The notes below the pieces were generated by a model that had not been told where the DNA came from, did no database searches, and saw only the letters and a list, made by a program, of their open reading frames with translations. Both the position numbers and the translations under genes were made by a program. Below, in pieces: positions 1 through 64,000 of a stretch of 64,000 nt of DNA. Origin of the DNA: Candidatus Methanomethylophilaceae archaeon (GTDB lineage: Archaea; Thermoplasmatota; Thermoplasmata; Methanomassiliicoccales; Methanomethylophilaceae); the NCBI GenBank assembly GCA_050944155.1, contig JBMNQN010000001.1:64001-128000 (forward strand), written 5' to 3'. Each line of letters starts with the position of its first letter. The first letter of the stretch is position 1.

Positions 1-29
1 TATAACGGAGTTCGCGGTTGAAAGCGGAC

Positions 30-1019
30 ATGAAGCGCAGGATTCCTTCCGAACCGGAGGCGGTATGGAAAGAAAAGGATATGTCCAAAGGCAGAAAAGT
101 GGATGCCATGGTTGCGATTATGCGTACAAGCGGATGCTGCTGGGCAAAAACCGGAGGCTGCACCATGTGCGGTTACAACAACGCTTCTTCGCCGGAAATT
201 TCCGAATCGGATCTGATGAGCCAGATTGACGTAATCATGAAAAAATACAAAGGAGAGCCTTTTGTCAAAATATACACTTCCGGAAGTTTCCTCGACACGG
301 AAGAAATACCCCTCAGGGTCAGAGACACGATTTTCGACAATTTTTCCGGATGCGAGCGCGTTCTTTTCGAATCCCGTCCCGAATTTGTCACCGAAGAAAC
401 GGCGGAATCCCTTCCGAAAAACACAACCGTGGCACTGGGTCTCGAAACTTCGAATCCGGAAATACTCGGGAAGGCAATCAACAAGGGATTCACGCCCGAA
501 GAAAGCAGAGCGGCCGGCGAAATAATAAGGGACGCCGGTCTGGACGTCCGCACGTATCTGCTTCTCAAACCTCTGTACGTAACGGAGAGCCAGGCAATCG
601 AAGATACGGTTGCTTCGGCTCTTTTTGCGGACGGTTATTCTTCCGAAATTTCCGTAAATCCGTTGAACGTTCAATACGGGACCCTGACCGAAAAGATGTG
701 GAAACGCGGCGAGTTCAGACCCCCGTGGATCTGGTCTCTTCTGGAGGTGTTCGGACGCCTTCACGGAAAGACCATGGCGAGACTCATGTCGTCCCCTTCC
801 GGAGGAGGCTCTAAGAGGGGAGTCCACAACTGCGGAGACTGCGACAGGAGGGCACTCGACGCGGTGGAGAAATATTCGTTCTCGCAGAACGCGGAAGACC
901 TGAACGTCGAATGCATCTGCAGGGAAACGTGGAAAAACTATATCAGGGCCGAAAAAATACTCGGTACATCGGCCGATTTGGAAAGAGGGCTGATCAACAA
1001 TCTGGCACTCAGGATGTAA
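30..1019 (+). CDS. Archaeosine biosynthesis radical SAM protein (RaSEA-like, TIGR01210 family)
   Basis: RTSGCCWAKTGGCTMCGY radical-SAM cysteine motif, KIYTSGSFLD, ESRPEFV and GSKRGVHNCG motifs. ATG at 30 lies ~25 nt after a TATAA at 1-5; the alternative start is TTG at 18. Confidence 0.85.
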   Translation: MKRRIPSEPEAVWKEKDMSKGRKVDAMVAIMRTSGCCWAKTGGCTMCGYNNASSPEISESDLMSQIDVIMKKYKGEPFVKIYTSGSFLDTEEIPLRVRDTIFDNFSGCERVLFESRPEFVTEETAESLPKNTTVALGLETSNPEILGKAINKGFTPEESRAAGEIIRDAGLDVRTYLLLKPLYVTESQAIEDTVASALFADGYSSEISVNPLNVQYGTLTEKMWKRGEFRPPWIWSLLEVFGRLHGKTMARLMSSPSGGGSKRGVHNCGDCDRRALDAVEKYSFSQNAEDLNVECICRETWKNYIRAEKILGTSADLERGLINNLALRM

Positions 1020-1023
1020 AAGC

Positions 1024-1350
1024 ATGACGGATTTCGACATTAAGAGAGGATGGGCAGGAAAAATCGAGAACGGCGGTCTGAAGAAAATCATGGAAGAAAC
1101 TTTCGGAAACGTCGAAGCCGAAGGAAATATGCTGGTTTCGAAATACGGCGTTCTCGGAAGAATCGAAGCGGAAATGATTTCCAAAACCGTTCTGAGAGTG
1201 GATACGGTCAACAGGGAAGGGCCGATGAACGACGAAGAGATACTCGACACGAAGAGAAAACTCAACGCGTTTCTCGAAGCCGCCACCGGTTTCGACGTCA
1301 AGGCGCGCAAGAAGCGTGCCCAGGACAAAGCCAAGAAGGGGCTTCTTTAA
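1024..1350 (+). CDS. Conserved archaeal hypothetical protein (DUF5611-like)
   Basis: 108 aa; N-terminal FDIKRG and C-terminal NAFLEAATGFDVKARKKRA resemble this family; 4 nt after the previous stop. Confidence 0.7.
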   Translation: MTDFDIKRGWAGKIENGGLKKIMEETFGNVEAEGNMLVSKYGVLGRIEAEMISKTVLRVDTVNREGPMNDEEILDTKRKLNAFLEAATGFDVKARKKRAQDKAKKGLL

Positions 1351-1395
1351 ACTTTTCTGCGCATTCGCGTCCCTATTAGGGGAGGCTGCGCACTC

Positions 1396-1406
1396 TTTAT
1401 ATATAA
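1396..1406 (+). promoter_or_regulatory. Putative TATA box of the ribosomal protein superoperon
   Basis: TTTATATATAA, the only strong TATA-like element between DUF5611 and rpl3. Confidence 0.6.
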
Positions 1407-1429
1407 CCTGGTTATACCAACGGCTAGAT

Positions 1430-1590
1430 TGGACAATATAATGTCCGACCAGACGCTCTGGGCTATGCTTCGGCATCCCAGGTTCGCCCGGAAAAAACAC
1501 GTTATGGGGTCGAACGGGCGTCACGGCCGGATGTTTAAAGCGTTCGTCTGTAAAGACAGCGAGGATAGCAGAGACACCCTCGCAGGTACG
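1430..1590 (+). ncRNA. Candidate structured 5' leader (r-leader) of the rpl3 operon
   Basis: Several hairpins, including a C(UUCG)G-capped stem (1458-1481) and a GNRA-capped stem (1546-1557). Confidence 0.45.
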
Positions 1591-1597
1591 TGAAAAT

Positions 1598-2596
1598 ATG
1601 CCACAGAGAAGACACCCCAGAAGGGGATCGATGGGGTACGGCCCCAGAAAAAGAGCTCAGTCGCAGAGGCCGGTGCTGGACTCCTGGCCCGAAGCAAAAG
1701 GCGCTCCCAAGATTCAGGGATTCGCAGGATACAAGGCCGGAATGACCCACGCCTTCGTCCTCGACAAGAACCAGAAGAGCACGACGGCGAGGATGGAGGT
1801 TCAGACGCCCGTAACGGTCGTCGAAGTTCCGCCCATGAAGGTAGCTGCGGTCAGATTCTACGAAAACAGCACCCTCGGCCTCAAAACCGCGGGCGAAGTG
1901 TGGGCAACCGACCTTGACCCCCTGCTCGAGAAGAAGATGAGCGTGCCCAAAGGCCACACCGAAGAATCTTTTGCGAGATATGACGGACTGGATATCGAGG
2001 ACGTGCGCGTTCTCGCATACACACAGCCCAAACTCGTCACGGGAGTTCCCAAGAAAGTGCCCGAACTCATGGAACTGAGAATCGGCGGCGGAACAATCGA
2101 CGAGAGGGTCGCCTACGCCAAAGGGATTCTCGGAAAAGACGTAACAATCACCGATTTCGCTCCCGAAGGAGCGCTGGTCGACGTCATAGCGGTGACCAAG
2201 GGAAAAGGATTCCAGGGCGCAACCAAGCGCTGGGGAATCAAGCTGCTTTCCCACAGGAACAGCAAACACCGCCGCATGATCGGAAACCTGGGGCCCAAGA
2301 GACCCGGATACGTAAGGGGAACCGTCCCCATGGCGGGTCAGATGGGTTACCACCAGAGAACCGAATTCAACAAGAAAATCATAAAAGTCGGAGAAGAGGG
2401 AGCCGAAATCAACCCCAAGGGCGGATTCCTCAACTACGGAGAAGTCAGGAACACTTACGTTCTCGTGCACGGCTCCGTTCCCGGACCGACAAAGAGAATA
2501 ATCAGATTCAGGGACGCCTCGAGGCTCCCGAAGAAAGTGGACACCGAAGCGCCCGAAGTGACCTACGTGTCCACCGAATCCAAACAGGGGGCATGA
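1598..2596 (+). CDS. rpl3: 50S ribosomal protein L3
   Basis: PRRGSMGYGPRKRA, GFAGYKAGMTH, TKGKGFQG, GQMGYHQRTE. Confidence 0.98.
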   Translation: MPQRRHPRRGSMGYGPRKRAQSQRPVLDSWPEAKGAPKIQGFAGYKAGMTHAFVLDKNQKSTTARMEVQTPVTVVEVPPMKVAAVRFYENSTLGLKTAGEVWATDLDPLLEKKMSVPKGHTEESFARYDGLDIEDVRVLAYTQPKLVTGVPKKVPELMELRIGGGTIDERVAYAKGILGKDVTITDFAPEGALVDVIAVTKGKGFQGATKRWGIKLLSHRNSKHRRMIGNLGPKRPGYVRGTVPMAGQMGYHQRTEFNKKIIKVGEEGAEINPKGGFLNYGEVRNTYVLVHGSVPGPTKRIIRFRDASRLPKKVDTEAPEVTYVSTESKQGA

Positions 2597-3369
2597 AGAT
2601 GAAGCAGACAAACGTCTACAGTATCAACGGAGAAGTTTCCGGTAAAATCGATGTTCCCGCGGCATTCGAGACGGTCTACAGACCCGATATCATAAAGAAA
2701 GCCGTGCTCGCGGCTGCCGCCAACGGAAGACAGCCCTACGGTCCCGCCAGAGGAGCCGGAATGAGGCACTCTGTCAGCACCTGGGGAAAAGGACGCGGAG
2801 TTTCCCGTGTCCAGAGGCTCAAGGACGGCAGAAAGGGAGCGGAATCGCCCAACAACGTCTCCGGACGCAGAGCGCACCCCCCGATGCCCGAGAGAAAGTG
2901 GGAACACAAGATAAACAAAAAAGAACTCGCGATTGCCCGCAGATCCGCACTCGCCGCCACCGGCGACGCCGTCTGCGTGAAAGAACGCGGCCACAAGTTC
3001 GACGACAGCGTTTCTTTCCCGATTGTCGTGGAAGACGCTTTCCAGAACATTTCGTCCACGGCGGAAGTCGCCGAATTTTTCGACAAAATCGGAATAGGAT
3101 ACGACGTGGAACGCGCCAAAGACGGAACCAAAATACGCGCGGGTAAAGGAAAGATGAGGAACAGAAAATACCGTGTTCCCGTTTCCGTGCTCGTAGTGGT
3201 CTCCGACAGGGAAGTTCCCGTGTTCAAGGGAGCGTCCAACCTTGCGGGAGTCGAGGTGGAATCCGTCAGAACGCTCAACACGGGTATTCTCGCACCCGGA
3301 GGAGACGCGGGAAGACTCACAGTTTACACCGAGTCTGCCATCGCCGAGATAGGAGGATGGGTACAATGA
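2593..3369 (+). CDS. rpl4: 50S ribosomal protein L4 (archaeal L4P)
   Basis: WGKGRGVSRVQR, GRRAHPP, LAPGGDAGRLT; ATGA overlap with rpl3. Confidence 0.98.
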   Translation: MKMKQTNVYSINGEVSGKIDVPAAFETVYRPDIIKKAVLAAAANGRQPYGPARGAGMRHSVSTWGKGRGVSRVQRLKDGRKGAESPNNVSGRRAHPPMPERKWEHKINKKELAIARRSALAATGDAVCVKERGHKFDDSVSFPIVVEDAFQNISSTAEVAEFFDKIGIGYDVERAKDGTKIRAGKGKMRNRKYRVPVSVLVVVSDREVPVFKGASNLAGVEVESVRTLNTGILAPGGDAGRLTVYTESAIAEIGGWVQ

Positions 3370-3647
3370 GGCAGAGCGACGTTCTTATCAGGCCCCATGT
3401 GACCGAAAAGTCGATGAACCACACTTCCGGAACTTCCGCACAGGATTTCAAAGACGGAAACAGAATCGAGTTCATCGTTCACAGAAAGGCAGACAAGCAG
3501 ACCATAAAGACGATCTTCGAAGAGCGTTTCGAAGTCAAAGTCGACAAAGTATGGGTAAGAATCGAAAAAGACGGCAAGCACGCCATCATCAAACTGGCGG
3601 ACGGTTATTCCGCCGAAGATGTGGGCATGAGGGTCGGTATATTCTGA
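3366..3647 (+). CDS. rpl23: 50S ribosomal protein L23
   Basis: RPHVTEKSM, FEVKVDKV, KHAIIKL; operon position. Confidence 0.95.
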   Translation: MRQSDVLIRPHVTEKSMNHTSGTSAQDFKDGNRIEFIVHRKADKQTIKTIFEERFEVKVDKVWVRIEKDGKHAIIKLADGYSAEDVGMRVGIF

Positions 3648-3657
3648 GGTGAGACGA

Positions 3658-4359
3658 ATGGGAAAAAGACTTAGGACACAGAGAAGAGGACGCGGAACGC
3701 CCCTCTACCGCTCACCCAGCCACAGGCACGTGGATGATGTCAGACTTCCTTCCATGAGCGAAGGAACGGGAACCGTCAAAGATCTGATACAGGCCCCCGG
3801 AAGAACCTGTCCTCTCGCAGTGGTGGAGTTCAACGGAGTAAACGACTACCAGCTTGCGGCCGAGGGAATGAAAGTCGGACAGACGGTTACCGTGGGCGGC
3901 AGCGAAATCCGCTCCGGAAACATCACGCTGCTTTCGGAGATTCCCGAGGGAACTCCGGTGCACAACGTCGAAGGCATACCGGGAGACGGAGGAAAGTTCG
4001 TCAAAACGGCGGGAACTTCGGCGACGGTCGTCAGCAGAGGCGAATACGTTGTTCTGCAGATGCCTTCCGGGGTGCTCAAAGAGTTCCACCCCAACTGCCG
4101 CGCCGCCATAGGTATAGTGGCAGGAGGCGGAAGAGTGGAGAAACCCCTGGGTAAAGCCGGAGCAAACGCACTGGCGCTCAGATCCAGATCAAAGGCGAAC
4201 TTCCACACCAAGGGAGTGGCCATGAACGCGGTGGACCACCCCCACGGCGGAGGAAGCCATCCCCATGTGGGAGGACCCAACTGCCAGAGGAGAACCGCTT
4301 CTCCCGGACAGAAAGTCGGTTTCATCGCCAAAAAGAAAAATAAGAAGGGCAGGAGGTAA
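3658..4359 (+). CDS. rpl2: 50S ribosomal protein L2
   Basis: MGKRLRTQRRGRG, GVAMNAVDHPHGGG. Confidence 0.98.
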   Translation: MGKRLRTQRRGRGTPLYRSPSHRHVDDVRLPSMSEGTGTVKDLIQAPGRTCPLAVVEFNGVNDYQLAAEGMKVGQTVTVGGSEIRSGNITLLSEIPEGTPVHNVEGIPGDGGKFVKTAGTSATVVSRGEYVVLQMPSGVLKEFHPNCRAAIGIVAGGGRVEKPLGKAGANALALRSRSKANFHTKGVAMNAVDHPHGGGSHPHVGGPNCQRRTASPGQKVGFIAKKKNKKGRR

Positions 4360-4364
4360 TCGAT

Positions 4365-4826
4365 ATGGCAAAAGTAAAGATACAGGGATCCGCGAAAGCA
4401 TCCAGGCGCAGGACGAGAAAGAAAGCGTCGGCGATCCAGGCGAGGAGAAAGAAAGAGTTCCTCTACCGCGGATTCACGATGGACGAACTTCTCGCCATGC
4501 CCTTCGACGAGATACTCGGACTTCTGCCCTCCAGGGCCAGAAGGACCTATCTCCGCGGTCTCAACTACGAACAGCAGCTTCTTTTCGACGAGCTTTCGAA
4601 ATCGGACAAAAAGGTCAGAACGCACCGCAGAGACCTTCCGATCGTACCGCAGTTCGTCGGAAAAACGGTATCCGTGTACAACGGAAAAGAATTCAAGGAC
4701 GTGGAAATAAAACCGGAAATGATCGGCCACTTCCTCGGAGAGTTTGTCATGAACAGGAAAGAACCCCAGCACTCCGGACCCGGAGTCGGTGCAACCAGGT
4801 CTTCGAAGTTCATGCCGCTGAAGTGA
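4365..4826 (+). CDS. rps19: 30S ribosomal protein S19
   Basis: VRTHRRD, YNGKEF, EMIGHFLGEF, GVGATRSSKFMPLK. Confidence 0.98.
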   Translation: MAKVKIQGSAKASRRRTRKKASAIQARRKKEFLYRGFTMDELLAMPFDEILGLLPSRARRTYLRGLNYEQQLLFDELSKSDKKVRTHRRDLPIVPQFVGKTVSVYNGKEFKDVEIKPEMIGHFLGEFVMNRKEPQHSGPGVGATRSSKFMPLK

Positions 4827-4837
4827 GGTGAAAAAAG

Positions 4838-5287
4838 ATGAATTCAGGATATACGGCAGAATCCGATCCGGACATCTCCGCGAAAGCGGTGGGAAGAGAC
4901 ATACCCGTCTCCCCGAAGTTCGCCCGCGAAGTGGTGGGAATGATCCGCGGAAAGAAAGTGGAGGACGCCACGGTTATGCTTGAAGAAGTCATCGCTCTCG
5001 AGAGAGCGGTGCCTCTGAAAAGATACAACAAACGCGTCTCCCACAAACCCGGTACGGGACCCGGGAGATACCCGGTGAAGGCGGCGAAAGCGGTTCTTTC
5101 GGTTCTCGAAAGCGCCTCTTCCAACGCCGAGTACAAAGGACTTGACGCGTCCAACATGTTCATCGCAACGATTTCCGTTTCCAGGGGCACGGTCATAATG
5201 GGCCGCATGCCCAGAGCCCAGGGAAGGGCCACTCAGTGGAATCAGGAAACCGTGAACATAGAAGTGATATTAGAGGAGGAAGAGTGA
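4838..5287 (+). CDS. rpl22: 50S ribosomal protein L22
   Basis: GPGRYPVKAA, NAEYKGLD, PRAQGRAT. Confidence 0.97.
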   Translation: MNSGYTAESDPDISAKAVGRDIPVSPKFAREVVGMIRGKKVEDATVMLEEVIALERAVPLKRYNKRVSHKPGTGPGRYPVKAAKAVLSVLESASSNAEYKGLDASNMFIATISVSRGTVIMGRMPRAQGRATQWNQETVNIEVILEEEE

Positions 5288-5288
5288 A

Positions 5289-6002
5289 ATGGCATCCGAG
5301 AGAAAGTTTGTCACCGAAAACATACGCAGGGTCCTCCTCAAAGAGTACCTGATGAAGGAAATCAGCCGTGCCGGTTTCGGCGGGCTCCAGGTTCAGAGAG
5401 TTCCCAACGGAACCCGCGTGGAGCTTACCACCGAAAGGCCCGGTCTGGTCATCGGAACTCGCGGAAGGACCATCAAAGCTCTGACCGCAGCCATCAGCAA
5501 CGATTTCGGATTCGAGAATCCGCAGATTGAAGCCATCGAAGTTGAAAACGCCAACCTTAACGCCCAGATTATGGCGGAAAAGCTTGCGTTCTCTCTCGAG
5601 AGGGGATGGCACTTCCGCAGGGCGGGGCACTCCACCGTGCGCAGAATCATGGATTCCGGCGCCAGGGGATGCCACATTATCCTTGCCGGAAAACTTACCG
5701 GTCAGAGACACAGAACAGAGAAGTTCAAAGAAGGCTACATCAAGTTCTGCGGCGAACCCAGCGAAAAATTCATACACAGAGGTTTCGCCGTCGCAAAACT
5801 CAAGATGGGAGTCATAGGAGTCACCGTCGAAATCATGGACAGGGATTCCAAACTGCCCACCGACATCGTGATAGCCAGCAAGACCGAGGCTTACGAACTT
5901 CTCCCCGATCTGTTCAAGGCGGAATCCGTCGAGGAACCCGCCGCGGAAGAACCGGTTGCCGAAGAACAGGCTGTCGAAGAGCCTGCCGGGGAGGTGCAGT
6001 GA
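5289..6002 (+). CDS. rps3: 30S ribosomal protein S3
   Basis: KH motif RPGLVIGTRG, ERGWHFRRA, GKLTGQR; acidic C-terminal tail. Confidence 0.98.
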   Translation: MASERKFVTENIRRVLLKEYLMKEISRAGFGGLQVQRVPNGTRVELTTERPGLVIGTRGRTIKALTAAISNDFGFENPQIEAIEVENANLNAQIMAEKLAFSLERGWHFRRAGHSTVRRIMDSGARGCHIILAGKLTGQRHRTEKFKEGYIKFCGEPSEKFIHRGFAVAKLKMGVIGVTVEIMDRDSKLPTDIVIASKTEAYELLPDLFKAESVEEPAAEEPVAEEQAVEEPAGEVQ

Positions 6003-6205
6003 TGGCATCCCTCAGGCCCTCCGACATAAGGAACATGACCGACGAAGGGCGCAACCAGAAGCTCAAGGAGCTCCGTGACGAACTTATGCACGAGAGGGGA
6101 GTTTCCGCTACCGGCGGAGCACCCACCAGCCCCGGAGCCATCCGTGCGCTCAGAAGGAACATCGCCCGCATTCTGACTATCCAGAAGGAGGAGGAAGAAA
6201 TCTGA
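6002..6205 (+). CDS. rpl29: 50S ribosomal protein L29
   Basis: MASLRPSDIRNM...PGAIRALRRNIARILTI; true start lies inside the longer ORF 5606..6205. Confidence 0.95.
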   Translation: MASLRPSDIRNMTDEGRNQKLKELRDELMHERGVSATGGAPTSPGAIRALRRNIARILTIQKEEEEI

Positions 6206-6504
6206 TGGGAGGAATCTGTCCGGTTTGCGGACTTCCCAGCGAGCTGTGCATGTGCGAAGAAATCGCACGCGGACAGCAGAGCGTCAGGATATCGGTGGAC
6301 AGCCGCAGATACGGCAAAATGGTCACCGTTATCGACGGGATTGACGAGAACGACATCAACATCGCGGACCTGGCCAAACAGCTGAAGAACAAATGCGCCG
6401 CCGGAGGAACATACAAAGACGGACGCATCGAACTTCAGGGCGACCACAAAAAGAAAGTAAAAGCGGTCCTCGAGGAGATGGGATTCACAACGGAAGTAAG
6501 ATGA
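6205..6504 (+). CDS. sui1: Translation initiation factor SUI1 (aIF1)
   Basis: CPVCGLPSELCMC, RRYGKMVTVI, CAAGGT, IELQGDH. Confidence 0.96.
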   Translation: MGGICPVCGLPSELCMCEEIARGQQSVRISVDSRRYGKMVTVIDGIDENDINIADLAKQLKNKCAAGGTYKDGRIELQGDHKKKVKAVLEEMGFTTEVR

Positions 6505-6759
6505 ATGAAGAGGGCGGAAATCGTGAGAGCTGAACTTATCGGATTGGAAGTGACGGTGCTGTCCGCACCGTATTCGGGAATAGCCGGCAGAGTGGTGGAC
6601 GAAACAAAAAACACGTTCGTCATAGAATCCGCCGGATCCGAAAAAATGGTACCCAAGCCGGGAAACGTGTTCAGATTCGTCACGGAAGAAGGAACCGCGG
6701 ACCTTAACGGTTCGGACATCCTCTTCAGGCCCGAGGACAGAATCAAAAAAGCAAGGTGA
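6505..6759 (+). CDS. rnp1: Ribonuclease P protein component 1 (Rpp29)
   Basis: ELIGLEV, GRVVDETKNT, RPEDRIKK; conserved position before rps17. Confidence 0.93.
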   Translation: MKRAEIVRAELIGLEVTVLSAPYSGIAGRVVDETKNTFVIESAGSEKMVPKPGNVFRFVTEEGTADLNGSDILFRPEDRIKKAR

Positions 6760-6764
6760 TTAAT

Positions 6765-7091
6765 ATGACAGCCAGAAACATCGGAATCAACGTAAAGGCT
6801 CCGGAGACCGAGTGCTCCGACCCGGACTGCCCCTTCCACGGCACGCTCCCCGTAAGAGGCCAGATAATCGACGGCGTTATCGCATCGGTCAAAATGGACA
6901 AGACTGCGGTCGTCGAGCGCACTCTTACCAGATACAACAAGAAATACGAAAGATACGAGAAGAGGACGAGACGCTATTCGGCCCACCTTCCCCCGTGCAT
7001 GCATTTGGAGGCCGGAGACAAGGTGACCATAATGGAGTGCCGCCCGATCTCGAAGACCGTGGCTTTCGCGGTCATCGAAAAGAAGGAGTGA
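6765..7091 (+). CDS. rps17: 30S ribosomal protein S17
   Basis: [27 protein letters not shown]. Confidence 0.97.
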
Positions 7092-7098
7092 AGCCGGA

Positions 7099-7497
7099 AT
7101 GAAAGGAATATCCGGAAATCAGACCAGAGGATTCATCGTCGGATCGCGTCTCAACGTCATAGACAATACCGGCGCCAAGGTCATCGAAATCATAGCGGTG
7201 CCGGGATACCACGGCGTTGCCAGGAGAGTCCCCTCCGCGGGAATAGGCGACCTGGTCATGGCATCCGTCAAGAAAGGAACTCCCCAGATGAGGAGACAGA
7301 TCGTTTACGCCGTAATCGTCCGCCAGAAGCGCTCCATAAGGCGCCCCGACGGAATCATGGTGTCTTTCGAAGATAACGCGGCGGTAATAACGACGGAAAC
7401 CGGCGAAACGAAAGGTACGGACATAAAAGGTCCGGTGGCCAGAGAGGCGGCCGAAAGATGGCCCCGCGTATCTGCCACGGCAAATACGATTGTGTGA
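7099..7497 (+). CDS. rpl14: 50S ribosomal protein L14
   Basis: [31 protein letters not shown]. Confidence 0.98.
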
Positions 7498-7507
7498 GGC
7501 GGAAGAG

Positions 7508-7882
7508 ATGAAAAGCAGCAAAGCAAGGGTACAGAGAAAGAAGCAGTACAATGCTCCGGCCCACACCAGAAGAAAAATGCTTTCGGCCCACCTGAGCGAC
7601 GACCTCCGCGACAAATACGGAGTGCGCACCGCCAGAGTATGCAAGGGCGATACCGTCGTGATTCTCAGAGGAAACGAAGACATCCGCGGAATCGAAGGCA
7701 AAGTTCTCGAAGTATTCACCGACACCGGAAGAGTTTCGGTGGAAGGAATAACAATAAATCAGGCAGACGGGACCGCCACCGCGCGCCCCGTACACGCATC
7801 CAACCTGGTCATCGTCAAAATCAACGACGAAGACAAATGGAGGATGGACGCCCTGGAAAACAAGAAGGAGGCTAAACAATGA
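7508..7882 (+). CDS. rpl24: 50S ribosomal protein L24
   Basis: QRKKQYNAPAH, KGDTVVILRG (KOW), VHASNLVI. Confidence 0.97.
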   Translation: MKSSKARVQRKKQYNAPAHTRRKMLSAHLSDDLRDKYGVRTARVCKGDTVVILRGNEDIRGIEGKVLEVFTDTGRVSVEGITINQADGTATARPVHASNLVIVKINDEDKWRMDALENKKEAKQ

Positions 7883-8586
7883 GCGACCACATGAAAAGAC
7901 TGGCGGCTCCGAGAAGCTGGCCCATCAAAAGAAAGGCCAGCATCTGGGTCGCCAAGCAGTCTCCCGGAGCCCACTCCGTGGAGGCCAGCATGCCCCTGGT
8001 AACTCTTCTCAGAGATATGCTCGGGGTCTGTGACACCGCGAGGGAGGCCAAGAGGATCGTCGGAAACCGCGAAATTCTGGTAAACGGAAAACCCGCGAAA
8101 AACCCCAAGATGCCCGTCGGAATAATGGACGTCGTCACCATACCCAAGATGAACGCCCACTACCGCATCCTCCTGACCGACAAAGGAAAACTGACCGCAA
8201 CGGCCATCGAGGAAGAGAATTCCGGCTGGACCCTGTGCAGGGTCGAAAACAAGACCGTGGTAAAAGGCGGGAAATATCAGATCAACCTCAGCGGCGGAAG
8301 GAACATCGTTCTCGACGGAAACGACTACAAAACCGGAGACACCCTCAAGCTGGGTCTGACCGACAACAAGGTTCTCGGCCACTACAAACTGGAATCGGGA
8401 GCATCCGCCCTCATCATCGAAGGAATCCACGCCGGTTCGGCGGAAACCGTTTCGGAATACACCCCCACCATGGGTAACGGCGCCAACGTCGTGATTTTCG
8501 AAGACGGTACCAGCACGGTCAAGAAGAACGTCTTCATAATAGGCGGCAAAAAGCCCGAAATCAAACTTCCGGAGGCGTCCCAATGA
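7879..8586 (+). CDS. rps4e: 30S ribosomal protein S4e
   Basis: HMKRLAAPRSWPI, PVGIMDVV. Confidence 0.97.
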   Translation: MSDHMKRLAAPRSWPIKRKASIWVAKQSPGAHSVEASMPLVTLLRDMLGVCDTAREAKRIVGNREILVNGKPAKNPKMPVGIMDVVTIPKMNAHYRILLTDKGKLTATAIEEENSGWTLCRVENKTVVKGGKYQINLSGGRNIVLDGNDYKTGDTLKLGLTDNKVLGHYKLESGASALIIEGIHAGSAETVSEYTPTMGNGANVVIFEDGTSTVKKNVFIIGGKKPEIKLPEASQ

Positions 8587-9086
8587 CCATGAAGGACATC
8601 TCCATCGAAAAGGTGGTAATCAACGTAGGCGTCGGCGAAGCCGGCGAGAGACTCGTTAAAGCTCAGAAAGTTCTGGAAATGGTTACCGGTCAGAAACCCG
8701 TTCAGACCGTATCCAAAACCGTCAACAGAGACCTGAGCATACGCGTGGGAATGCCTATCGGATGCAAAGTCACCCTCAGAAACGAAAAGGCCGACGGGTT
8801 CCTCAGACAGGCTCTGTCCATCAGGGAAAACCGTATACACAACTATTCTTTCGACAAAGAGGGCAACATGTCTTTCGGAATATCCGATTACACGGATTTC
8901 GAGGGCATGAAATACGATCCCGAAATAGGAATATTCGGAATGGACGTCAGCGTGGTCTTCACCAGGCCCGGCAGAAGAATCGAGCGCAGAAAACTGATGT
9001 CCAGAAAGATACCCAAAAGCCAGCGCGTGAACAGAGAAGAAGCCATGCAGTTCATGGCCGACAATTACGAAGTGAAGGTGGTCTGA
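8583..9086 (+). CDS. rpl5: 50S ribosomal protein L5
   Basis: [31 protein letters not shown]. Confidence 0.98.
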
Positions 9087-9232
9087 TGAAACCGAAGAAG
9101 AAATACGGCAGAATCGAGGGATGCACCCGTTGCGGACGCAGAAGGGGCATCATAAGAAGATACGGCATGCATCTGTGCCGCCAATGTTTCAGAGACATGG
9201 CTCCGGAGCTGGGCTTCAAGAAATACTCGTGA
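9086..9232 (+). CDS. rps14: 30S ribosomal protein S14 (zinc type)
   Basis: CTRCG...LCRQCFR...LGFKKYS; ATG at 9086 overlaps the rpl5 stop. Confidence 0.96.
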
Positions 9233-9241
9233 GGTGAACAG

Positions 9242-9631
9242 ATGCAGAGCGATCCACTCAACGACGCAATGTGCGTCATGAAAAATGCAGCGACGAACGG
9301 AAAGAACGAGTGCACGATTTCCCTGTCCTCCAAACTCATAGGCCGCGTGCTGAAAGTTATGCAGGATCACGGATACATAAACCAGTTCGAGTACGTGGAG
9401 AACGGAAAAGCAGGCGAATTCCGCGTCATGCTCAAAGGAGCGATAAACAACTGCGGCGTGATTAAGCCCAGGTATTCGGTCAAAATAGCGGACATAGAGA
9501 AATACGAAGCGAGGTACCTCCCCGCCCAGGATTTCGGTCTTCTCATAATGACCACAACCGCCGGAGTAATTACCCAGGACCGCGCCAAAGAGCTGGGAAT
9601 CGGCGGAAAACTTCTTGCTTACGTATATTGA
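9242..9631 (+). CDS. rps8: 30S ribosomal protein S8
   Basis: DPLNDA, INNCGVIKPR, YLPAQDFG, GGKLLAYVY. Confidence 0.98.
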   Translation: MQSDPLNDAMCVMKNAATNGKNECTISLSSKLIGRVLKVMQDHGYINQFEYVENGKAGEFRVMLKGAINNCGVIKPRYSVKIADIEKYEARYLPAQDFGLLIMTTTAGVITQDRAKELGIGGKLLAYVY

Positions 9632-9640
9632 GGAATAAGA

Positions 9641-10192
9641 ATGACAATAGCAGGGATAATCGAAAGAACCATCGCCGTCCCCGAAGGAGTCTCCGTCACT
9701 CTTGACGGAACGACTCTTACGGTCAAAGGACCCAAGGGGGAACTGAGCAGAAACTTCGCACACCCCAGCGTAGCAGTCGCAGTCGCAGACGGCCATGCGG
9801 TCGTCAGCTGCGAGTACCCCAAGACCCAGGAGAAGGCGATGGTGGGAACCTTCGCCGCCCACATCAGGAACATGATCCACGGGGTCACCGAAGGGTACAC
9901 CTACGGAATGAAAGTGGTATACTCCCACTTTCCGATGAAAGTTACCGTCAAAGGCGACCAGGTCGAGATAGGAAACTATCTGGGAGGTCACGCAATGCGC
10001 TACGCGGATATCGTCCGCGGATGCAAGGTCAAAGTCAACGGTGCGGACATAACCATCGAGGGCATTGACATCGAGGCGTGCGGACAGACCGCGGCCAACA
10101 TCGAAAGGGCGACCCAGAGGCTCGGATTCGACAAAAGAACGTTCCAGGACGGAATATACATCGTCCACAGATCCCACAAGGTGAAAGAATGA
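9641..10192 (+). CDS. rpl6: 50S ribosomal protein L6
   Basis: VKGPKGEL, YSHFPM, GQTAANIE, FQDGIYI. Confidence 0.98.
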   Translation: MTIAGIIERTIAVPEGVSVTLDGTTLTVKGPKGELSRNFAHPSVAVAVADGHAVVSCEYPKTQEKAMVGTFAAHIRNMIHGVTEGYTYGMKVVYSHFPMKVTVKGDQVEIGNYLGGHAMRYADIVRGCKVKVNGADITIEGIDIEACGQTAANIERATQRLGFDKRTFQDGIYIVHRSHKVKE

Positions 10193-10860
10193 CCGTGAAG
10201 AATTTCAGCGACCTTCCGGGCTTCAAGGACGAAAACCTGGCAGAGCTCAAATCCATGGGCATCACCGACATCCAGGGACTCGCCGAAGCGCTTAACGACG
10301 AAGGCAAAATCAAAGAAGTAATCAAGAACCTTTCCGGAGTAGGCCCCAAGACCGCCGAAAAATGGAGAGGTCTTTTGGAAACGGCCGAAGCTCCCGCCAA
10401 GCCCGAAAAAGTTCCCGAAGCGGAAATCGTGGAGACGGAAGGAACGGACGTTTACGAGGTCAAGGCCAAACCCGAGCTTGACGAGGAAACCGCCGACGGT
10501 CTCGCCAAAAGGGCAATCATAAGCGGCCGCCGCCCCGCCTTCAAGAGGCAGGAGTGGTTCAGATACTCCAAGCTCGGAGAGAAATGGAGAAGGCCCAAGG
10601 GAAGACACTCCAAGATGAAGAGAAACAACAAACAGCGCCCGCCGGTCGTGGACGTAGGATTCCGCGGACCCGCCGCCGTAAGGGGACTCCACCCCTCGGG
10701 TTTCTCCGAAGTACTCGTCCACAACGTCGACGGGCTGGAGGACATCGACCCCAAGGTTCAGGCAATACGCATAAGCGGAACCGTCGGAACCAAAAAGAGA
10801 ATAGCAATCGAAGACAGAGCCGATGAACTGGGCATAAGAGTTCTCAACAGGATGGTGTGA
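10189..10860 (+). CDS. rpl32e: 50S ribosomal protein L32e with N-terminal helix-hairpin-helix-like extension
   Basis: C-terminal FKRQEW, WRRPKGRHSKM, RGLHPSG; N-terminal LPGFK and LSGVGPKTAEK HhH-like motifs. Confidence 0.95.
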   Translation: MTVKNFSDLPGFKDENLAELKSMGITDIQGLAEALNDEGKIKEVIKNLSGVGPKTAEKWRGLLETAEAPAKPEKVPEAEIVETEGTDVYEVKAKPELDEETADGLAKRAIISGRRPAFKRQEWFRYSKLGEKWRRPKGRHSKMKRNNKQRPPVVDVGFRGPAAVRGLHPSGFSEVLVHNVDGLEDIDPKVQAIRISGTVGTKKRIAIEDRADELGIRVLNRMV

Positions 10861-10862
10861 AC

Positions 10863-11324
10863 ATGTCCGATCTGAGAAACCAGAGAAGAATGGCATCCGA
10901 AATTCTCAAATGCGGAGAAAACAGGGTGTGGATGGACCCCGAAAGAATGGACGACATAGCCGACTGCATCACCCGCTCGGACATCCGCGTGGCGATAAAC
11001 GCCGGCATGATCAAAGCCAAAGCCAAAGAAGGTACTTCCAGGGGAAGAATCCGCTATGCCGCCGTCCAGAAGTCGTCGGGCAAGAGGAAAGGTCCCGGAA
11101 GCAGAGAGGGAACCGCCAACGCCAGGGTTAAGGACAAAGAACGCTGGATTGCCGTCATAAGACCGATCCGCGACGAACTCAAAACCCTGAGAGACGAAGG
11201 AAAAATCACCCCCTCCACTTACAGGCTGTTCTACAGGAGGGCCAAAGGAGGCCAGTACAGGTCCCGCAGGAACCTCAGGCAGCACATGATCAGCGGAGGA
11301 TACCTCAAGGAGGAGGAGAACTGA
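10863..11324 (+). CDS. rpl19e: 50S ribosomal protein L19e
   Basis: QRRMASEILKCGENRVW, KGPGSREG, YRRAKGG. Confidence 0.97.
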   Translation: MSDLRNQRRMASEILKCGENRVWMDPERMDDIADCITRSDIRVAINAGMIKAKAKEGTSRGRIRYAAVQKSSGKRKGPGSREGTANARVKDKERWIAVIRPIRDELKTLRDEGKITPSTYRLFYRRAKGGQYRSRRNLRQHMISGGYLKEEEN

Positions 11325-11824
11325 TGGCAACAGGACCCAGATACAGAGTGCCCTTCCGCAGAAGAAGGGAAGGACGTACCGATTACTACGTCCGCCGCAA
11401 ACTTCTCACCGGCCGCGAGGTAAGAGCGGTGCTCAGGCGTTCCAACAGAAACGTCAGCATCCAGTTCGCCGAGTTCGGTATGGAAGGAGACAGAATACTG
11501 GCCGCTGCCAGCACCAAGGACCTGCGCGCCATGGGATGGGAACACTCGTGTTCTTCCATTCCCGCGGCCTATCTCGCCGGATATCTGGCGGGTAAGAGAG
11601 CGGTTGCGCAGGGCATAGAATACGCCGTCCTCGACCTGGGAATGCAGAATCCCAGAGCCGGAGGCGTGCTCTTCGCCGCGGTCGCCGGAATGTGCGACGC
11701 AGGCATCGAGATTCCCCACGGGGAAGATGTTTTCCCCTCCGAGGACAGACTCAGGGGAGAACACATCGGAGACGGCCTCGGAAGCGCCGTCGACAGCATG
11801 AAAGAAAAAATGGAGGCTGAATGA
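11324..11824 (+). CDS. rpl18: 50S ribosomal protein L18
   Basis: GPRYRVPFRRRREGRTDY, PAAYLAG. Confidence 0.97.
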   Translation: MATGPRYRVPFRRRREGRTDYYVRRKLLTGREVRAVLRRSNRNVSIQFAEFGMEGDRILAAASTKDLRAMGWEHSCSSIPAAYLAGYLAGKRAVAQGIEYAVLDLGMQNPRAGGVLFAAVAGMCDAGIEIPHGEDVFPSEDRLRGEHIGDGLGSAVDSMKEKMEAE

Positions 11825-12504
11825 ATATGGTCGACTGGATTCCCAAAACAAGACTGGGCCAGATGGTCCTTAACGGGGAGATCACAACCATGAGCGACGC
11901 TCTGGCAACGAAACTGCCCCTCCGCGAAGCGGAAATCGTCGATATCCTGCTTCCCGACCTCAAAGACGAGGTCATCGACCTGAACATGGTTCAGAGGATG
12001 ACCGACTCGGGAAGGAGAGTAAGGTTCGCCGCCACCTGCATAGTCGGAAACGGCGACGGATTCGTAGGAATCGGAAGAGCCAAAGGAAAGGAAGTCGGAC
12101 CTTCCATCAAGAAGGCCATCGACAACGCGAAACTGAACCTCATCGAAATTAAAAGAGGATGCGGTTCCTGGGAGTGCGGATGCGGAACGCCCCACACTCT
12201 GCCTTTCGAGATATCCGGTTCCACCGGTTCCGTTTCCGTGTTCATCAAACCCGCTCCCCGCGGCATCGGACTCGCGGTGGGCGACGTTGCGAAGAGCCTT
12301 TTGGTGATGGCAGGAATAAAGGACGCGTGGGGATTCGCCCGCGGAAACACCAAAACCAAGGTCAACTACGCCATGGCGACCTTCGAAGCCCTCAGAATGA
12401 CCGCTTCGATGAGAGTCACCGACGAACAGGCGGAAAAACTGAACATCGTTTCCGGACCGGTGGGTCTCGCCGAGGCCGAAAGCGGATTTACGGAGGAGGA
12501 GTGA
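11821..12504 (+). CDS. rps5: 30S ribosomal protein S5
   Basis: WIPKTRLG, VQRMTDSGRR, RGCGSWECGC, PAPRGIGL. Confidence 0.98.
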   Translation: MNMVDWIPKTRLGQMVLNGEITTMSDALATKLPLREAEIVDILLPDLKDEVIDLNMVQRMTDSGRRVRFAATCIVGNGDGFVGIGRAKGKEVGPSIKKAIDNAKLNLIEIKRGCGSWECGCGTPHTLPFEISGSTGSVSVFIKPAPRGIGLAVGDVAKSLLVMAGIKDAWGFARGNTKTKVNYAMATFEALRMTASMRVTDEQAEKLNIVSGPVGLAEAESGFTEEE

Positions 12505-12505
12505 A

Positions 12506-12970
12506 ATGGCATACGCCGTTATCAGAGTCCGCGGACAGCCCGACGTTAATCACGACATAAAGCACACCATGATGCTGCTGGGACTCAACAAAGTGAACCA
12601 CTGCGCCATAGTTCCCCAGAACGATTCCACCGAAGGAATGCTGCAGAAAATCAAGGATTACTGCACCTGGGGCGAAGTGGACGCGGAAACGCTGACCGAA
12701 ATGATCTCCCGTCGCGGAAAAACCGAGGGAGGAGGGGATTTGGACGACGAGTTTCTCAAGGCCAACTCCCAGTTCGCCAGCGCCGCCGAACTCGCGGAAG
12801 CGATACTGAACAACGACTGCAGACTCAGGGACGTGGACGGCGCAAAGCCGCTGTTCCGCCTGCATCCGCCGGTAAAAGGTTACGAGGGGATCAAACGTCC
12901 CTTCTCGACCGGAGGAGCCCTCGGATACAGAGGCGCGGAAATAAACGCCCTGATCAAGAGAATGCTGTGA
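12506..12970 (+). CDS. rpl30: 50S ribosomal protein L30
   Basis: YAVIRVRG, TWGE, FRLHPP, GALGYRG. Confidence 0.97.
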   Translation: MAYAVIRVRGQPDVNHDIKHTMMLLGLNKVNHCAIVPQNDSTEGMLQKIKDYCTWGEVDAETLTEMISRRGKTEGGGDLDDEFLKANSQFASAAELAEAILNNDCRLRDVDGAKPLFRLHPPVKGYEGIKRPFSTGGALGYRGAEINALIKRML

Positions 12971-12979
12971 GGGATAAAG

Positions 12980-13402
12980 ATGCCAAGCAGAACCAAAAAG
13001 ATGAGAGGATCCAGAACCCACGGCCGCGGTAAGAAAGCCGGACGCGGAGCAGGTCTCATTGGAGGCCGCGGAAGGGCGGGACTGAGCAAGACCGGAAAGA
13101 TCTACATGTTCAAACACGAACCCCAGCTCCTCGGAAGGTACGGATTCAAGAGGCCCATGTGTCTCAGCGTTTCCGATTTCACCATAAACGTGGCCGAACT
13201 CCAGGAGCGTATGGACGATTTCATCGCAAAAGGATTTGCCACCAAAGACGGTGATTCCTACTCGGTGAACCTTACCGAAGCGGGCTACGACAAGCTTCTC
13301 GGCAACGGGAATATTGATGTAGCAGTGAAGGTTACGGTAGCACGTTCGTCGGAAAAAGCTCGCATAAAGATCGAAGCTTCGGGCGGCAGTATTTCCGAGT
13401 GA
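12980..13402 (+). CDS. rpl15: 50S ribosomal protein L15
   Basis: RGSRTHGRG, GGRGRAG, KLLGNG, KIEASGG. Confidence 0.97.
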   Translation: MPSRTKKMRGSRTHGRGKKAGRGAGLIGGRGRAGLSKTGKIYMFKHEPQLLGRYGFKRPMCLSVSDFTINVAELQERMDDFIAKGFATKDGDSYSVNLTEAGYDKLLGNGNIDVAVKVTVARSSEKARIKIEASGGSISE

Positions 13403-13421
13403 AGTCCGAGAGGAATAACGG

Positions 13422-14957
13422 ATGGAAGACAGACCGAGCCTACTGTACAAGGTAAAGCCGGTGGCTGACAGGCTGCCGTCCGTACAGCGTCCGGAGGGAC
13501 ATGTACATTTCAGAACGAAGATGATGTGGGTCATCGTCGTTCTGGTGCTTTACTTCGTGATGACCAACGTGTACGTGTACGGACTGGACCAGGGCAAAAC
13601 CCTGGACCTGTTCGCGCAGTACAGAACAATAATGGCCGGAGCATCCGGTACCATTCTTCAGTTGGGTATAGGCCCCATAGTCACCGCTTCCATCATAATG
13701 CAGCTTTTCGTCGGAGCCAAGATAATCAAACTGGATCTGACGAAAAAAGACGACAAAGCATGCTACCAATCGGTCCTCAAGCTTCTCGTAATAGTCATGA
13801 TAATCGTGGAGGCCACCCCCCAGGTGTTCGGTTACCTGGTGCCCTCTTCAGGACTTATCGAGAAAACGAGCGCGGGATGGGCCAAAGTCATAATCATAGC
13901 GCAGCTCTGCGTCGGTTCGTACATCGTATTTCTTATGGACGAGCTGGTTTCCAAATGGGGAATAGGCAGCGGTATCTCGCTGTTCATAGCCGCGGGAGTT
14001 GCGGAATCCCTGTTCACGGGAGCCCTTAACTGGAATCCCGTGTCGGAGAGCGCGGCGGTAAGCCTCAACAATCCTCCGGCGGGAACCATTCCCAAAGCGA
14101 TATACATACTGATGAACACCAACTCGGCCGAAATGTCGGCCTGGGGTTACGAAGCCATATTCCTGGGCGAGCCCAACTCGATGGTGGCGCTGATATGTAC
14201 GCTGATAGTGTTCTTCGTGGTGGCCTATCTGGAGTCCACGAGAATCGAACTGCCGCTGTCCCACGGAAGTGCCAGAGGCGCCAGGGGACGCTACCCCATC
14301 AAGCTGCTCTACGCAAGCAACATTCCGGTCATACTCATGTCGGCGCTGCTTGCGAACGTAAGCATGTTCGCACTGCTCTTCTATACCAACGATTTCCTGA
14401 GCGGAGTTCCCCTTCTGGGACACAACGATCTGCTGGGTTACTTCGAAGAAGGGTCGACTTCCGCAACCGGAGGTCTTGCCTGGTATCTGTCGGCGCCGAC
14501 GGGACTGTCTTCCTGGCTGTTGCCGATGATCAACCCTGCAGCCTACGGAAACGGCCACGGAATAATATCCAACCTGTGCCACGTGGCCATCTATGCGTCG
14601 ATAATGATTGCGGGTTCGATTTTATTCGCCAAATTCTGGGTACAGACCACCAATCTGGGTTCGGAGGCGGTCGCAAATCAGATTCAGAAGAGCGGTATGC
14701 AGATTCCCGGTTTCCGTAAGGATCCCAGAGTTCTGAAGAGGGTTCTGGACAGATACATACCCACGATTACCGTGCTTTCGGGTGCACTGGTCGGTGCCCT
14801 TGCGGCTTTCGCCGACATGCTGGGTACCACCGGAAACGCCAGCGGTACGGGTGTGCTTCTTACGGTAGGAATCATAATAAAGCTTTACGAAGCCATAGGG
14901 CGTGAACAGATGATGGAAATGAACCCCATGCTGAGAGGCTTCTTCGGAGGCGAGTGA
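13422..14957 (+). CDS. secY: Preprotein translocase subunit SecY
   Basis: LGIGPIVTASII, SKWGIGSGISLFI, LYASNIPVIL, QIPGFR; ~10 hydrophobic segments. Confidence 0.98.
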   Translation: MEDRPSLLYKVKPVADRLPSVQRPEGHVHFRTKMMWVIVVLVLYFVMTNVYVYGLDQGKTLDLFAQYRTIMAGASGTILQLGIGPIVTASIIMQLFVGAKIIKLDLTKKDDKACYQSVLKLLVIVMIIVEATPQVFGYLVPSSGLIEKTSAGWAKVIIIAQLCVGSYIVFLMDELVSKWGIGSGISLFIAAGVAESLFTGALNWNPVSESAAVSLNNPPAGTIPKAIYILMNTNSAEMSAWGYEAIFLGEPNSMVALICTLIVFFVVAYLESTRIELPLSHGSARGARGRYPIKLLYASNIPVILMSALLANVSMFALLFYTNDFLSGVPLLGHNDLLGYFEEGSTSATGGLAWYLSAPTGLSSWLLPMINPAAYGNGHGIISNLCHVAIYASIMIAGSILFAKFWVQTTNLGSEAVANQIQKSGMQIPGFRKDPRVLKRVLDRYIPTITVLSGALVGALAAFADMLGTTGNASGTGVLLTVGIIIKLYEAIGREQMMEMNPMLRGFFGGE

Positions 14958-14958
14958 A

Positions 14959-15642
14959 ATGGCTAATCCCGGAAGTCCCGATTCTATGAAAAATTCGATG
15001 GAAGGCATGCCTCCCATGTCCAAGACCACGCTGCTGGGTATGCTGTTTACCCTGGGACTGATGTTTGTTCTCCTGAGATTCAGGGCAGAAGTGGGAAAGT
15101 ATCTGAACTATGTGTTCCAATACGTCGATTTCGGGGGATTGTACCCCGTCACCACGCTGATACTTATGGGTCTCATAATGACGTCGCTCAGCAGTATCAT
15201 AAGATCTCTCCTGACGGATCCTCTTAAAATGGCGAGATCCCAGCACATTCAGAAGGAGTTCAACGCCGAGATGAGGAAGGCCAGGATGGAAAACAACCTG
15301 TACAAGCTCAAGAAGCTGGGAGAACAGCAGCCTCAGATGATGGCAGCTTCCATGGAGTCTAGCCAGGATCAGATGAAAATCATGCCGCTGACGATGGTAA
15401 TCGTCATACCCATTTACACGTGGGTCTGGTACTTCATAGAAAACACTGCGGTATCGACGATCATCAACGTCCCCTGGGCAGTCGTCAATCTTACCCAGTC
15501 CTTCGTACTCCCCGTATGGATTCTGATATACACTCTGATAAGCATACCCATCGGACAGCTGATCAACAAAATCATAAGATATCTCCTGCTGAGCAGACGC
15601 TTGGCGGAATTGGACGCCGAAGAGCGGCAGGCAACGGTCTGA
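14959..15642 (+). CDS. DUF106 / EMC3-TMCO1 family (Oxa1 superfamily) membrane protein
   Basis: TM, then coiled coil (QKEFNAEMRKARMENN), MKIMPLTMVIVIPI, then TM; conserved position after secY. Confidence 0.88.
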   Translation: MANPGSPDSMKNSMEGMPPMSKTTLLGMLFTLGLMFVLLRFRAEVGKYLNYVFQYVDFGGLYPVTTLILMGLIMTSLSSIIRSLLTDPLKMARSQHIQKEFNAEMRKARMENNLYKLKKLGEQQPQMMAASMESSQDQMKIMPLTMVIVIPIYTWVWYFIENTAVSTIINVPWAVVNLTQSFVLPVWILIYTLISIPIGQLINKIIRYLLLSRRLAELDAEERQATV

Positions 15643-16181
15643 TGAGAATTACCATCAGCGGTCCTCCCGGTTCCGGCAAGACCACCGCATGCAGAAACCT
15701 TTCCGAAGCTTTGGGATACGAAGCCGTGGTTTTCGGCAGTCTGTTCAGGCAGAAGGCGGCGGATATGAACATATCTGTTGCCGAACTTGGAAAGATGGCG
15801 GAACAGAATCCGGAGATAGACAGGGAAATAGACTCTGAAATTCTCAGAATAGCCGAGTCCAACGAAGACATTATTCTGGAATCGAGACTTTCCGCCTATC
15901 TCACCAAAAGAAACGGAATCGATGCTTTCAGAATACTCATCCGCGCAAGTCCCGAGGTGCGGGCGGAGCGCATATGCGGCAGGGAATCCTGCGGTTACGA
16001 TACCGCATGCACGGAAACCGCCGAACGCGAGAAATCGGAAGCCAAACGGTACATGAAATATTACGGCATAGATTTGGGGGATCTGAGCGTTTACGATCTG
16101 ATTGTCGATACCGACAATCTCGCTCCGGAACAGGTTACCGCCGTAATTCTCGGAGCTATAAATGACAGAATGGCTGGTTAA
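15642..16181 (+). CDS. cmk: Cytidylate kinase (archaeal type)
   Basis: MRITISGPPGSGKTT P-loop, ILESRLS, RYMKYYGID. Confidence 0.93.
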   Translation: MRITISGPPGSGKTTACRNLSEALGYEAVVFGSLFRQKAADMNISVAELGKMAEQNPEIDREIDSEILRIAESNEDIILESRLSAYLTKRNGIDAFRILIRASPEVRAERICGRESCGYDTACTETAEREKSEAKRYMKYYGIDLGDLSVYDLIVDTDNLAPEQVTAVILGAINDRMAG

Positions 16182-17139
16182 AGACCCGGACACCCTTCAG
16201 GACAGATGGGGTAAAAGACCGTCGGACCGTACCACAGGGGAACTTTTGGAAGCGGGAGTAATAGTTCTGGACAAACCCCGCGGCCCCACTTCCCACCAGG
16301 CGGCCGCATGGGCCAGAGACGCTCTTCATACCGAAAGAATAAGCCACGGAGGGACTCTCGACCCGAAAGTCAGCGGTGTCCTTCCCGTAGTCACGGGAAA
16401 GGCGGTGCGTCTGACGGACGTTCTTCTTTCCTCGGACAAGGAATACGTATGTTCGATGAGGCTCCACGGAGACAGGGACGGTAAGGAAATAAGGAAAGTG
16501 TTTTCCGGGTTCGAAGGTACGATACGGCAGACGCCTCCGGCGCGTTCTTCGGTAAAAAGAAAGCCCAGGACGCGCACCGTAAAGGAATTGGAAATATTGG
16601 AAATCGAAGGCAGGGACGTTCTTTTCAGAGTATCCTGCGATGCCGGGACCTACATACGCACTCTCTGTACGGATATCGGAGATGCGCTGGGATGCGGCGC
16701 AAATATGGCGGAACTGCGGCGCACCCGTTCGGGAAGAATGACCGAAAAAGACGCGGTAAGTCTTCAGGACCTGAGGGACGCATACATGTTCTGGCAGGAA
16801 AAAGGAAGGGAAAACTGGCTGCGCAGTATGGTGAAACCCGTCGAGTATCTTACCGAACCGCTTCCGAAAATAGTAGTCAAGCCGACTGCGGTCGATGCGG
16901 TCTGCCACGGCGCGGATCTGACCGTTTCGGGAATCCATAAACTGGAAAAGGGAATCAGAAGAAACTCCGTCGCTGCGATGGTCACCGCAAGAGGCGAACT
17001 GATCGGAATAGGAAAGACGATTATGTCTTCTCCGAAAATCATGGCTTCGGAAAAGGGCACGGCGGTGAAAACCGAAAGGGTAATTATGGAACCGGGACAT
17101 TATCCCAAGATGTGGAAATTCTCTACGGATTTACACTGA
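16162..17139 (+). CDS. cbf5: H/ACA RNA-guided pseudouridine synthase Cbf5
   Basis: LDKPRGPTSHQ, HGGTLDPKVSG, GTYIRTLC, C-terminal PUA domain. Confidence 0.96.
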   Translation: MTEWLVKDPDTLQDRWGKRPSDRTTGELLEAGVIVLDKPRGPTSHQAAAWARDALHTERISHGGTLDPKVSGVLPVVTGKAVRLTDVLLSSDKEYVCSMRLHGDRDGKEIRKVFSGFEGTIRQTPPARSSVKRKPRTRTVKELEILEIEGRDVLFRVSCDAGTYIRTLCTDIGDALGCGANMAELRRTRSGRMTEKDAVSLQDLRDAYMFWQEKGRENWLRSMVKPVEYLTEPLPKIVVKPTAVDAVCHGADLTVSGIHKLEKGIRRNSVAAMVTARGELIGIGKTIMSSPKIMASEKGTAVKTERVIMEPGHYPKMWKFSTDLH

Positions 17140-17186
17140 GAACCCAAAATCTAATAACGACCAACGGTTAAGGTCAGAGAGATAAA

Positions 17187-17525
17187 ATGGCATTGTTTTC
17201 CGGAAAAAAGACCGTGTTCGGACCCGAGGTTATTTCGGTGGGAGAATTCGATCCCGAAGCCGATGGAGGGTACAGGAACGTAATCTGCACCCGGATCGAA
17301 GTAAAACCCAAACGTCATCTTTTCGTAAAAGTGAAGTCGGATTTCCCGGTGGACCTGGCTGTGCTGAATCAGCGCGGACAGCCCATAGGTCACAAAGACG
17401 GAGTGACCGATTACACCCTGGGACCGATTTCCACCGAGGACTGGACGGAAATGGGATTCATTCTGGGTCTGTTCAGAGGGGACAAGGCTAAGGCGGAAGT
17501 CGAAGCCTGGATGGAGAGGAAATGA
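17187..17525 (+). CDS. Hypothetical protein (beta-rich, 112 aa)
   Basis: Host-like codon usage; ATGA overlap with the next gene. Confidence 0.65.
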   Translation: MALFSGKKTVFGPEVISVGEFDPEADGGYRNVICTRIEVKPKRHLFVKVKSDFPVDLAVLNQRGQPIGHKDGVTDYTLGPISTEDWTEMGFILGLFRGDKAKAEVEAWMERK

Positions 17526-18661
17526 AACACAAACTGGAGAAGGGGAACAAAGGAGCGTTTTGGTCCACCAGAATGTCGTCCGAACTGAGTCTCGTCAGGA
17601 AGTCCGACAGGAACATCGTTCTTCTAACCGTCATATCTCTCATTCCGTGCATCATTGCTTATTATTTTCTTTCGGAGACGGGAAAGTACGGTACGTACGA
17701 TCTGATTCCGATTCTGACTATGCCTCTGTTCTTCGCCGGAGTTCTGGTGTACGTGGGACAGAAGAGATGGAAGCAGTTTCTCGTAATATTGGTGATAACC
17801 GCGGTTCTGGCCGTACTTTGGTATCTGGAATATGTGGACATTTCCGTAACGGTTCTGTTTTTCGTTATGTTCATACTCATAGGAGCCACGGGAGTGGTTT
17901 TCCTCGCCGAAGCGATTCAGAGGGCAATATTCTACCGGGTCGTGCATTCCATCGAGTACATGAACGTGAAGAAAAAACTGTCTCTCTGGGACAAGTCGGT
18001 CGCCTTCTTGTTCAACGTACCCGACGACCTGGATACGCGCAACATAACCATGAATTACAATCTGCAGAGAACGTCCATACCCTGGAAGGAAATGATGCAG
18101 ACGATAATGACCGCTCTGATGCTGGGTATGTTCATTTGGATTTACGTTTCCATGAATCCGTCCTTCATGCAGACGAAAATCATAGACTCGATACCGGTCT
18201 TTATGTTCTCTCTGATTCTGATCATACCCCTCTTAGTTCTTCCGCTGACGATATTCAAATCTCTGGACGTGAGGGTGGAAACCAATTACCGTGCGTTCCG
18301 CATTCACAACGGGGCCATGGAAACCCTGAAGAGAATGGCCCTGCCCATAATGGCAGCGCTGTTTTTCGTTCTTCTGGCTATTAACAAATCCGACCCGCTC
18401 AGAGTGCTGACGTTCATAGGGATATCCGCGTTGGCCATAATTTTCGTCGTGGGATACACCTGCATATTCTTCTACACAACCAACGAAAGGGAAATCGTTT
18501 CCGATATCGTGGCCAAGTGGAAGATATTCCGTCCCGTTCCGATTTTCGCCGGATTGGAGGAGGAAAGGGGAAAACAAGCTCCCGCTATGGACGGACTGCC
18601 GGGAACCCCGGTAAGAGACAGAACCGATTTCGGAGAGCTGATTTTACCGCCGTTAAGGTAA
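17522..18661 (+). CDS. Hypothetical multi-pass membrane protein
   Basis: ~8 hydrophobic segments in two blocks of four separated by a soluble loop. Confidence 0.8.
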   Translation: MKHKLEKGNKGAFWSTRMSSELSLVRKSDRNIVLLTVISLIPCIIAYYFLSETGKYGTYDLIPILTMPLFFAGVLVYVGQKRWKQFLVILVITAVLAVLWYLEYVDISVTVLFFVMFILIGATGVVFLAEAIQRAIFYRVVHSIEYMNVKKKLSLWDKSVAFLFNVPDDLDTRNITMNYNLQRTSIPWKEMMQTIMTALMLGMFIWIYVSMNPSFMQTKIIDSIPVFMFSLILIIPLLVLPLTIFKSLDVRVETNYRAFRIHNGAMETLKRMALPIMAALFFVLLAINKSDPLRVLTFIGISALAIIFVVGYTCIFFYTTNEREIVSDIVAKWKIFRPVPIFAGLEEERGKQAPAMDGLPGTPVRDRTDFGELILPPLR

Positions 18662-19093
18662 TCAGAGGAATTTCGGGTTGGCCCTTCCCGGAGACGAAAG
18701 GGATTCGAAAATCGGTATGAAAACCTGACCGGAACTGTACCCTTCGGTTTTGTTCAGACCAATGAGTTCGGGTTCTTTCTGATTGGTTATTATGATTTTG
18801 TATCTCTGTTCGACGTTGTCGGCGGTTATGAACGGGGCTTCGTACGCGGTCGCAATTTCAAGAGCAACTTCGGCGGCGTCCTGGATTTCTTCGGGAGTCA
18901 TGCTGTCCGGCACGGTCACTATGAAAGAGCATTCTTCGGTTTCTCCGTTGATCATGAAACTGATTTCGGATTCGCTGATGCATTTTCTGAAGAATTCGGC
19001 CTTTTCGCCGTCTCCGGCCGATTCGCACATTTTTTCCGCAAAAACACTCGGAATGTCCAAATAAATCGCTTCTTTACCGAGAATTTTCCACAT
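18662..19093 (-). CDS. Hypothetical acidic protein
   Basis: 143-codon ORF from ATG at 19093 (MWKILGKEAIY...), filling the gap divergent from trpS. Confidence 0.6.
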   Translation of the reverse strand: MWKILGKEAIYLDIPSVFAEKMCESAGDGEKAEFFRKCISESEISFMINGETEECSFIVTVPDSMTPEEIQDAAEVALEIATAYEAPFITADNVEQRYKIIITNQKEPELIGLNKTEGYSSGQVFIPIFESLSSPGRANPKFL

Positions 19094-19209
19094 GATATCC
19101 GATTCGCAAACATATAGATAAGAGGTTCGTTTCCGTTGGTCTGGAAAAATATTCCCGCGGCATGACGGAAAGATTAAAACCGTTGTGATGGGTGAAGGTT
19201 GCGTTCGCA

Positions 19210-20340
19210 ATGGCAGAGGATTTTACGGTTACGCCCTGGGAAGTGACGGGGGATATTGATTACGATTTGCTCCAGAAGCGTTTCGGAACCGTTCCCATAG
19301 ACGATTCGTTGCTTTCCCGCATTTCCGGATACGGCGGAATACATCCGATGCTCAGACGCGGAATATTCTATTCCCACAGGGATCTTAAAACCGTTTTGGA
19401 CGAGTACGACAAGGGAAACAAATTCGTACTGTATACGGGGAGAGGTCCCTCCGGAAATACACATCTGGGTCATATCATGCCCTGGATTTTCAACAAGTGG
19501 GTCCAGGATGTTTTCGGATGCGAAATGCTGTTTCAGATCACGGACGACGAAAAGTTCCTTTTCAAGGATATGACCCTCGAAGACACCAAGAGAATGGCTT
19601 ACGAAAACGCTTTGGATTTCGCCGCTCTGGGTTTCGATCCGGAGAAGACGAAAATTCTCCTGGATACGGAAAACATACGGACGCTGTATCCAATCGCTCT
19701 CAAGGTATCGAAAAAGACCACTTTCTCCACGGCCAAAGCCGTTTTCGGATTCGATAATTCCACCAACATAGGTTCGATATTTTTCACTTCGATTCAGGCC
19801 GCGCCCGCCTTCCTTCCCACGGAAATGGCGGGAAAACCGGTGCCCTGTCTCATTCCCTGCGGAATAGACCAGGACCCTCACTTCAGGGTTGCCAGGGATG
19901 CGGCTCCGGGACTGGGATATCCGAAACCCGCCATGATTTACTGCAAAATGTTCCCCGGACTGAGCGGCGGAGGAAAGATGTCCTCTTCCGACGAAAATTC
20001 CACGATATACACTACCGACGATGCGAAAACCGTGAAAAAGAAAATCGGGAGAGCGTTCACCGGAGGCTGCGTTTCCGTGGAAGAGCAGAGACAGAAAGGG
20101 GGAAATCCCGAAGTCTGCGCGGTTTTCGATTACTTTTATTTCATGTTCGAGGAAGACGATTCGAAACTCAACGAACTGGCCGAAAGATGCAGATCCGGAG
20201 GGATACTGTGCGGCGAATGCAAGGCCAGACTCACGTCGAAAATCAACGTATTTCTTGCGGACCATCAGGCCAAGCGCGAGAAAGCCGCTGATGCGGTGGA
20301 AAAGATGGCCTGCGGCTTCGAATGGAAGAGGAACGATTGA
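19210..20340 (+). CDS. trpS: Tryptophan--tRNA ligase
   Basis: YTGRGPS, HLGH (HIGH), GIDQDPHFR, KMSSS, LCGECK. Confidence 0.97.
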   Translation: MAEDFTVTPWEVTGDIDYDLLQKRFGTVPIDDSLLSRISGYGGIHPMLRRGIFYSHRDLKTVLDEYDKGNKFVLYTGRGPSGNTHLGHIMPWIFNKWVQDVFGCEMLFQITDDEKFLFKDMTLEDTKRMAYENALDFAALGFDPEKTKILLDTENIRTLYPIALKVSKKTTFSTAKAVFGFDNSTNIGSIFFTSIQAAPAFLPTEMAGKPVPCLIPCGIDQDPHFRVARDAAPGLGYPKPAMIYCKMFPGLSGGGKMSSSDENSTIYTTDDAKTVKKKIGRAFTGGCVSVEEQRQKGGNPEVCAVFDYFYFMFEEDDSKLNELAERCRSGGILCGECKARLTSKINVFLADHQAKREKAADAVEKMACGFEWKRND

Positions 20341-21837
20341 ATGGATATCAGCTACAACGAAACAAAACTGCTTCTGGCACTTAACAAAAACGGTAAGAGA
20401 ATTTCACCCGAGGAATTGATTTCGGAAGGAATTTTCTCGCTGGAAGTGGAGGTGATGGGTGCCGCTTCATGGCTGGAATCCAAGGGATTGGCTTCGGTCG
20501 AAGAAGAAACCGAAGTGTATTACGAACTTGCCGACCGTTCCGCGGTCGAAGACGGTCTCCCCGAGAGGAAAGCAATCGAAGCTATTGCCGCCGCGGGGGG
20601 CAGAATGGATATGTCCGACCTTGCCGAAGCCGTTCCGGGGGAGGACAGAATCGCCGTGGGATGGCTTAAAAGAAAAGGTCTCGCCGACATATCCTCCGAG
20701 AACGGAAAAAAAGTTCTGGCACTTACCGAAAAAGGACTTTCCTCGACAGGAAAGAAAATGCCGATAGAGGAATTTCTGGAAAAGATGGCCTCCTCTCCCG
20801 TTAAGAGTTCGGACGCTCCTTCCGAATTCATAAAAGAGCTGAAGGGAAGAGGCGGAATAATCAAAGAATCCCCGTCTGTCCGCAGAACCGTATCCATAAC
20901 CGAAGAGGGAAAACGCATTGCGTCTTCCGGACTGGAACTCAAAAAGGAGATAACGGACATAACAGACCGCATAATCCAGAGCGGAGAATGGCGCGACGCG
21001 GAGTTCCGGAGATACGACGTAAAGACGTTTGCTCCCTCCGTGTACCCGGCGAAAAGGAGTCCGATAACGAGGCTGAGCGATCAGATCGGCAGAATGCTTC
21101 TGGATATGGGCTTCACGGAAATGTCGTCCGAATACGTCCAGCCCTCTTTCTGGAATATGGACGTTCTTTTCACCCCTCAGGACCATCCCGCGAGAGATCT
21201 TCAGGATACTTTCTACCTCGAGCACCCCGCTTCCATCAAAGAGGAAAACGAAGAATTGGTGGAAAAAATCAAAAATCTCCATGAAAACGGAGGAGATGCC
21301 GGTTCGACGGGATGGGGCGGAAAATGGTCCAGAGAATTTTCGGAATCCGCCATACTGAGGACGCACAGCACGGTCAGCAGCATCCGCTACATAGCCGAAC
21401 ATCCCGATGCTCCCTGTAAGGCATTTTCGATATCCAGGATATTCAGGAAAGAATCCGTGGATTCCACCCATCTTCCCGAGTTTACTCAGATTGAAGGCAT
21501 AGTCATAGACGAAAACGGAAACTTCGACATGCTCATCTCCCTGATCCGCGAATTCTATTCGAGGATGGGATTCGATCAGATTAGGATAAGACCCGCTTAC
21601 TTCCCGTACACGGAACCTTCCCTGGAACTCGAAGTGTTCTTCAACGGAAAATGGATGGAACTCGGCGGGGCGGGCATATTCAGACCGGAGGTCGTGGAGC
21701 CCTTCGGAGTGAAGTATCCAGTTCTCGCATGGGGCTTCGGATTCGAAAGACTGGCTATGCTGAAATGGAACATAAGCGACATCAGAGACCTTTACATATC
21801 CGATATCGACGTTCTCAAAGAAAGCAGAGTCTTATAA
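20341..21837 (+). CDS. pheS: Phenylalanine--tRNA ligase alpha subunit
   Basis: PQDHPARDLQDTF, FRKESVDSTHLPEFTQ, YFPYTEPS, GIFRPE. Confidence 0.97.
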   Translation: MDISYNETKLLLALNKNGKRISPEELISEGIFSLEVEVMGAASWLESKGLASVEEETEVYYELADRSAVEDGLPERKAIEAIAAAGGRMDMSDLAEAVPGEDRIAVGWLKRKGLADISSENGKKVLALTEKGLSSTGKKMPIEEFLEKMASSPVKSSDAPSEFIKELKGRGGIIKESPSVRRTVSITEEGKRIASSGLELKKEITDITDRIIQSGEWRDAEFRRYDVKTFAPSVYPAKRSPITRLSDQIGRMLLDMGFTEMSSEYVQPSFWNMDVLFTPQDHPARDLQDTFYLEHPASIKEENEELVEKIKNLHENGGDAGSTGWGGKWSREFSESAILRTHSTVSSIRYIAEHPDAPCKAFSISRIFRKESVDSTHLPEFTQIEGIVIDENGNFDMLISLIREFYSRMGFDQIRIRPAYFPYTEPSLELEVFFNGKWMELGGAGIFRPEVVEPFGVKYPVLAWGFGFERLAMLKWNISDIRDLYISDIDVLKESRVL

Positions 21838-23052
21838 GTCGAAGACGGCGGGTTTCCCGTTCTTTACCTGTTTGTAAAGGAGCTCTATGGTTTCCCTGCG
21901 GGATTCGTTGCGACTGGATCTCAGAGCCTTTCCGAGACGGCTCATACACTCGTCTTTTTCTCCTCTGGCATATGCTATTCCGGCGCGCATGAGCTGTATT
22001 TCGTCGAAACGGGATACGTCTCCGGATTCGGTGAAACGTGCAACCGCGTCCGAAAGCGCTTTGTCTGCTTTTTCGTATTCTCCGATTGTGTACAGGGCTC
22101 TGCCCATGAGCATGGCGGCTCTGGCGGTTCTCTTTTCCGAGTAGATTTTCTTCGCGTCGGACAGGGCACCCTCCGCGTCTTTTTTGATAAGTTTGATTTC
22201 CGCGCGTATTATTTCGGGTTCGGAAGAACCTAATTTTTCTAGTTCTTTCGCGCACTTTTCCGCATATTCCCAATCGCCGCAGGCTACGGCTATTTCGGAC
22301 TTTATGCTGAGCAGGGCTTCGGCGCTGTCCCCCGTTTCCGGTATTGTTTTGACTATTTCCAAAAGGTCGTCGTTGTGATTTTCCAGAAATTCTTCGGATT
22401 TCCTAATCAGCATCTTTCTGGCTTCGGTCATCCTTCCCGCCGCAGAGAGGTGGTAAAGTCTTTCCTGAATGTCCCCTCCGTTGTCCATCCACCAGTCGGC
22501 GGCGGCGCTGTTCCATCTGCGTACCGACTCTTCGTCAACGGCTTTAAGATAGTTTTTCTTGACTTCCGCGGACAGCGTAACGGTGCCGTCATGGGCGCAC
22601 GGAATCACTCCGGATTCGGTAACCGGCAGGGATTTTTTGTTAACGGGTACTCTTATGGCGCACACGAGTCCCAGTGCTTCCCTGTCGTAATGGGACAGTT
22701 TGTCCCACATGAGCGCCGGGTCGCAGCGTCTCATATCCAATACGGTTTCCACCGGAACTCCCGCTTCTTTGAATTTCTGCTTCAGATGTTCCGCTTCTGT
22801 CTTGCCTTCCGGTTCCAGATAGTAAACTCTGCGTCTGATTCCGGAACCTATAACATGAACCTGATTTTCCTTGACCTTTCCGGTCTGTCTGAGTTTTTTC
22901 AGTTCGAGGGAAGCGTGGGCCCTGGATATTCCGACCGAGGAAGCTATGCCGTCCTGGGTCAGATCGAAAGGAAGATTGTAGACCTCGTCCTCGTCTATCA
23001 TTTTGAATCGGTCGAGGTGAAGAAGAATTCTTTCGCGTATGGTAACGTCCAT
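21832..23052 (-). CDS. Winged-helix plus TPR-like repeat protein (putative regulator)
   Basis: N-terminal LTQDGIASSVGISRAHASLELKKL HTH with RRRVYYL wing; C-terminal helical repeats (MGRALYTIGEYEKA, RAGIAYARGEKDE). Confidence 0.75.
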   Translation of the reverse strand: MDVTIRERILLHLDRFKMIDEDEVYNLPFDLTQDGIASSVGISRAHASLELKKLRQTGKVKENQVHVIGSGIRRRVYYLEPEGKTEAEHLKQKFKEAGVPVETVLDMRRCDPALMWDKLSHYDREALGLVCAIRVPVNKKSLPVTESGVIPCAHDGTVTLSAEVKKNYLKAVDEESVRRWNSAAADWWMDNGGDIQERLYHLSAAGRMTEARKMLIRKSEEFLENHNDDLLEIVKTIPETGDSAEALLSIKSEIAVACGDWEYAEKCAKELEKLGSSEPEIIRAEIKLIKKDAEGALSDAKKIYSEKRTARAAMLMGRALYTIGEYEKADKALSDAVARFTESGDVSRFDEIQLMRAGIAYARGEKDECMSRLGKALRSSRNESRRETIELLYKQVKNGKPAVFDL

Positions 23053-23138
23053 GATGCTTCGTCATAACTTAATGCGTTAATATTTCTTTACTCGCTTCAA
23101 GAAAACTATCTAGTAGGGCGCGATGCACTACCGGTTTT

Positions 23139-23975
23139 ATGGAAAGGCTTCTGATCTGTACAGAATCCGACCCGCCATCGGTCAATATGAGGGATTCTCT
23201 CGAGGAACTCGGAGAGTGGGAACCGATCGGTTCGAAAGACGGAACATCCGTGGTCCGCTGCGGCAGCGATTACATAATGTCTTCCAAGCGCTGGCACGTG
23301 GAATTCGAAGACGTCCTGGAGGTTGCGGGAAGATTCGGAGTGCATCCCGATCTGACAGTTTTCATGTCCCGTCATTCTTCGGAAAGTAAAAAACCCGTGC
23401 TCACCGTGCATCCGATAGGAAACTATCATGGAAACGATTTGGGAGGAAAAGAAAAAACTCTGGTAAAATCCGCGCCCGCGCCCATGAGCGCCGCGCTAAG
23501 AAGCATAAGCGCCCTGAACGACATAGAAAATATGGACGTTTCTTTCGAAGTCACCCATCACGGACCGTGGCTGGACTGTCCCGTATTCTTTATCGAGGTC
23601 GGAAGCGGAGTTCCCCAATGGGGCAATAAACATGCCGCAGAAATTCTGGCACTGGCTCTTATGAATTACAAAGAAGAAAACTATCCCGTTGCCGTGGGTG
23701 TGGGCGGAGGCCATTACGCACCGAGATTCACCGAAGCGGTTCTCGGGCGCAAAGTCGACATAGGCCACATGATTCCCAACTATCAGCTGGACGGAAGGGA
23801 CAGGGAGGACATAGCCAGAATGATGCGCGAAGCCTGTTCCGCATCCGATACGAAAACCATTCTGTTGCACAGAAAATCCATGAAAGGCGTGTGTGCGGCC
23901 GAAATAAAAGAAATAGCGGAATCCGAAGGATTCGAAGTCGCGAGCTCTTCGGATTTCGAAGAACTGGGTCAGTGA
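23139..23975 (+). CDS. dtdA: D-aminoacyl-tRNA deacylase (DTD2)
   Basis: FMSRHSS, LTVHPIGN, EVTHHGP, FIEVGS, GGGHYAPRF. Confidence 0.93.
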   Translation: MERLLICTESDPPSVNMRDSLEELGEWEPIGSKDGTSVVRCGSDYIMSSKRWHVEFEDVLEVAGRFGVHPDLTVFMSRHSSESKKPVLTVHPIGNYHGNDLGGKEKTLVKSAPAPMSAALRSISALNDIENMDVSFEVTHHGPWLDCPVFFIEVGSGVPQWGNKHAAEILALALMNYKEENYPVAVGVGGGHYAPRFTEAVLGRKVDIGHMIPNYQLDGRDREDIARMMREACSASDTKTILLHRKSMKGVCAAEIKEIAESEGFEVASSSDFEELGQ

Positions 23976-24652
23976 GACCTGACGACGGTTCCTTTTATTT
24001 TCTCTCCCAGTATCGCCGATTTCAGATCGTTAAGGTCGCGCCCGTAAACCACGTAGATATCTATGCGGCTTTCTTTCGCAACCTGAACTCCCAGAGGATC
24101 GAAAACTCCGGATCTGGAAGCTCTGTGTCTTCCGTACACCAGTTCTTCGAGTCTGTCGATGGTTATTTCGGAATACCTTTCGGCGTGTCCGTTTGCCCTC
24201 GGGTCGTCGGAATATACCGCATCCACCGAAGTGGCGTTTATTATGCGGTCGGCTTTGACCTCTCTTGCAAGCAGCGCCGTAACTCCGTCCGTGGTGTGTC
24301 CAGGTTCGGTTCCTCCCATGACAACGATTTTTCCTTTTCCGCCTTTTTTCGCGGCCTCTTCAACCGTTAACGGAATATCGGGATAGCACCAATCTCCGAG
24401 AGCAAGACCCAGAAGTCCCGCGTTCATGCGGGTGGCCCCTATGCCGAGCAGATCCATCTGATCTACGGTACCGCCCAGTTCGGCTGCGACGGAGGCGTAA
24501 TATCTTGCGGTTTTGCCCCCTCCGCACACTACATAAATCTGGACCTTGTCCGCAAGGTCTTTCAGCATTCCGGCCAGACGTTTTATGTAAGAGCCGTCGT
24601 CGTCCCCCGGAATAAGGACCGAGCCGCCTATGGAGATTACGATTTTTTCCGT
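23969..24652 (-). CDS. pyrH: Uridylate kinase (start codon appears to be ACG)
   Basis: EKIVISIGGS, VCGGGKTARYY, MGGTEPGHTTD, VDAVYSDDP, GTVV; start position uncertain. Confidence 0.93.
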   Translation of the reverse strand, partial: TEKIVISIGGSVLIPGDDDGSYIKRLAGMLKDLADKVQIYVVCGGGKTARYYASVAAELGGTVDQMDLLGIGATRMNAGLLGLALGDWCYPDIPLTVEEAAKKGGKGKIVVMGGTEPGHTTDGVTALLAREVKADRIINATSVDAVYSDDPRANGHAERYSEITIDRLEELVYGRHRASRSGVFDPLGVQVAKESRIDIYVVYGRDLNDLKSAILGEKIKGTVVRSH

Positions 24653-24711
24653 GATACCACCAATACTTATATTACGGAGGCTGACTTGACATAAAAATAT
24701 TAGGTGCGCAG

Positions 24712-25944
24712 ATGAGCGATTCAGGTATTTCTGAAAGGGCAAGGTACGATTTTAAGAAAGCTATGCAGGAGATTATGCAGTACCGAGGCCGCAACACCGA
24801 ATTGATTTCCGTATATATTCCGGAATCGAAACAGATTTCGGAGGTTATGGCGTATCTCAGGGAAGAACAGTCCCAGGCCTCCAACATAAAATCCAAAACG
24901 ACGATGAAAAACGTCACGAGCGCAATAGACTCCATAGCCGCCCGTCTCAAAACGTACAAAAGTCCCCCGCCTAACGGTCTGGTGATTTTCTGCGGCGAAG
25001 TCCCCAGAGCAGGGGACCAAACCAAAATGGTTCAGTACACCATCGAACCGCTGGAACCCATAACCGCATTCATTTACAGATGCGATTCGTCATTCTTCAC
25101 CGAACCCCTTGAGTCCATGCTTCTGGACAAAACTTCCTACGGACTCATAACCATAGACAGAAGGGAAGCAACTGTGGGAATCGTCAGCGGTTCCAGAATA
25201 ATCGTCATGAAGCACTTCGATTCCCTGGTCCCCAGCAAGCACCACCAGGGAGGTCAGTCTTCCGTCCGTTTCGAAAGGCTTATTGAAATAGCCGCCCACG
25301 AGTTCTACAAAAAAGTCGCAGACTACTGCACCGAAGCCTTCCTGGACAAACCGGAACTCAAAGGAATCATCGTCGGCGGTCCCGGGGCAACAAAGGACTT
25401 TTTCGTCAAGGAAGAGTACCTGCACCACGAACTCAGAAAGAAAATCGTTCAGCCCCTTTTCGATACCGGAAACACTGACGAATCGGGTCTCAGGGAACTC
25501 GTGGAAGCCGCGAAAGACACAATGGAAGGTATCAAGCTCACCGACGAAAAGAAACACATGCAGAGGCTCCTCGGAGAAATCAGAAAAGCCGACGGAGGGC
25601 TTTCCGCATACGGGGAAGACGAAGTCCGCACGGCAGCGGAAATGGGGGCCGTGGACACTCTTCTTCTTTCCGAATCCCTGAACAAAAGACGCATTACTCT
25701 GGAGTGCGGTTCGGGGCACGTAACCAAAGTCACCGTGGACAATGCGGACGAAAAGTTCGAATGTCCCGAATGCGGCTCGGCCGCCCAGGTAACCGAAGAC
25801 AAAGATCTCATTGACGATTTCTTTGAAATCGCCGACGAGTTTTCGACGGATCTTCAGATAATATCTCCGGACTCCGAAGAGGGGGATATGCTTATCAGGG
25901 CGTTCGGAGGAATCGCCGCCGTACTCAGATACAGAATTTCGTGA
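24712..25944 (+). CDS. prf1: Peptide chain release factor aRF1
   Basis: TELISVY, NIKS, YRCDS, GGQS; zinc-ribbon-like CGSGH...CPECG in domain 3. Confidence 0.98.
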   Translation: MSDSGISERARYDFKKAMQEIMQYRGRNTELISVYIPESKQISEVMAYLREEQSQASNIKSKTTMKNVTSAIDSIAARLKTYKSPPPNGLVIFCGEVPRAGDQTKMVQYTIEPLEPITAFIYRCDSSFFTEPLESMLLDKTSYGLITIDRREATVGIVSGSRIIVMKHFDSLVPSKHHQGGQSSVRFERLIEIAAHEFYKKVADYCTEAFLDKPELKGIIVGGPGATKDFFVKEEYLHHELRKKIVQPLFDTGNTDESGLRELVEAAKDTMEGIKLTDEKKHMQRLLGEIRKADGGLSAYGEDEVRTAAEMGAVDTLLLSESLNKRRITLECGSGHVTKVTVDNADEKFECPECGSAAQVTEDKDLIDDFFEIADEFSTDLQIISPDSEEGDMLIRAFGGIAAVLRYRIS

Positions 25945-25954
25945 AGGAATCGAA

Positions 25955-27706
25955 ATGGAAATAACGTCTGTTTTCAGAAAAGAAGTTTCGGATGCGGTCG
26001 CCGGAGTCCTGTCGGAAATGGGATACAGCGGGGATTTCGTCACGGAGGTACCTTCCGTGGGAGACGCGGATCTTGCCGTTCCCTGTTTTGCGTTCGCAAA
26101 AACGATGAAAGCCTCCCCGAAGGACATTGCCCTGAAAATCGCAGAACGCATAAAGCCGTCGGGAACCGTGGGCTCGGTATCCGCGGTGAACGGATACGTT
26201 AATTTTTCGATAAGCACCGACGCACTGATATCCGGGACTCTCGGAGAGATAGTGTCGAAGGGAAAGGATTACGGAAGCTTCCCTCCCAACGGAGTGAGAG
26301 TCAACGTGGAGCACACGTCCACCAATCCGACCGGACCGATTCACGTGGGACGTGCCAGAAACCCGATAATCGGAGATACTCTGGCGAGATGTCTCAAAAT
26401 GTGCGGTTACGACGTGACCACCGAATACTACGTGAACGACGTGGGAAAACAGGTCGTGGTTCTCACATGGGGAGTGGAAAACATTCCGAAAGGTTCCCTG
26501 GACGAGGGAGACAGAGACAAGACGGACCACAAACTCGTCGCATACTACAGGGAAGCCAACAAACGGATGGAAGAGGACCCGAAAGCCGCCGAACAGATTT
26601 CGGAAATGCTGAGGGAGTTCGAAAAAGGAGACAGAAAGGTCATCGATTCCGTCCGCCACACGGCCGAAATCATGATGGAAGGGTTGAAGGAGTCCCTTTC
26701 CGGCATCAACGTCGAGCTGGACAGATACACATGGGAATCCGATTTCATAGCCGACGGTTCCGCGGCTTCGGTGGTGTCGGAACTCAAAAAATCCGAATAT
26801 GCCGGTCAGACCGAAGACGGCGCATGGTTCGTCGATATGGCAGAATTCGGCATCAACGGGAAAAATACCAAATTCACTTTCACAAGGTCGGACGGAACGA
26901 CTCTCTACACGACCAGAGATCTTGCGTACCACCTTAACAAATTCTCCAGGTCCGACAGGGTCATAGACGTTCTTGGCGAGGATCAGAAACTCGGGTCGAA
27001 ACAGTTGCGCATAGCTCTCAAGATGATCGGCTGCGACAGGGAGCCCGAACCCATGTTCTACTCTTTCGTATCCCTGCCCGAAGGCAAAATGTCCACCAGA
27101 AAAGGCGTCGTCGTTTACCTGGACGACCTGATAGACGAGGCGGTGGAACGCGCTTACGGCGAGATAAAGAAAAGGCGCACGGAAGATTCCGAAGACGGTC
27201 CGCAGAATTTACGCGGAATGTCCGAAGAAAAAATGAGGGAAACCGCCCGCATTATCGGAGTCGGCGCCGTAAGATACAACGTGATAAGGGTTCAGCCGGA
27301 AAAACAGTTCACGTTCAAATGGGAGGAGGCCCTGAATTTCGACGGAAACAGCGGGCCGTATCTTCAGTACGTCCACGCCAGGGCTTCGAGCATTCTCCGC
27401 AGAACCGGCGAATTCGAATTCGATACCGATCCGTCCAAACTCACCGACGAATACGAGATAAAGCTGGTGAAGGTTCTTTCCAGGTTCGGCAACGTGATAA
27501 AGGAGGCTGGAGAACAGAAGAGAGTCAACGTTCTTCCCGCCTACGGACACGAAGTCGCCTCCGCGTTCAATCAGTTTTACGTTTCCGTCCCCGTTCTCAA
27601 ATCGGGAGACAGGATGAACGCGCGTCTGACCCTCGTATACTGTACAAAGACGGTTCTTGCGAATGTTCTCGACTGTCTGGGTATGGGTGCTCCGGAGGAA
27701 ATGTGA
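25955..27706 (+). CDS. argS: Arginine--tRNA ligase
   Basis: EHTSTNPTGPIHVGRARN, KMSTRKG, PYLQYVHAR, C-terminal APEEM. Confidence 0.97.
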   Translation: MEITSVFRKEVSDAVAGVLSEMGYSGDFVTEVPSVGDADLAVPCFAFAKTMKASPKDIALKIAERIKPSGTVGSVSAVNGYVNFSISTDALISGTLGEIVSKGKDYGSFPPNGVRVNVEHTSTNPTGPIHVGRARNPIIGDTLARCLKMCGYDVTTEYYVNDVGKQVVVLTWGVENIPKGSLDEGDRDKTDHKLVAYYREANKRMEEDPKAAEQISEMLREFEKGDRKVIDSVRHTAEIMMEGLKESLSGINVELDRYTWESDFIADGSAASVVSELKKSEYAGQTEDGAWFVDMAEFGINGKNTKFTFTRSDGTTLYTTRDLAYHLNKFSRSDRVIDVLGEDQKLGSKQLRIALKMIGCDREPEPMFYSFVSLPEGKMSTRKGVVVYLDDLIDEAVERAYGEIKKRRTEDSEDGPQNLRGMSEEKMRETARIIGVGAVRYNVIRVQPEKQFTFKWEEALNFDGNSGPYLQYVHARASSILRRTGEFEFDTDPSKLTDEYEIKLVKVLSRFGNVIKEAGEQKRVNVLPAYGHEVASAFNQFYVSVPVLKSGDRMNARLTLVYCTKTVLANVLDCLGMGAPEEM

Positions 27707-28203
27707 TGGAAATCAGAAAACTCAAGCTGAAGGATTTGGAAGGAGTACGTAATCTGGAACTCTCCTGTATCAGAGAATATTTTTCGGAAACCATAGAGAA
27801 CAAATGGGAAGACCTTCCCGCCGAGTGGAAAGACAATCTCGGCGCCAGCAGCAAAAATCATTTCAAAGCGTATCTGGACAGCGGACTCAGTTTCGTGGCC
27901 GAGGAAGACGGCGAAATAGTGGGTTTCCTTTTCGCCCAGATGCTGCACCATATAGGCGACGCTGAAAATATGGTCTGGATAGAAAATATGGGCGTACACC
28001 CGTATTTCAGACGGAACGAGATAGCCTACAGAATGCTTATCGCGTGTATAAAAGAAGGCAGAGCCATGGGTGCCGATGTGGCCCACAGCACGATACCCAG
28101 AGATAATGCGCCGTCCATACTGCTCCACAAGAAAGCCGGATTCTTCATGGACCCGAGGCAGGTCGCGTTGATCGACCTCAAGGATCCGAAACTGAAACTC
28201 TGA
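27706..28203 (+). CDS. GNAT family N-acetyltransferase
   Basis: FVAEEDGEIVGF, GVHPYFRRNEIA, NAPSILLHKKAGF; ATG overlaps the argS stop. Confidence 0.88.
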   Translation: MEIRKLKLKDLEGVRNLELSCIREYFSETIENKWEDLPAEWKDNLGASSKNHFKAYLDSGLSFVAEEDGEIVGFLFAQMLHHIGDAENMVWIENMGVHPYFRRNEIAYRMLIACIKEGRAMGADVAHSTIPRDNAPSILLHKKAGFFMDPRQVALIDLKDPKLKL

Positions 28204-28885
28204 ATCTCCCGGCAGTTTCGTCAATGAGTTCCGTTTCTTCCCGGGTGAGACCCGTTTCGTCGAAATCGAACAGTTCTCCGAAACCATCCCGTATATTTTT
28301 CACCATAACATCTCTGGAAACCGAATGACCCAGACACTCGTTTACCGATGTGATTCCGTCATAGTTTCCGTGTTTCACAGGTTTAAGAATTTCTCCAGCA
28401 AGAGGTTCCGGTTCCATTATGAGGGTACCGTGATGGAGCACGAATCCGTCGCGGCGGTACTGTGCGCTTCCGGATATTTTCTTACCTTCCGAGAGTACGT
28501 CGTTGGGCTCTTTGAAAAAAGCATTTACGCCGGTTCTGCGCAGAGCCGAAATCAGGCATCCGCACAATCTTTCGTAAGATTCTGATTTCTTTCCGAAATT
28601 GTCCTCCGCAACCACGGAATAGATAATCTGGGACGTTCCGGTGAACACGGTACTGCCACCGCTTATGCGTCTGACCGCGGAAACGCCGTATTCCTTCAGT
28701 TTCCCGCACCGGACGTCTTCTTCGATGTTTCTGAAACGTCCCAGGGAAACCGCAGGGCGGTTTCTCGAATATACCATGACCGTGCACGGCGCGAGCTTTC
28801 CGGAAACATGCCCGAAAACGGCCGAATCCGCCGCCGCACCCCGCTCCGGATCCACATGACCCAGATCTGTGAATCTGCAGTTCAC
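28178..28885 (-). CDS. lplA: Lipoate-protein ligase A family, catalytic domain only
   Basis: RRISGGSTVF, PNDV, KKISGSAQ, LHHGTL; GTG start overlapping the upstream stop (GTGA). Confidence 0.85.
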   Translation of the reverse strand: MNCRFTDLGHVDPERGAAADSAVFGHVSGKLAPCTVMVYSRNRPAVSLGRFRNIEEDVRCGKLKEYGVSAVRRISGGSTVFTGTSQIIYSVVAEDNFGKKSESYERLCGCLISALRRTGVNAFFKEPNDVLSEGKKISGSAQYRRDGFVLHHGTLIMEPEPLAGEILKPVKHGNYDGITSVNECLGHSVSRDVMVKNIRDGFGELFDFDETGLTREETELIDETAGRFRVSVSDP

Positions 28886-29547
28886 TTGCGTTTGCTCTGG
28901 TATCTTCTTCTTTCGGTGGTGGTCTTGGTGGTTTTCGGAGCCTCTTTCGCGGATCTTCTGTTCCTTTCCTGCTGCTCCATTTCCGTGAACGTCATGGTCT
29001 TTTCCTTCTTGGGAACGTTGCGTCCCCTGACGTAGAACGCGACGGCTATGAGGATGACCACCAGTATTATCGCCACATACGTCGTCCAATCGGACCATAT
29101 CGAGTGGTTTACGTTAATGACGACGTTGGCATAGTTCAGAGAATTTCCGTAAGAATCGGTGACGAACTCCACCTCGGGGGTAAGCGATTCTCCGTGAACC
29201 GTGAGGCTCTTTTCTCCGGAAGAACCGATCATGAATACGAGGGAAGCGACGGTAATTCCTCCGTTCCCCGAAACGGTAATCTCCGTACTGGCTAATTGAT
29301 CTGTGCTGTTCTGGTACGTTACGTAAACCCGTACCTTAGCTTCTTCGGCGTTGTTGTTGATTATCGGTACGTCCAGGTGTCCCTCGGTTCTGTTGTCGAA
29401 TCCGCCGTAGCCTATGTCGGAAGTCAGAATCATAAGGCTGCTGGATGCGGGCGCGGAATCCGCCTCATCCGAATCGATGATTCCCGCAAAAGGCAGAACT
29501 GCCGCTATAACGAGAACCGTTGCAGCCAGGATAATTTTGTTTTTCAT
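28882..29547 (-). CDS. Secreted, membrane-anchored hypothetical protein (Ig/CARDB-like ectodomain)
   Basis: Signal peptide, beta-rich domain, C-terminal TM (YVAIILVVILIAVAFYV) and basic tail. Confidence 0.75.
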   Translation of the reverse strand: MKNKIILAATVLVIAAVLPFAGIIDSDEADSAPASSSLMILTSDIGYGGFDNRTEGHLDVPIINNNAEEAKVRVYVTYQNSTDQLASTEITVSGNGGITVASLVFMIGSSGEKSLTVHGESLTPEVEFVTDSYGNSLNYANVVINVNHSIWSDWTTYVAIILVVILIAVAFYVRGRNVPKKEKTMTFTEMEQQERNRRSAKEAPKTTKTTTERRRYQSKRK

Positions 29548-29556
29548 CGGTAAACC

Positions 29557-30714
29557 TCAGGTTATTATTTCTTCCAGGCGCTCCTGTTCTATTGCACGCC
29601 TGATTTCCATGGAAAGTCTTCTGCCCGTGCTCATCTCCTTTCTCCAGAGCGCATTTCCGTAAGGGTGTCCCACGGACATGTGGACGTTGGTTCCTCCGCC
29701 TATGCGGGGCGCAACGTCGTAAATGAAGAAATTGAGATCTTTGTCGACGCAGGTCTGCAGGCAGAACGGACCTATTATTCCGGGGTCGTAATACTTCTTG
29801 GAGGCCTCCACGTATTTTTCGGCCATGGCAAACGCCTTGTCCAGAAGAGACTCTCTGAGAGTGGCCGAGTTATGTCCGCATACGGTGTACTCGGGAATCA
29901 CTCCCATTTCTTCCAGTTCGACCTGCTGTTTTCCGGGCAGCCTCGCGTATCCGTCCAGAGAGCTTTCGAATCTCCAGTCGATTCCGAGAAGCTCGAGTTT
30001 TTCTCCTTTTTCTTCCAAGGGAGAGTAGAAGAAATCCAAATTGAACACGGGACCGATGATGTACTGTTCCATTCTGGCGTGTTTAAGGAAATCTTCTTCG
30101 ATGACGCCCTGCGAAATCAGTTCTTCGGATTTCTGCACGAATTGATCGTAATCTTTGACGGTGAAGAATCCTCTCTCGAGTTTTTTGGTCTTATGATGGA
30201 CCTTGATTATTGTCAGGTCGTTGATGTCTTCGGGTTTTTCGACCTTTTTGGGGAACGGAAGACCCGCTTTCTCGAGAATCCAATAATAATCCCTTTCGTC
30301 ACCTCTTTCTTCCGAGCGCAGAAGGTTTCTGCTGCCGACGATGGGAACGGCGAAATCGTTTTCGATTGCGTCTATGCCGCAGTACGCCACAAGAGAACGG
30401 TTGGGAACGAACAGTACGTTGTTTTCTATGAGACCGTTCTGGATTTCGGGTTTGAGAATGTCCGAGAATCTGTCGAGAACCACGGTTTCGTCTACGGCTC
30501 CTCTGACTATTTTTCCGGAGCCGTCCCTCTGGGCTCTGAAGTAGTTGTTGAAAGTTTTCTCCCTGCCTTTCTGGCACACGGCCACGGTTCTGAATCCCTC
30601 GGAAACGGCTCCGTCGCAGGTGTCAAGCGCCGAGTGGGATCCGAGCACTCCGACTTTGGCTTTCTCGGGATTAATCTTTTTCAGGTTCCTGATTACCGTG
30701 TCCCTGTCTATCAT
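29557..30714 (-). CDS. purP: Formate--phosphoribosylaminoimidazolecarboxamide ligase family (PurP)
   Basis: GSHSALD, VPNRS, ERGFF, IIGPFCLQ, PRIGGGTN, MSTGRR. Confidence 0.92.
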   Translation of the reverse strand: MIDRDTVIRNLKKINPEKAKVGVLGSHSALDTCDGAVSEGFRTVAVCQKGREKTFNNYFRAQRDGSGKIVRGAVDETVVLDRFSDILKPEIQNGLIENNVLFVPNRSLVAYCGIDAIENDFAVPIVGSRNLLRSEERGDERDYYWILEKAGLPFPKKVEKPEDINDLTIIKVHHKTKKLERGFFTVKDYDQFVQKSEELISQGVIEEDFLKHARMEQYIIGPVFNLDFFYSPLEEKGEKLELLGIDWRFESSLDGYARLPGKQQVELEEMGVIPEYTVCGHNSATLRESLLDKAFAMAEKYVEASKKYYDPGIIGPFCLQTCVDKDLNFFIYDVAPRIGGGTNVHMSVGHPYGNALWRKEMSTGRRLSMEIRRAIEQERLEEIIT

Positions 30715-30850
30715 TTCGTTCCTCTCGTTTCCGTAATCCGTCCCTTATATTATATTTTGTTGAAACGGGGACGTGTATCATCTGAAACGCCGTATTTTCC
30801 ATAGAAGGTAAAAATACGGCCGCGGTCCTAGATATCGGCGGATGGTGCGT

Positions 30851-30958
30851 ATGTCGGAACTGTGGTTCGATACCGAAGGGATGATGTCCGCCGGATACCT
30901 CGGCGAATGCGAAATCTGCGTTCCCGTTTCCGGTACCGTCTTCATAGACGGCATGTAA
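30851..30958 (+). CDS. Possible 35-aa small protein or gene remnant with CxxC
   Basis: MSELWFDTEGMMSAGYLGECEICVPVSGTVFIDGM*, preceded by GGTG; host-like codons. Confidence 0.3.
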   Translation: MSELWFDTEGMMSAGYLGECEICVPVSGTVFIDGM

Positions 30959-31287
30959 GCGGACATCAAACGTTTTAGGGGCAACCCGTCCGAACGTTCC
31001 GAAGGCCCCGGATCGTTTCAGAACACATAACGGGCCTTACCTTCGTTTTTCGTTCTGTAAAAAAAAGACTCATCCCCCGACCGAGTTCATCGCATGTGCC
31101 AGACACAGATATTTTCTTCAAATCCAAGCAGAAAATAAGTGCAAATAGCGACGCTTCGAAACACTCCGTGAGCAGGAGACGGTTACGGATTCTTCGGCTC
31201 CGCAAAAGTTTCCGGAAAGATTCGGACAACCATATTAAATACGAACAAAACCTACCGTTTTCTGCAAATAATTTAGGATGGGGATGC

Positions 31288-34200
31288 ATGAACTATAGAA
31301 CGCTAGTCGGGATGCTAGCGGCGGCCTTCGTAGTTTTGGCTGCGGCAGCAATGGTTATGGACGGCGGAGACGCCGACGCGTATACGGACGAATCGGGTAT
31401 AGAGTTCAGGATCGACGGAACCGAAGCCGCCGTCGTTTCATACGGCGGAGACGCCGGAAATCTGATTATACCCGCAGAAATTTCCACGGATACCGGAACT
31501 TACGGCGTATCGGCCATCGATCGGGACGCCTTCAGAGGAAACGAAGTTCTGGTTTCGGTTTTCATACCCTCTTCGGTGAAAACCATCGGAGCGGGAGCGT
31601 TTATGGAATGTCCGTATCTGGAATCCATTGAGGCAGACCCGTCGAACGATGTTTACGATACCGTTTCCGGTTCCCTGTTCTCCGAAGGCGGAGCATTCCT
31701 CATACAGGTGCCGGGTGCCGCGTCGTCCGTCGACATCCCCGAACAGACGTCAGGCATCCACAGGCGGGCGTTCGTCGGCTGCAGTTCCGTAGATTCGATA
31801 ACCGTGGACGAAAACAATTCATTTTACGTAACCGTCGACGGCTCTCTCTACACGGCCGACGGAAAAACGCTTGTACGCGCGGTAACCGGAATATCGGATT
31901 TCGCCGTTCCGGAGAACGTAGAGGAAATTGCGGCGGCCGCATTCTACGGCAACACCGATTTGATCTCGGTGTCGATACCGTACGGAGTCGAAACCATAGG
32001 CGAAAGCGCCTTTTACGGATGCATCAGTCTTGTCTCCCTGAAGATTCCCGCAAGCGTGACCGATATCGGCAGATTCGCCTTCGAGAGATGCGGTTCTCTC
32101 AGCTCGGTGACTCTTCCCGATACGGTATCTCTGGGATACTGGGTATTTCAGGGATGCAGCGCGCTCGGACTGATTACGGTTACGGGCGACACGGTTACCG
32201 ATTACTCGGGCTTTGTTTCCGGAACATGGGCTTCCGGAGCGATAATCATCATAAACAGCACGGCCCCCGTCGATCTTTCGGCGGCAGTATCCGGCGCAGC
32301 CGGATTCGGAATATCCGGTAAGACGGAAAACACGGTGAACCATCCCGCCATACTTTCCGAAGAAGGAAATCCCGTCGATGCACCCGTTCCCGGAACCATA
32401 TATCTGAAGACCCAGGACGGCAAATGGAAAGCCACCAGCGACAGGGCCGCAGTGATATTCGATTCCGCGGGAGACACCGTAGGACTTTCCGCGACAGCGG
32501 GAATGACCGCCCCTCTTCCCGCAGATCCGGTCATAACCGGAAAAAGATTCGCAGGATGGTATTCGGACATAGAACTTACCCGGGCCTGGGATGCGGATAC
32601 GCTGGTTAATTCCGGAGTCACGACCGTGTATGCGAAATGGTACACCGTTCTCGACGATGTGCCGCCCGCAGCCGAACCGGTATACAACGGCGCGGAACAG
32701 GCTGGAGTGCTTCCCTGCGAAGGATACATAATATCCGGAAACACCGGCGTTAATGCGGGAAGCTACACGGCTTCGGTCGTACCCGCGGAAGGATACGAAT
32801 GGTCCGACGGAACCACCGACGAAAGAACGGTGCACTGGAAGATTCTGCCTGCGCCTCTCACCGTGAAGGCGTCCGATAAAACCGCCGTATATCTTGGCGG
32901 TGTTCCGGAATTCGAAGTCGAATACACGGGACTGGCAGGGGAGGACACCCCGGAATCTCTGAACGGAGAACTGATTTTCGTCTGCGCTTACGTTAACGGA
33001 GACGGAGTCGGAGATTACGAAATATCCGTCGAAGGTCTGGCGTCTTCCGATTATTCCATAACTTTCGCAAAAGGAACTCTCAAAATCACGCCGGCCGACA
33101 TAGAAGCGTCGGTCGAACCTTACGGCGGAATCTACGACGGAGAAGGACACTCCGTTTCCGTTTCGGTTTCCAGTCCCGGAACTCCCGTAATCAAGTTCGG
33201 AGAAACCGCCGAAGACTGTGTTTACGACTCGATCGAGAAGACGGACGCGGGAACCTATACGGTATACTACAGAATAACCATGGCCAATTACAAGGATTTG
33301 GAAGGTTCCTCTCGGATAGTCATTCAGAAAGGAACCATAGATTCTTCGAACCTCGAATGGGGAGACGGAACCAGGGAATTCGACTACGAAGAAGGAAAAA
33401 CCGTTACGATCGAACTGAGCGGCAGTCTGCCCCACGGCGTGGAAGCGTACCGTGCCGGAGTGTACAAAGCATCTGCATCCGGAACCTACCTGGCGTACGC
33501 GGTTTTCGAATTCGACGAAGCGAACTACAACCAGCCCGATCCGATGTACTTCGAATGGAGGATAATCGGAACACCCGTATCCGAACCCGAGGCGATAGGC
33601 GATTTGGTCTACACCGGAAAAGCCGTCTCCGGAGTAATCAACTTCGAACCGGACGGTACCAGCAAGATATACAGAACGGTTTACGGAACCGCGGCGGAAA
33701 CGGATGCGGACGAATACAGAGCATTGGTCGCGCCGCAGCCCCAGTATACCTGGAAAGACGGAACCTCGGATCCGGTAATGATTCACTGGTCGATTTCCAA
33801 AGCGGAAATAGACATGGAAGCGTTCTCCTGGGATTATTCGGAGAGTTTCGTCTATGACGGAGAAGAAAAGAAAGTCGATCTTCTCTGCGAAAAACAGCCC
33901 TTCGGAATAACTTCCTGGACGGTTTCCGGAAATATCGGAACCAAAGCCGGAATCTATACGGCGGAAGCGGTATTCGAATACGACGCACGCAACTTCTTCG
34001 CTCCCGAATTCGGAAACCTGGAATGGGAGATAAAGAAGGCCGACATAGTTACCGACGGACTTCAGTGGAATTACTCGTCCGCGTACACCTATAACGGTTC
34101 GGAACAGGGCGGTTTCGCAATAGTCGGAGATCTTCCCGCCGGAATAACGGGTCCCGCCGTGATTTCCGGAAACACCGCGACAAATGCCGGAACGTACACT

Positions 34201-34626
34201 GCGGAAGCGGTATTCCCGTACGATTCCGAAAACTATAACGAACCGGTATTCGCACCGATAAAATGGGAGATTCTTAAAGCGGAAATAGACCTGTCCGGAC
34301 TGTTCTGGGACTATACGGAACCTCTGATATTCGACGGAACTTCCAAGACTGTTCTCCTTGCGGGAGAACTTCCCGTCGGAGTTTCCGAAATAGCGTACGA
34401 AGGGAACACTGCCACGGAAACAGGAAACTATACCGCATCGGCGGTACCGGTGTACGATTCGCTGAATTACAACGAACCGGCCGCGATCCCGGACCTTGAG
34501 TGGGAAATCCGCTATTCCGGCGGAGCTATGTCTTCCGGAGGAGCCAGTCTCGTGACCGGAGTCGTCATAGCCGCAGCAACCATTGCGGCTCTGGGCGGAG
34601 CGGTTCTGGCGGTAAGGAGACTCTGA
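31288..34626 (+). CDS. Large cell-surface adhesin-like protein (BspA-type LRR, InlB B-repeat, MBG-like and tandem Ig-like repeats)
   Basis: Signal peptide from ATG 31288; IPSSVKTIGAGAF / IPASVTDIGRFAF LRRs; GKRFAGWY...VYAKW B-repeat; PAPLTVKA MBG-like; repeated GNT-x-x-x-AG-x-YTA modules; C-terminal TM ending in RRL. Confidence 0.9.
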   Translation: MNYRTLVGMLAAAFVVLAAAAMVMDGGDADAYTDESGIEFRIDGTEAAVVSYGGDAGNLIIPAEISTDTGTYGVSAIDRDAFRGNEVLVSVFIPSSVKTIGAGAFMECPYLESIEADPSNDVYDTVSGSLFSEGGAFLIQVPGAASSVDIPEQTSGIHRRAFVGCSSVDSITVDENNSFYVTVDGSLYTADGKTLVRAVTGISDFAVPENVEEIAAAAFYGNTDLISVSIPYGVETIGESAFYGCISLVSLKIPASVTDIGRFAFERCGSLSSVTLPDTVSLGYWVFQGCSALGLITVTGDTVTDYSGFVSGTWASGAIIIINSTAPVDLSAAVSGAAGFGISGKTENTVNHPAILSEEGNPVDAPVPGTIYLKTQDGKWKATSDRAAVIFDSAGDTVGLSATAGMTAPLPADPVITGKRFAGWYSDIELTRAWDADTLVNSGVTTVYAKWYTVLDDVPPAAEPVYNGAEQAGVLPCEGYIISGNTGVNAGSYTASVVPAEGYEWSDGTTDERTVHWKILPAPLTVKASDKTAVYLGGVPEFEVEYTGLAGEDTPESLNGELIFVCAYVNGDGVGDYEISVEGLASSDYSITFAKGTLKITPADIEASVEPYGGIYDGEGHSVSVSVSSPGTPVIKFGETAEDCVYDSIEKTDAGTYTVYYRITMANYKDLEGSSRIVIQKGTIDSSNLEWGDGTREFDYEEGKTVTIELSGSLPHGVEAYRAGVYKASASGTYLAYAVFEFDEANYNQPDPMYFEWRIIGTPVSEPEAIGDLVYTGKAVSGVINFEPDGTSKIYRTVYGTAAETDADEYRALVAPQPQYTWKDGTSDPVMIHWSISKAEIDMEAFSWDYSESFVYDGEEKKVDLLCEKQPFGITSWTVSGNIGTKAGIYTAEAVFEYDARNFFAPEFGNLEWEIKKADIVTDGLQWNYSSAYTYNGSEQGGFAIVGDLPAGITGPAVISGNTATNAGTYTAEAVFPYDSENYNEPVFAPIKWEILKAEIDLSGLFWDYTEPLIFDGTSKTVLLAGELPVGVSEIAYEGNTATETGNYTASAVPVYDSLNYNEPAAIPDLEWEIRYSGGAMSSGGASLVTGVVIAAATIAALGGAVLAVRRL

Positions 34627-34633
34627 AACCCTT

Positions 34634-34677
34634 TCGGGAAACCTTCCGGTACACAAAAGTGCCGGAGGTTTTCCCGA
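34634..34677 (+). terminator. Long hairpin after the adhesin (putative terminator)
   Basis: TCGGGAAACCTTCCGGTAC-acaaaa-GTGCCGGAGGTTTTCCCGA, near-perfect ~19-bp stem. Confidence 0.55.
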
Positions 34678-34977
34678 TGTGCCACGAATAAGAAACTGTA
34701 AGCCGAAAAGGAAAATCGGCCTGCATCAGTCCGTCTGCAATCAAACTTCGAAACGGTGACAGAATTATATCGGAACGGAATTAAAGAAGTATTTCGGATT
34801 AGTTTTCGCCGCCGTTATCGTCCTCTAAGGTGTTCCGTCCGAAAACCATTGCACATAGTGAAAAAACGGTGAATGCGTGGGATGACCGAGATCATCTTGT
34901 CACGCCTTATTTCACTGACATAAAATTTCACTATGTTCCAAATAACCTTATGTTTAGAACATCAGCCAGATAGGAAG

Positions 34978-35053
34978 TGGTAGCCTCGCGCAGATTCGAA
35001 CTGCGGTCCCAAGATCCAGAGTCTTGAATGATTGACCACTACACTACGAGGCT
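34978..35053 (-). tRNA. tRNA-Gln (CTG)
   Basis: AGCCTCG/CGAGGCT acceptor stem, CAAGA-ctCTGga-TCTTG anticodon arm, TTCGAAT T-loop, encoded CCA. Confidence 0.97.
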
Positions 35054-35102
35054 GTTAAGTCCTCCAACGCGGTAATATTTTAATACTTTTCGTCGGAGGG
35101 TT

Positions 35103-35729
35103 TCACTGAACGGCTTTTTTGACTTCGGAGAATATCTCGTCTATCGAACCCGTGCCTTTTATCGTGACGAGTTTTCCTTTCTTTCCGTAATATTCGATCA
35201 GGGGGAAAGTGTTCTCGCGGTAGACTTTAAGCCTGTTTTTCACGGTTTCGGGTTTATCGTCGTCTCTTTGGTAGAGTTCGCCTCCGCATTTGTCGCATAC
35301 GCCGGGGGCTTTCGGAGGGTTCGAAGTGAGGTGGAACACCGAGTTGCAGGAAGGACACGAGCGCCTCTGGGTAAGCCTTTCCACGAGTTCCTCGTCGTCT
35401 ACGTCGAGATTTATCGCAAGATCCACGTCAATTTCTTTTTCCAAAGCGTCGGCCTGTTCGATGGTACGGGGGAATCCGTCGAAAATGACGCCTCCCTCGG
35501 TCTGAGCGATTTTTTCTTTCATAAGACCGATAATCAGGTCGTTGGGCACCAGTGCGCCGCTGTCCATGTACGTTTTGGCTTTGAGTCCCAGTTCCGTTCC
35601 GTTTCTTACGGCTTCCCTGAGCATGTCTCCGGTGGAAAGTCTGGTGTATCCCAGTTCGGAACTCAGTTTCTCTCCCTGGGTACCTTTGCCCGATCCCGGG
35701 GGTCCGAGCAGTACTATCTTGGATTTCAT
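35103..35729 (-). CDS. adk: Adenylate kinase (bacterial type, zinc lid)
   Basis: LLGPPGSGKGTQ, STGDMLR, DGFPRT, CPSC...CDKC lid, QRDDD. Confidence 0.96.
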   Translation of the reverse strand: MKSKIVLLGPPGSGKGTQGEKLSSELGYTRLSTGDMLREAVRNGTELGLKAKTYMDSGALVPNDLIIGLMKEKIAQTEGGVIFDGFPRTIEQADALEKEIDVDLAINLDVDDEELVERLTQRRSCPSCNSVFHLTSNPPKAPGVCDKCGGELYQRDDDKPETVKNRLKVYRENTFPLIEYYGKKGKLVTIKGTGSIDEIFSEVKKAVQ

Positions 35730-35833
35730 AGCATCCCGCATCGGGTTACCCGTTATAGCACTTTTGTTCTCCCTGTTTTTCCATTGGTATACTTTATAAG
35801 CTATGAGCGGGAATACATCTAACGGTGTTTAAA

Positions 35834-37267
35834 ATGGACAGGAAGATACTTGACAGAATCGAGAAGGTCGTAGGCAAGGAAGGTTATTCCGTAGACCCTG
35901 CGGTTCTTTACATATACGGATTCGACGCGTCAATCTATCATCACACTCCCGATGTGGTCGTGCAGCCCCGTACGACCGAAGAAGTTTCCGAAATAATGAA
36001 AATCGCGTACGAATACGGAATACCCGTAACTCCCAGGGGAGCAGGAACCGGACTCTGCGGATCCGCGGTACCCATTCACGGCGGAATAGTTCTCGCCATG
36101 CAGAAGATGAACAAGATCAAAAAAATAAGCGTAGCGGATCTCTGGGTCACCGCCGAAGCCGGCGTTGTTTACAACGATCTCAACGAAGCGCTCTCGGAAT
36201 ACGGATTCTTTTTCCCCCCTTCCCCGGGTTCGGGGGAAGCCTGCACCATAGGAGGAATGGTGGCCAACAACGCATCCGGCATGAGAGCCGTGAAATACGG
36301 AGCGACCAGGGATTTCGTGCTCGGTCTCACTTTCGTCAAAGCCGACGGAGAGATCGTCGTAGCAGGAACAAACACCATTAAAGATTCGTCCGGATTCCAG
36401 CTGGCACGTCTCATGTGCGGCTCCGAAGGACAGCTGGGAGTCATAACCGAAGTGACTCTGAAGCTTACTACCAAGCCCAAGAAATCCGCGTCCTGCATAT
36501 GCGCCTTCGACGACGTGGAAGCGGCGGGCAGATGCATATCCAACATCATAGCCAAACCCCTGATTCCCGCGTCCTGCGAGCTTATGGATTCTCTCGCCAT
36601 ATACGCGGTTAACAAAGCCAGGGGCAACCCTCTCCCCGACTGCAACTCCCTGATCGTAGTGGAAGTGGACGGCGAGACCGACGAGATAATAGAACGCGAC
36701 CTGAAAATCGTGGAGGAAGTCGCCAAAGAGAGCGGCGCTAAAGAGGTAATACCTTCCCACGACAAGAAGGAAATCGCCAAATGGACCGATGCAAGAAAAT
36801 CCGTTATGACATCTCTGTCCGCGCTCAAACCCGGACACGTGTCCGTTTCCCTTGCGGACGACATGGGCGTCCCCATTTCCAAAGTCCCCGAAGCGGTCAA
36901 GGCGTTCGAAGAGATTGCCAAAAAGTATAACGTTACGATAGCCACCTACGGCCACGCTTCCGACGGAAACCTGCACACAAAGATGGTTCTCGATCCGTAC
37001 AGCAAAGACGACTGGGACAGAGGTGTCGCCGCCGTCGGCGAAATATTCGAGAAGTGCATCGAACTGGGCGGAACCGTCTCCGGAGAACACGGAATCGGCA
37101 TGTCCAAGGCGGCGGATTTCATCAAAGAGAGGAATTCCAACCTGAAGACTTACGCCGAAATCAAAAAGGCCATGGATTCCAAGAACATCCTCAACCCCGG
37201 AAAATCTTTCGAGTTCGAAGGAAACACCCTCAGAGGACTCAGATATCCCTGCAAAGAATATCAGTGA
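35834..37267 (+). CDS. FAD-binding oxidoreductase, GlcD / D-2-hydroxyacid dehydrogenase family
   Basis: PRGAGTGLCG, IGGMVANNASG, GSEGQLG, GHASDGNLH, GEHGIG, LNPGK. Confidence 0.9.
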   Translation: MDRKILDRIEKVVGKEGYSVDPAVLYIYGFDASIYHHTPDVVVQPRTTEEVSEIMKIAYEYGIPVTPRGAGTGLCGSAVPIHGGIVLAMQKMNKIKKISVADLWVTAEAGVVYNDLNEALSEYGFFFPPSPGSGEACTIGGMVANNASGMRAVKYGATRDFVLGLTFVKADGEIVVAGTNTIKDSSGFQLARLMCGSEGQLGVITEVTLKLTTKPKKSASCICAFDDVEAAGRCISNIIAKPLIPASCELMDSLAIYAVNKARGNPLPDCNSLIVVEVDGETDEIIERDLKIVEEVAKESGAKEVIPSHDKKEIAKWTDARKSVMTSLSALKPGHVSVSLADDMGVPISKVPEAVKAFEEIAKKYNVTIATYGHASDGNLHTKMVLDPYSKDDWDRGVAAVGEIFEKCIELGGTVSGEHGIGMSKAADFIKERNSNLKTYAEIKKAMDSKNILNPGKSFEFEGNTLRGLRYPCKEYQ

Positions 37268-37271
37268 GCGT

Positions 37272-37901
37272 TCAGAAGAATACTCCCATAACGATCAGGA
37301 CTTCCAGGACGCCTGTCGCAAGCATGGCGCCCCACACTCCCGTGTTCCATTTGATGATTTTCGAACCGTCGAGGGGAGGGAACGGGATAAGGTTGAACAG
37401 TGCCAGTATTGCGTTCAGATATGCTATCATGAACAGAATGATATTGCCGGTTAACAGCCAGAGTGCTATTCCGACGGCGCCTATAGTCAGATTCACGGCC
37501 GGACCGGCGGCGCTGATTTTACCGTTCTGAACGTTATTGATACGTCCGTTGATCCAGACAACGCCCGGAGCGGCGAACAGAAATCCGCTGAACGATATGG
37601 CTACAGCGATGAGAAGTCCGGGAATAGACATCCTGTATTCGGACCATGCCCCGTATCTCTGAGCCAGAAATTTGTGTCCCAGTTCGTGGGGTATGAAACT
37701 CATCGTCACGAGAATTAGGCATATCACGTACATGGTCAGGAAAGCGTAAATCCCCATAGACCACTGTCCGGACATCATTGCCAGGGTAAACGCGAGAGCC
37801 AGCATAAGGACGGAAATTATTATCTCCCTGATCTCGCGTTTGCTGAATCTCGGCCCCCCGTATCCCGGGGTTATGTTGTAAGCTCCTGAGATGCCGTCCA
37901 C
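37272..37901 (-). CDS. Site-2 protease family (M50) membrane metalloprotease
   Basis: HELGH, AGPAVN, FNLIPFPPLDGSK. Confidence 0.92.
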   Translation of the reverse strand: MDGISGAYNITPGYGGPRFSKREIREIIISVLMLALAFTLAMMSGQWSMGIYAFLTMYVICLILVTMSFIPHELGHKFLAQRYGAWSEYRMSIPGLLIAVAISFSGFLFAAPGVVWINGRINNVQNGKISAAGPAVNLTIGAVGIALWLLTGNIILFMIAYLNAILALFNLIPFPPLDGSKIIKWNTGVWGAMLATGVLEVLIVMGVFF

Positions 37902-37962
37902 GGTCGCATAACCGTCTTATCGTTTATAAGGTTAGAGTCCATCATCATAAACGGAGGAAACC

Positions 37963-39888
37963 ATGGCGGGGAACATTGCACACGGAAAAAAGGCGGCACG
38001 CTGGTGCGATCGCTGCGGTACGCTTCTGCTAGGAAATTCGTGTTCTCTGTGCGGTTCTTCCGGAAGGATATTCGAAATCAACAGTCCCGGAGACATACGT
38101 CCATGTTTCGGGGAATCAAAAACAATGATACTGGGTCTTTTCGAAGAAGCCTTCGGTACTTCGGAACCTCTCGAAGGCAAAGCTGTTTTCCTCAACAAAG
38201 TTCCCGGTGAAGACCGTACCGACGAGATAATCGCTCACGGGGCAGTTCTGGGTATTGCCCGTTTCGACATGCGGAAAAACAGGATGATGCTGGAAATCAG
38301 ACAGCCCGGCGCGGATTTTTTCAACGGATGTGCCAAGAAAAACATCGTTACTTTTGCGGGTATGTCCGGGCACCTCAAGGGCAAAAACATTCCCGGTAGC
38401 AACATTACGGAAATTACGGGGGAATACCGCGAAGGGGACACCCTCATTGTAAGAAAGGGAATAAAATACGGACCCGGAATTGCACTCACCGATTCGGATC
38501 TGGCACAAGATTCTCTCAAGGCGGTGAAAATAAGGGATCTGAATCCCTCGGAAGACCGTCCGTTCTCTCCGGATTCCGACCGTTCCGTTTTCGTTAAAGC
38601 CAACTCCGTCCGTATGGATGAAATGGAAGCGGAGGCCGTGCGTGAAATCCGCACTGCACTGAAAGGAAACAGACTTCCGGTCACCGCTTCCTTTTCCGGC
38701 GGGAAAGATTCTCTGGTCGCCGCGTTTCTGACCGAAAAGGCTCTAGGGAAAAAACCGATATTGATTTTCATAAACACCGGTCTCGAATTTCCGGAAACTC
38801 TGGAATACGTCGGAAAGTTTTCCGAAAGTTACGATCTGAGAACAGCGGACGCGGGTACCGCGTTCGCAGACAACGTAGACGCTTTCGGCCCTCCGGCGAA
38901 AGATTTCAGATGGTGCTGCAAAGTGTGCAAGCTCGGCCCGGTGACCGAGCTCATAGCAAAAGATTTTCCGAAGGGCACGGTGACCGCGGAAGGAAACCGT
39001 TCCGCGGAATCGTATTCCAGAGCCGGCACGCCTCTGATGTCCGTAAACCCATTCGTTCCGGGACAGACCAACATCAATCCGGTGAGAAACTGGATTGCCG
39101 CCGAAATATGGTGCTACATATTCGGCAGAAATCTTCCGTACAATCCCCTTTACGACAGGGATTTCGAAAGAATCGGATGTTACATGTGCGCATCCTGTCT
39201 TTCCAGCGAGTGGAGGAACACGGGAAGGATACACCCGGAGATGTATTCCCGGTGGGAAGAGTATCTTCACGAATATGCCGAAAAGAGGGGGCTTCCTCCG
39301 GAATACGTCGACATGGGATTCTGGAGATGGAAGGCTCTGCCTCCGAAGATGGTTCTCCTTGCGGACCTTCTCGATCTGAATCTGAAACCCTCTTCATCTT
39401 CGGGAATATCCATGAAAGTTCTGAAAGGAGCGTCCGTATGCGAAGCGGGAGGGTATTCCGCGGAAGCCGTTGTTACGTTACCGCGCAACAGGGATTTTTC
39501 ATACACGGCGGATTCTCTGCGCACCGTCGGGACGGTAAAATATTCTCCGGATTTTGATATAGCGTTTGTGAGAACTCCCAGAGGAACGGCGAAAGTCTTC
39601 GGAGGAGGACAGGTTTCCGTAACCGCGAAAACAAGCAGAAACGCCGAATTCATGCTGGAAAAAACCGTCAAAGCCATGGTAAGAAGTATGATGTGCACCT
39701 CATGCGGAATCTGCGCAAAGAAATGTCCCAGACGGGCCATTAAGATATCCGGAGGCATGAGAGTGGACCCCAAAAGATGCACGTCATGCGGTGCCTGCGA
39801 AAGATCCTGCATGGTCATACATTATTACGACCGTCTGACCGGCGTACAGAACAAAGAAAAATCCGGAAACCGCCGGAGAAAGACCTAA
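37963..39888 (+). CDS. PAPS-reductase-family protein with N-terminal zinc finger, PUA-like region and C-terminal 4Fe-4S ferredoxin
   Basis: CDRC...CSLC, SFSGGKDS PP-loop, RWCCKVCK, RIGCYMC, CTSCGICAKKCP and CTSCGACERSC. Confidence 0.88.
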   Translation: MAGNIAHGKKAARWCDRCGTLLLGNSCSLCGSSGRIFEINSPGDIRPCFGESKTMILGLFEEAFGTSEPLEGKAVFLNKVPGEDRTDEIIAHGAVLGIARFDMRKNRMMLEIRQPGADFFNGCAKKNIVTFAGMSGHLKGKNIPGSNITEITGEYREGDTLIVRKGIKYGPGIALTDSDLAQDSLKAVKIRDLNPSEDRPFSPDSDRSVFVKANSVRMDEMEAEAVREIRTALKGNRLPVTASFSGGKDSLVAAFLTEKALGKKPILIFINTGLEFPETLEYVGKFSESYDLRTADAGTAFADNVDAFGPPAKDFRWCCKVCKLGPVTELIAKDFPKGTVTAEGNRSAESYSRAGTPLMSVNPFVPGQTNINPVRNWIAAEIWCYIFGRNLPYNPLYDRDFERIGCYMCASCLSSEWRNTGRIHPEMYSRWEEYLHEYAEKRGLPPEYVDMGFWRWKALPPKMVLLADLLDLNLKPSSSSGISMKVLKGASVCEAGGYSAEAVVTLPRNRDFSYTADSLRTVGTVKYSPDFDIAFVRTPRGTAKVFGGGQVSVTAKTSRNAEFMLEKTVKAMVRSMMCTSCGICAKKCPRRAIKISGGMRVDPKRCTSCGACERSCMVIHYYDRLTGVQNKEKSGNRRRKT

Positions 39889-39919
39889 AAGTTATATTAC
39901 CGGAGCAGATGGCCGTTCC

Positions 39920-40627
39920 ATGGAGGCAGCTCTGGGAATAGCCGCTGTAATAGGAATAGCTCCCGCGATGGCACTGATGTACCTGGTTCTGAGGAAATAC
40001 ACCTATCCCGTAGCGGAGAGACCCTTCTTCAGCGACCCGATATTTTTCTCTCTTTTCGTGGCCGGACTGATTGCGGGAACGATCCTCTTTGCCGTTTACA
40101 CCTATTTCTGGGGAGCGGCACTCCTTAATGCGATTCTTTTTGCGATTCTGGAAACGATAATCATTCTCGTGGTACTGAATCTAAAGAGATTCCACGGCAA
40201 ATCGGACACGATATTTTACGGATACGGAATGGGTCTGGGACTGGGAGCGACCATGTCCATGGGCATGGCATATTATCTCACTAAAATCGCCGGAACCACG
40301 GACCTGTCTTCGGTGTTGATTCTGATTATTATGTCTATATCGAAGACCCTTATTCTGGGTGCCGTGGGCCTGAACGTGGGAGAAGCGGTTGCGAAACTCA
40401 GGCTGCTGGAGTTCACTTCGCAGGCCGCGGTCGTAAACATGATTTACCACCTGGTTCTGGTTCCCTGGTTCATGGGTTCCGGTTCGATCTATTCCTATCT
40501 GGCACTTGCTCTGGGATTCGCTGTTTCCGCAGTATACTTTTACAAAATGGCCTTCGTTTCCCTGCCTTATACGGTACGTGCGGTCCTCAAGCAGGAAGGC
40601 AAGAAAAGAAAAGACATTCCGAAATGA
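39920..40627 (+). CDS. Hypothetical multi-pass membrane protein
   Basis: ~7 hydrophobic segments; YGYGMGLGLGA glycine-rich helix. Confidence 0.8.
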   Translation: MEAALGIAAVIGIAPAMALMYLVLRKYTYPVAERPFFSDPIFFSLFVAGLIAGTILFAVYTYFWGAALLNAILFAILETIIILVVLNLKRFHGKSDTIFYGYGMGLGLGATMSMGMAYYLTKIAGTTDLSSVLILIIMSISKTLILGAVGLNVGEAVAKLRLLEFTSQAAVVNMIYHLVLVPWFMGSGSIYSYLALALGFAVSAVYFYKMAFVSLPYTVRAVLKQEGKKRKDIPK

Positions 40628-41068
40628 TTAGGCGCGGTATTTTCCCGTTTCCGTTTCGAAAACGATACACTGTTCCAGCATGGCGCCGAGAATCTTCTCC
40701 GGATTTTTTCTTTCGATTTTTTTCATGTCTTCGAGAGTAAAAGTTCCGAATATTTCGGTCAGGCCAGAAGCCAGGATTTCCATTTTGGTTTCCATATCCT
40801 GGCAGTGTTCGTATTTGTATTCCAGCGTAGAAATCGGATCGGCGTTTTCGATTCTTTTTCTCGCTTCCGGGTCTTCTCCGGGGTCGGTGAAACCGGTCAT
40901 TTCGGAAAGAACCGCTCTTACGGTGCTCTGATCCGAATTTCTGTAAAACACCGAAACGTTCGCGTTCGTAACGTTCTTTCCGCAGTAGGGACACGCCGAA
41001 GTTTCCGAGGAGAAATCGACTATTCTCAGTCTCCCGCAGGAACACTTAGTTATGGCGTAATCGTTCAT
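40628..41068 (-). CDS. Zinc-ribbon hypothetical protein with possible C-terminal winged helix
   Basis: MNDYAITKCSCG...CPYCG; start overlaps the pdaD stop. Confidence 0.75.
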   Translation of the reverse strand: MNDYAITKCSCGRLRIVDFSSETSACPYCGKNVTNANVSVFYRNSDQSTVRAVLSEMTGFTDPGEDPEARKRIENADPISTLEYKYEHCQDMETKMEILASGLTEIFGTFTLEDMKKIERKNPEKILGAMLEQCIVFETETGKYRA

Positions 41069-41538
41069 AGGTACTCCGTAAACACCAGGGATGCCACGCA
41101 GCATCCGTAATTTCCGGAAGGGATTCTCAGTTCCTCGGTTACGAAAAATATCTCTCCGAGTTCGGTGTTCCTGATTCTCCCCATCTCTTCCATTTTCCAT
41201 TTAAGGTCGTCTTTCAGGGATTTTTCGGAACCGTAAAGATGGCCCTCGGCCACGTATCCGCCCTTTCCGTCCTTCCGGAAGGCGTATCCTATGCCTGCCG
41301 AAATGGTCTCTCCCTCCTGGCCTCTCATCTGTGCCAGCACGCAGTGCGTTACTGCTCCCATGGGTATCGCTTTTTTCTCGGTGAGTTCGGCTCCTACGGG
41401 TATGACCGAAGAAACGGAAACCAGGTTCTGTTCGCCTATTCCGGCTTCTATGAGTGCTACGTCGAAGGCGTTGAGCTGGGAGACCGGACTGACCGCCGAT
41501 CCCGAAGTTACGAAAAATTTCGAAGGAATCAATTGCAT
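41065..41538 (-). CDS. pdaD: Pyruvoyl-dependent arginine decarboxylase
   Basis: LNAFDVALIEAGI, NLVSVSSVIP (Ser-Ser self-cleavage site), GYVAE. Confidence 0.92.
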   Translation of the reverse strand: MQLIPSKFFVTSGSAVSPVSQLNAFDVALIEAGIGEQNLVSVSSVIPVGAELTEKKAIPMGAVTHCVLAQMRGQEGETISAGIGYAFRKDGKGGYVAEGHLYGSEKSLKDDLKWKMEEMGRIRNTELGEIFFVTEELRIPSGNYGCCVASLVFTEYL

Positions 41539-41566
41539 ATTTTCACCATTAATCTTTGTTTTGGGT

Positions 41567-42313
41567 TTATCCGTAGAGGTGGTTGTCGTCCTCCGGAGGT
41601 TTGGCTTCCCCTATTTCCGTCTGAGAACGAATTCTTTTCTCCAGCTCTTCGGCTTCCTGAACCAGGGGCGTGAGATCGATGTCTTTCAGTTCGGGAATCA
41701 CGTCGGTAAGTTTTTTGAGAACTTCCGCGGCGGACCTGGGGTCGGGAAGCTGGGCTTCCGCAGGGGAAAGTATCGTAACCACGTCTATGTTCCGTTCCTT
41801 TCCCTCGAAGAGCATCACTCCGGTGAGTCCCTTTATCATTCCGTTTTCCAGGGGTTCGAGTCCGAAACCCTTTATCATTTCCCTGGCCCGGGGAGAGTTT
41901 CCTGCCGCAAAAGAAACGTCGTCCGAGGAGTATCTGGGTATTCCTTCCAGACATACCACCGTTTTGACTCCGTATTCTTTGCACATATCCAGTATTTCTC
42001 TGGCCAGGATACAGCACTGTCTTGCATCGGGTGCTATTTCGGAAGTTATCACCATGAGGTCGTTGCAGCGTCCCTCTTTCTCGTCGCGGCAGAAACCGTG
42101 TACGCGGATGGGAGGGTAAGGGTCTCCGTTGATGAGTATGCTGTACGGGCTCATGTTGTCGGAATACATTCCTCTCAGTACGGGCATCTTCAGTTCCCTG
42201 ACGATGTAGCTGCCGATTATGGATCCCACCAGCCCCACCGTGGGGAAACCGACGATGGCGACCGCATCGTTCAGTCCGCTGTCGTCGTATCTGAAGACGT
42301 TGAGCTCTGACAT
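41567..42313 (-). CDS. PAC2-family proteasome assembly chaperone
   Basis: VGFPTVGLVG, PPIRVH, LPDPRSAA, C-terminal LYG (HbYX motif). Confidence 0.9.
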   Translation of the reverse strand: MSELNVFRYDDSGLNDAVAIVGFPTVGLVGSIIGSYIVRELKMPVLRGMYSDNMSPYSILINGDPYPPIRVHGFCRDEKEGRCNDLMVITSEIAPDARQCCILAREILDMCKEYGVKTVVCLEGIPRYSSDDVSFAAGNSPRAREMIKGFGLEPLENGMIKGLTGVMLFEGKERNIDVVTILSPAEAQLPDPRSAAEVLKKLTDVIPELKDIDLTPLVQEAEELEKRIRSQTEIGEAKPPEDDNHLYG

Positions 42314-42362
42314 GGGCCGGTGATTAACATCAATCTATTAATCTGTTCTACGTTAACCCTCC

Positions 42363-43628
42363 ATGAATTTCATAGACGTAACCGAAACGGCGGGCGGCAT
42401 CCCCGTCATAACGGAAAACATACCCGGATGCGGAAGCGCAGGTTTCATGGTCGCCGTCCGCACGGGATCCAGGGACGAGGACAGAAAATCCCTGGGCATT
42501 TCTCACCTGCTGGAACATGTAGTTTTCAGAAGAACAGAATCCCGCACTTCCTACCAGATGGCCAAAGAGATGGAAGGCGCGGGAGGGATGATGAACGCGT
42601 TCACCGGAAAAGAGGTCACCGGATTTTACGGGATAACGCTGAAAGAAACGTCGGCGGTGGCAAAAGAGATGGTGGCAGACATAGTGGCGCACCCGATGCT
42701 CGGAGACGAGGACACCGAACTCGAGAAGAAGATAGTTCTTCAGGAACTGAGCATGATAAAGAACGACCCGGAGTCCTACATCCACGACCTTTTCGACGAA
42801 ACCGTATGGGAAGGACACGAACTGTCCCAGACACCCGGCGGAAAAGAACGCATAGTGGAAAAACTGACCCACGAAGATTTGAGGGCGTATTACGAAGACA
42901 GGTACGGAAGGCCCAATTTCGCCGTGTTCGCGGCCGGAGCCGTAAACGGTAAAGATACGGCGGCATGGGCGTCCGGGTCCTTCGACGGCATGGAAGCCGC
43001 CACGGCGCCGGTCAGGAAGAAACCTCCGGTTCCGAAAGCCAAATACAGATTCTTTTCCAACAAATCCGATCATTATCAGGTGGCCATGGGATTCCCCGCG
43101 TACGTCAAAGAGGACGGAAACAGGGCCGCATCGGAACTTCTTTCCGGACTTCTCGGTTCGGGGACCTCTTCCAGGCTGTTCCAGGAAGTCAGGGAGAAGA
43201 ACGCGCTGGTTTATTCCGTCTATTCGGCTTTGGACGAAAGCACCGATTCCGCCTATCTGGGTATTTACATGTCGTCCACCGCGGAAAACGTACTTCCGTC
43301 GGTAAACGCGGTTTCGGGGGTTCTCAGATCCCTGACGAAAGAAGGTCTGGAAAAGGGCGAACTGGAACGTACCAAGAATCTGATCAAAGGGAGCATAATC
43401 AGGAGCCAGGAATCCACCGTGCGCAGGATGAACCGTCTCGCCAGGGAATACATGCTTACCGGAAAAGTGCGCACTCTCGAAGACAGAATAGCGGATATAG
43501 AAAATGCCACGGAAGAGGACGTTCTCGCGGTCGCCGAAAAAACAATCAGGGCGGAAACGCTGAATACGGCGGTTCTGGGAAAAGCCGACAGGACGATAAA
43601 AGAAGCGGATTTCTCTTCCGTTTTATGA
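42363..43628 (+). CDS. M16 family (pitrilysin-like) zinc peptidase
   Basis: GSRDE, GISHLLEHVVF, NAFTGKE, SSRLFQEVREKNALVY. Confidence 0.92.
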   Translation: MNFIDVTETAGGIPVITENIPGCGSAGFMVAVRTGSRDEDRKSLGISHLLEHVVFRRTESRTSYQMAKEMEGAGGMMNAFTGKEVTGFYGITLKETSAVAKEMVADIVAHPMLGDEDTELEKKIVLQELSMIKNDPESYIHDLFDETVWEGHELSQTPGGKERIVEKLTHEDLRAYYEDRYGRPNFAVFAAGAVNGKDTAAWASGSFDGMEAATAPVRKKPPVPKAKYRFFSNKSDHYQVAMGFPAYVKEDGNRAASELLSGLLGSGTSSRLFQEVREKNALVYSVYSALDESTDSAYLGIYMSSTAENVLPSVNAVSGVLRSLTKEGLEKGELERTKNLIKGSIIRSQESTVRRMNRLAREYMLTGKVRTLEDRIADIENATEEDVLAVAEKTIRAETLNTAVLGKADRTIKEADFSSVL

Positions 43629-44114
43629 CCGTGAAGACCAGAACGTGTCGATGAGGTGGAGTACGGCGCTGACCGCGCTGGGGACCGAAGCTTCCACCGC
43701 CGGCGTCATGGTTTCGCTCACGGTCTGAATGTCTTCCGCTTCCACCGCCACGTATTTCACAGCGTCGGGCATGTATTCCGGGTCCATCTGTCTTCCGATT
43801 TTCAGAGCCGTCGCAAGGTTTACGTCGTGGGGGGACGCGGATGCAACCGTGGATTCGAAATCTTCCGGATCGAACAGCATAACCGTTCCGGGTTCCACCG
43901 CTCCCGTGCGTATGCAGTCCACAATCACGGCGAAACGGAATCCGGTAACCAGCGGAATGATATCCAGGCCTCCCACGGCCTCCTGGCGGGTTTCCACGTT
44001 TTTCAGTTTCAGTCTCTCCACTTCTTCGGCTATCCGGAGGCCGACGGCGTCGTCGCACATAATGGGACTTCCCAGTCCGATTACAACCGTAGCGTCCCTG
44101 ACTCCTTTTTCCAT
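43623..44114 (-). CDS. Hydrogenase maturation protease
   Basis: VIGLGSPIMCDDAVG, IVDC, GTV, SPHD. Confidence 0.9.
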   Translation of the reverse strand: MEKGVRDATVVIGLGSPIMCDDAVGLRIAEEVERLKLKNVETRQEAVGGLDIIPLVTGFRFAVIVDCIRTGAVEPGTVMLFDPEDFESTVASASPHDVNLATALKIGRQMDPEYMPDAVKYVAVEAEDIQTVSETMTPAVEASVPSAVSAVLHLIDTFWSSRS

Positions 44115-44185
44115 CGCAGAGACAACGGTCCTCCCGATTATTACGTTTCCGCAAGAATTAATACGGTACGAAACTCTGTTGCGGC

Positions 44186-44989
44186 GTGGACATAAGGGCC
44201 AGAACGTATCTCGTTGTCAACGGAAAAACCGTTACGACGCGTCAGCTGGAAGTTCTCGAAAAGGTAAGAGCCGGAGGCAGCATGACTGCTGCCGCCGAAG
44301 ATTTGGGCATATCCGCCCCGGCCGTTCACAAATATATGTGCCAGATTGAGGAAGCGGCGGGAGTTCCGATTTACGTTTCCGTTCCTTCCGGAACCCGTCT
44401 GACCGCCGCGGGAAGAGAAATAGCCGATACGTTTGCGGCAATGGAGCTGCGCAGCCGCACCGAACGCAAATTCACCATATGCTGCAGCCCCGTCACCGAA
44501 GATCTTATGATGTCCGTCATGTCGGCTCTCAGGATGACCGACTCCGAGCTGATTATCTCGGACGACGAAAATAATCTGCGCATGATGAAGGAACACATGG
44601 CCGACTACGCGGTTCTGGACGACCCCATGTATCTTTTCGAAGCCGAAGAATTCGAGTGGATGGAAATCGGATACATGGGTATGGTTCTCGTGGACAACGG
44701 TTCTTCGTTCATACGTTACAGATACGGGGCACAGAGGGTTGCATACATGTATCTGGATTCCATAGACAGGGAATACACTGTGGATTCGGTAACGTATTCC
44801 CTTCCGGAGCTTCTCGGCTCCAATAAGAGTTTCTTCATAGACGAGTTTCTGCTGCAGAGAAAAGGGCTGAGACTCAAAAGCGCGGTGGATCCGAAAATGC
44901 TCAGACACACGATAAACGCGATATACAGGAAGGAAACGGAGCAGATTTCGAAACTCAACCGGGCGCTTATTTCCAGGCGCGTGGAGTGA
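44186..44989 (+). CDS. LysR/ModE-type HTH transcriptional regulator
   Basis: GSMTAAAEDLGISAPAVHKYMCQIE, GTRLTAAG; degenerate effector-binding domain; GTG start. Confidence 0.82.
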   Translation: MDIRARTYLVVNGKTVTTRQLEVLEKVRAGGSMTAAAEDLGISAPAVHKYMCQIEEAAGVPIYVSVPSGTRLTAAGREIADTFAAMELRSRTERKFTICCSPVTEDLMMSVMSALRMTDSELIISDDENNLRMMKEHMADYAVLDDPMYLFEAEEFEWMEIGYMGMVLVDNGSSFIRYRYGAQRVAYMYLDSIDREYTVDSVTYSLPELLGSNKSFFIDEFLLQRKGLRLKSAVDPKMLRHTINAIYRKETEQISKLNRALISRRVE

Positions 44990-45032
44990 GTTAACCGATT
45001 AGTTAATACATCCTTGCGGGCGACTGTTCCCA

Positions 45033-45039
45033 TTATATA
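45033..45039 (+). promoter_or_regulatory. Putative TATA box of hdrCB
   Basis: TTATATA ~32 nt upstream of ATG 45071. Confidence 0.5.
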
Positions 45040-45070
45040 GAGCAAAGTAATGCAAACTTCAGGTAGTACT

Positions 45071-45565
45071 ATGGTAACACCGAATGTCGAATTTGCTAAA
45101 GAGATTGCGGACGCCGGCGGCGCCGAAGTCAAGATGTGCTTCCAGTGCGGTACCTGCACTGCGAGCTGCCCCTCGGGAAGACACACCTCCTACAGAGTAA
45201 GAAAGCTCATGAGGATGGCCCAGCTCGGAATGAAAAACGAAATTCTCTCCAGCGAGGAACTCTGGGACTGCACCACCTGCTACGCATGCGAAGAGAGGTG
45301 CCCCCGTACCGTTCCCATAGTTGACATAATCATTTCGCTGAGAAACATGGCGGTCGCCGAAGGTCACATGTTCGAGAACCACAAGAAGACCGCCCAGTCC
45401 CTCTACAGCATAGGACACACTGTCAGCATCAACGATTCCGTCAGGGAGAAGAGAACGGCCCTCGGTCTGCCTGCCGAACCCCCCACGGTTCTTTCCAACC
45501 CCGAAGCAATGGCCCAGCTCAAGAAAATCCTCGATGCTACCGGCTTCGACAAGATAGTGGAGTGA
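45071..45565 (+). CDS. hdrC: CoB-CoM heterodisulfide reductase subunit C
   Basis: CFQCGTCTASCP and CTTCYACEERCP ferredoxin motifs; adjacent to hdrB. Confidence 0.94.
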   Translation: MVTPNVEFAKEIADAGGAEVKMCFQCGTCTASCPSGRHTSYRVRKLMRMAQLGMKNEILSSEELWDCTTCYACEERCPRTVPIVDIIISLRNMAVAEGHMFENHKKTAQSLYSIGHTVSINDSVREKRTALGLPAEPPTVLSNPEAMAQLKKILDATGFDKIVE

Positions 45566-45570
45566 TTAAG

Positions 45571-46416
45571 ATGGCAAAATACGCATTTTTCCTTGGTTGC
45601 ATTGCGCCTCTCAGATACCCCGGAATCGAGAAATCCACGAGAGTGGTCTGCGAATCCCTGGGTATAGAACTCGTAGACTTCAAGGACGCCAGCTGCTGCC
45701 CCGCACCCGGTGTCATAAGAGCTTTCAGCAAGAATGCCTGGCTGGCCGCCGGAGCGAGAAACCTCGCTCTCGCAGAGAAAGAAGGCCTCGACATCCTTAC
45801 CATATGCAACGGATGTTTCGGATCCCTGTTCGACGTGGCTCACGAACTCAGAGAGAGCCCCGAGAAGCTTGAAGAAGTCAACAAAGTCCTTGCCGAAATC
45901 GGTCTCGAATACAAGGGAACAACCAAAGTGTACCACTTCGCGGACGTTCTCTACAGAGAGGTCGGAATCGAGAAGATCAAAGAAGCCATCAAGAAGCCCC
46001 TGGACTACAAGGTCGCAACCTTCTACGGATGCCACTTCCTTAAGCCCAGCAAGTACAAATCCATCGACGACCCCGAGAACCCCCACGTTCTCGACGAACT
46101 GGTGGAAGCCACCGGAGCACAGAGCATGCCCAGAATGCAGAAGATGATGTGCTGCGGAGCAGGAGGAGGAGTAAGGGCTTCCTTTGCCGACGTTGCGATG
46201 AAGTTCACCGAACAGAACCTGAAGAACATGGTCGAAGGCGGCGCGGAATACATAGTGGACGTATGTCCTTTCTGCCACCTGCAGTTCGACACCGGACAGC
46301 CGGAACTCAATTACAGCCTCCCGGTTCTCCACCTCTCTCAGCTGTACGGCATCGCCATGGGCATGAACGCGGACGAGCTCGGTCTTTCCGCGCACAAAGT
46401 GCCCGTGAAACTCTGA
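45571..46416 (+). CDS. hdrB: CoB-CoM heterodisulfide reductase subunit B
   Basis: FLGC, RYPGIE, SCCPAPG, CNGC, YGCH, CCGAGGG, CPFCHLQFD. Confidence 0.96.
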   Translation: MAKYAFFLGCIAPLRYPGIEKSTRVVCESLGIELVDFKDASCCPAPGVIRAFSKNAWLAAGARNLALAEKEGLDILTICNGCFGSLFDVAHELRESPEKLEEVNKVLAEIGLEYKGTTKVYHFADVLYREVGIEKIKEAIKKPLDYKVATFYGCHFLKPSKYKSIDDPENPHVLDELVEATGAQSMPRMQKMMCCGAGGGVRASFADVAMKFTEQNLKNMVEGGAEYIVDVCPFCHLQFDTGQPELNYSLPVLHLSQLYGIAMGMNADELGLSAHKVPVKL

Positions 46417-46424
46417 AACCTTTC

Positions 46425-46460
46425 AAGGGGCTCCGGCCCCTTTTCCTTTTTGATTTTTTT
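46425..46460 (+). terminator. Hairpin plus oligo-T terminator after hdrB
   Basis: AAGGGGC-tccg-GCCCCTT followed by T-rich tracts. Confidence 0.7.
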
Positions 46461-46676
46461 TCGATTCCGTATGATTTTTCCGTTAAGGTTCCGGCTGGAA
46501 AAAAGACTAAACTTTAATATATAAGCGGTACCAACCATATTGTAAATTATTAGTACAAAGAGGTTAATTTTAACATACTGGCTATTGATTATTATAAAAC
46601 AAATTTAATAAATTTCATCAGCATAGATTTTAATAGAACAATCGAATCACGGATTCAGTCATAAAGGTGAAACAAA

Positions 46677-47414
46677 ATGGCAGCACCCAGAAAAGGAAGC
46701 TCGGGCCGCAAGGTAAAAGACAAGTGGAAAGCGAAGGAGTGGTACAAGGTACGCGCTCCCCGTATGTTCAATGAAACCGAAATCGGAGAGACGCCTGCGG
46801 CGGATCCCGAATACCTCATCGGAAGAACCTCCGAAGTCACCGTTCAGGATCTTACCGGCGACCTGTCCAAGATGCACATAAAGCTGAAATTCAAAATCAA
46901 CGAAGTGGAAGGCTACGACGCGAAGACCGTGTTCGTGGGACACGACCTCACCGTGGATTACGTAAGAAGGCTTACCCGCAGAAAGAAGACCAAGACCGAT
47001 CACGTCGTGGACATCGTAACCAAAGACGGTTTCACGATGAGACTCAAGACCATGTCCATTGCCGAAAAGCGCATTCAGACTTCCCAGGAGGAAGCGATGA
47101 GGCGTCTGATCGGAGAAACCCTCACTGAAATGGGCAAGGAGAAGACGGTTGCCGACTTCGTAAAAGAAATAGTATCCGGCGATCTGTCCAAGAACCTCGC
47201 CAAAGTGTGCCGCGAAGTGGTTCCCGTAAAGAGGATCGAAATCCGCAGGTCCGAGATACTCGGCCGCGGAGGCGAAGAACCGGAGTCCATAATCGAAACT
47301 CCGGCTCCCGAAGAGAGCTCCGAACCCGAGCCCGAAGCGGAAACCGAATCCGAATCCGAAACGGAAGAAAAAGCCGAAGCGGAGAAGGAAGAGGAGAAAG
47401 AGGAAGAGGAATAA
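46677..47414 (+). CDS. rps3ae: 30S ribosomal protein S3ae (eS1)
   Basis: KDKWKAKEWY, DYVRRLTRR, TKDG, IEIRRSE; acidic tail. Confidence 0.97.
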   Translation: MAAPRKGSSGRKVKDKWKAKEWYKVRAPRMFNETEIGETPAADPEYLIGRTSEVTVQDLTGDLSKMHIKLKFKINEVEGYDAKTVFVGHDLTVDYVRRLTRRKKTKTDHVVDIVTKDGFTMRLKTMSIAEKRIQTSQEEAMRRLIGETLTEMGKEKTVADFVKEIVSGDLSKNLAKVCREVVPVKRIEIRRSEILGRGGEEPESIIETPAPEESSEPEPEAETESESETEEKAEAEKEEEKEEEE

Positions 47415-47473
47415 ACTCCTCTTCCCAAACCTTCTTAAGCGAAAACCCGTTACACGCACAAAAACCAATTAAT

Positions 47474-47578
47474 GCCGAGATGGCTCAGCCTGGTGGAGCG
47501 TCGGACTCATAGGGTTCTGGTCTTCAGACCTCTTCCAGGGAAATCCGAAGGTCCTGGGTTCGAACCCCAGTCTCGGCA
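47474..47578 (+). tRNA. tRNA-Met (CAT), elongator type, with 31-nt intron at 37/38 (47512-47542)
   Basis: GCCGAGA/TCTCGGC acceptor stem, TCGGA-ctCATa[intron]a-TCCGA anticodon arm, TTCGAAC T-loop. Confidence 0.92.
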
Positions 47579-47656
47579 CCTTTATTTTTTAACTCCGGTC
47601 CGGCATAAGCGCCTGCCTCGTTCATCTTTTATATTCTACAGCGTTTAGCCTCATGC

Positions 47657-48850
47657 ATGAGGGTAATCATCTATACGGGAAAGGGAGGAGTCGGAAAAAC
47701 ATCCGTATCCGCCGCCACCGCGCGCAGACTGGCAAAAATGGGATACCGCACACTGGTCATGAGCACGGATTCCGCTCATTCCATGGGGGATTCCCTCGGT
47801 ATTGAACTTCCGCCCGACGTTATGAATATAGAAGAGAACCTCGACGCGCTGGAAATCGACATAATACACGAAATGAGAACCAAATGGTCTGCCATAAGCA
47901 GGTACATTTCGGCGTTCATGCTCTCCCAGGGCCTTAACGAAATTTCCGCGGAAGAGATGGCGATAGTACCCGGGATGGAGATGGTTGCAGCCCTGTTCTA
48001 TCTGAACCAGTTTGAAGAGGAAGGGATTTACGACGTCGTGGTCATGGACACCGCCCCCACGGGGGAAACGATCAGACTTCTGAGTTTTCCGGACGTATCC
48101 AACTGGTACGTGGACAGGATATTCGGTCTGATGAAAAAGTTCATCGCGGTGGCAAGAGTGACCGTGGCCAAGGTAATGGACTTCCCCCTTCCGGACAAGG
48201 AAGTCATGAACAGTATGTCCGAAATAAAACAGAAGATGACTTCGGTGAAGAAGATTCTGGAAAATCCGAAACAGACTTCCGTACGCCTGGTTCTCAACCC
48301 GGAACGCATGGTTATCAACGAGACCATGCGCGCATACACATACCTGAGTCTCTACAACTTTAACGTGGAATGCCTGGTAATCAACAAAATCTATCCCAAG
48401 GAAGGCATGGAAAGCGGTTATTTCCATGAAAGGCTCGGCGAGCAGGAAAAATACATGAAGGAAATAGACCACGCGTTCCAGCCCATGAAGATGATGCACG
48501 CCTACCTGATGCCCACAGAGCTCCGCGGGCCGGAAAAATTGGACGCTCTGGCGGAAATGATCTTCGGAGATTCCGATCCGTCCCTGTTCTATGCGGAAGA
48601 AAGTCCCATACGTTTCGAGTTCAAAGACGGTTTCGATCACCTGATACTCAAGATGCCCTTCGTAACCAGGGACAAAATCGACCTGTTCAGAGGAGAGAAC
48701 GACAATCTCATCATAGAAGTGGGAAGCCACAAGAGAACCGTCACGCTTCCCATGACTCTCAAGGACGCGGAAGTCCTGGGAGCGGAACTGAAGAACGGGG
48801 AACTGATAGTTAAGCTAAAACGGCAGGAAGCCGATACATCCCGAAGGTGA
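47657..48850 (+). CDS. arsA: ArsA/Get3-family ATPase with C-terminal HSP20-like domain
   Basis: GKGGVGKT, STDSAHS, DTAPTG, VLNPE; C-terminal LKMPF...LIIEVGSHKRTVTLP...GAELKNGELIV. Confidence 0.88.
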   Translation: MRVIIYTGKGGVGKTSVSAATARRLAKMGYRTLVMSTDSAHSMGDSLGIELPPDVMNIEENLDALEIDIIHEMRTKWSAISRYISAFMLSQGLNEISAEEMAIVPGMEMVAALFYLNQFEEEGIYDVVVMDTAPTGETIRLLSFPDVSNWYVDRIFGLMKKFIAVARVTVAKVMDFPLPDKEVMNSMSEIKQKMTSVKKILENPKQTSVRLVLNPERMVINETMRAYTYLSLYNFNVECLVINKIYPKEGMESGYFHERLGEQEKYMKEIDHAFQPMKMMHAYLMPTELRGPEKLDALAEMIFGDSDPSLFYAEESPIRFEFKDGFDHLILKMPFVTRDKIDLFRGENDNLIIEVGSHKRTVTLPMTLKDAEVLGAELKNGELIVKLKRQEADTSRR

Positions 48851-48854
48851 TACC

Positions 48855-49331
48855 GTGACGGAAGAAAAAGGATACAGCGAGGATTTCGAAAGCGAGTTGG
48901 AAGAGTTCGTAAAAGAAAACAGGGAGATGCTCGAAAAACTTCTGGAGAAGACCAGGAGGGACGAGCGTTCCGAAAAGATCCACGGGGCCAAGGACAAAGC
49001 CAAAACCAAAGCCGAAGAAAAGATGAAGGAAGTCGTTTACTTTGCCACCAACCCGGAGATGCATTCCCACTTCATGGCGGCGGGATTCCAGTTTATGATG
49101 GGCGTCAACGCCGCAATAAAGGCTATGCCGCTTCCCGATTTCGTCAAAGAATCCATAGATTCGATGGAAGAAGCCAGGGAACAGACCGCGGAGAGGATGC
49201 GCAAGTCGAAATCCGACAGTTCCGACGAAAAACCGAAGACCGGACGAATAGAGATAAGCGTCTCCGAACCCGAGGAGCCCCAGTCCAAGCCCAAATCATC
49301 CAGATCCAGAAAGAAAGCGCCGGAAGAATGA
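48855..49331 (+). CDS. Hypothetical helical protein, ArsA-associated
   Basis: GTG start 4 nt after the ArsA stop; amphipathic NPEMHSHFMAAGFQFMMGVNAAI. Confidence 0.75.
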   Translation: MTEEKGYSEDFESELEEFVKENREMLEKLLEKTRRDERSEKIHGAKDKAKTKAEEKMKEVVYFATNPEMHSHFMAAGFQFMMGVNAAIKAMPLPDFVKESIDSMEEAREQTAERMRKSKSDSSDEKPKTGRIEISVSEPEEPQSKPKSSRSRKKAPEE

Positions 49332-49332
49332 A

Positions 49333-49908
49333 ATGGAATCTTTCGGTGAAAGGGCCGTAAGAGCAGCCAGGGAAGCTGCCGAAAACGAAACCAGAGGCGA
49401 CGGCAGAAATCCCGATCCGGGCAGCGGATTCGATAGGAAGAGCGGAGTTTTCGTAACCATAAACACGGCGTCGGGAAACCTCAGAGGGTGCATAGGATAT
49501 CCGGAACCGGTTCTGCCTCTGGGAGAGGCGTTGATATCCGCGGCCCGTTCCGCATGCCACGACCCGCGTTTCAGACCTCTGACTCCGGAAGAAGCCGCCG
49601 AATGTATTTTCGAAGTGACCGTCCTTACGCCTCCGGAACGCATCCAATACTCTTCGGAGAAGGAACTTCTGAATCAGATAGAGATAGGAAGAGACGGGCT
49701 GATCATAACCATGATGGGCCGCCGGGGCCTGCTTCTTCCGCAGGTCCCCGTGGAATGGGGATGGAACAAAGAAGAATATCTGGAAAATCTCTCCATGAAA
49801 GCCAATCTTCCTCCCGGCGCGTGGAAGAGCAAATCGGCGGTAATCGAAAAATTCGGCGGAGAGATATATGCCGAAGAATCTCCCCGCGGCAACGTAATCA
49901 GGAAGTGA
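49333..49908 (+). CDS. AMMECR1 domain protein (TIGR00296 family)
   Basis: GVFVT, LRGCIG, DPRF, GLLLPQV, KANL. Confidence 0.93.
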   Translation: MESFGERAVRAAREAAENETRGDGRNPDPGSGFDRKSGVFVTINTASGNLRGCIGYPEPVLPLGEALISAARSACHDPRFRPLTPEEAAECIFEVTVLTPPERIQYSSEKELLNQIEIGRDGLIITMMGRRGLLLPQVPVEWGWNKEEYLENLSMKANLPPGAWKSKSAVIEKFGGEIYAEESPRGNVIRK

Positions 49909-49924
49909 TACCGCGGCGCCGGAT

Positions 49925-51175
49925 TTGGTTTTGGCAGGACGGGCGTTCGTTAACGGCGCACTCAAAGAAACGGAAGTGGGGATAACCCACGGGAAGATCG
50001 TTTATGTGGGACCGTCGGCGGACCGGGGCGGCCGCAGAATCGATTTGGGAACCAGCAGGATAATGATTCCCGGAGGCGTGGATCCCCACGTGCATTTCAG
50101 AGATCCGGGAATGACCCACAAGGAAAGTTTCGAAACCGGTTCCATGTCGGCCGTGTGCGGAGGAATAACCTGCGTTCTGGATATGCCCAACACCAAACCT
50201 CCCGCAGCGGACGAATATACGGTACGTGACAAAAAAGCCAGACTCAGAGGGCGTTCTTACTGCGATTACGGGCTGTTCGGCGCCGTAAGCCACGGACGTT
50301 CCCCCGCCAAAATGGCCGGAATGGTCGCAGGATTCAAGCTGTTTCTGGGCTCTACCACCGGAAACATTCTGGTTAAAGACGATTCGGACATAGAAGCGGC
50401 GTTCGGGGAAATCAGAAAAACGGGGAAACCCGTAAGCGTTCATTCCGAAGACGAAAAGATGATTTCCAAGGAATACGAAAAAGACTGTGCCGATCATAAC
50501 AGGAACCGTCCGATTTCCGCCGAACTCAACGGAATCAGAAGACTCGCAGGATACAAAGGAATGAAAATCAACATATGCCACTGCACAACCGCAGAATCTC
50601 TGGCACTTTCTTCTTCTCTGGGTTTTACCACCGAAGTCACCATGCATCATCTCATGTTCGACATAGGAAACGTTTCCGGAGCGAACTTCAAAGTTAACCC
50701 CCCTCTGAGAAACGGAAAGACCCGCGAAGCTCTCGTCGAAGCGTTCAGGAACGGGGCAGCCACGATGATAGGCAGCGATCACGCCCCCCATGCCCCCGAC
50801 GAAAAGAGTCTGGAGTTCGATTCGGCGCCCAGCGGAGTTCCCGGAGTGGAAACCACTCTGCCTATGATGATGGATGCCGTAAGGACGGGAAAACTGTCTC
50901 TGGAACAGACGGTAAGGATGTGTTCGACGGCTCCGGCCGGAGTTTTCGGAATGGAAAAAGGATCTCTAGAGGTAGGAAAAGACGCAGATCTGGCTATTTT
51001 CGATTTACGCAATCATTCGGAAATAAAAGTTCCGAAACTTCACAGCAAAGCCGGTTACAGTCCGTACGCCGGATTCGAAGCGGTGTTCCCAGATACGGTT
51101 ATTCTCAGGGGAGAGATTCAGCTCGAGGACGGAGAATTCTGCGGAGAAACCATGGGAGCTGATATAATTGGTTAA
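49925..51175 (+). CDS. pyrC: Dihydroorotase
   Basis: PGGVDPHVHFRDPG, DMPNT, KVNPPLR, GSDHAPH; TTG start uncertain. Confidence 0.9.
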   Translation: MVLAGRAFVNGALKETEVGITHGKIVYVGPSADRGGRRIDLGTSRIMIPGGVDPHVHFRDPGMTHKESFETGSMSAVCGGITCVLDMPNTKPPAADEYTVRDKKARLRGRSYCDYGLFGAVSHGRSPAKMAGMVAGFKLFLGSTTGNILVKDDSDIEAAFGEIRKTGKPVSVHSEDEKMISKEYEKDCADHNRNRPISAELNGIRRLAGYKGMKINICHCTTAESLALSSSLGFTTEVTMHHLMFDIGNVSGANFKVNPPLRNGKTREALVEAFRNGAATMIGSDHAPHAPDEKSLEFDSAPSGVPGVETTLPMMMDAVRTGKLSLEQTVRMCSTAPAGVFGMEKGSLEVGKDADLAIFDLRNHSEIKVPKLHSKAGYSPYAGFEAVFPDTVILRGEIQLEDGEFCGETMGADIIG

Positions 51176-52280
51176 TTTCAACATAGATTATTCGGGAGTA
51201 AGGGGCAGACTTGTAGAATGCCCGCCCCAATGCGGAATGTGCTGTCTCTGTCAGCCCGAAGTGCTCCCGGAAGAAAAACCGTATTTCGAGAAAAATCATC
51301 CAGAAAGCCTGGTGAAAACAAGGTCTCCTTACCCCTACACGGCACTTGCCATGAAGAAGGGACGCGGATCCTGCGTTTTCCTCAACGGAAGAAGATGTAA
51401 AATTTACGAGCACCGCCCGGCGTACTGCAGACAGTTTCCCATACACATATACGCCGGAGAGAAAATTTCGGCGGAACTGGATCTTTCCTGCAGAGGCGCA
51501 TGGACCGGCAGGGGAACGGATGCGGAAACCGAGGCCAAAAAAATAGCGGAAGCGGCCTCCGGAAGAATACACAAAGCTTTCCGGGAATCCAAAAAGGTTT
51601 ACGACGAATTTTACGGAAACTGCATGATGGCGGGGGTTATGGGAGACCCGGCAGCGCTGCGCGGCAGCATATCCGATTCTCTTTACAAGTTCACCGATCC
51701 CGGTTACCTCGGAGCGGTTCTCGAAACGTCTCTGACGGAAGATTCGATGGGATTGGAAAAAATCAGGAATTTCCGTCCCTTCGGTTCGGAAACGGAGGAA
51801 ACCGCAAGAGCCGCCGCCATGGACTCCATGTCCGCGGAAGATCCTCTGAGTCTTCCGGTTTACTGTGACAGCGAATGGAACTGGAACATGTTCAGGGCAG
51901 GAAACGGCAGGATAGAATGGATGGTCATGGACGACGACGGGGATTTAGAAAGCAAAGATTCCTCTCCCGCGTCGGAGATCCCCCTCAAGCCTCCGGAAGG
52001 AGACGGAAAGGATGTACTGGCACAGTATATTTCCGTGCTCAACGGAAGGGAGAGTTTCATGGGCAGCGTGTTCAGCAACATGGACGCCGGAGGATACGAA
52101 GACTCCATGTCCAACTCGTACTACGGAACGGTTGCGGTTTCAGTACTGGATCTTATGTGGAGGGCATCCGTATTGGATCATTTCATGGGAACCGGAACGG
52201 GTGCCGAAGGAATCAGAGAAGCCGTGATATTCTACGACATGGACCGTTTGGACGCCCCCTCCATAGGTGCCTTTGTATGA
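51168..52280 (+). CDS. YkgJ-family (CxxCxxCC) cysteine-cluster protein with C-terminal extension
   Basis: CPPQCGMCCLC, CVFL, CKIYEHRPAYCRQFP. Confidence 0.85.
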   Translation: MVNFNIDYSGVRGRLVECPPQCGMCCLCQPEVLPEEKPYFEKNHPESLVKTRSPYPYTALAMKKGRGSCVFLNGRRCKIYEHRPAYCRQFPIHIYAGEKISAELDLSCRGAWTGRGTDAETEAKKIAEAASGRIHKAFRESKKVYDEFYGNCMMAGVMGDPAALRGSISDSLYKFTDPGYLGAVLETSLTEDSMGLEKIRNFRPFGSETEETARAAAMDSMSAEDPLSLPVYCDSEWNWNMFRAGNGRIEWMVMDDDGDLESKDSSPASEIPLKPPEGDGKDVLAQYISVLNGRESFMGSVFSNMDAGGYEDSMSNSYYGTVAVSVLDLMWRASVLDHFMGTGTGAEGIREAVIFYDMDRLDAPSIGAFV

Positions 52281-52350
52281 CGCGCGGACGCGTACAAGCT
52301 GATAACCTTCAAATACTGAATCCTTTATGGGTTAGTCCGGAGGCCCTTGA

Positions 52351-52566
52351 ATGTTGAAACCGTTGGCGGTGCTGGGAAAGGCGGCGAATAATAACGTTAT
52401 CGTCGTTCTCCGCGGCAAGAAGGAATTCAGAGGCGTGCTGGACGGCTACGACCAGTACATGAACGTCGTGCTGAAGAACGCCGAAGAACTTCAGGAGGGC
52501 CAGTCCGTCGCCAGGTACAGGATGGCATTGGTGCGCGGCGACAACATAATTTACATTTCGCCATAA
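52351..52566 (+). CDS. Sm-like archaeal protein (SmAP/Lsm)
   Basis: [14 protein letters not shown] (Sm1), VRGDN (Sm2); conserved adjacency to rpl37e. Confidence 0.95.
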
Positions 52567-52577
52567 GGAGTGATAAC

Positions 52578-52748
52578 ATGGGAACAGGAACACCGGCACA
52601 GGGAAAGCACAACACGAACAAGACGCACATCCCCTGCCGCAGATGCGGGAAACGCTCTTACAACATGAGAGCTGGAGTATGCGCATCCTGCGGATACGGC
52701 AAGACCGCAAAGCTCAGGTCTTACAACTGGGCTAAGAACCGCGATTAA
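52578..52748 (+). CDS. rpl37e: 50S ribosomal protein L37e (absent from ORF track)
   Basis: [28 protein letters not shown]...CASCGYG...RSYNW. Confidence 0.96.
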
Positions 52749-52757
52749 GTGAGAAAA

Positions 52758-54179
52758 ATGACCGGGCCAAAACACAGTTGCGGCGTTGTTGGAATCAGCG
52801 CCGAGAACAATGTCGTGCCCGCTCTTCAGAAATCCCTGATGATAATCCAGCACCGCGGTCAGGAGAGCGCGGGCATTTCGGTATACAATTCCGAAGGTTC
52901 CATTGACACGGTAAAGGACGAGGGTTTGGTTCAGAACGCCCTGCCGAAATATATTCTGGGAAGGTTCAACGGAAAAGTGGGAATCGGCCATGTCAGATAT
53001 TCCACGTCCGGGCCGAAGAACTCGTCAAACGCGCAGCCTCTTGCGTCGACAACCAATTACGGTCCTCTCGCCGTTGCGCACAACGGGGACATAACCAATT
53101 TTTCCGAGCTCAAAAGCAAGTACATGGCTTCCGGATGGTCTTTTTTTACGGATTCGGACAGCGAACTCATCACCAAAATTCTGAGTAAATATTCTGCCGT
53201 TTATACGGATCCCATAAAAGCGCTGAAAGCCACCTGCGGAGAACTCGACGGTTCTTTTTCCCTGGCGGTTCTTCTCAACGGAAGGCTGTTCGGCATAAGA
53301 GATCCCAGGGGAATGAGGCCCCTGTGCATCGGAAAGATCAGGGACGGATACATGATTGTCTCCGAAAGCGCCGCGATAGACGCTCTGAACGGAGAATTCG
53401 TAAGAGACGTTATGCCCGGCGAGATTGTCGAAATCTCGGAAAAAGGGATAACCAGCCATCCTTACAACATAAACTCGCCCAAGGCCTACTGCATGTTCGA
53501 GTGGGTGTACTTCGCGAGGCCCGACTCGGTCATCGACGGACGCGAAGTGTACGACGTGAGAAGAAAAATCGGAGAGGTTCTGGCAAGGGAATGTCCCGCC
53601 GACGTGGACCTGATAATGCCCATACCCGACTCCGGACGTGCACACGCCATAGGTTTCTCGGTGGAATCCAAAATTCCCTACGAAGAGGGATTCATGAAAA
53701 ACCGTTTCGCCGAACGCACGTTCATTCTCCCGGATCAGAAATCCAGGGAAGTCGCGGTTTCCACCAAAATGAACCCGATAAAAAGCACGGTCCGCGGAAA
53801 GAAGATTCTCATCGTCGACGACAGCATAGTCAGGGGAACCACTCTCAAGAAGCTGATCAGCATGCTTAAGGGTGCCGGGGCGAAAGAAGTCCACGTGCGC
53901 ATCGGATGTCCTCCGATAGTCGCTCCGTGTTATTACGGCGTGGACATGAAAACCAGAGACCAGTTCATAGCCACGGGCCATTCCGTGGACGAGATAAAAG
54001 AGATAATAGGCGCCGACAGCCTCGCATACATAAGCATAAAGGGTCTGCTGGAGGCGGTGGGAAAGCCGGAGGGCGAACTCTGTCTGGCATGCGTATGCGG
54101 AAAATATCCCACCATTATTCCCGGAGAAGTCCACAGACACCAGGCTACGCTCAAAGAAAATTACGACGGCTCCGCATAA
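52758..54179 (+). CDS. purF: Amidophosphoribosyltransferase
   Basis: Propeptide then CGVVG, QHRGQE, GHVRYST, CMFEWVYFARPDS, VDDSIVRG. Confidence 0.97.
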   Translation: MTGPKHSCGVVGISAENNVVPALQKSLMIIQHRGQESAGISVYNSEGSIDTVKDEGLVQNALPKYILGRFNGKVGIGHVRYSTSGPKNSSNAQPLASTTNYGPLAVAHNGDITNFSELKSKYMASGWSFFTDSDSELITKILSKYSAVYTDPIKALKATCGELDGSFSLAVLLNGRLFGIRDPRGMRPLCIGKIRDGYMIVSESAAIDALNGEFVRDVMPGEIVEISEKGITSHPYNINSPKAYCMFEWVYFARPDSVIDGREVYDVRRKIGEVLARECPADVDLIMPIPDSGRAHAIGFSVESKIPYEEGFMKNRFAERTFILPDQKSREVAVSTKMNPIKSTVRGKKILIVDDSIVRGTTLKKLISMLKGAGAKEVHVRIGCPPIVAPCYYGVDMKTRDQFIATGHSVDEIKEIIGADSLAYISIKGLLEAVGKPEGELCLACVCGKYPTIIPGEVHRHQATLKENYDGSA

Positions 54180-54214
54180 ACCTTTAATAGAAACAAATAA
54201 TCACTGGCAACATC

Positions 54215-54290
54215 GGGCAGGTAGATCAGTTGGAAGATCGCTACATTGGCATTGTAGAGGTCGCGAGTTCGAATCTCGCCCTGTCCACCA
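54215..54290 (+). tRNA. tRNA-Ala (GGC)
   Basis: G3-U70 pair, CTACA-ttGGCat-TGTAG anticodon arm, TTCGAAT, encoded CCA. Confidence 0.97.
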
Positions 54291-54413
54291 CTTTCTGAAT
54301 TTCCCGTTCTTTCCGGAGTTGCCGCAGATTCGGGATACACTCCCGAACGCCTATGGACGCGGCATTCCGCCCTCATTCAAAGAAATTATAACCGTTACGG
54401 ATATTCCGTGGTT

Positions 54414-55004
54414 ATGGATACGGAAACAATCATAGAATCGCTGAAAATGCACATGCCCGAAGTGGTTCTGATTGTAGGAGGACTGCTTGCGGTTCTCATA
54501 GTTTATTTTTATCTCAAGAACGAAACTTCGGCGGGTTACAAACTGTCGGTGTTTCTGGGTCTGATCGTCGGAGTTCTCATGATATACGTGGCGACGGTTT
54601 CCTGGTCGGGACTTGCGGTTTCGACGGCAATTATAGTCGTCGTGGGGGGTTTCACTCTGGTCATAAGGCCGTTCAGATCCGTGAACTTCGCGGTCATACT
54701 GGCACTGCTGGTCATGGCCGTGGCGTACATACTGCTGGGAAGCCTCGAAGGTTCCCAGGTTTACAACATAGATATCTCGTTCCTTGCGAGCGGATGGCCG
54801 AGAATAATAGTCGCCGTGGTTGCCGGGGCGTTGACATACATGATTACCAATTTCATAGAAGAAGCGATAAAAATATTCGGAAAACTTCTGAATTGGTGGC
54901 CTTTCCTGATGATACTCGGTCTGATCTGTATTGCGGAAGGAATATCCGTCGGTTTGGGACACGGTTCTGTTTACGAACTCTACCTCAGCTATACCGGAGA
55001 ATAA
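54414..55004 (+). CDS. Hypothetical multi-pass membrane protein
   Basis: ~6 hydrophobic segments. Confidence 0.8.
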   Translation: MDTETIIESLKMHMPEVVLIVGGLLAVLIVYFYLKNETSAGYKLSVFLGLIVGVLMIYVATVSWSGLAVSTAIIVVVGGFTLVIRPFRSVNFAVILALLVMAVAYILLGSLEGSQVYNIDISFLASGWPRIIVAVVAGALTYMITNFIEEAIKIFGKLLNWWPFLMILGLICIAEGISVGLGHGSVYELYLSYTGE

Positions 55005-55030
55005 GCAGTCCGACATGTTCCGTGTAAAGA

Positions 55031-55037
55031 TTTATAT
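55031..55037 (+). promoter_or_regulatory. TATA box for the tRNA-Arg / rpl41e / tRNA-Trp unit
   Basis: TAAAGA-TTTATAT, ending 25 nt before the tRNA-Arg 5' end. Confidence 0.6.
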
Positions 55038-55061
55038 TACAGGAGTCGTTGTTGGGTGAGT

Positions 55062-55166
55062 GGGCCCGTGGCTTAGCCAGGATATAGCGCTGGCCTTCTA
55101 AGCCAGACGCCTCGGGTTCGAAAGTCTCATTGAAAAAAGAGACCGAAATTCCCGACGGGCCCGCCA
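55062..55166 (+). tRNA. tRNA-Arg (TCT) with non-canonical 27-nt intron at position 59/60 (55123-55149)
   Basis: GGGCCCG/CGGGCCC acceptor stem plus G-CCA; CTGGC-ctTCTaa-GCCAG anticodon arm; T-arm interrupted by a perfect BHB whose excision restores TTCGAAT. Confidence 0.93.
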
Positions 55167-55207
55167 CAGGAAACCGTTGAGAAACGGCAGTCCAAGGAAG
55201 GTAAAAT

Positions 55208-55315
55208 ATGAAGAGAAGTTCACGCGCCTGGAAGAAACGCGGAAACCAGCGTTGGAAATGGCGCAAGAAGAAGATGAGAAGGAGAAAGAGAGCAGCGAAG
55301 ATGCGCAAGGCTTGA
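55208..55315 (+). CDS. rpl41e: Ribosomal protein L41e (eL41/eS32), 35 aa, absent from ORF track
   Basis: MKRSSRAWKKRGNQRWKWRKKKMRRRKRAAKMRKA*; RWKW plus basic helix; GAAGGT upstream. Confidence 0.85.
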   Translation: MKRSSRAWKKRGNQRWKWRKKKMRRRKRAAKMRKA

Positions 55316-55337
55316 TCAATCAGAGTCATTCTGACAA

Positions 55338-55509
55338 GGGAGTATAGGCTAACCTGGCAGACTGGCGGGCTCCAGTTATCGAGCGTGATTTGATTGAGTT
55401 GGCTGACAGTTGTGATGAATAACTGGAGCGATGACTCAATAATTTCGCGGAGGGTAGCTCCCTCCGTGGTGGAAACCCGCTGATGGGGGTTCAAATCCCT
55501 CTGCTCCCA
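55338..55509 (+). tRNA. tRNA-Trp (CCA) with ~99-nt intron (55376-55474)
   Basis: GGGAGTA/TGCTCCC acceptor stem, GCGGG-ctCCAg[intron]a-CCCGC anticodon arm, TTCAAAT T-loop. Confidence 0.92.
55385..55440 (+). ncRNA. Intron-encoded box C/D guide RNA
   Basis: CTGA 55403-55406, GTGATGA 55412-55418, guide TAACTGGAGC complementary to 55369-55378, ATGA D-like box 55431-55434. Confidence 0.75.
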
Positions 55510-55787
55510 CCTTGCGCATCCCCGGTGCCATTACCTTTCGGTCACGGAAGGTATTAACCTCTTTCGACTCTTTTTCTTTGCTATTTTTTATATCTGCAAT
55601 ATTGCAAACTCGGTTTTTATCGAAAGTCAACGGACTGCGCTGACATCGGTTCTCATGAGATCCAGGCCGGATGCGTTATTTCCGTAAGGTTCACTTTGTA
55701 AAGAACCGAGCCCACAAATTTGCGGTCGCACAGCTGTGCTACGAGGGCTTCGGAAGCCATGGTAACGGCACGTAACGCTACCGGAAC

Positions 55788-57152
55788 TCAGTTCTTGAAA
55801 CTGTGTATGGGTGCGGGTATGCGGCCTTTGCGGTTTACGAATCCGGCACATCCGAATTCGTTCACCGGCATGACGGGTCCTCCGCCGAGAAGTCCGCCGA
55901 ATTCCGCTCTGTCTCCCGCCTTCTTTCCCACGACGGGAATGAGTCTGCATGCGGTGGTCTTCTGATTCACCATACCGATGGCCATTTCGTCGGCTATTAT
56001 TCCGGAAATCGTCTCCTCGGAAGTGTCTCCCGGTATAGCCACCATGTCCAGTCCCACGGAGCATACGCAGGTCATGGCTTCCAGTTTTTCGAGAGTAAGG
56101 GCGCCGCATTCGGCCGCGCGCACCATGGAGCTGTCCTCGGATACGGGGATGAACGCACCGCTCAGACCTCCCACGTATGACGAAGCCATCACGCCTCCCT
56201 TTTTCACCTGATCGTTGAGTATGGCGAGAGCGGCGGTGGTTCCGTGCGCTCCGGTTCTTTCGATACCCATCTCTTCGATGATGTCGGCTATGCTGTCTCC
56301 CACCGCGGGAGTCGGTGCCAGGGACAAATCCACGATTCCGAAGGGAACTCCCAGTCTGTTCGACGCTTCCCTTGCCACCAGCTGTCCCACTCTCGTGACT
56401 TTGAACGCAGTTTTCTTTATGGTTTCGCAGAGGACTTCGAAATCTTCCCCTTTGACTTTGGATACGGCGGTTTTCACCACTCCGGGACCGGAAACTCCCA
56501 CGTTGATTACGGTTTCAGGTTCGGTGACTCCGTGGAACGCACCCGCCATGAACGGGTTGTCGTCGGGCGGGTTGCAGAAAACCACAAGTTTGGCGCATCC
56601 CACCGAATCGTGTTCCTTCGTAAGTTCTGCGGTTTTCTTTATGATTCGGCCCATTTTGCGGACGGCGTTCATGTTTATTCCCGCCCTGGTGGAACCCAGG
56701 GAGACCGAACTGCAGATTCTTTCGGTGGAAGCTAAGGCTTCCGGTATGGAATCTATGAGAAGAACGTCCGAATCGTTCATTCCTTTCTGAACCAGCGCGG
56801 AATATCCTCCTATGAAGTTGACGCCTATCTTTTCGGCCGCTCTGTCCAGGGTTTTCGCGATTTCGACGAAATCTCCCGCGGTCCTGCAGGCGGAAGCTCC
56901 GACTATGGATACCGGCGTCACCGAAACGCGTTTGTTCGTTATGGGAATGCCGTATTCCAGTCCTATTTCGTCTCCCACGGAGACCAAATCCTTTGCTTTG
57001 TCCGTGATTTTCGCGTAGACGGCATCGCAGAGTTCGTCCAGATTTCTGCTGCAGCAGTCCGTCAGACCGATTCCCATGGTTATGGTCCTGACGTCCAGGC
57101 TTTCGTCCTTGATCATGGTGTTCGTTTCGAACACTTCTTCAAGTTCCACCAT
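55788..57152 (-). CDS. DUF711 / UPF0210 (PFL-like fold) family protein
   Basis: [52 protein letters not shown]. Confidence 0.92.
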
Positions 57153-57156
57153 GGAA

Positions 57157-57429
57157 TCAGATCCTGTGCATCATGTTGAAGATTTCTTCGTGCTGGGCCT
57201 GTATTATGCAGCCGACTTTCTCGCCCACCTTTTTCAGGTCCTCGGTCAGATCGTTGAAGCTTTTTACGTAAGCGGAAGTGTCAACGATCATCATCATGTT
57301 GATGTATTCGTCCACGGTGGTCTGTTTGATGTCGAGAATGTTGATATCGTTCTCTGCGAAGTAGTTGCACACGGCGGCGATGATGCCCGTGTGATCTTTT
57401 CCCACAAGAGTGACTATAGTTTTGCTCAT
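57157..57429 (-). CDS. ACT domain protein (UPF0237-like)
   Basis: [24 protein letters not shown]; usual partner of DUF711. Confidence 0.9.
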
Positions 57430-57430
57430 T

Positions 57431-58999
57431 TCATCCCTTCCTTTCGCTCAGCGCGATGGCATATTCCAGCGAATCCACCAGCGCTATAAGGCTGGCTTCT
57501 ATGACGTTTTCCGACACGCCCACGGTGGTCCAGCTTTCGTTTCCGTCGGTAGAGCGTATAAGAACTCTCACCGGGGCGGCGGTGGCCGCTTTTTCGTCCA
57601 ATACTCTTACTTTGTAGTCCGACAGGCGTATGGAGTTGAGAACGGGATAGAATTTGGACAGCGCTTTTCTGAGGGCGTTGTCCATGGCGTTGACCGGACC
57701 GTCTCCGTCGGATGCGGTGTGTTCGATGTTTCCTTCCCGGTCCTTGACTTTGATGCTGGCTTCCGAAATAAGTTTGCCGTTTTCCGTCTCGTCTATGAAC
57801 AGCCTGAATCCGGCTATGGTGAAATGGGGTTCGGCTTCCTTTCTGAGCCTTTTCACGAGAAGTTCGAAACTTGCGTCGGCCCCTTCGAACTGGTATCCCT
57901 TGGATTCCAGTTCTTTGACGGTGGCAGTAATCAGTTCGCTGTCGCATCCTTCTTCGGTTATGCCCAGCTCTTTGAGTTTTTCGGAGATGCTCGCTCTCCC
58001 GGACATATCGGAAACAAGAACTCTGCGTCTGTTTCCCACGGTTTCCGGGTTAATGTGTTCGTAGGTTCTCGAATCCTTCGCAAGGGCGGAAACGTGCATT
58101 CCCCCTTTGTGGGCAAAGGCTTTCTCTCCCACGTAAGGCATGGAAGACGGCGGAACCGTGTTGGAAACTTCTCCCACGTATTTCGACAGTTCCGTGAGTT
58201 TGGAAAGATCCTTCACGTTTGTGTTTCTCCCCATCTTCAGCATAAGGTTGGGGATTATCGAGCACATGTTTGCGTTTCCGGTTCTTTCGCCTATTCCGTT
58301 CACGCAGCCCTGAACCATTTCCGCTCCCGCCTTGACCGCGGCAAGAGAACATGCCACGGCGAGTTCGGAGTCGTTGTGGCAGTGGATTCCTATCTTCGCA
58401 TCGATGTTTTTCTTCACGGCGGATACCGCGTCCGCGATTCTGTCGGGAAGGGTTCCTCCGTTGGTGTCGCACAGAACTATCCACTCCGCTCCCGCTTCCG
58501 CCGCGGCGGATACGGCTTTCATGGCGTACTCCCCGTCGGAATAGAATCCGTCGAAGAAATGTTCGGCGTCGAACATGACTTTCATTCCGGATTCAACGAG
58601 GAATTCTATGCTTTCCTTTATGATTGCCAGATTTTCTTCCTTGGAAATGTTGAGTGCCTTCTCCACGTGAAAATCCCAGGTCTTTCCGAATATGCACGCC
58701 CATTCCGCGCCGGACCCGGCGATATTCCTGAGATTCGTATCCTCTTCGGCTTTCATGCCGCGCCTTCTGGTGCTTCCGAAGGCGCACAGTTTCGCATGAG
58801 ACAGATTCAGGTCTTTGGCTTTGGAAAAGAATTCCGTGTCGACGGGATTGGAACCGGGCCATCCTCCTTCGACGAAATCCATTCCGAACCTGTCCAGTTC
58901 CGTCAGGATATCCAGTTTGTCCTGGACCGAAAAAGAGATTCCTTCGCTCTGTGCGCCGTCTCTGAGGGTTGTGTCGTATAATACGACCTTCAAGTTCAT
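57431..58999 (-). CDS. cimA: Citramalate synthase
   Basis: [42 protein letters not shown], LeuA-type regulatory domain. Confidence 0.9.
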
Positions 59000-59994
59000 T
59001 CCTCCCGGTTGTCCATCACCGCTATCAGGTCGCTGAGTACGGCGGACGCCGTTTCCAGTCTTCCCGCCCCCCGTCCGGTTATGGTTACGGGACCGGCCAG
59101 GTCGCTCAGGATTTGCGCAGCATTGAGCGTTCCGTTAACCGCAAGAGGGTGTCCTTTGGGTATGAGCCTGGGGGCGACTTCCAGTTTCGTGTCCGTGACT
59201 TCGCCTATCAGGCGTATGACCATGTTGCGGGATTTGGCCAAAGCTATCGCCTCTTCGGTTATTCCCGTTATTCCGGTAATCGAAACGTCGGAAAGCACCA
59301 CGTCCCGGTGGAAAACCGAGTTGGCAAGTATGACCGCTTTGCAGGCGCTGTCGTATCCTTCGACGTCTCCTGCCGGGTCGGCTTCGGCATATCCCAGCTG
59401 CTGGGCTTCTTTGAGCGCCTGGCCGTAGGGCTGTCCGCTGTCCATTTTGCTCAGTATGTAGTTGCAGGTCCCGTTCAGGATTCCCCGTATCGACTTTATG
59501 TTCTCTCCCACGAGGAGATCGTGGCAGAGGTTGATTATGGGCATTGCGCCTCCTACGGAACCTTCGAATTTGAATTTGCATTTTTTCTCTCTGGCTAATG
59601 CGATAAGTTTTCCGAAGGAAATCGCCAGAGGACCTTTGTTCGTCGTAATCACGTCCTTTCCGCATTCCAGGGCGTGGGTTATGTTTATCAGCCCCTGCCC
59701 TCCGTCTTCGTAGTTGGTGGGGCTTACTTCGATCAGTATGTCGTAATCGACCGAATCCAGAACTTCCAGGGCGTCAGTGTAGGTTTTCTTCCCCACCTTA
59801 CCCGTTTCCGTTTTGACGGAGACCAAATCCAAAGGTGCCAGTCCTTCGGGGTCGGTTATGTACGTGCGGGAATCCATGACTCCCACGATTTTCACGTTCT
59901 TTCCGTAACGCTTCTTGAAAAATTCTTTTCTGGATTCGAGAACTTCCGCCACTCCCTGTCCGACGGTTCCGAATCCCGCTATGAACAGACGCAT
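58996..59994 (-). CDS. hom: Homoserine dehydrogenase
   Basis: [42 protein letters not shown]. Confidence 0.95.
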
Positions 59995-59995
59995 T

Positions 59996-60508
59996 TCAGA
60001 GCCCCCTTACGTACGTTATCGCGCCTTCTTTGCAGGCCGCCCTGAGGAATCTGTCCAGTTTGTCCAGATCCTTTTCGTCGCGGACCTTTACGGAAATCAT
60101 AGCCGTGCGTTTTTCGCTGGAGGTGTTTCCGGAAGAGTACTGGATATCCACCGAATCGATGTTCACGGCGGCCGAAGCCTCGTCCATGAGCTGTTCTATG
60201 TAAGATGCGGTTATGTTTCCTATGAGCATGTATTCCATGGAAAAAGTGCTGTACACGGATCCGATGCTGGATATGATGATGTCCTTGGATTTCCAGATGT
60301 TTTCCAGTTTTTTGAGCTGTTCGGCGTCTTCGACCTCGAAGGTCACGTCCAGAGAGATTCTGCGGTTCACTATCTGTTCCCTGTCGTGAACAACGCCCAT
60401 GATGTTGCCGCCGACCATGGATATCGGTTCGAGGGAGCCTACCAGCTGTCCGGGAAGATCTTTGACGTACAGTTCGGCATTTACTATCATTTGCTTTCCG
60501 TCTGACAT
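59996..60508 (-). CDS. ACT-domain allosteric partner of homoserine dehydrogenase
   Basis: [25 protein letters not shown]; directly upstream of hom. Confidence 0.85.
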
Positions 60509-60666
60509 TCCTCTCTTATTAATTATATTATCGCCCGCGCGGTTCCGCACACACAATCGGGAAATGCACAGTGCCAGTACCGTTTTTTGCTTATATTCGG
60601 AGGTAAACGAAAACAAGACGGCGGCGGGAATAAAAATTCTCCGAAAGAACGCATATTTCTAGAAGA

Positions 60667-60742
60667 TGGTGCGGACGCCGGGATTCGAACCCGAGTTCTA
60701 ACCTTGGCAAGGTCAAGTGATAACCAGCTACACCACGTCCAC
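60667..60742 (-). tRNA. tRNA-Gly (GCC)
   Basis: TGACC-ttGCCaa-GGTTA anticodon arm, TTCGAAT, encoded CCA. Confidence 0.95.
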
Positions 60743-60843
60743 AGGGTAAGCCCAAGATTGACTTTTTGATTATAAATTTTGCCTTGTTTCGGTGACGAAT
60801 CCTTAAATAACACTTCCATATTGGCAACACCTGAGGTAATAAG

Positions 60844-60993
60844 ATGGCGCGCTTTAAAGAGGCCGAAGAAAGGCTCCTTAACAAATCGGTATGCATGAAC
60901 TGCTATGCTACGAATCCGCCCAAGGCCGAAAAGTGCCGTAAATGCAGGTACACCAAACTCAGGCCCAAGGCGAAAGAAAGCAGAAAGCAGTGA
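60844..60993 (+). CDS. rpl40e: 50S ribosomal protein L40e (absent from ORF track)
   Basis: [45 protein letters not shown]. Confidence 0.95.
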
Positions 60994-61107
60994 TCTCATG
61001 TCCTTTTCGGGGGTCCGGGGCTCCGGTGCCGCCGGATTTTTCCCGTTCTCCCGCCGGACTTGGGTTAATATAGTCCTTGGGCAGTCCGTATATCCGGAGA
61101 CAGACGG

Positions 61108-62007
61108 ATGAAAATTCTCGTTGCCGAAGACAATACGGCCATTCAGGAAATTCTCAGAGAGATTATCGTCTCTACGGGTAACGAGGCTATTCTGGCATCC
61201 GGAGTAAAAGACGCTTCGGACGCGGTATTCGAATTCAATCCCGATCTCATTTTCCTGGATATGTACCTGGAAGGGGAACCGGGACTCAACGTCATAACCA
61301 CGGTTCACGAAGAAGACGTCTCCTACCCGATGAAAGTGTACATGATCAAAAACAGCAGAGATTATGTACCGAAGGACAACGCGTTCATCGTCGGCGAGAT
61401 AGAGAAACCCTTCGAAAGTTCCGAAATCGTCAGAATAATAAGCGAAGCGGAAAAAATACCCGAAGAGGTTCCCGCGCCCGTTCCGGAAAAACGTCCGATA
61501 TGGAAAAGAAAACGCACCGAAAAGGTACAGAACGTCGAACCCGAACCTTCGGAACTTCCCGCCGGAAAAGCTTATCTTTTCATAGGAAACGGTTCGGACG
61601 TGGCTTACGCACATGCCATTGAATTTCTGACCGCAGGTTACGATCTGATGGTGATCACCGGAAGCAAAATCAAAGCCGTCAGGGACAAAATGAAATCCGA
61701 ATCGGTGCAGGTGATGGCGCTGTCTTCCAAATCCCTGCTGGGATACAAGGACGCAAAAAAACTGGGCACGCTCACCGAATCGGTAAACGCATTCATAAGG
61801 GAAAAAGAACGCCCGGTCATTCTTTTCGACAATCTTTCCGTGCTCATAGAGAAGAACGGAGCCAACCGCATTCTGACGATGCTCAGGCAGCTTACGTCCG
61901 ACAACGCGGAAACGGCAACCTTCATTATATCCGCGGAGGAAGGCTCTCTCGGAAGCAGGGAAATCGAAATAATGGCCAGCAACATGACGGTCAGGACACA
62001 GAACTGA
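61108..62007 (+). CDS. Response-regulator receiver fused to a DUF835-like domain
   Basis: MKILVAEDN, PDLIFLDM, KPF; C-terminal PVILFDNLSVLIEKNG resembles DUF835. Confidence 0.78.
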   Translation: MKILVAEDNTAIQEILREIIVSTGNEAILASGVKDASDAVFEFNPDLIFLDMYLEGEPGLNVITTVHEEDVSYPMKVYMIKNSRDYVPKDNAFIVGEIEKPFESSEIVRIISEAEKIPEEVPAPVPEKRPIWKRKRTEKVQNVEPEPSELPAGKAYLFIGNGSDVAYAHAIEFLTAGYDLMVITGSKIKAVRDKMKSESVQVMALSSKSLLGYKDAKKLGTLTESVNAFIREKERPVILFDNLSVLIEKNGANRILTMLRQLTSDNAETATFIISAEEGSLGSREIEIMASNMTVRTQN

Positions 62008-62016
62008 GGCACTCGG

Positions 62017-63279
62017 ATGATAATAGAGAAAGTATGGGCAAGAGAAGTACTCGATTCCCGCGGCAACCCCACGGTCGAGGCTGAAATAACGGTATCGGGA
62101 CACAGAATCACAGCGATAGCTCCTTCCGGAGCATCCACCGGCACGTGGGAAGCGCACGAACTCCGCGACGGAGGAAAACGCTACGGAGGAAAAGGCGTTC
62201 TCAAAGCGGTGGAAAACGTCAGAACGGAAATATCCGGAATTCTGACGGGAACCGATCCGGCCGATCAGGAAGCCGCCGACAGAGCGATGACAGAACTGGA
62301 CGGCACTCCGGGCAAAACCCGTCTCGGAGCGAACGCGACCGTCGCCGTATCTCTGGCGGTCGCCAAAGCGGGGGCTATGGCCGAAGGGGTTCCTCTCTAC
62401 GAACACATCGGAAAAGGAAAAGTTCTGCCGGTGCCCATGTTCAACATAATAAACGGAGGAAAACACGCCGGCGGGAATCTGAAAATTCAGGAATGCATGC
62501 TCGTTCCGGCGGGACTTCCCAGCTATTCCGAATGTCTCAGGGCGGCTTCGGAAATCTACATGTCGCTGAAAAATCTGCTTAAGAAGAAATACGGTCCTTC
62601 CGCCGTGAACATAGGGGACGAGGGAGGTTTCGCTCCCCCCGTAAACACCGTGTCGGAAGCTCTGGAGACGATTCTGGAAGCCGCTTCGGACGCGGGATAC
62701 GCTCCCGGGAAAGAAATATTCCTGGCGATGGATGCGGCGTCTTCCGAATTTTTCGAAAACGGACGCTACGACGTGGACGGCATGAGCCTGACGGCCGTAG
62801 AGCTTTCCGACCACTATGTTTCGCTGACGAAGGAATTCCCGCTGGTAAGCATCGAAGATCCCTTTTTCGAAGACGATTTCGAAACCACCGCGCAGCTCAC
62901 TAAAAAAATCGGAAACAAAGTTCAGATTGTGGGGGACGACCTTTTCGTCACCAATACGGAACGTCTCATGCGGGGAATAAAGGAAGGCGCGGCGAACGCC
63001 CTTCTCCTGAAAGTCAACCAGATAGGAACGGTAACCGAATCGGCGGAAGCCGCAGGTGCCAGTTTTGAAAACGGATACCGCGTCATCGTGTCCCACAGGT
63101 CCGGAGAATCCGAAGATACTTCCATATCCGACCTGTCGGTGGGATGGGGAACCGGACAGATCAAAACGGGAGCTCCCGCCCGCGGAGAAAGAACTGCGAA
63201 GTACAACAGACTTCTGAGAATCGAAGAAGAACTGGGAAGCGCCGCGGTTTTCCCCGGAAAGAAAGCTTTCGGACTCTGA
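62017..63279 (+). CDS. eno: Enolase
   Basis: LDSRGNPTVE, PSGASTG, GDEGGF, SHRSGE, RTAKYNRL. Confidence 0.98.
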   Translation: MIIEKVWAREVLDSRGNPTVEAEITVSGHRITAIAPSGASTGTWEAHELRDGGKRYGGKGVLKAVENVRTEISGILTGTDPADQEAADRAMTELDGTPGKTRLGANATVAVSLAVAKAGAMAEGVPLYEHIGKGKVLPVPMFNIINGGKHAGGNLKIQECMLVPAGLPSYSECLRAASEIYMSLKNLLKKKYGPSAVNIGDEGGFAPPVNTVSEALETILEAASDAGYAPGKEIFLAMDAASSEFFENGRYDVDGMSLTAVELSDHYVSLTKEFPLVSIEDPFFEDDFETTAQLTKKIGNKVQIVGDDLFVTNTERLMRGIKEGAANALLLKVNQIGTVTESAEAAGASFENGYRVIVSHRSGESEDTSISDLSVGWGTGQIKTGAPARGERTAKYNRLLRIEEELGSAAVFPGKKAFGL

Positions 63280-63283
63280 TACT

Positions 63284-64000
63284 ATGGCAAAACTTTTCAT
63301 CGCCGACGAAAACGACGTCCGTTCCGGAAAGACCATGGACGTTTATTTCGAACGTACCAAACGCATCCTGGAAGCGAAGGGACTTGCGGGAACGAAGGTG
63401 TGCGCGGAATTCACCGGCAGCGCCCTTCCCGACGGGTGGAACCGGGCAGTGTTCTGCGGACTCGAAGAAGTGATACGTCTTATGGAGGGTCTCCCGGTAA
63501 GTATAAGCGCGGTTCCCGAGGGTACGGTTTTCAGCCCCAGGACTCCGGCGAGCGTAAGGGTTCCCCTGATGAACTTTTTCGGAGCCTACACGGATTTCGG
63601 AATCATGGAAACCGCCGTGCTCGGGATGATATGCCAGGCAACCGGAGTTGCGACCAAAGCGGCACGCACAAAAATCGCCGCCAAGGGAAAACCGGTGATA
63701 GCGTTCGGAAACAGAAGGATGCACCCTGCAATCGCCGGAATGCTCGACCGTTCCGCTTACATAGGAGGATGCGACGACGTTTCGTCATGGATAGGCGCGG
63801 AGTTCATCGGAAAGGAACCTCTGGGAACCGTTCCCCACGCGCTTCCGCTTATGATGGGAAGCAACGACGCCGCTTTCAAGGCCTTCGACGAAATAATCGA
63901 ACCCGGAGTTCCCAGAATAATGCTCATAGACACCTTTTCCGACGAACGCACGGCGGCCGTCGAAGCCTGCAGAACCGTCAAAAATCTTGCCGGCGTAAGG
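63284..64000 (+). CDS. pncB: Nicotinate phosphoribosyltransferase (runs off the window end)
   Basis: MAKLFIADENDVRSGKTMDVYFERT, PEGTVF, FGNRRMHP, GTVPHAL, IDTF. Confidence 0.88.
   Translation, partial: MAKLFIADENDVRSGKTMDVYFERTKRILEAKGLAGTKVCAEFTGSALPDGWNRAVFCGLEEVIRLMEGLPVSISAVPEGTVFSPRTPASVRVPLMNFFGAYTDFGIMETAVLGMICQATGVATKAARTKIAAKGKPVIAFGNRRMHPAIAGMLDRSAYIGGCDDVSSWIGAEFIGKEPLGTVPHALPLMMGSNDAAFKAFDEIIEPGVPRIMLIDTFSDERTAAVEACRTVKNLAGVR

Follow-up and report, generated by a model that had tools for sequence, protein, structure and literature searches.

The tRNA-Arg(UCU) gene at positions 55062–55166 (+ strand) of the window, by which we mean the whole stretch of 64,000 nucleotides that was analysed, is split in its T-loop by a 27-nt insert (55123–55149) between tRNA positions 59 and 60. 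The sequence and its comparison with relatives indicate that the gene is almost certainly functional and that the insert is a bulge-helix-bulge (BHB) intron, which would be spliced by protein enzymes. Both the kind of intron and its position (59/60) are already known, and the gene that it interrupts specifies a UCU anticodon, which reads AGA, plus AGG by wobble. The source assembly belongs to the Methanomassiliicoccales and is Methanomethylophilaceae-like (1.04 Mb in 27 contigs, 52% G+C, 92.36% complete).

The helices, the bulges and the 27-nt insert were all confirmed, to the base, where a preliminary description of the locus had placed them (Table 1). Two 3-nt bulges lie on opposite strands with a 4-bp helix between them, and helices flank both sides, giving a strict hBHBh′ motif made up of the 5-bp T-stem, a 3-nt bulge, the 4-bp central helix, a second 3-nt bulge and the 5-bp intron hairpin. 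The cut positions were deduced from the BHB-substrate rule and from the junction in intron-less orthologues. When 55123–55149 was excised in silico, ARAGORN called tRNA-Arg(tct), 78 nt long, in which the T-loop has 7 nt and the CCA is encoded, bearing out the earlier claim that excision after the second nucleotide of each bulge restores a canonical T-loop. The same helix-bulge-helix-bulge-helix was the RNAfold minimum-energy fold both of the whole precursor (z −4.17, 0/200 shuffles as good) and of the T-arm alone (z −2.83, 1/200 shuffles). Upstream of the gene, a GTAAACCTTTAAAT-like block, which recurs at an equal distance from the orthologous gene in most relatives, may act as an archaeal promoter.

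Table 1. Features of the interrupted tRNA-Arg(UCU) locus; positions are those of the window
Feature	Position	Strand	Description	Basis
5′ exon	55062–55122	+	tRNA-Arg positions 1–59: acceptor, D-arm, anticodon arm, variable region, 5′ T-stem and first six T-loop bases	ARAGORN after in silico splicing; Rfam tRNA match 55062–55120
Anticodon TCT (UCU)	55097–55099	+		Rfam tRNA model; ARAGORN after in silico splicing
T-stem 5′ strand (outer helix h)	55112–55116	+	TCGGG, with CCCGA at 55151–55155; 100% of cells paired in 58 sequences, two-sided changes in 2/5 pairs	RNAfold; ARAGORN; alignment
Central 4-bp helix H, exon strand	55117–55120	+	T-loop positions 54–57; TTCG, with CGAA at 55144–55147	RNAfold; ARAGORN; alignment
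5′ bulge	55121–55123	+	AAA; predicted cut after 55122	
Intron, 27 nt	55123–55149	+	Inner helix h′, 10-nt A-rich loop, intron strand of H (55144–55147) and first two bases of the 3′ bulge	
Inner helix h′	55124–55128 with 55139–55143	+	GTCTC/GAGAC; two-sided changes in 5/5 pairs across relatives	
3′ bulge	55148–55150	+	ATT; predicted cut after 55149	RNAfold; intron-less orthologues
3′ exon	55150–55166	+	T-loop position 60, 3′ T-stem, 3′ acceptor strand, discriminator G and encoded CCA	ARAGORN after in silico splicing
BRE/TATA-like promoter element, putative	55024–55039	+	Ends 22 nt upstream of the tRNA 5′ end	Read from the sequence

A single EndA locus was detected in the assembly, a 349-aa ORF (G000:C14) with two N-terminal and two catalytic-type endonuclease units (PF02778 and PF01974, two stretches each). 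It aligns end to end with the Archaeoglobus fulgidus enzyme (1r0v) and keeps the catalytic Tyr/His/Lys in its second, C-terminal unit, so that its architecture, as read from the ORF, is of the tandem-repeat α′2 type. An RtcB ligase is also encoded (G000:C2, 590 bits). We propose that the precursor would have no T-loop: bases 54–57 would instead be paired with the intron's 3′ end, and the hBHBh′ motif would prolong the T-stem, giving the T-arm an equivalent of the usual anticodon-arm site, 37/38. The single α′2-type EndA would cut each bulge after its second base, RtcB would join the exons and thereby produce a normal 7-nt T-loop, and the intron might be circularised; recognition and cutting, ligation and circularisation are all assigned here from the established behaviour of these enzymes. 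According to excerpts of two papers, the α′2 enzyme of A. fulgidus cleaves strict motifs, whereas ARMAN-2 pre-tRNA-Cys, whose T-loop motif is relaxed, is hardly cleaved by it (PMC3488258, PMC5829648), and by analogy the strict motif found here fits the enzyme type. A strict motif at a non-canonical site supports the view that motif strictness, rather than position, limits α′2 enzymes; what is known of how such introns work is unchanged.

The gene was matched in 36 of 41 related genomes. Loci from 30 relatives were fetched, and 22 of them carried the 59/60 intron only, three carried it together with an extra 37/38 intron and five were intron-less, the junction in these five being exactly that predicted for the spliced product. 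A wider search of species-representative genomes, with a pattern that took the anticodon arm and the interrupted T-arm as its anchors, gave 79 matching stretches, and the titles of almost all of these name Methanomassiliicoccales, Methanomethylophilaceae, Methanoplasma, Methanogranum or Thermoplasmata. The archaeal tRNA gene was also seen on contigs binned as Faecalibacterium, Eggerthellaceae and Acutalibacteraceae (L032, L050 and L105, respectively), which are probably mis-binned archaeal contigs. Altogether, 99 of 109 loci parse as the same BHB, in 59 distinct variants with introns of 19–40 nt; the ten that did not parse comprise five intron-less loci, two two-intron loci and three failures of the regular-expression parser (L017, L062 and L104), the first of which has the same architecture by eye. 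The 3-nt/4-bp/3-nt geometry is kept throughout the parsed variants, and the inner helix has at least three contiguous pairs in 51 of the 59, the remaining eight having an inner mismatch near the closing end. Outside the BHB-constrained parts, the length and sequence of the intron drift freely, and its loops are often A-rich in the family to which the source organism belongs.

Covariation was measured in an alignment of 58 distinct single-intron sequences, which included the window's own and left out two loci cut at a contig end (L045 and L086). Paired cells amounted to 98.8%, as compared with 93.3% after shuffling and at most 51% in slid controls, and 11 pairs changed on both sides versus 5.1 in the shuffled alignments; none of 500 shuffles reached any of these measures. 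All five pairs of the inner hairpin covary, through CG, UA, GC, AU and GU forms, and all tRNA stems are 100% paired across the 58 sequences. The central helix is fixed save for a UA-to-UG change in four sequences, because one of its strands is T-loop sequence and the intron side alone can vary. Since the central helix and the bulges were part of the search patterns, their constancy is partly by construction, and the independent covariation is that of the tRNA stems and of the inner helix, whose hairpin was in no pattern. RNAalifold, run with no structure supplied, arrived at an identical arrangement of T-stem, central helix, bulges and hairpin. Taken together, the alignment and the consensus fold show that structure rather than sequence is conserved.

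Four states of the orthologous gene were seen within the order: intron-less (family f7; genera g20, g6 and g4), with the 37/38 intron only (family f3; L143, L144 and L147), with the 59/60 intron only (most of family f1, plus G027 and G028) and with both introns (L025, L029, L030, L145 and L146). Such a range of states, in one gene and one order, offers modest natural material for the study of intron gain and loss. Two complementary patterns, one for the interrupted and one for the intact gene, were run over the same 401 genomes of the class, with 0 hits for the reversed-pattern controls of both; the interrupted form was matched in 41 genomes and the intact form in 157. One of the 41 (G211) was discarded as a chance case, consisting of an intact gene and a chance downstream match. 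The 48 genomes of the source organism's own family divide into 28 with the interrupted and 20 with the intact form (14/14 in genus g20, 5/5 in g6 and 1/1 in g4), and none has both. Outside the order, the interrupted form was matched in families f10 (6/46), f20 (2/7), f22 and f36, and most other families are intact. A flanking 198-aa membrane protein is syntenic in 20 of the 30 fetched loci.

By parsimony alone, an old origin followed by several exact losses is more likely than repeated gains at a single site. Within the order the intron has been lost or gained several times, and it is most likely a tolerated passenger, kept because its loss has to be exact. Alternatively, it could have been selected for a function of its own, by breaking an integration target in the 3′ half of the tRNA gene, by gating maturation or modification, or by yielding a stable (circular) RNA. 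Such a function would agree with the persistence of the intron at one site of one tRNA, both in several of the order's families and in at least four families elsewhere, and with the A-rich loops frequent in its own family, but exact losses are evidently tolerated, in 20/48 family genomes, in 4/5 genomes of family f7 and in those f3 genomes that were examined, which are intact at 59/60. The free drift in length (19–40 nt) and in sequence also argues against a selected function, and a search of 54900–55700 with Rfam at permissive thresholds returned the partial tRNA match and nothing else. We consider a selected function unlikely and favour the intron as a tolerated passenger. A broader proposal, that the T-loop intron of the sole AGR tRNA is old and common to the Methanomassiliicoccales and neighbouring Thermoplasmata orders, all with the 'narrow' α′2 endonuclease, is put forward tentatively, as a possibility about which we are more doubtful than confident. 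If true, it would contradict the review-level rule that euryarchaea with α4 or α′2 enzymes have introns at the canonical position only, and it would provide a natural series for intron gain, exact loss and the selective value of T-loop introns, for instance as a block to integration in the tRNA 3′ half.

Families f3, f4, f6 and f7 of the order have further T-loop inserts that recur and share this junction architecture (e.g. G030:C1:1927130–1927171, G027:C9:10986–11018 and G420:C1:1166179–1166219), and one such locus (L152) is tRNA-Trp(CCA) interrupted twice, by an intron of 18 nt at 37/38 and by one of 22 nt at 59/60. After in silico removal of the insert from eight other T-loop insert regions, ARAGORN gave one believable call (tRNA-Trp), one untrustworthy 'tRNA-Stop(tta)' and none for the remaining six. 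The 60/61 T-loop-insert tally was rejected as an intron count; the reversed-pattern controls hit in many genomes, that is, by chance matches. In the source organism's own family, the Arg intron alone looks real among the T-loop inserts.

A second, intron-less tRNA-Arg(UCU), the absence of which the preliminary description had left to be confirmed, was not found in the assembly. The ARAGORN census with introns allowed gave Arg anticodons GCG and TCG only, and neither the Rfam tRNA model (E≤1) nor the BHB-splice scan yielded an Arg UCU or CCU tRNA besides the interrupted locus, the census covering unsplit, unpermuted tRNA genes in a 92%-complete assembly. In 765 long ORFs, AGA and AGG occur at 20.3 and 11.9 per 1000 codons and account for 32.2% and 19.0% of Arg codons (51% in sum), and because no other tRNA that reads them was found, about half of all Arg codons appear to rest on the spliced tRNA-Arg(UCU). 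The preliminary description had noted a heavy use of AGA, and AGA is indeed the commonest Arg codon, with 34.4% of Arg codons in the window; its suggestion that decoding may depend on this splice is very probably correct.

The interrupted gene could still be dispensable if another AGA/AGG decoder lay in the unassembled 8%, or in a split, permuted or otherwise hidden gene. The incompleteness of the assembly, its 27 contigs and the scope of the census leave some room for this, and several expected tRNAs are uncalled (Arg CCG, Arg CCU, Lys CUU, Glu CUC, Ala CGC and Ser GGA). Nevertheless, in relatives that are 98–99% complete, some in one to six contigs, the single match is the interrupted one, and an intact copy was matched in 0/28 interrupted genomes of the family and in 0/6 genomes of the same genus, all six of which have the interrupted form. 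We regard a second decoder as very unlikely, and the interrupted gene as the one through which AGA and AGG would be read.

Parts of the region were present in eight RNA runs, as assembled contigs only, and four of these, metatranscriptomes, were compared. Contigs X2 (55093–55800) and X3 (55124–55670) are unspliced, and none skips the 27 nt; they may represent precursor, read-through transcript or contaminating DNA, and contigs drop rare forms. Contigs X1 and X4 touch 55068–55101 only, with two to three differences, and probably come from other organisms. The unspliced contigs are what could be expected if the insert were not removed, the gene then being a pseudogene in decay or a tRNA functional with an enlarged T-arm, but this is highly improbable, since the fully paired tRNA stems and the compensated inner helix are unlike a pseudogene, the constant 3-nt/4-bp/3-nt geometry is explained only by endonuclease recognition, the promoter-like block upstream is conserved, and the standard tRNA fold needs T-loop/D-loop contacts that an unspliced T-loop could not make. 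A self-splicing group I or group II intron was rejected as well: the insert has 27 nt versus the hundreds of nucleotides of a ribozyme core, and no Rfam intron family was matched at the gathering score or at E≤1.

In excerpts of a 2014 review, 59/60 is listed, with Marck & Grosjean 2003 and Sugahara 2008 given as sources, among the known non-canonical intron sites of Crenarchaeota/Thermoproteales (20/21 ... 53/54, 56/57, 59/60), and Euryarchaeota are described as having single introns at the canonical position only (PMC4090602). Another review of the same year, likewise in excerpt, names Korarchaeum as the only archaeon with an α2 enzyme and non-canonical introns (PMC4033280). The statement in the preliminary description that non-canonical positions are rare in euryarchaeal-type lineages agrees with these parts of the two reviews, but inside this order the intron is widespread. 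In the excerpted text of a comparative-genomics paper on the order, 'intron' is mentioned once, for a group II intron (PMC4153887), and our full-text literature searches, which covered articles as opposed to supplementary tables, found no description of a tRNA-Arg 59/60 intron in Methanomassiliicoccales.

The intron resembles that of ARMAN-2 (Ca. Micrarchaeum) pre-tRNA-Cys(GCA), described at 59/60 in the excerpts of PMC5829648, in its position in the T-loop and in protein splicing by EndA, which is predicted here (PMC5829648 and PMC3488258, both in part). The ARMAN-2 motif, however, is relaxed (hBH) and requires an ε2 enzyme with a special loop, according to the same part of PMC3488258, whereas that of tRNA-Arg is strict, having two bulges and a helix on either side, and would be served by an α′2-type enzyme. 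With the introns of Crenarchaeota/Thermoproteales it shares a BHB outside the anticodon loop and the possible occurrence of a second, canonical intron (3/30 loci; L145 and L146), but in those organisms the enzymes are of the (αβ)2 type, each genome has numerous introns and the motifs are often relaxed. Its motif architecture is identical to that of the euryarchaeal 37/38 BHB introns, on which the same enzymes are expected to act, and in geometry 59/60, with its 7-nt loop on a 5-bp stem, corresponds to 37/38; the intron differs from those in location and in that the exon strand of its central helix is the near-invariant T-loop sequence.

The preliminary description had also warned that standard scans can miss such a gene, and this proved to be so: ARAGORN missed tRNA-Arg(UCU) in the unspliced sequence even with introns allowed, and the Rfam tRNA model gave only a distorted match (31.1 bits, 55062–55120). 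The BHB-splice scan recovered the interrupted gene in this genome, and the anchored pattern recovered it in relatives. Owing to the blind spot of ARAGORN and Rfam, genomes of the order, gut and digester methanogens included, can seem to be without an AGA/AGG decoder. The archaeal mode of tRNAscan-SE 2.0, as described in excerpts of PMC8450103, searches for non-canonical introns by default, and databases may for that reason already contain the 59/60 intron call.

BHB-like shapes are frequent in the 1.04-Mb assembly, where 19,834 candidates were counted on both strands with at least 3 bp per flanking helix, and the removal of only four of these led to an ARAGORN tRNA call across the junction. 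Two of the four look genuine, namely the 59/60 intron of tRNA-Arg(UCU) and a 16-nt 37/38 intron of tRNA-Leu(TAA); the other two were rejected as sub-splices within tRNAs that already bear long introns. The BHB-splice scan found one non-canonical intron in this genome. The tRNA-Leu(TAA) gene lies outside the window (G000:C1:10118–10220), and its intron is a strict BHB at the canonical site; ARAGORN with introns allowed miscalls it as Ser(tga).

Directly 3′ of the tRNA, positions 55208–55315 (+) hold a very basic 35-aa ORF, the ribosomal protein L41e/eS32, which matches the Pyrococcus protein of PDB 6sw9 along its full length (E 0.0018) and has no match in Pfam or NCBIfam. This ORF lies 3′ of tRNA-Arg(UCU) in relatives too, the intron-less ones included, and AGA/AGG make up five of its ten Arg codons. 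Further downstream, a tRNA-Trp(CCA) at 55338–55511 (+) has an intron of ~99 nt at 37/38 (ARAGORN with introns allowed), which contains box C/D-like words and a 9-nt complement to the anticodon arm; it matched no Rfam small-RNA family, and its splice sites were not found by the strict BHB scan. We take it to resemble the euryarchaeal tRNA-Trp intron that guides ribose methylation. Elsewhere in the window, a CAU-anticodon tRNA at 47474–47578 (+) carries an intron of ~31–33 nt after the anticodon (Rfam, 57.1 bits), with a splice motif that falls outside the strict BHB definition, and is misread by ARAGORN as Ser(cga). Finally, G000:C2:1–110 and G000:C4:102034–102145 give an identical ARAGORN call, tRNA-Tyr(GTA) with intron (38,34), and because the same call stands at or near the end of both contigs, it suggests that C2 and C4 overlap or join there.
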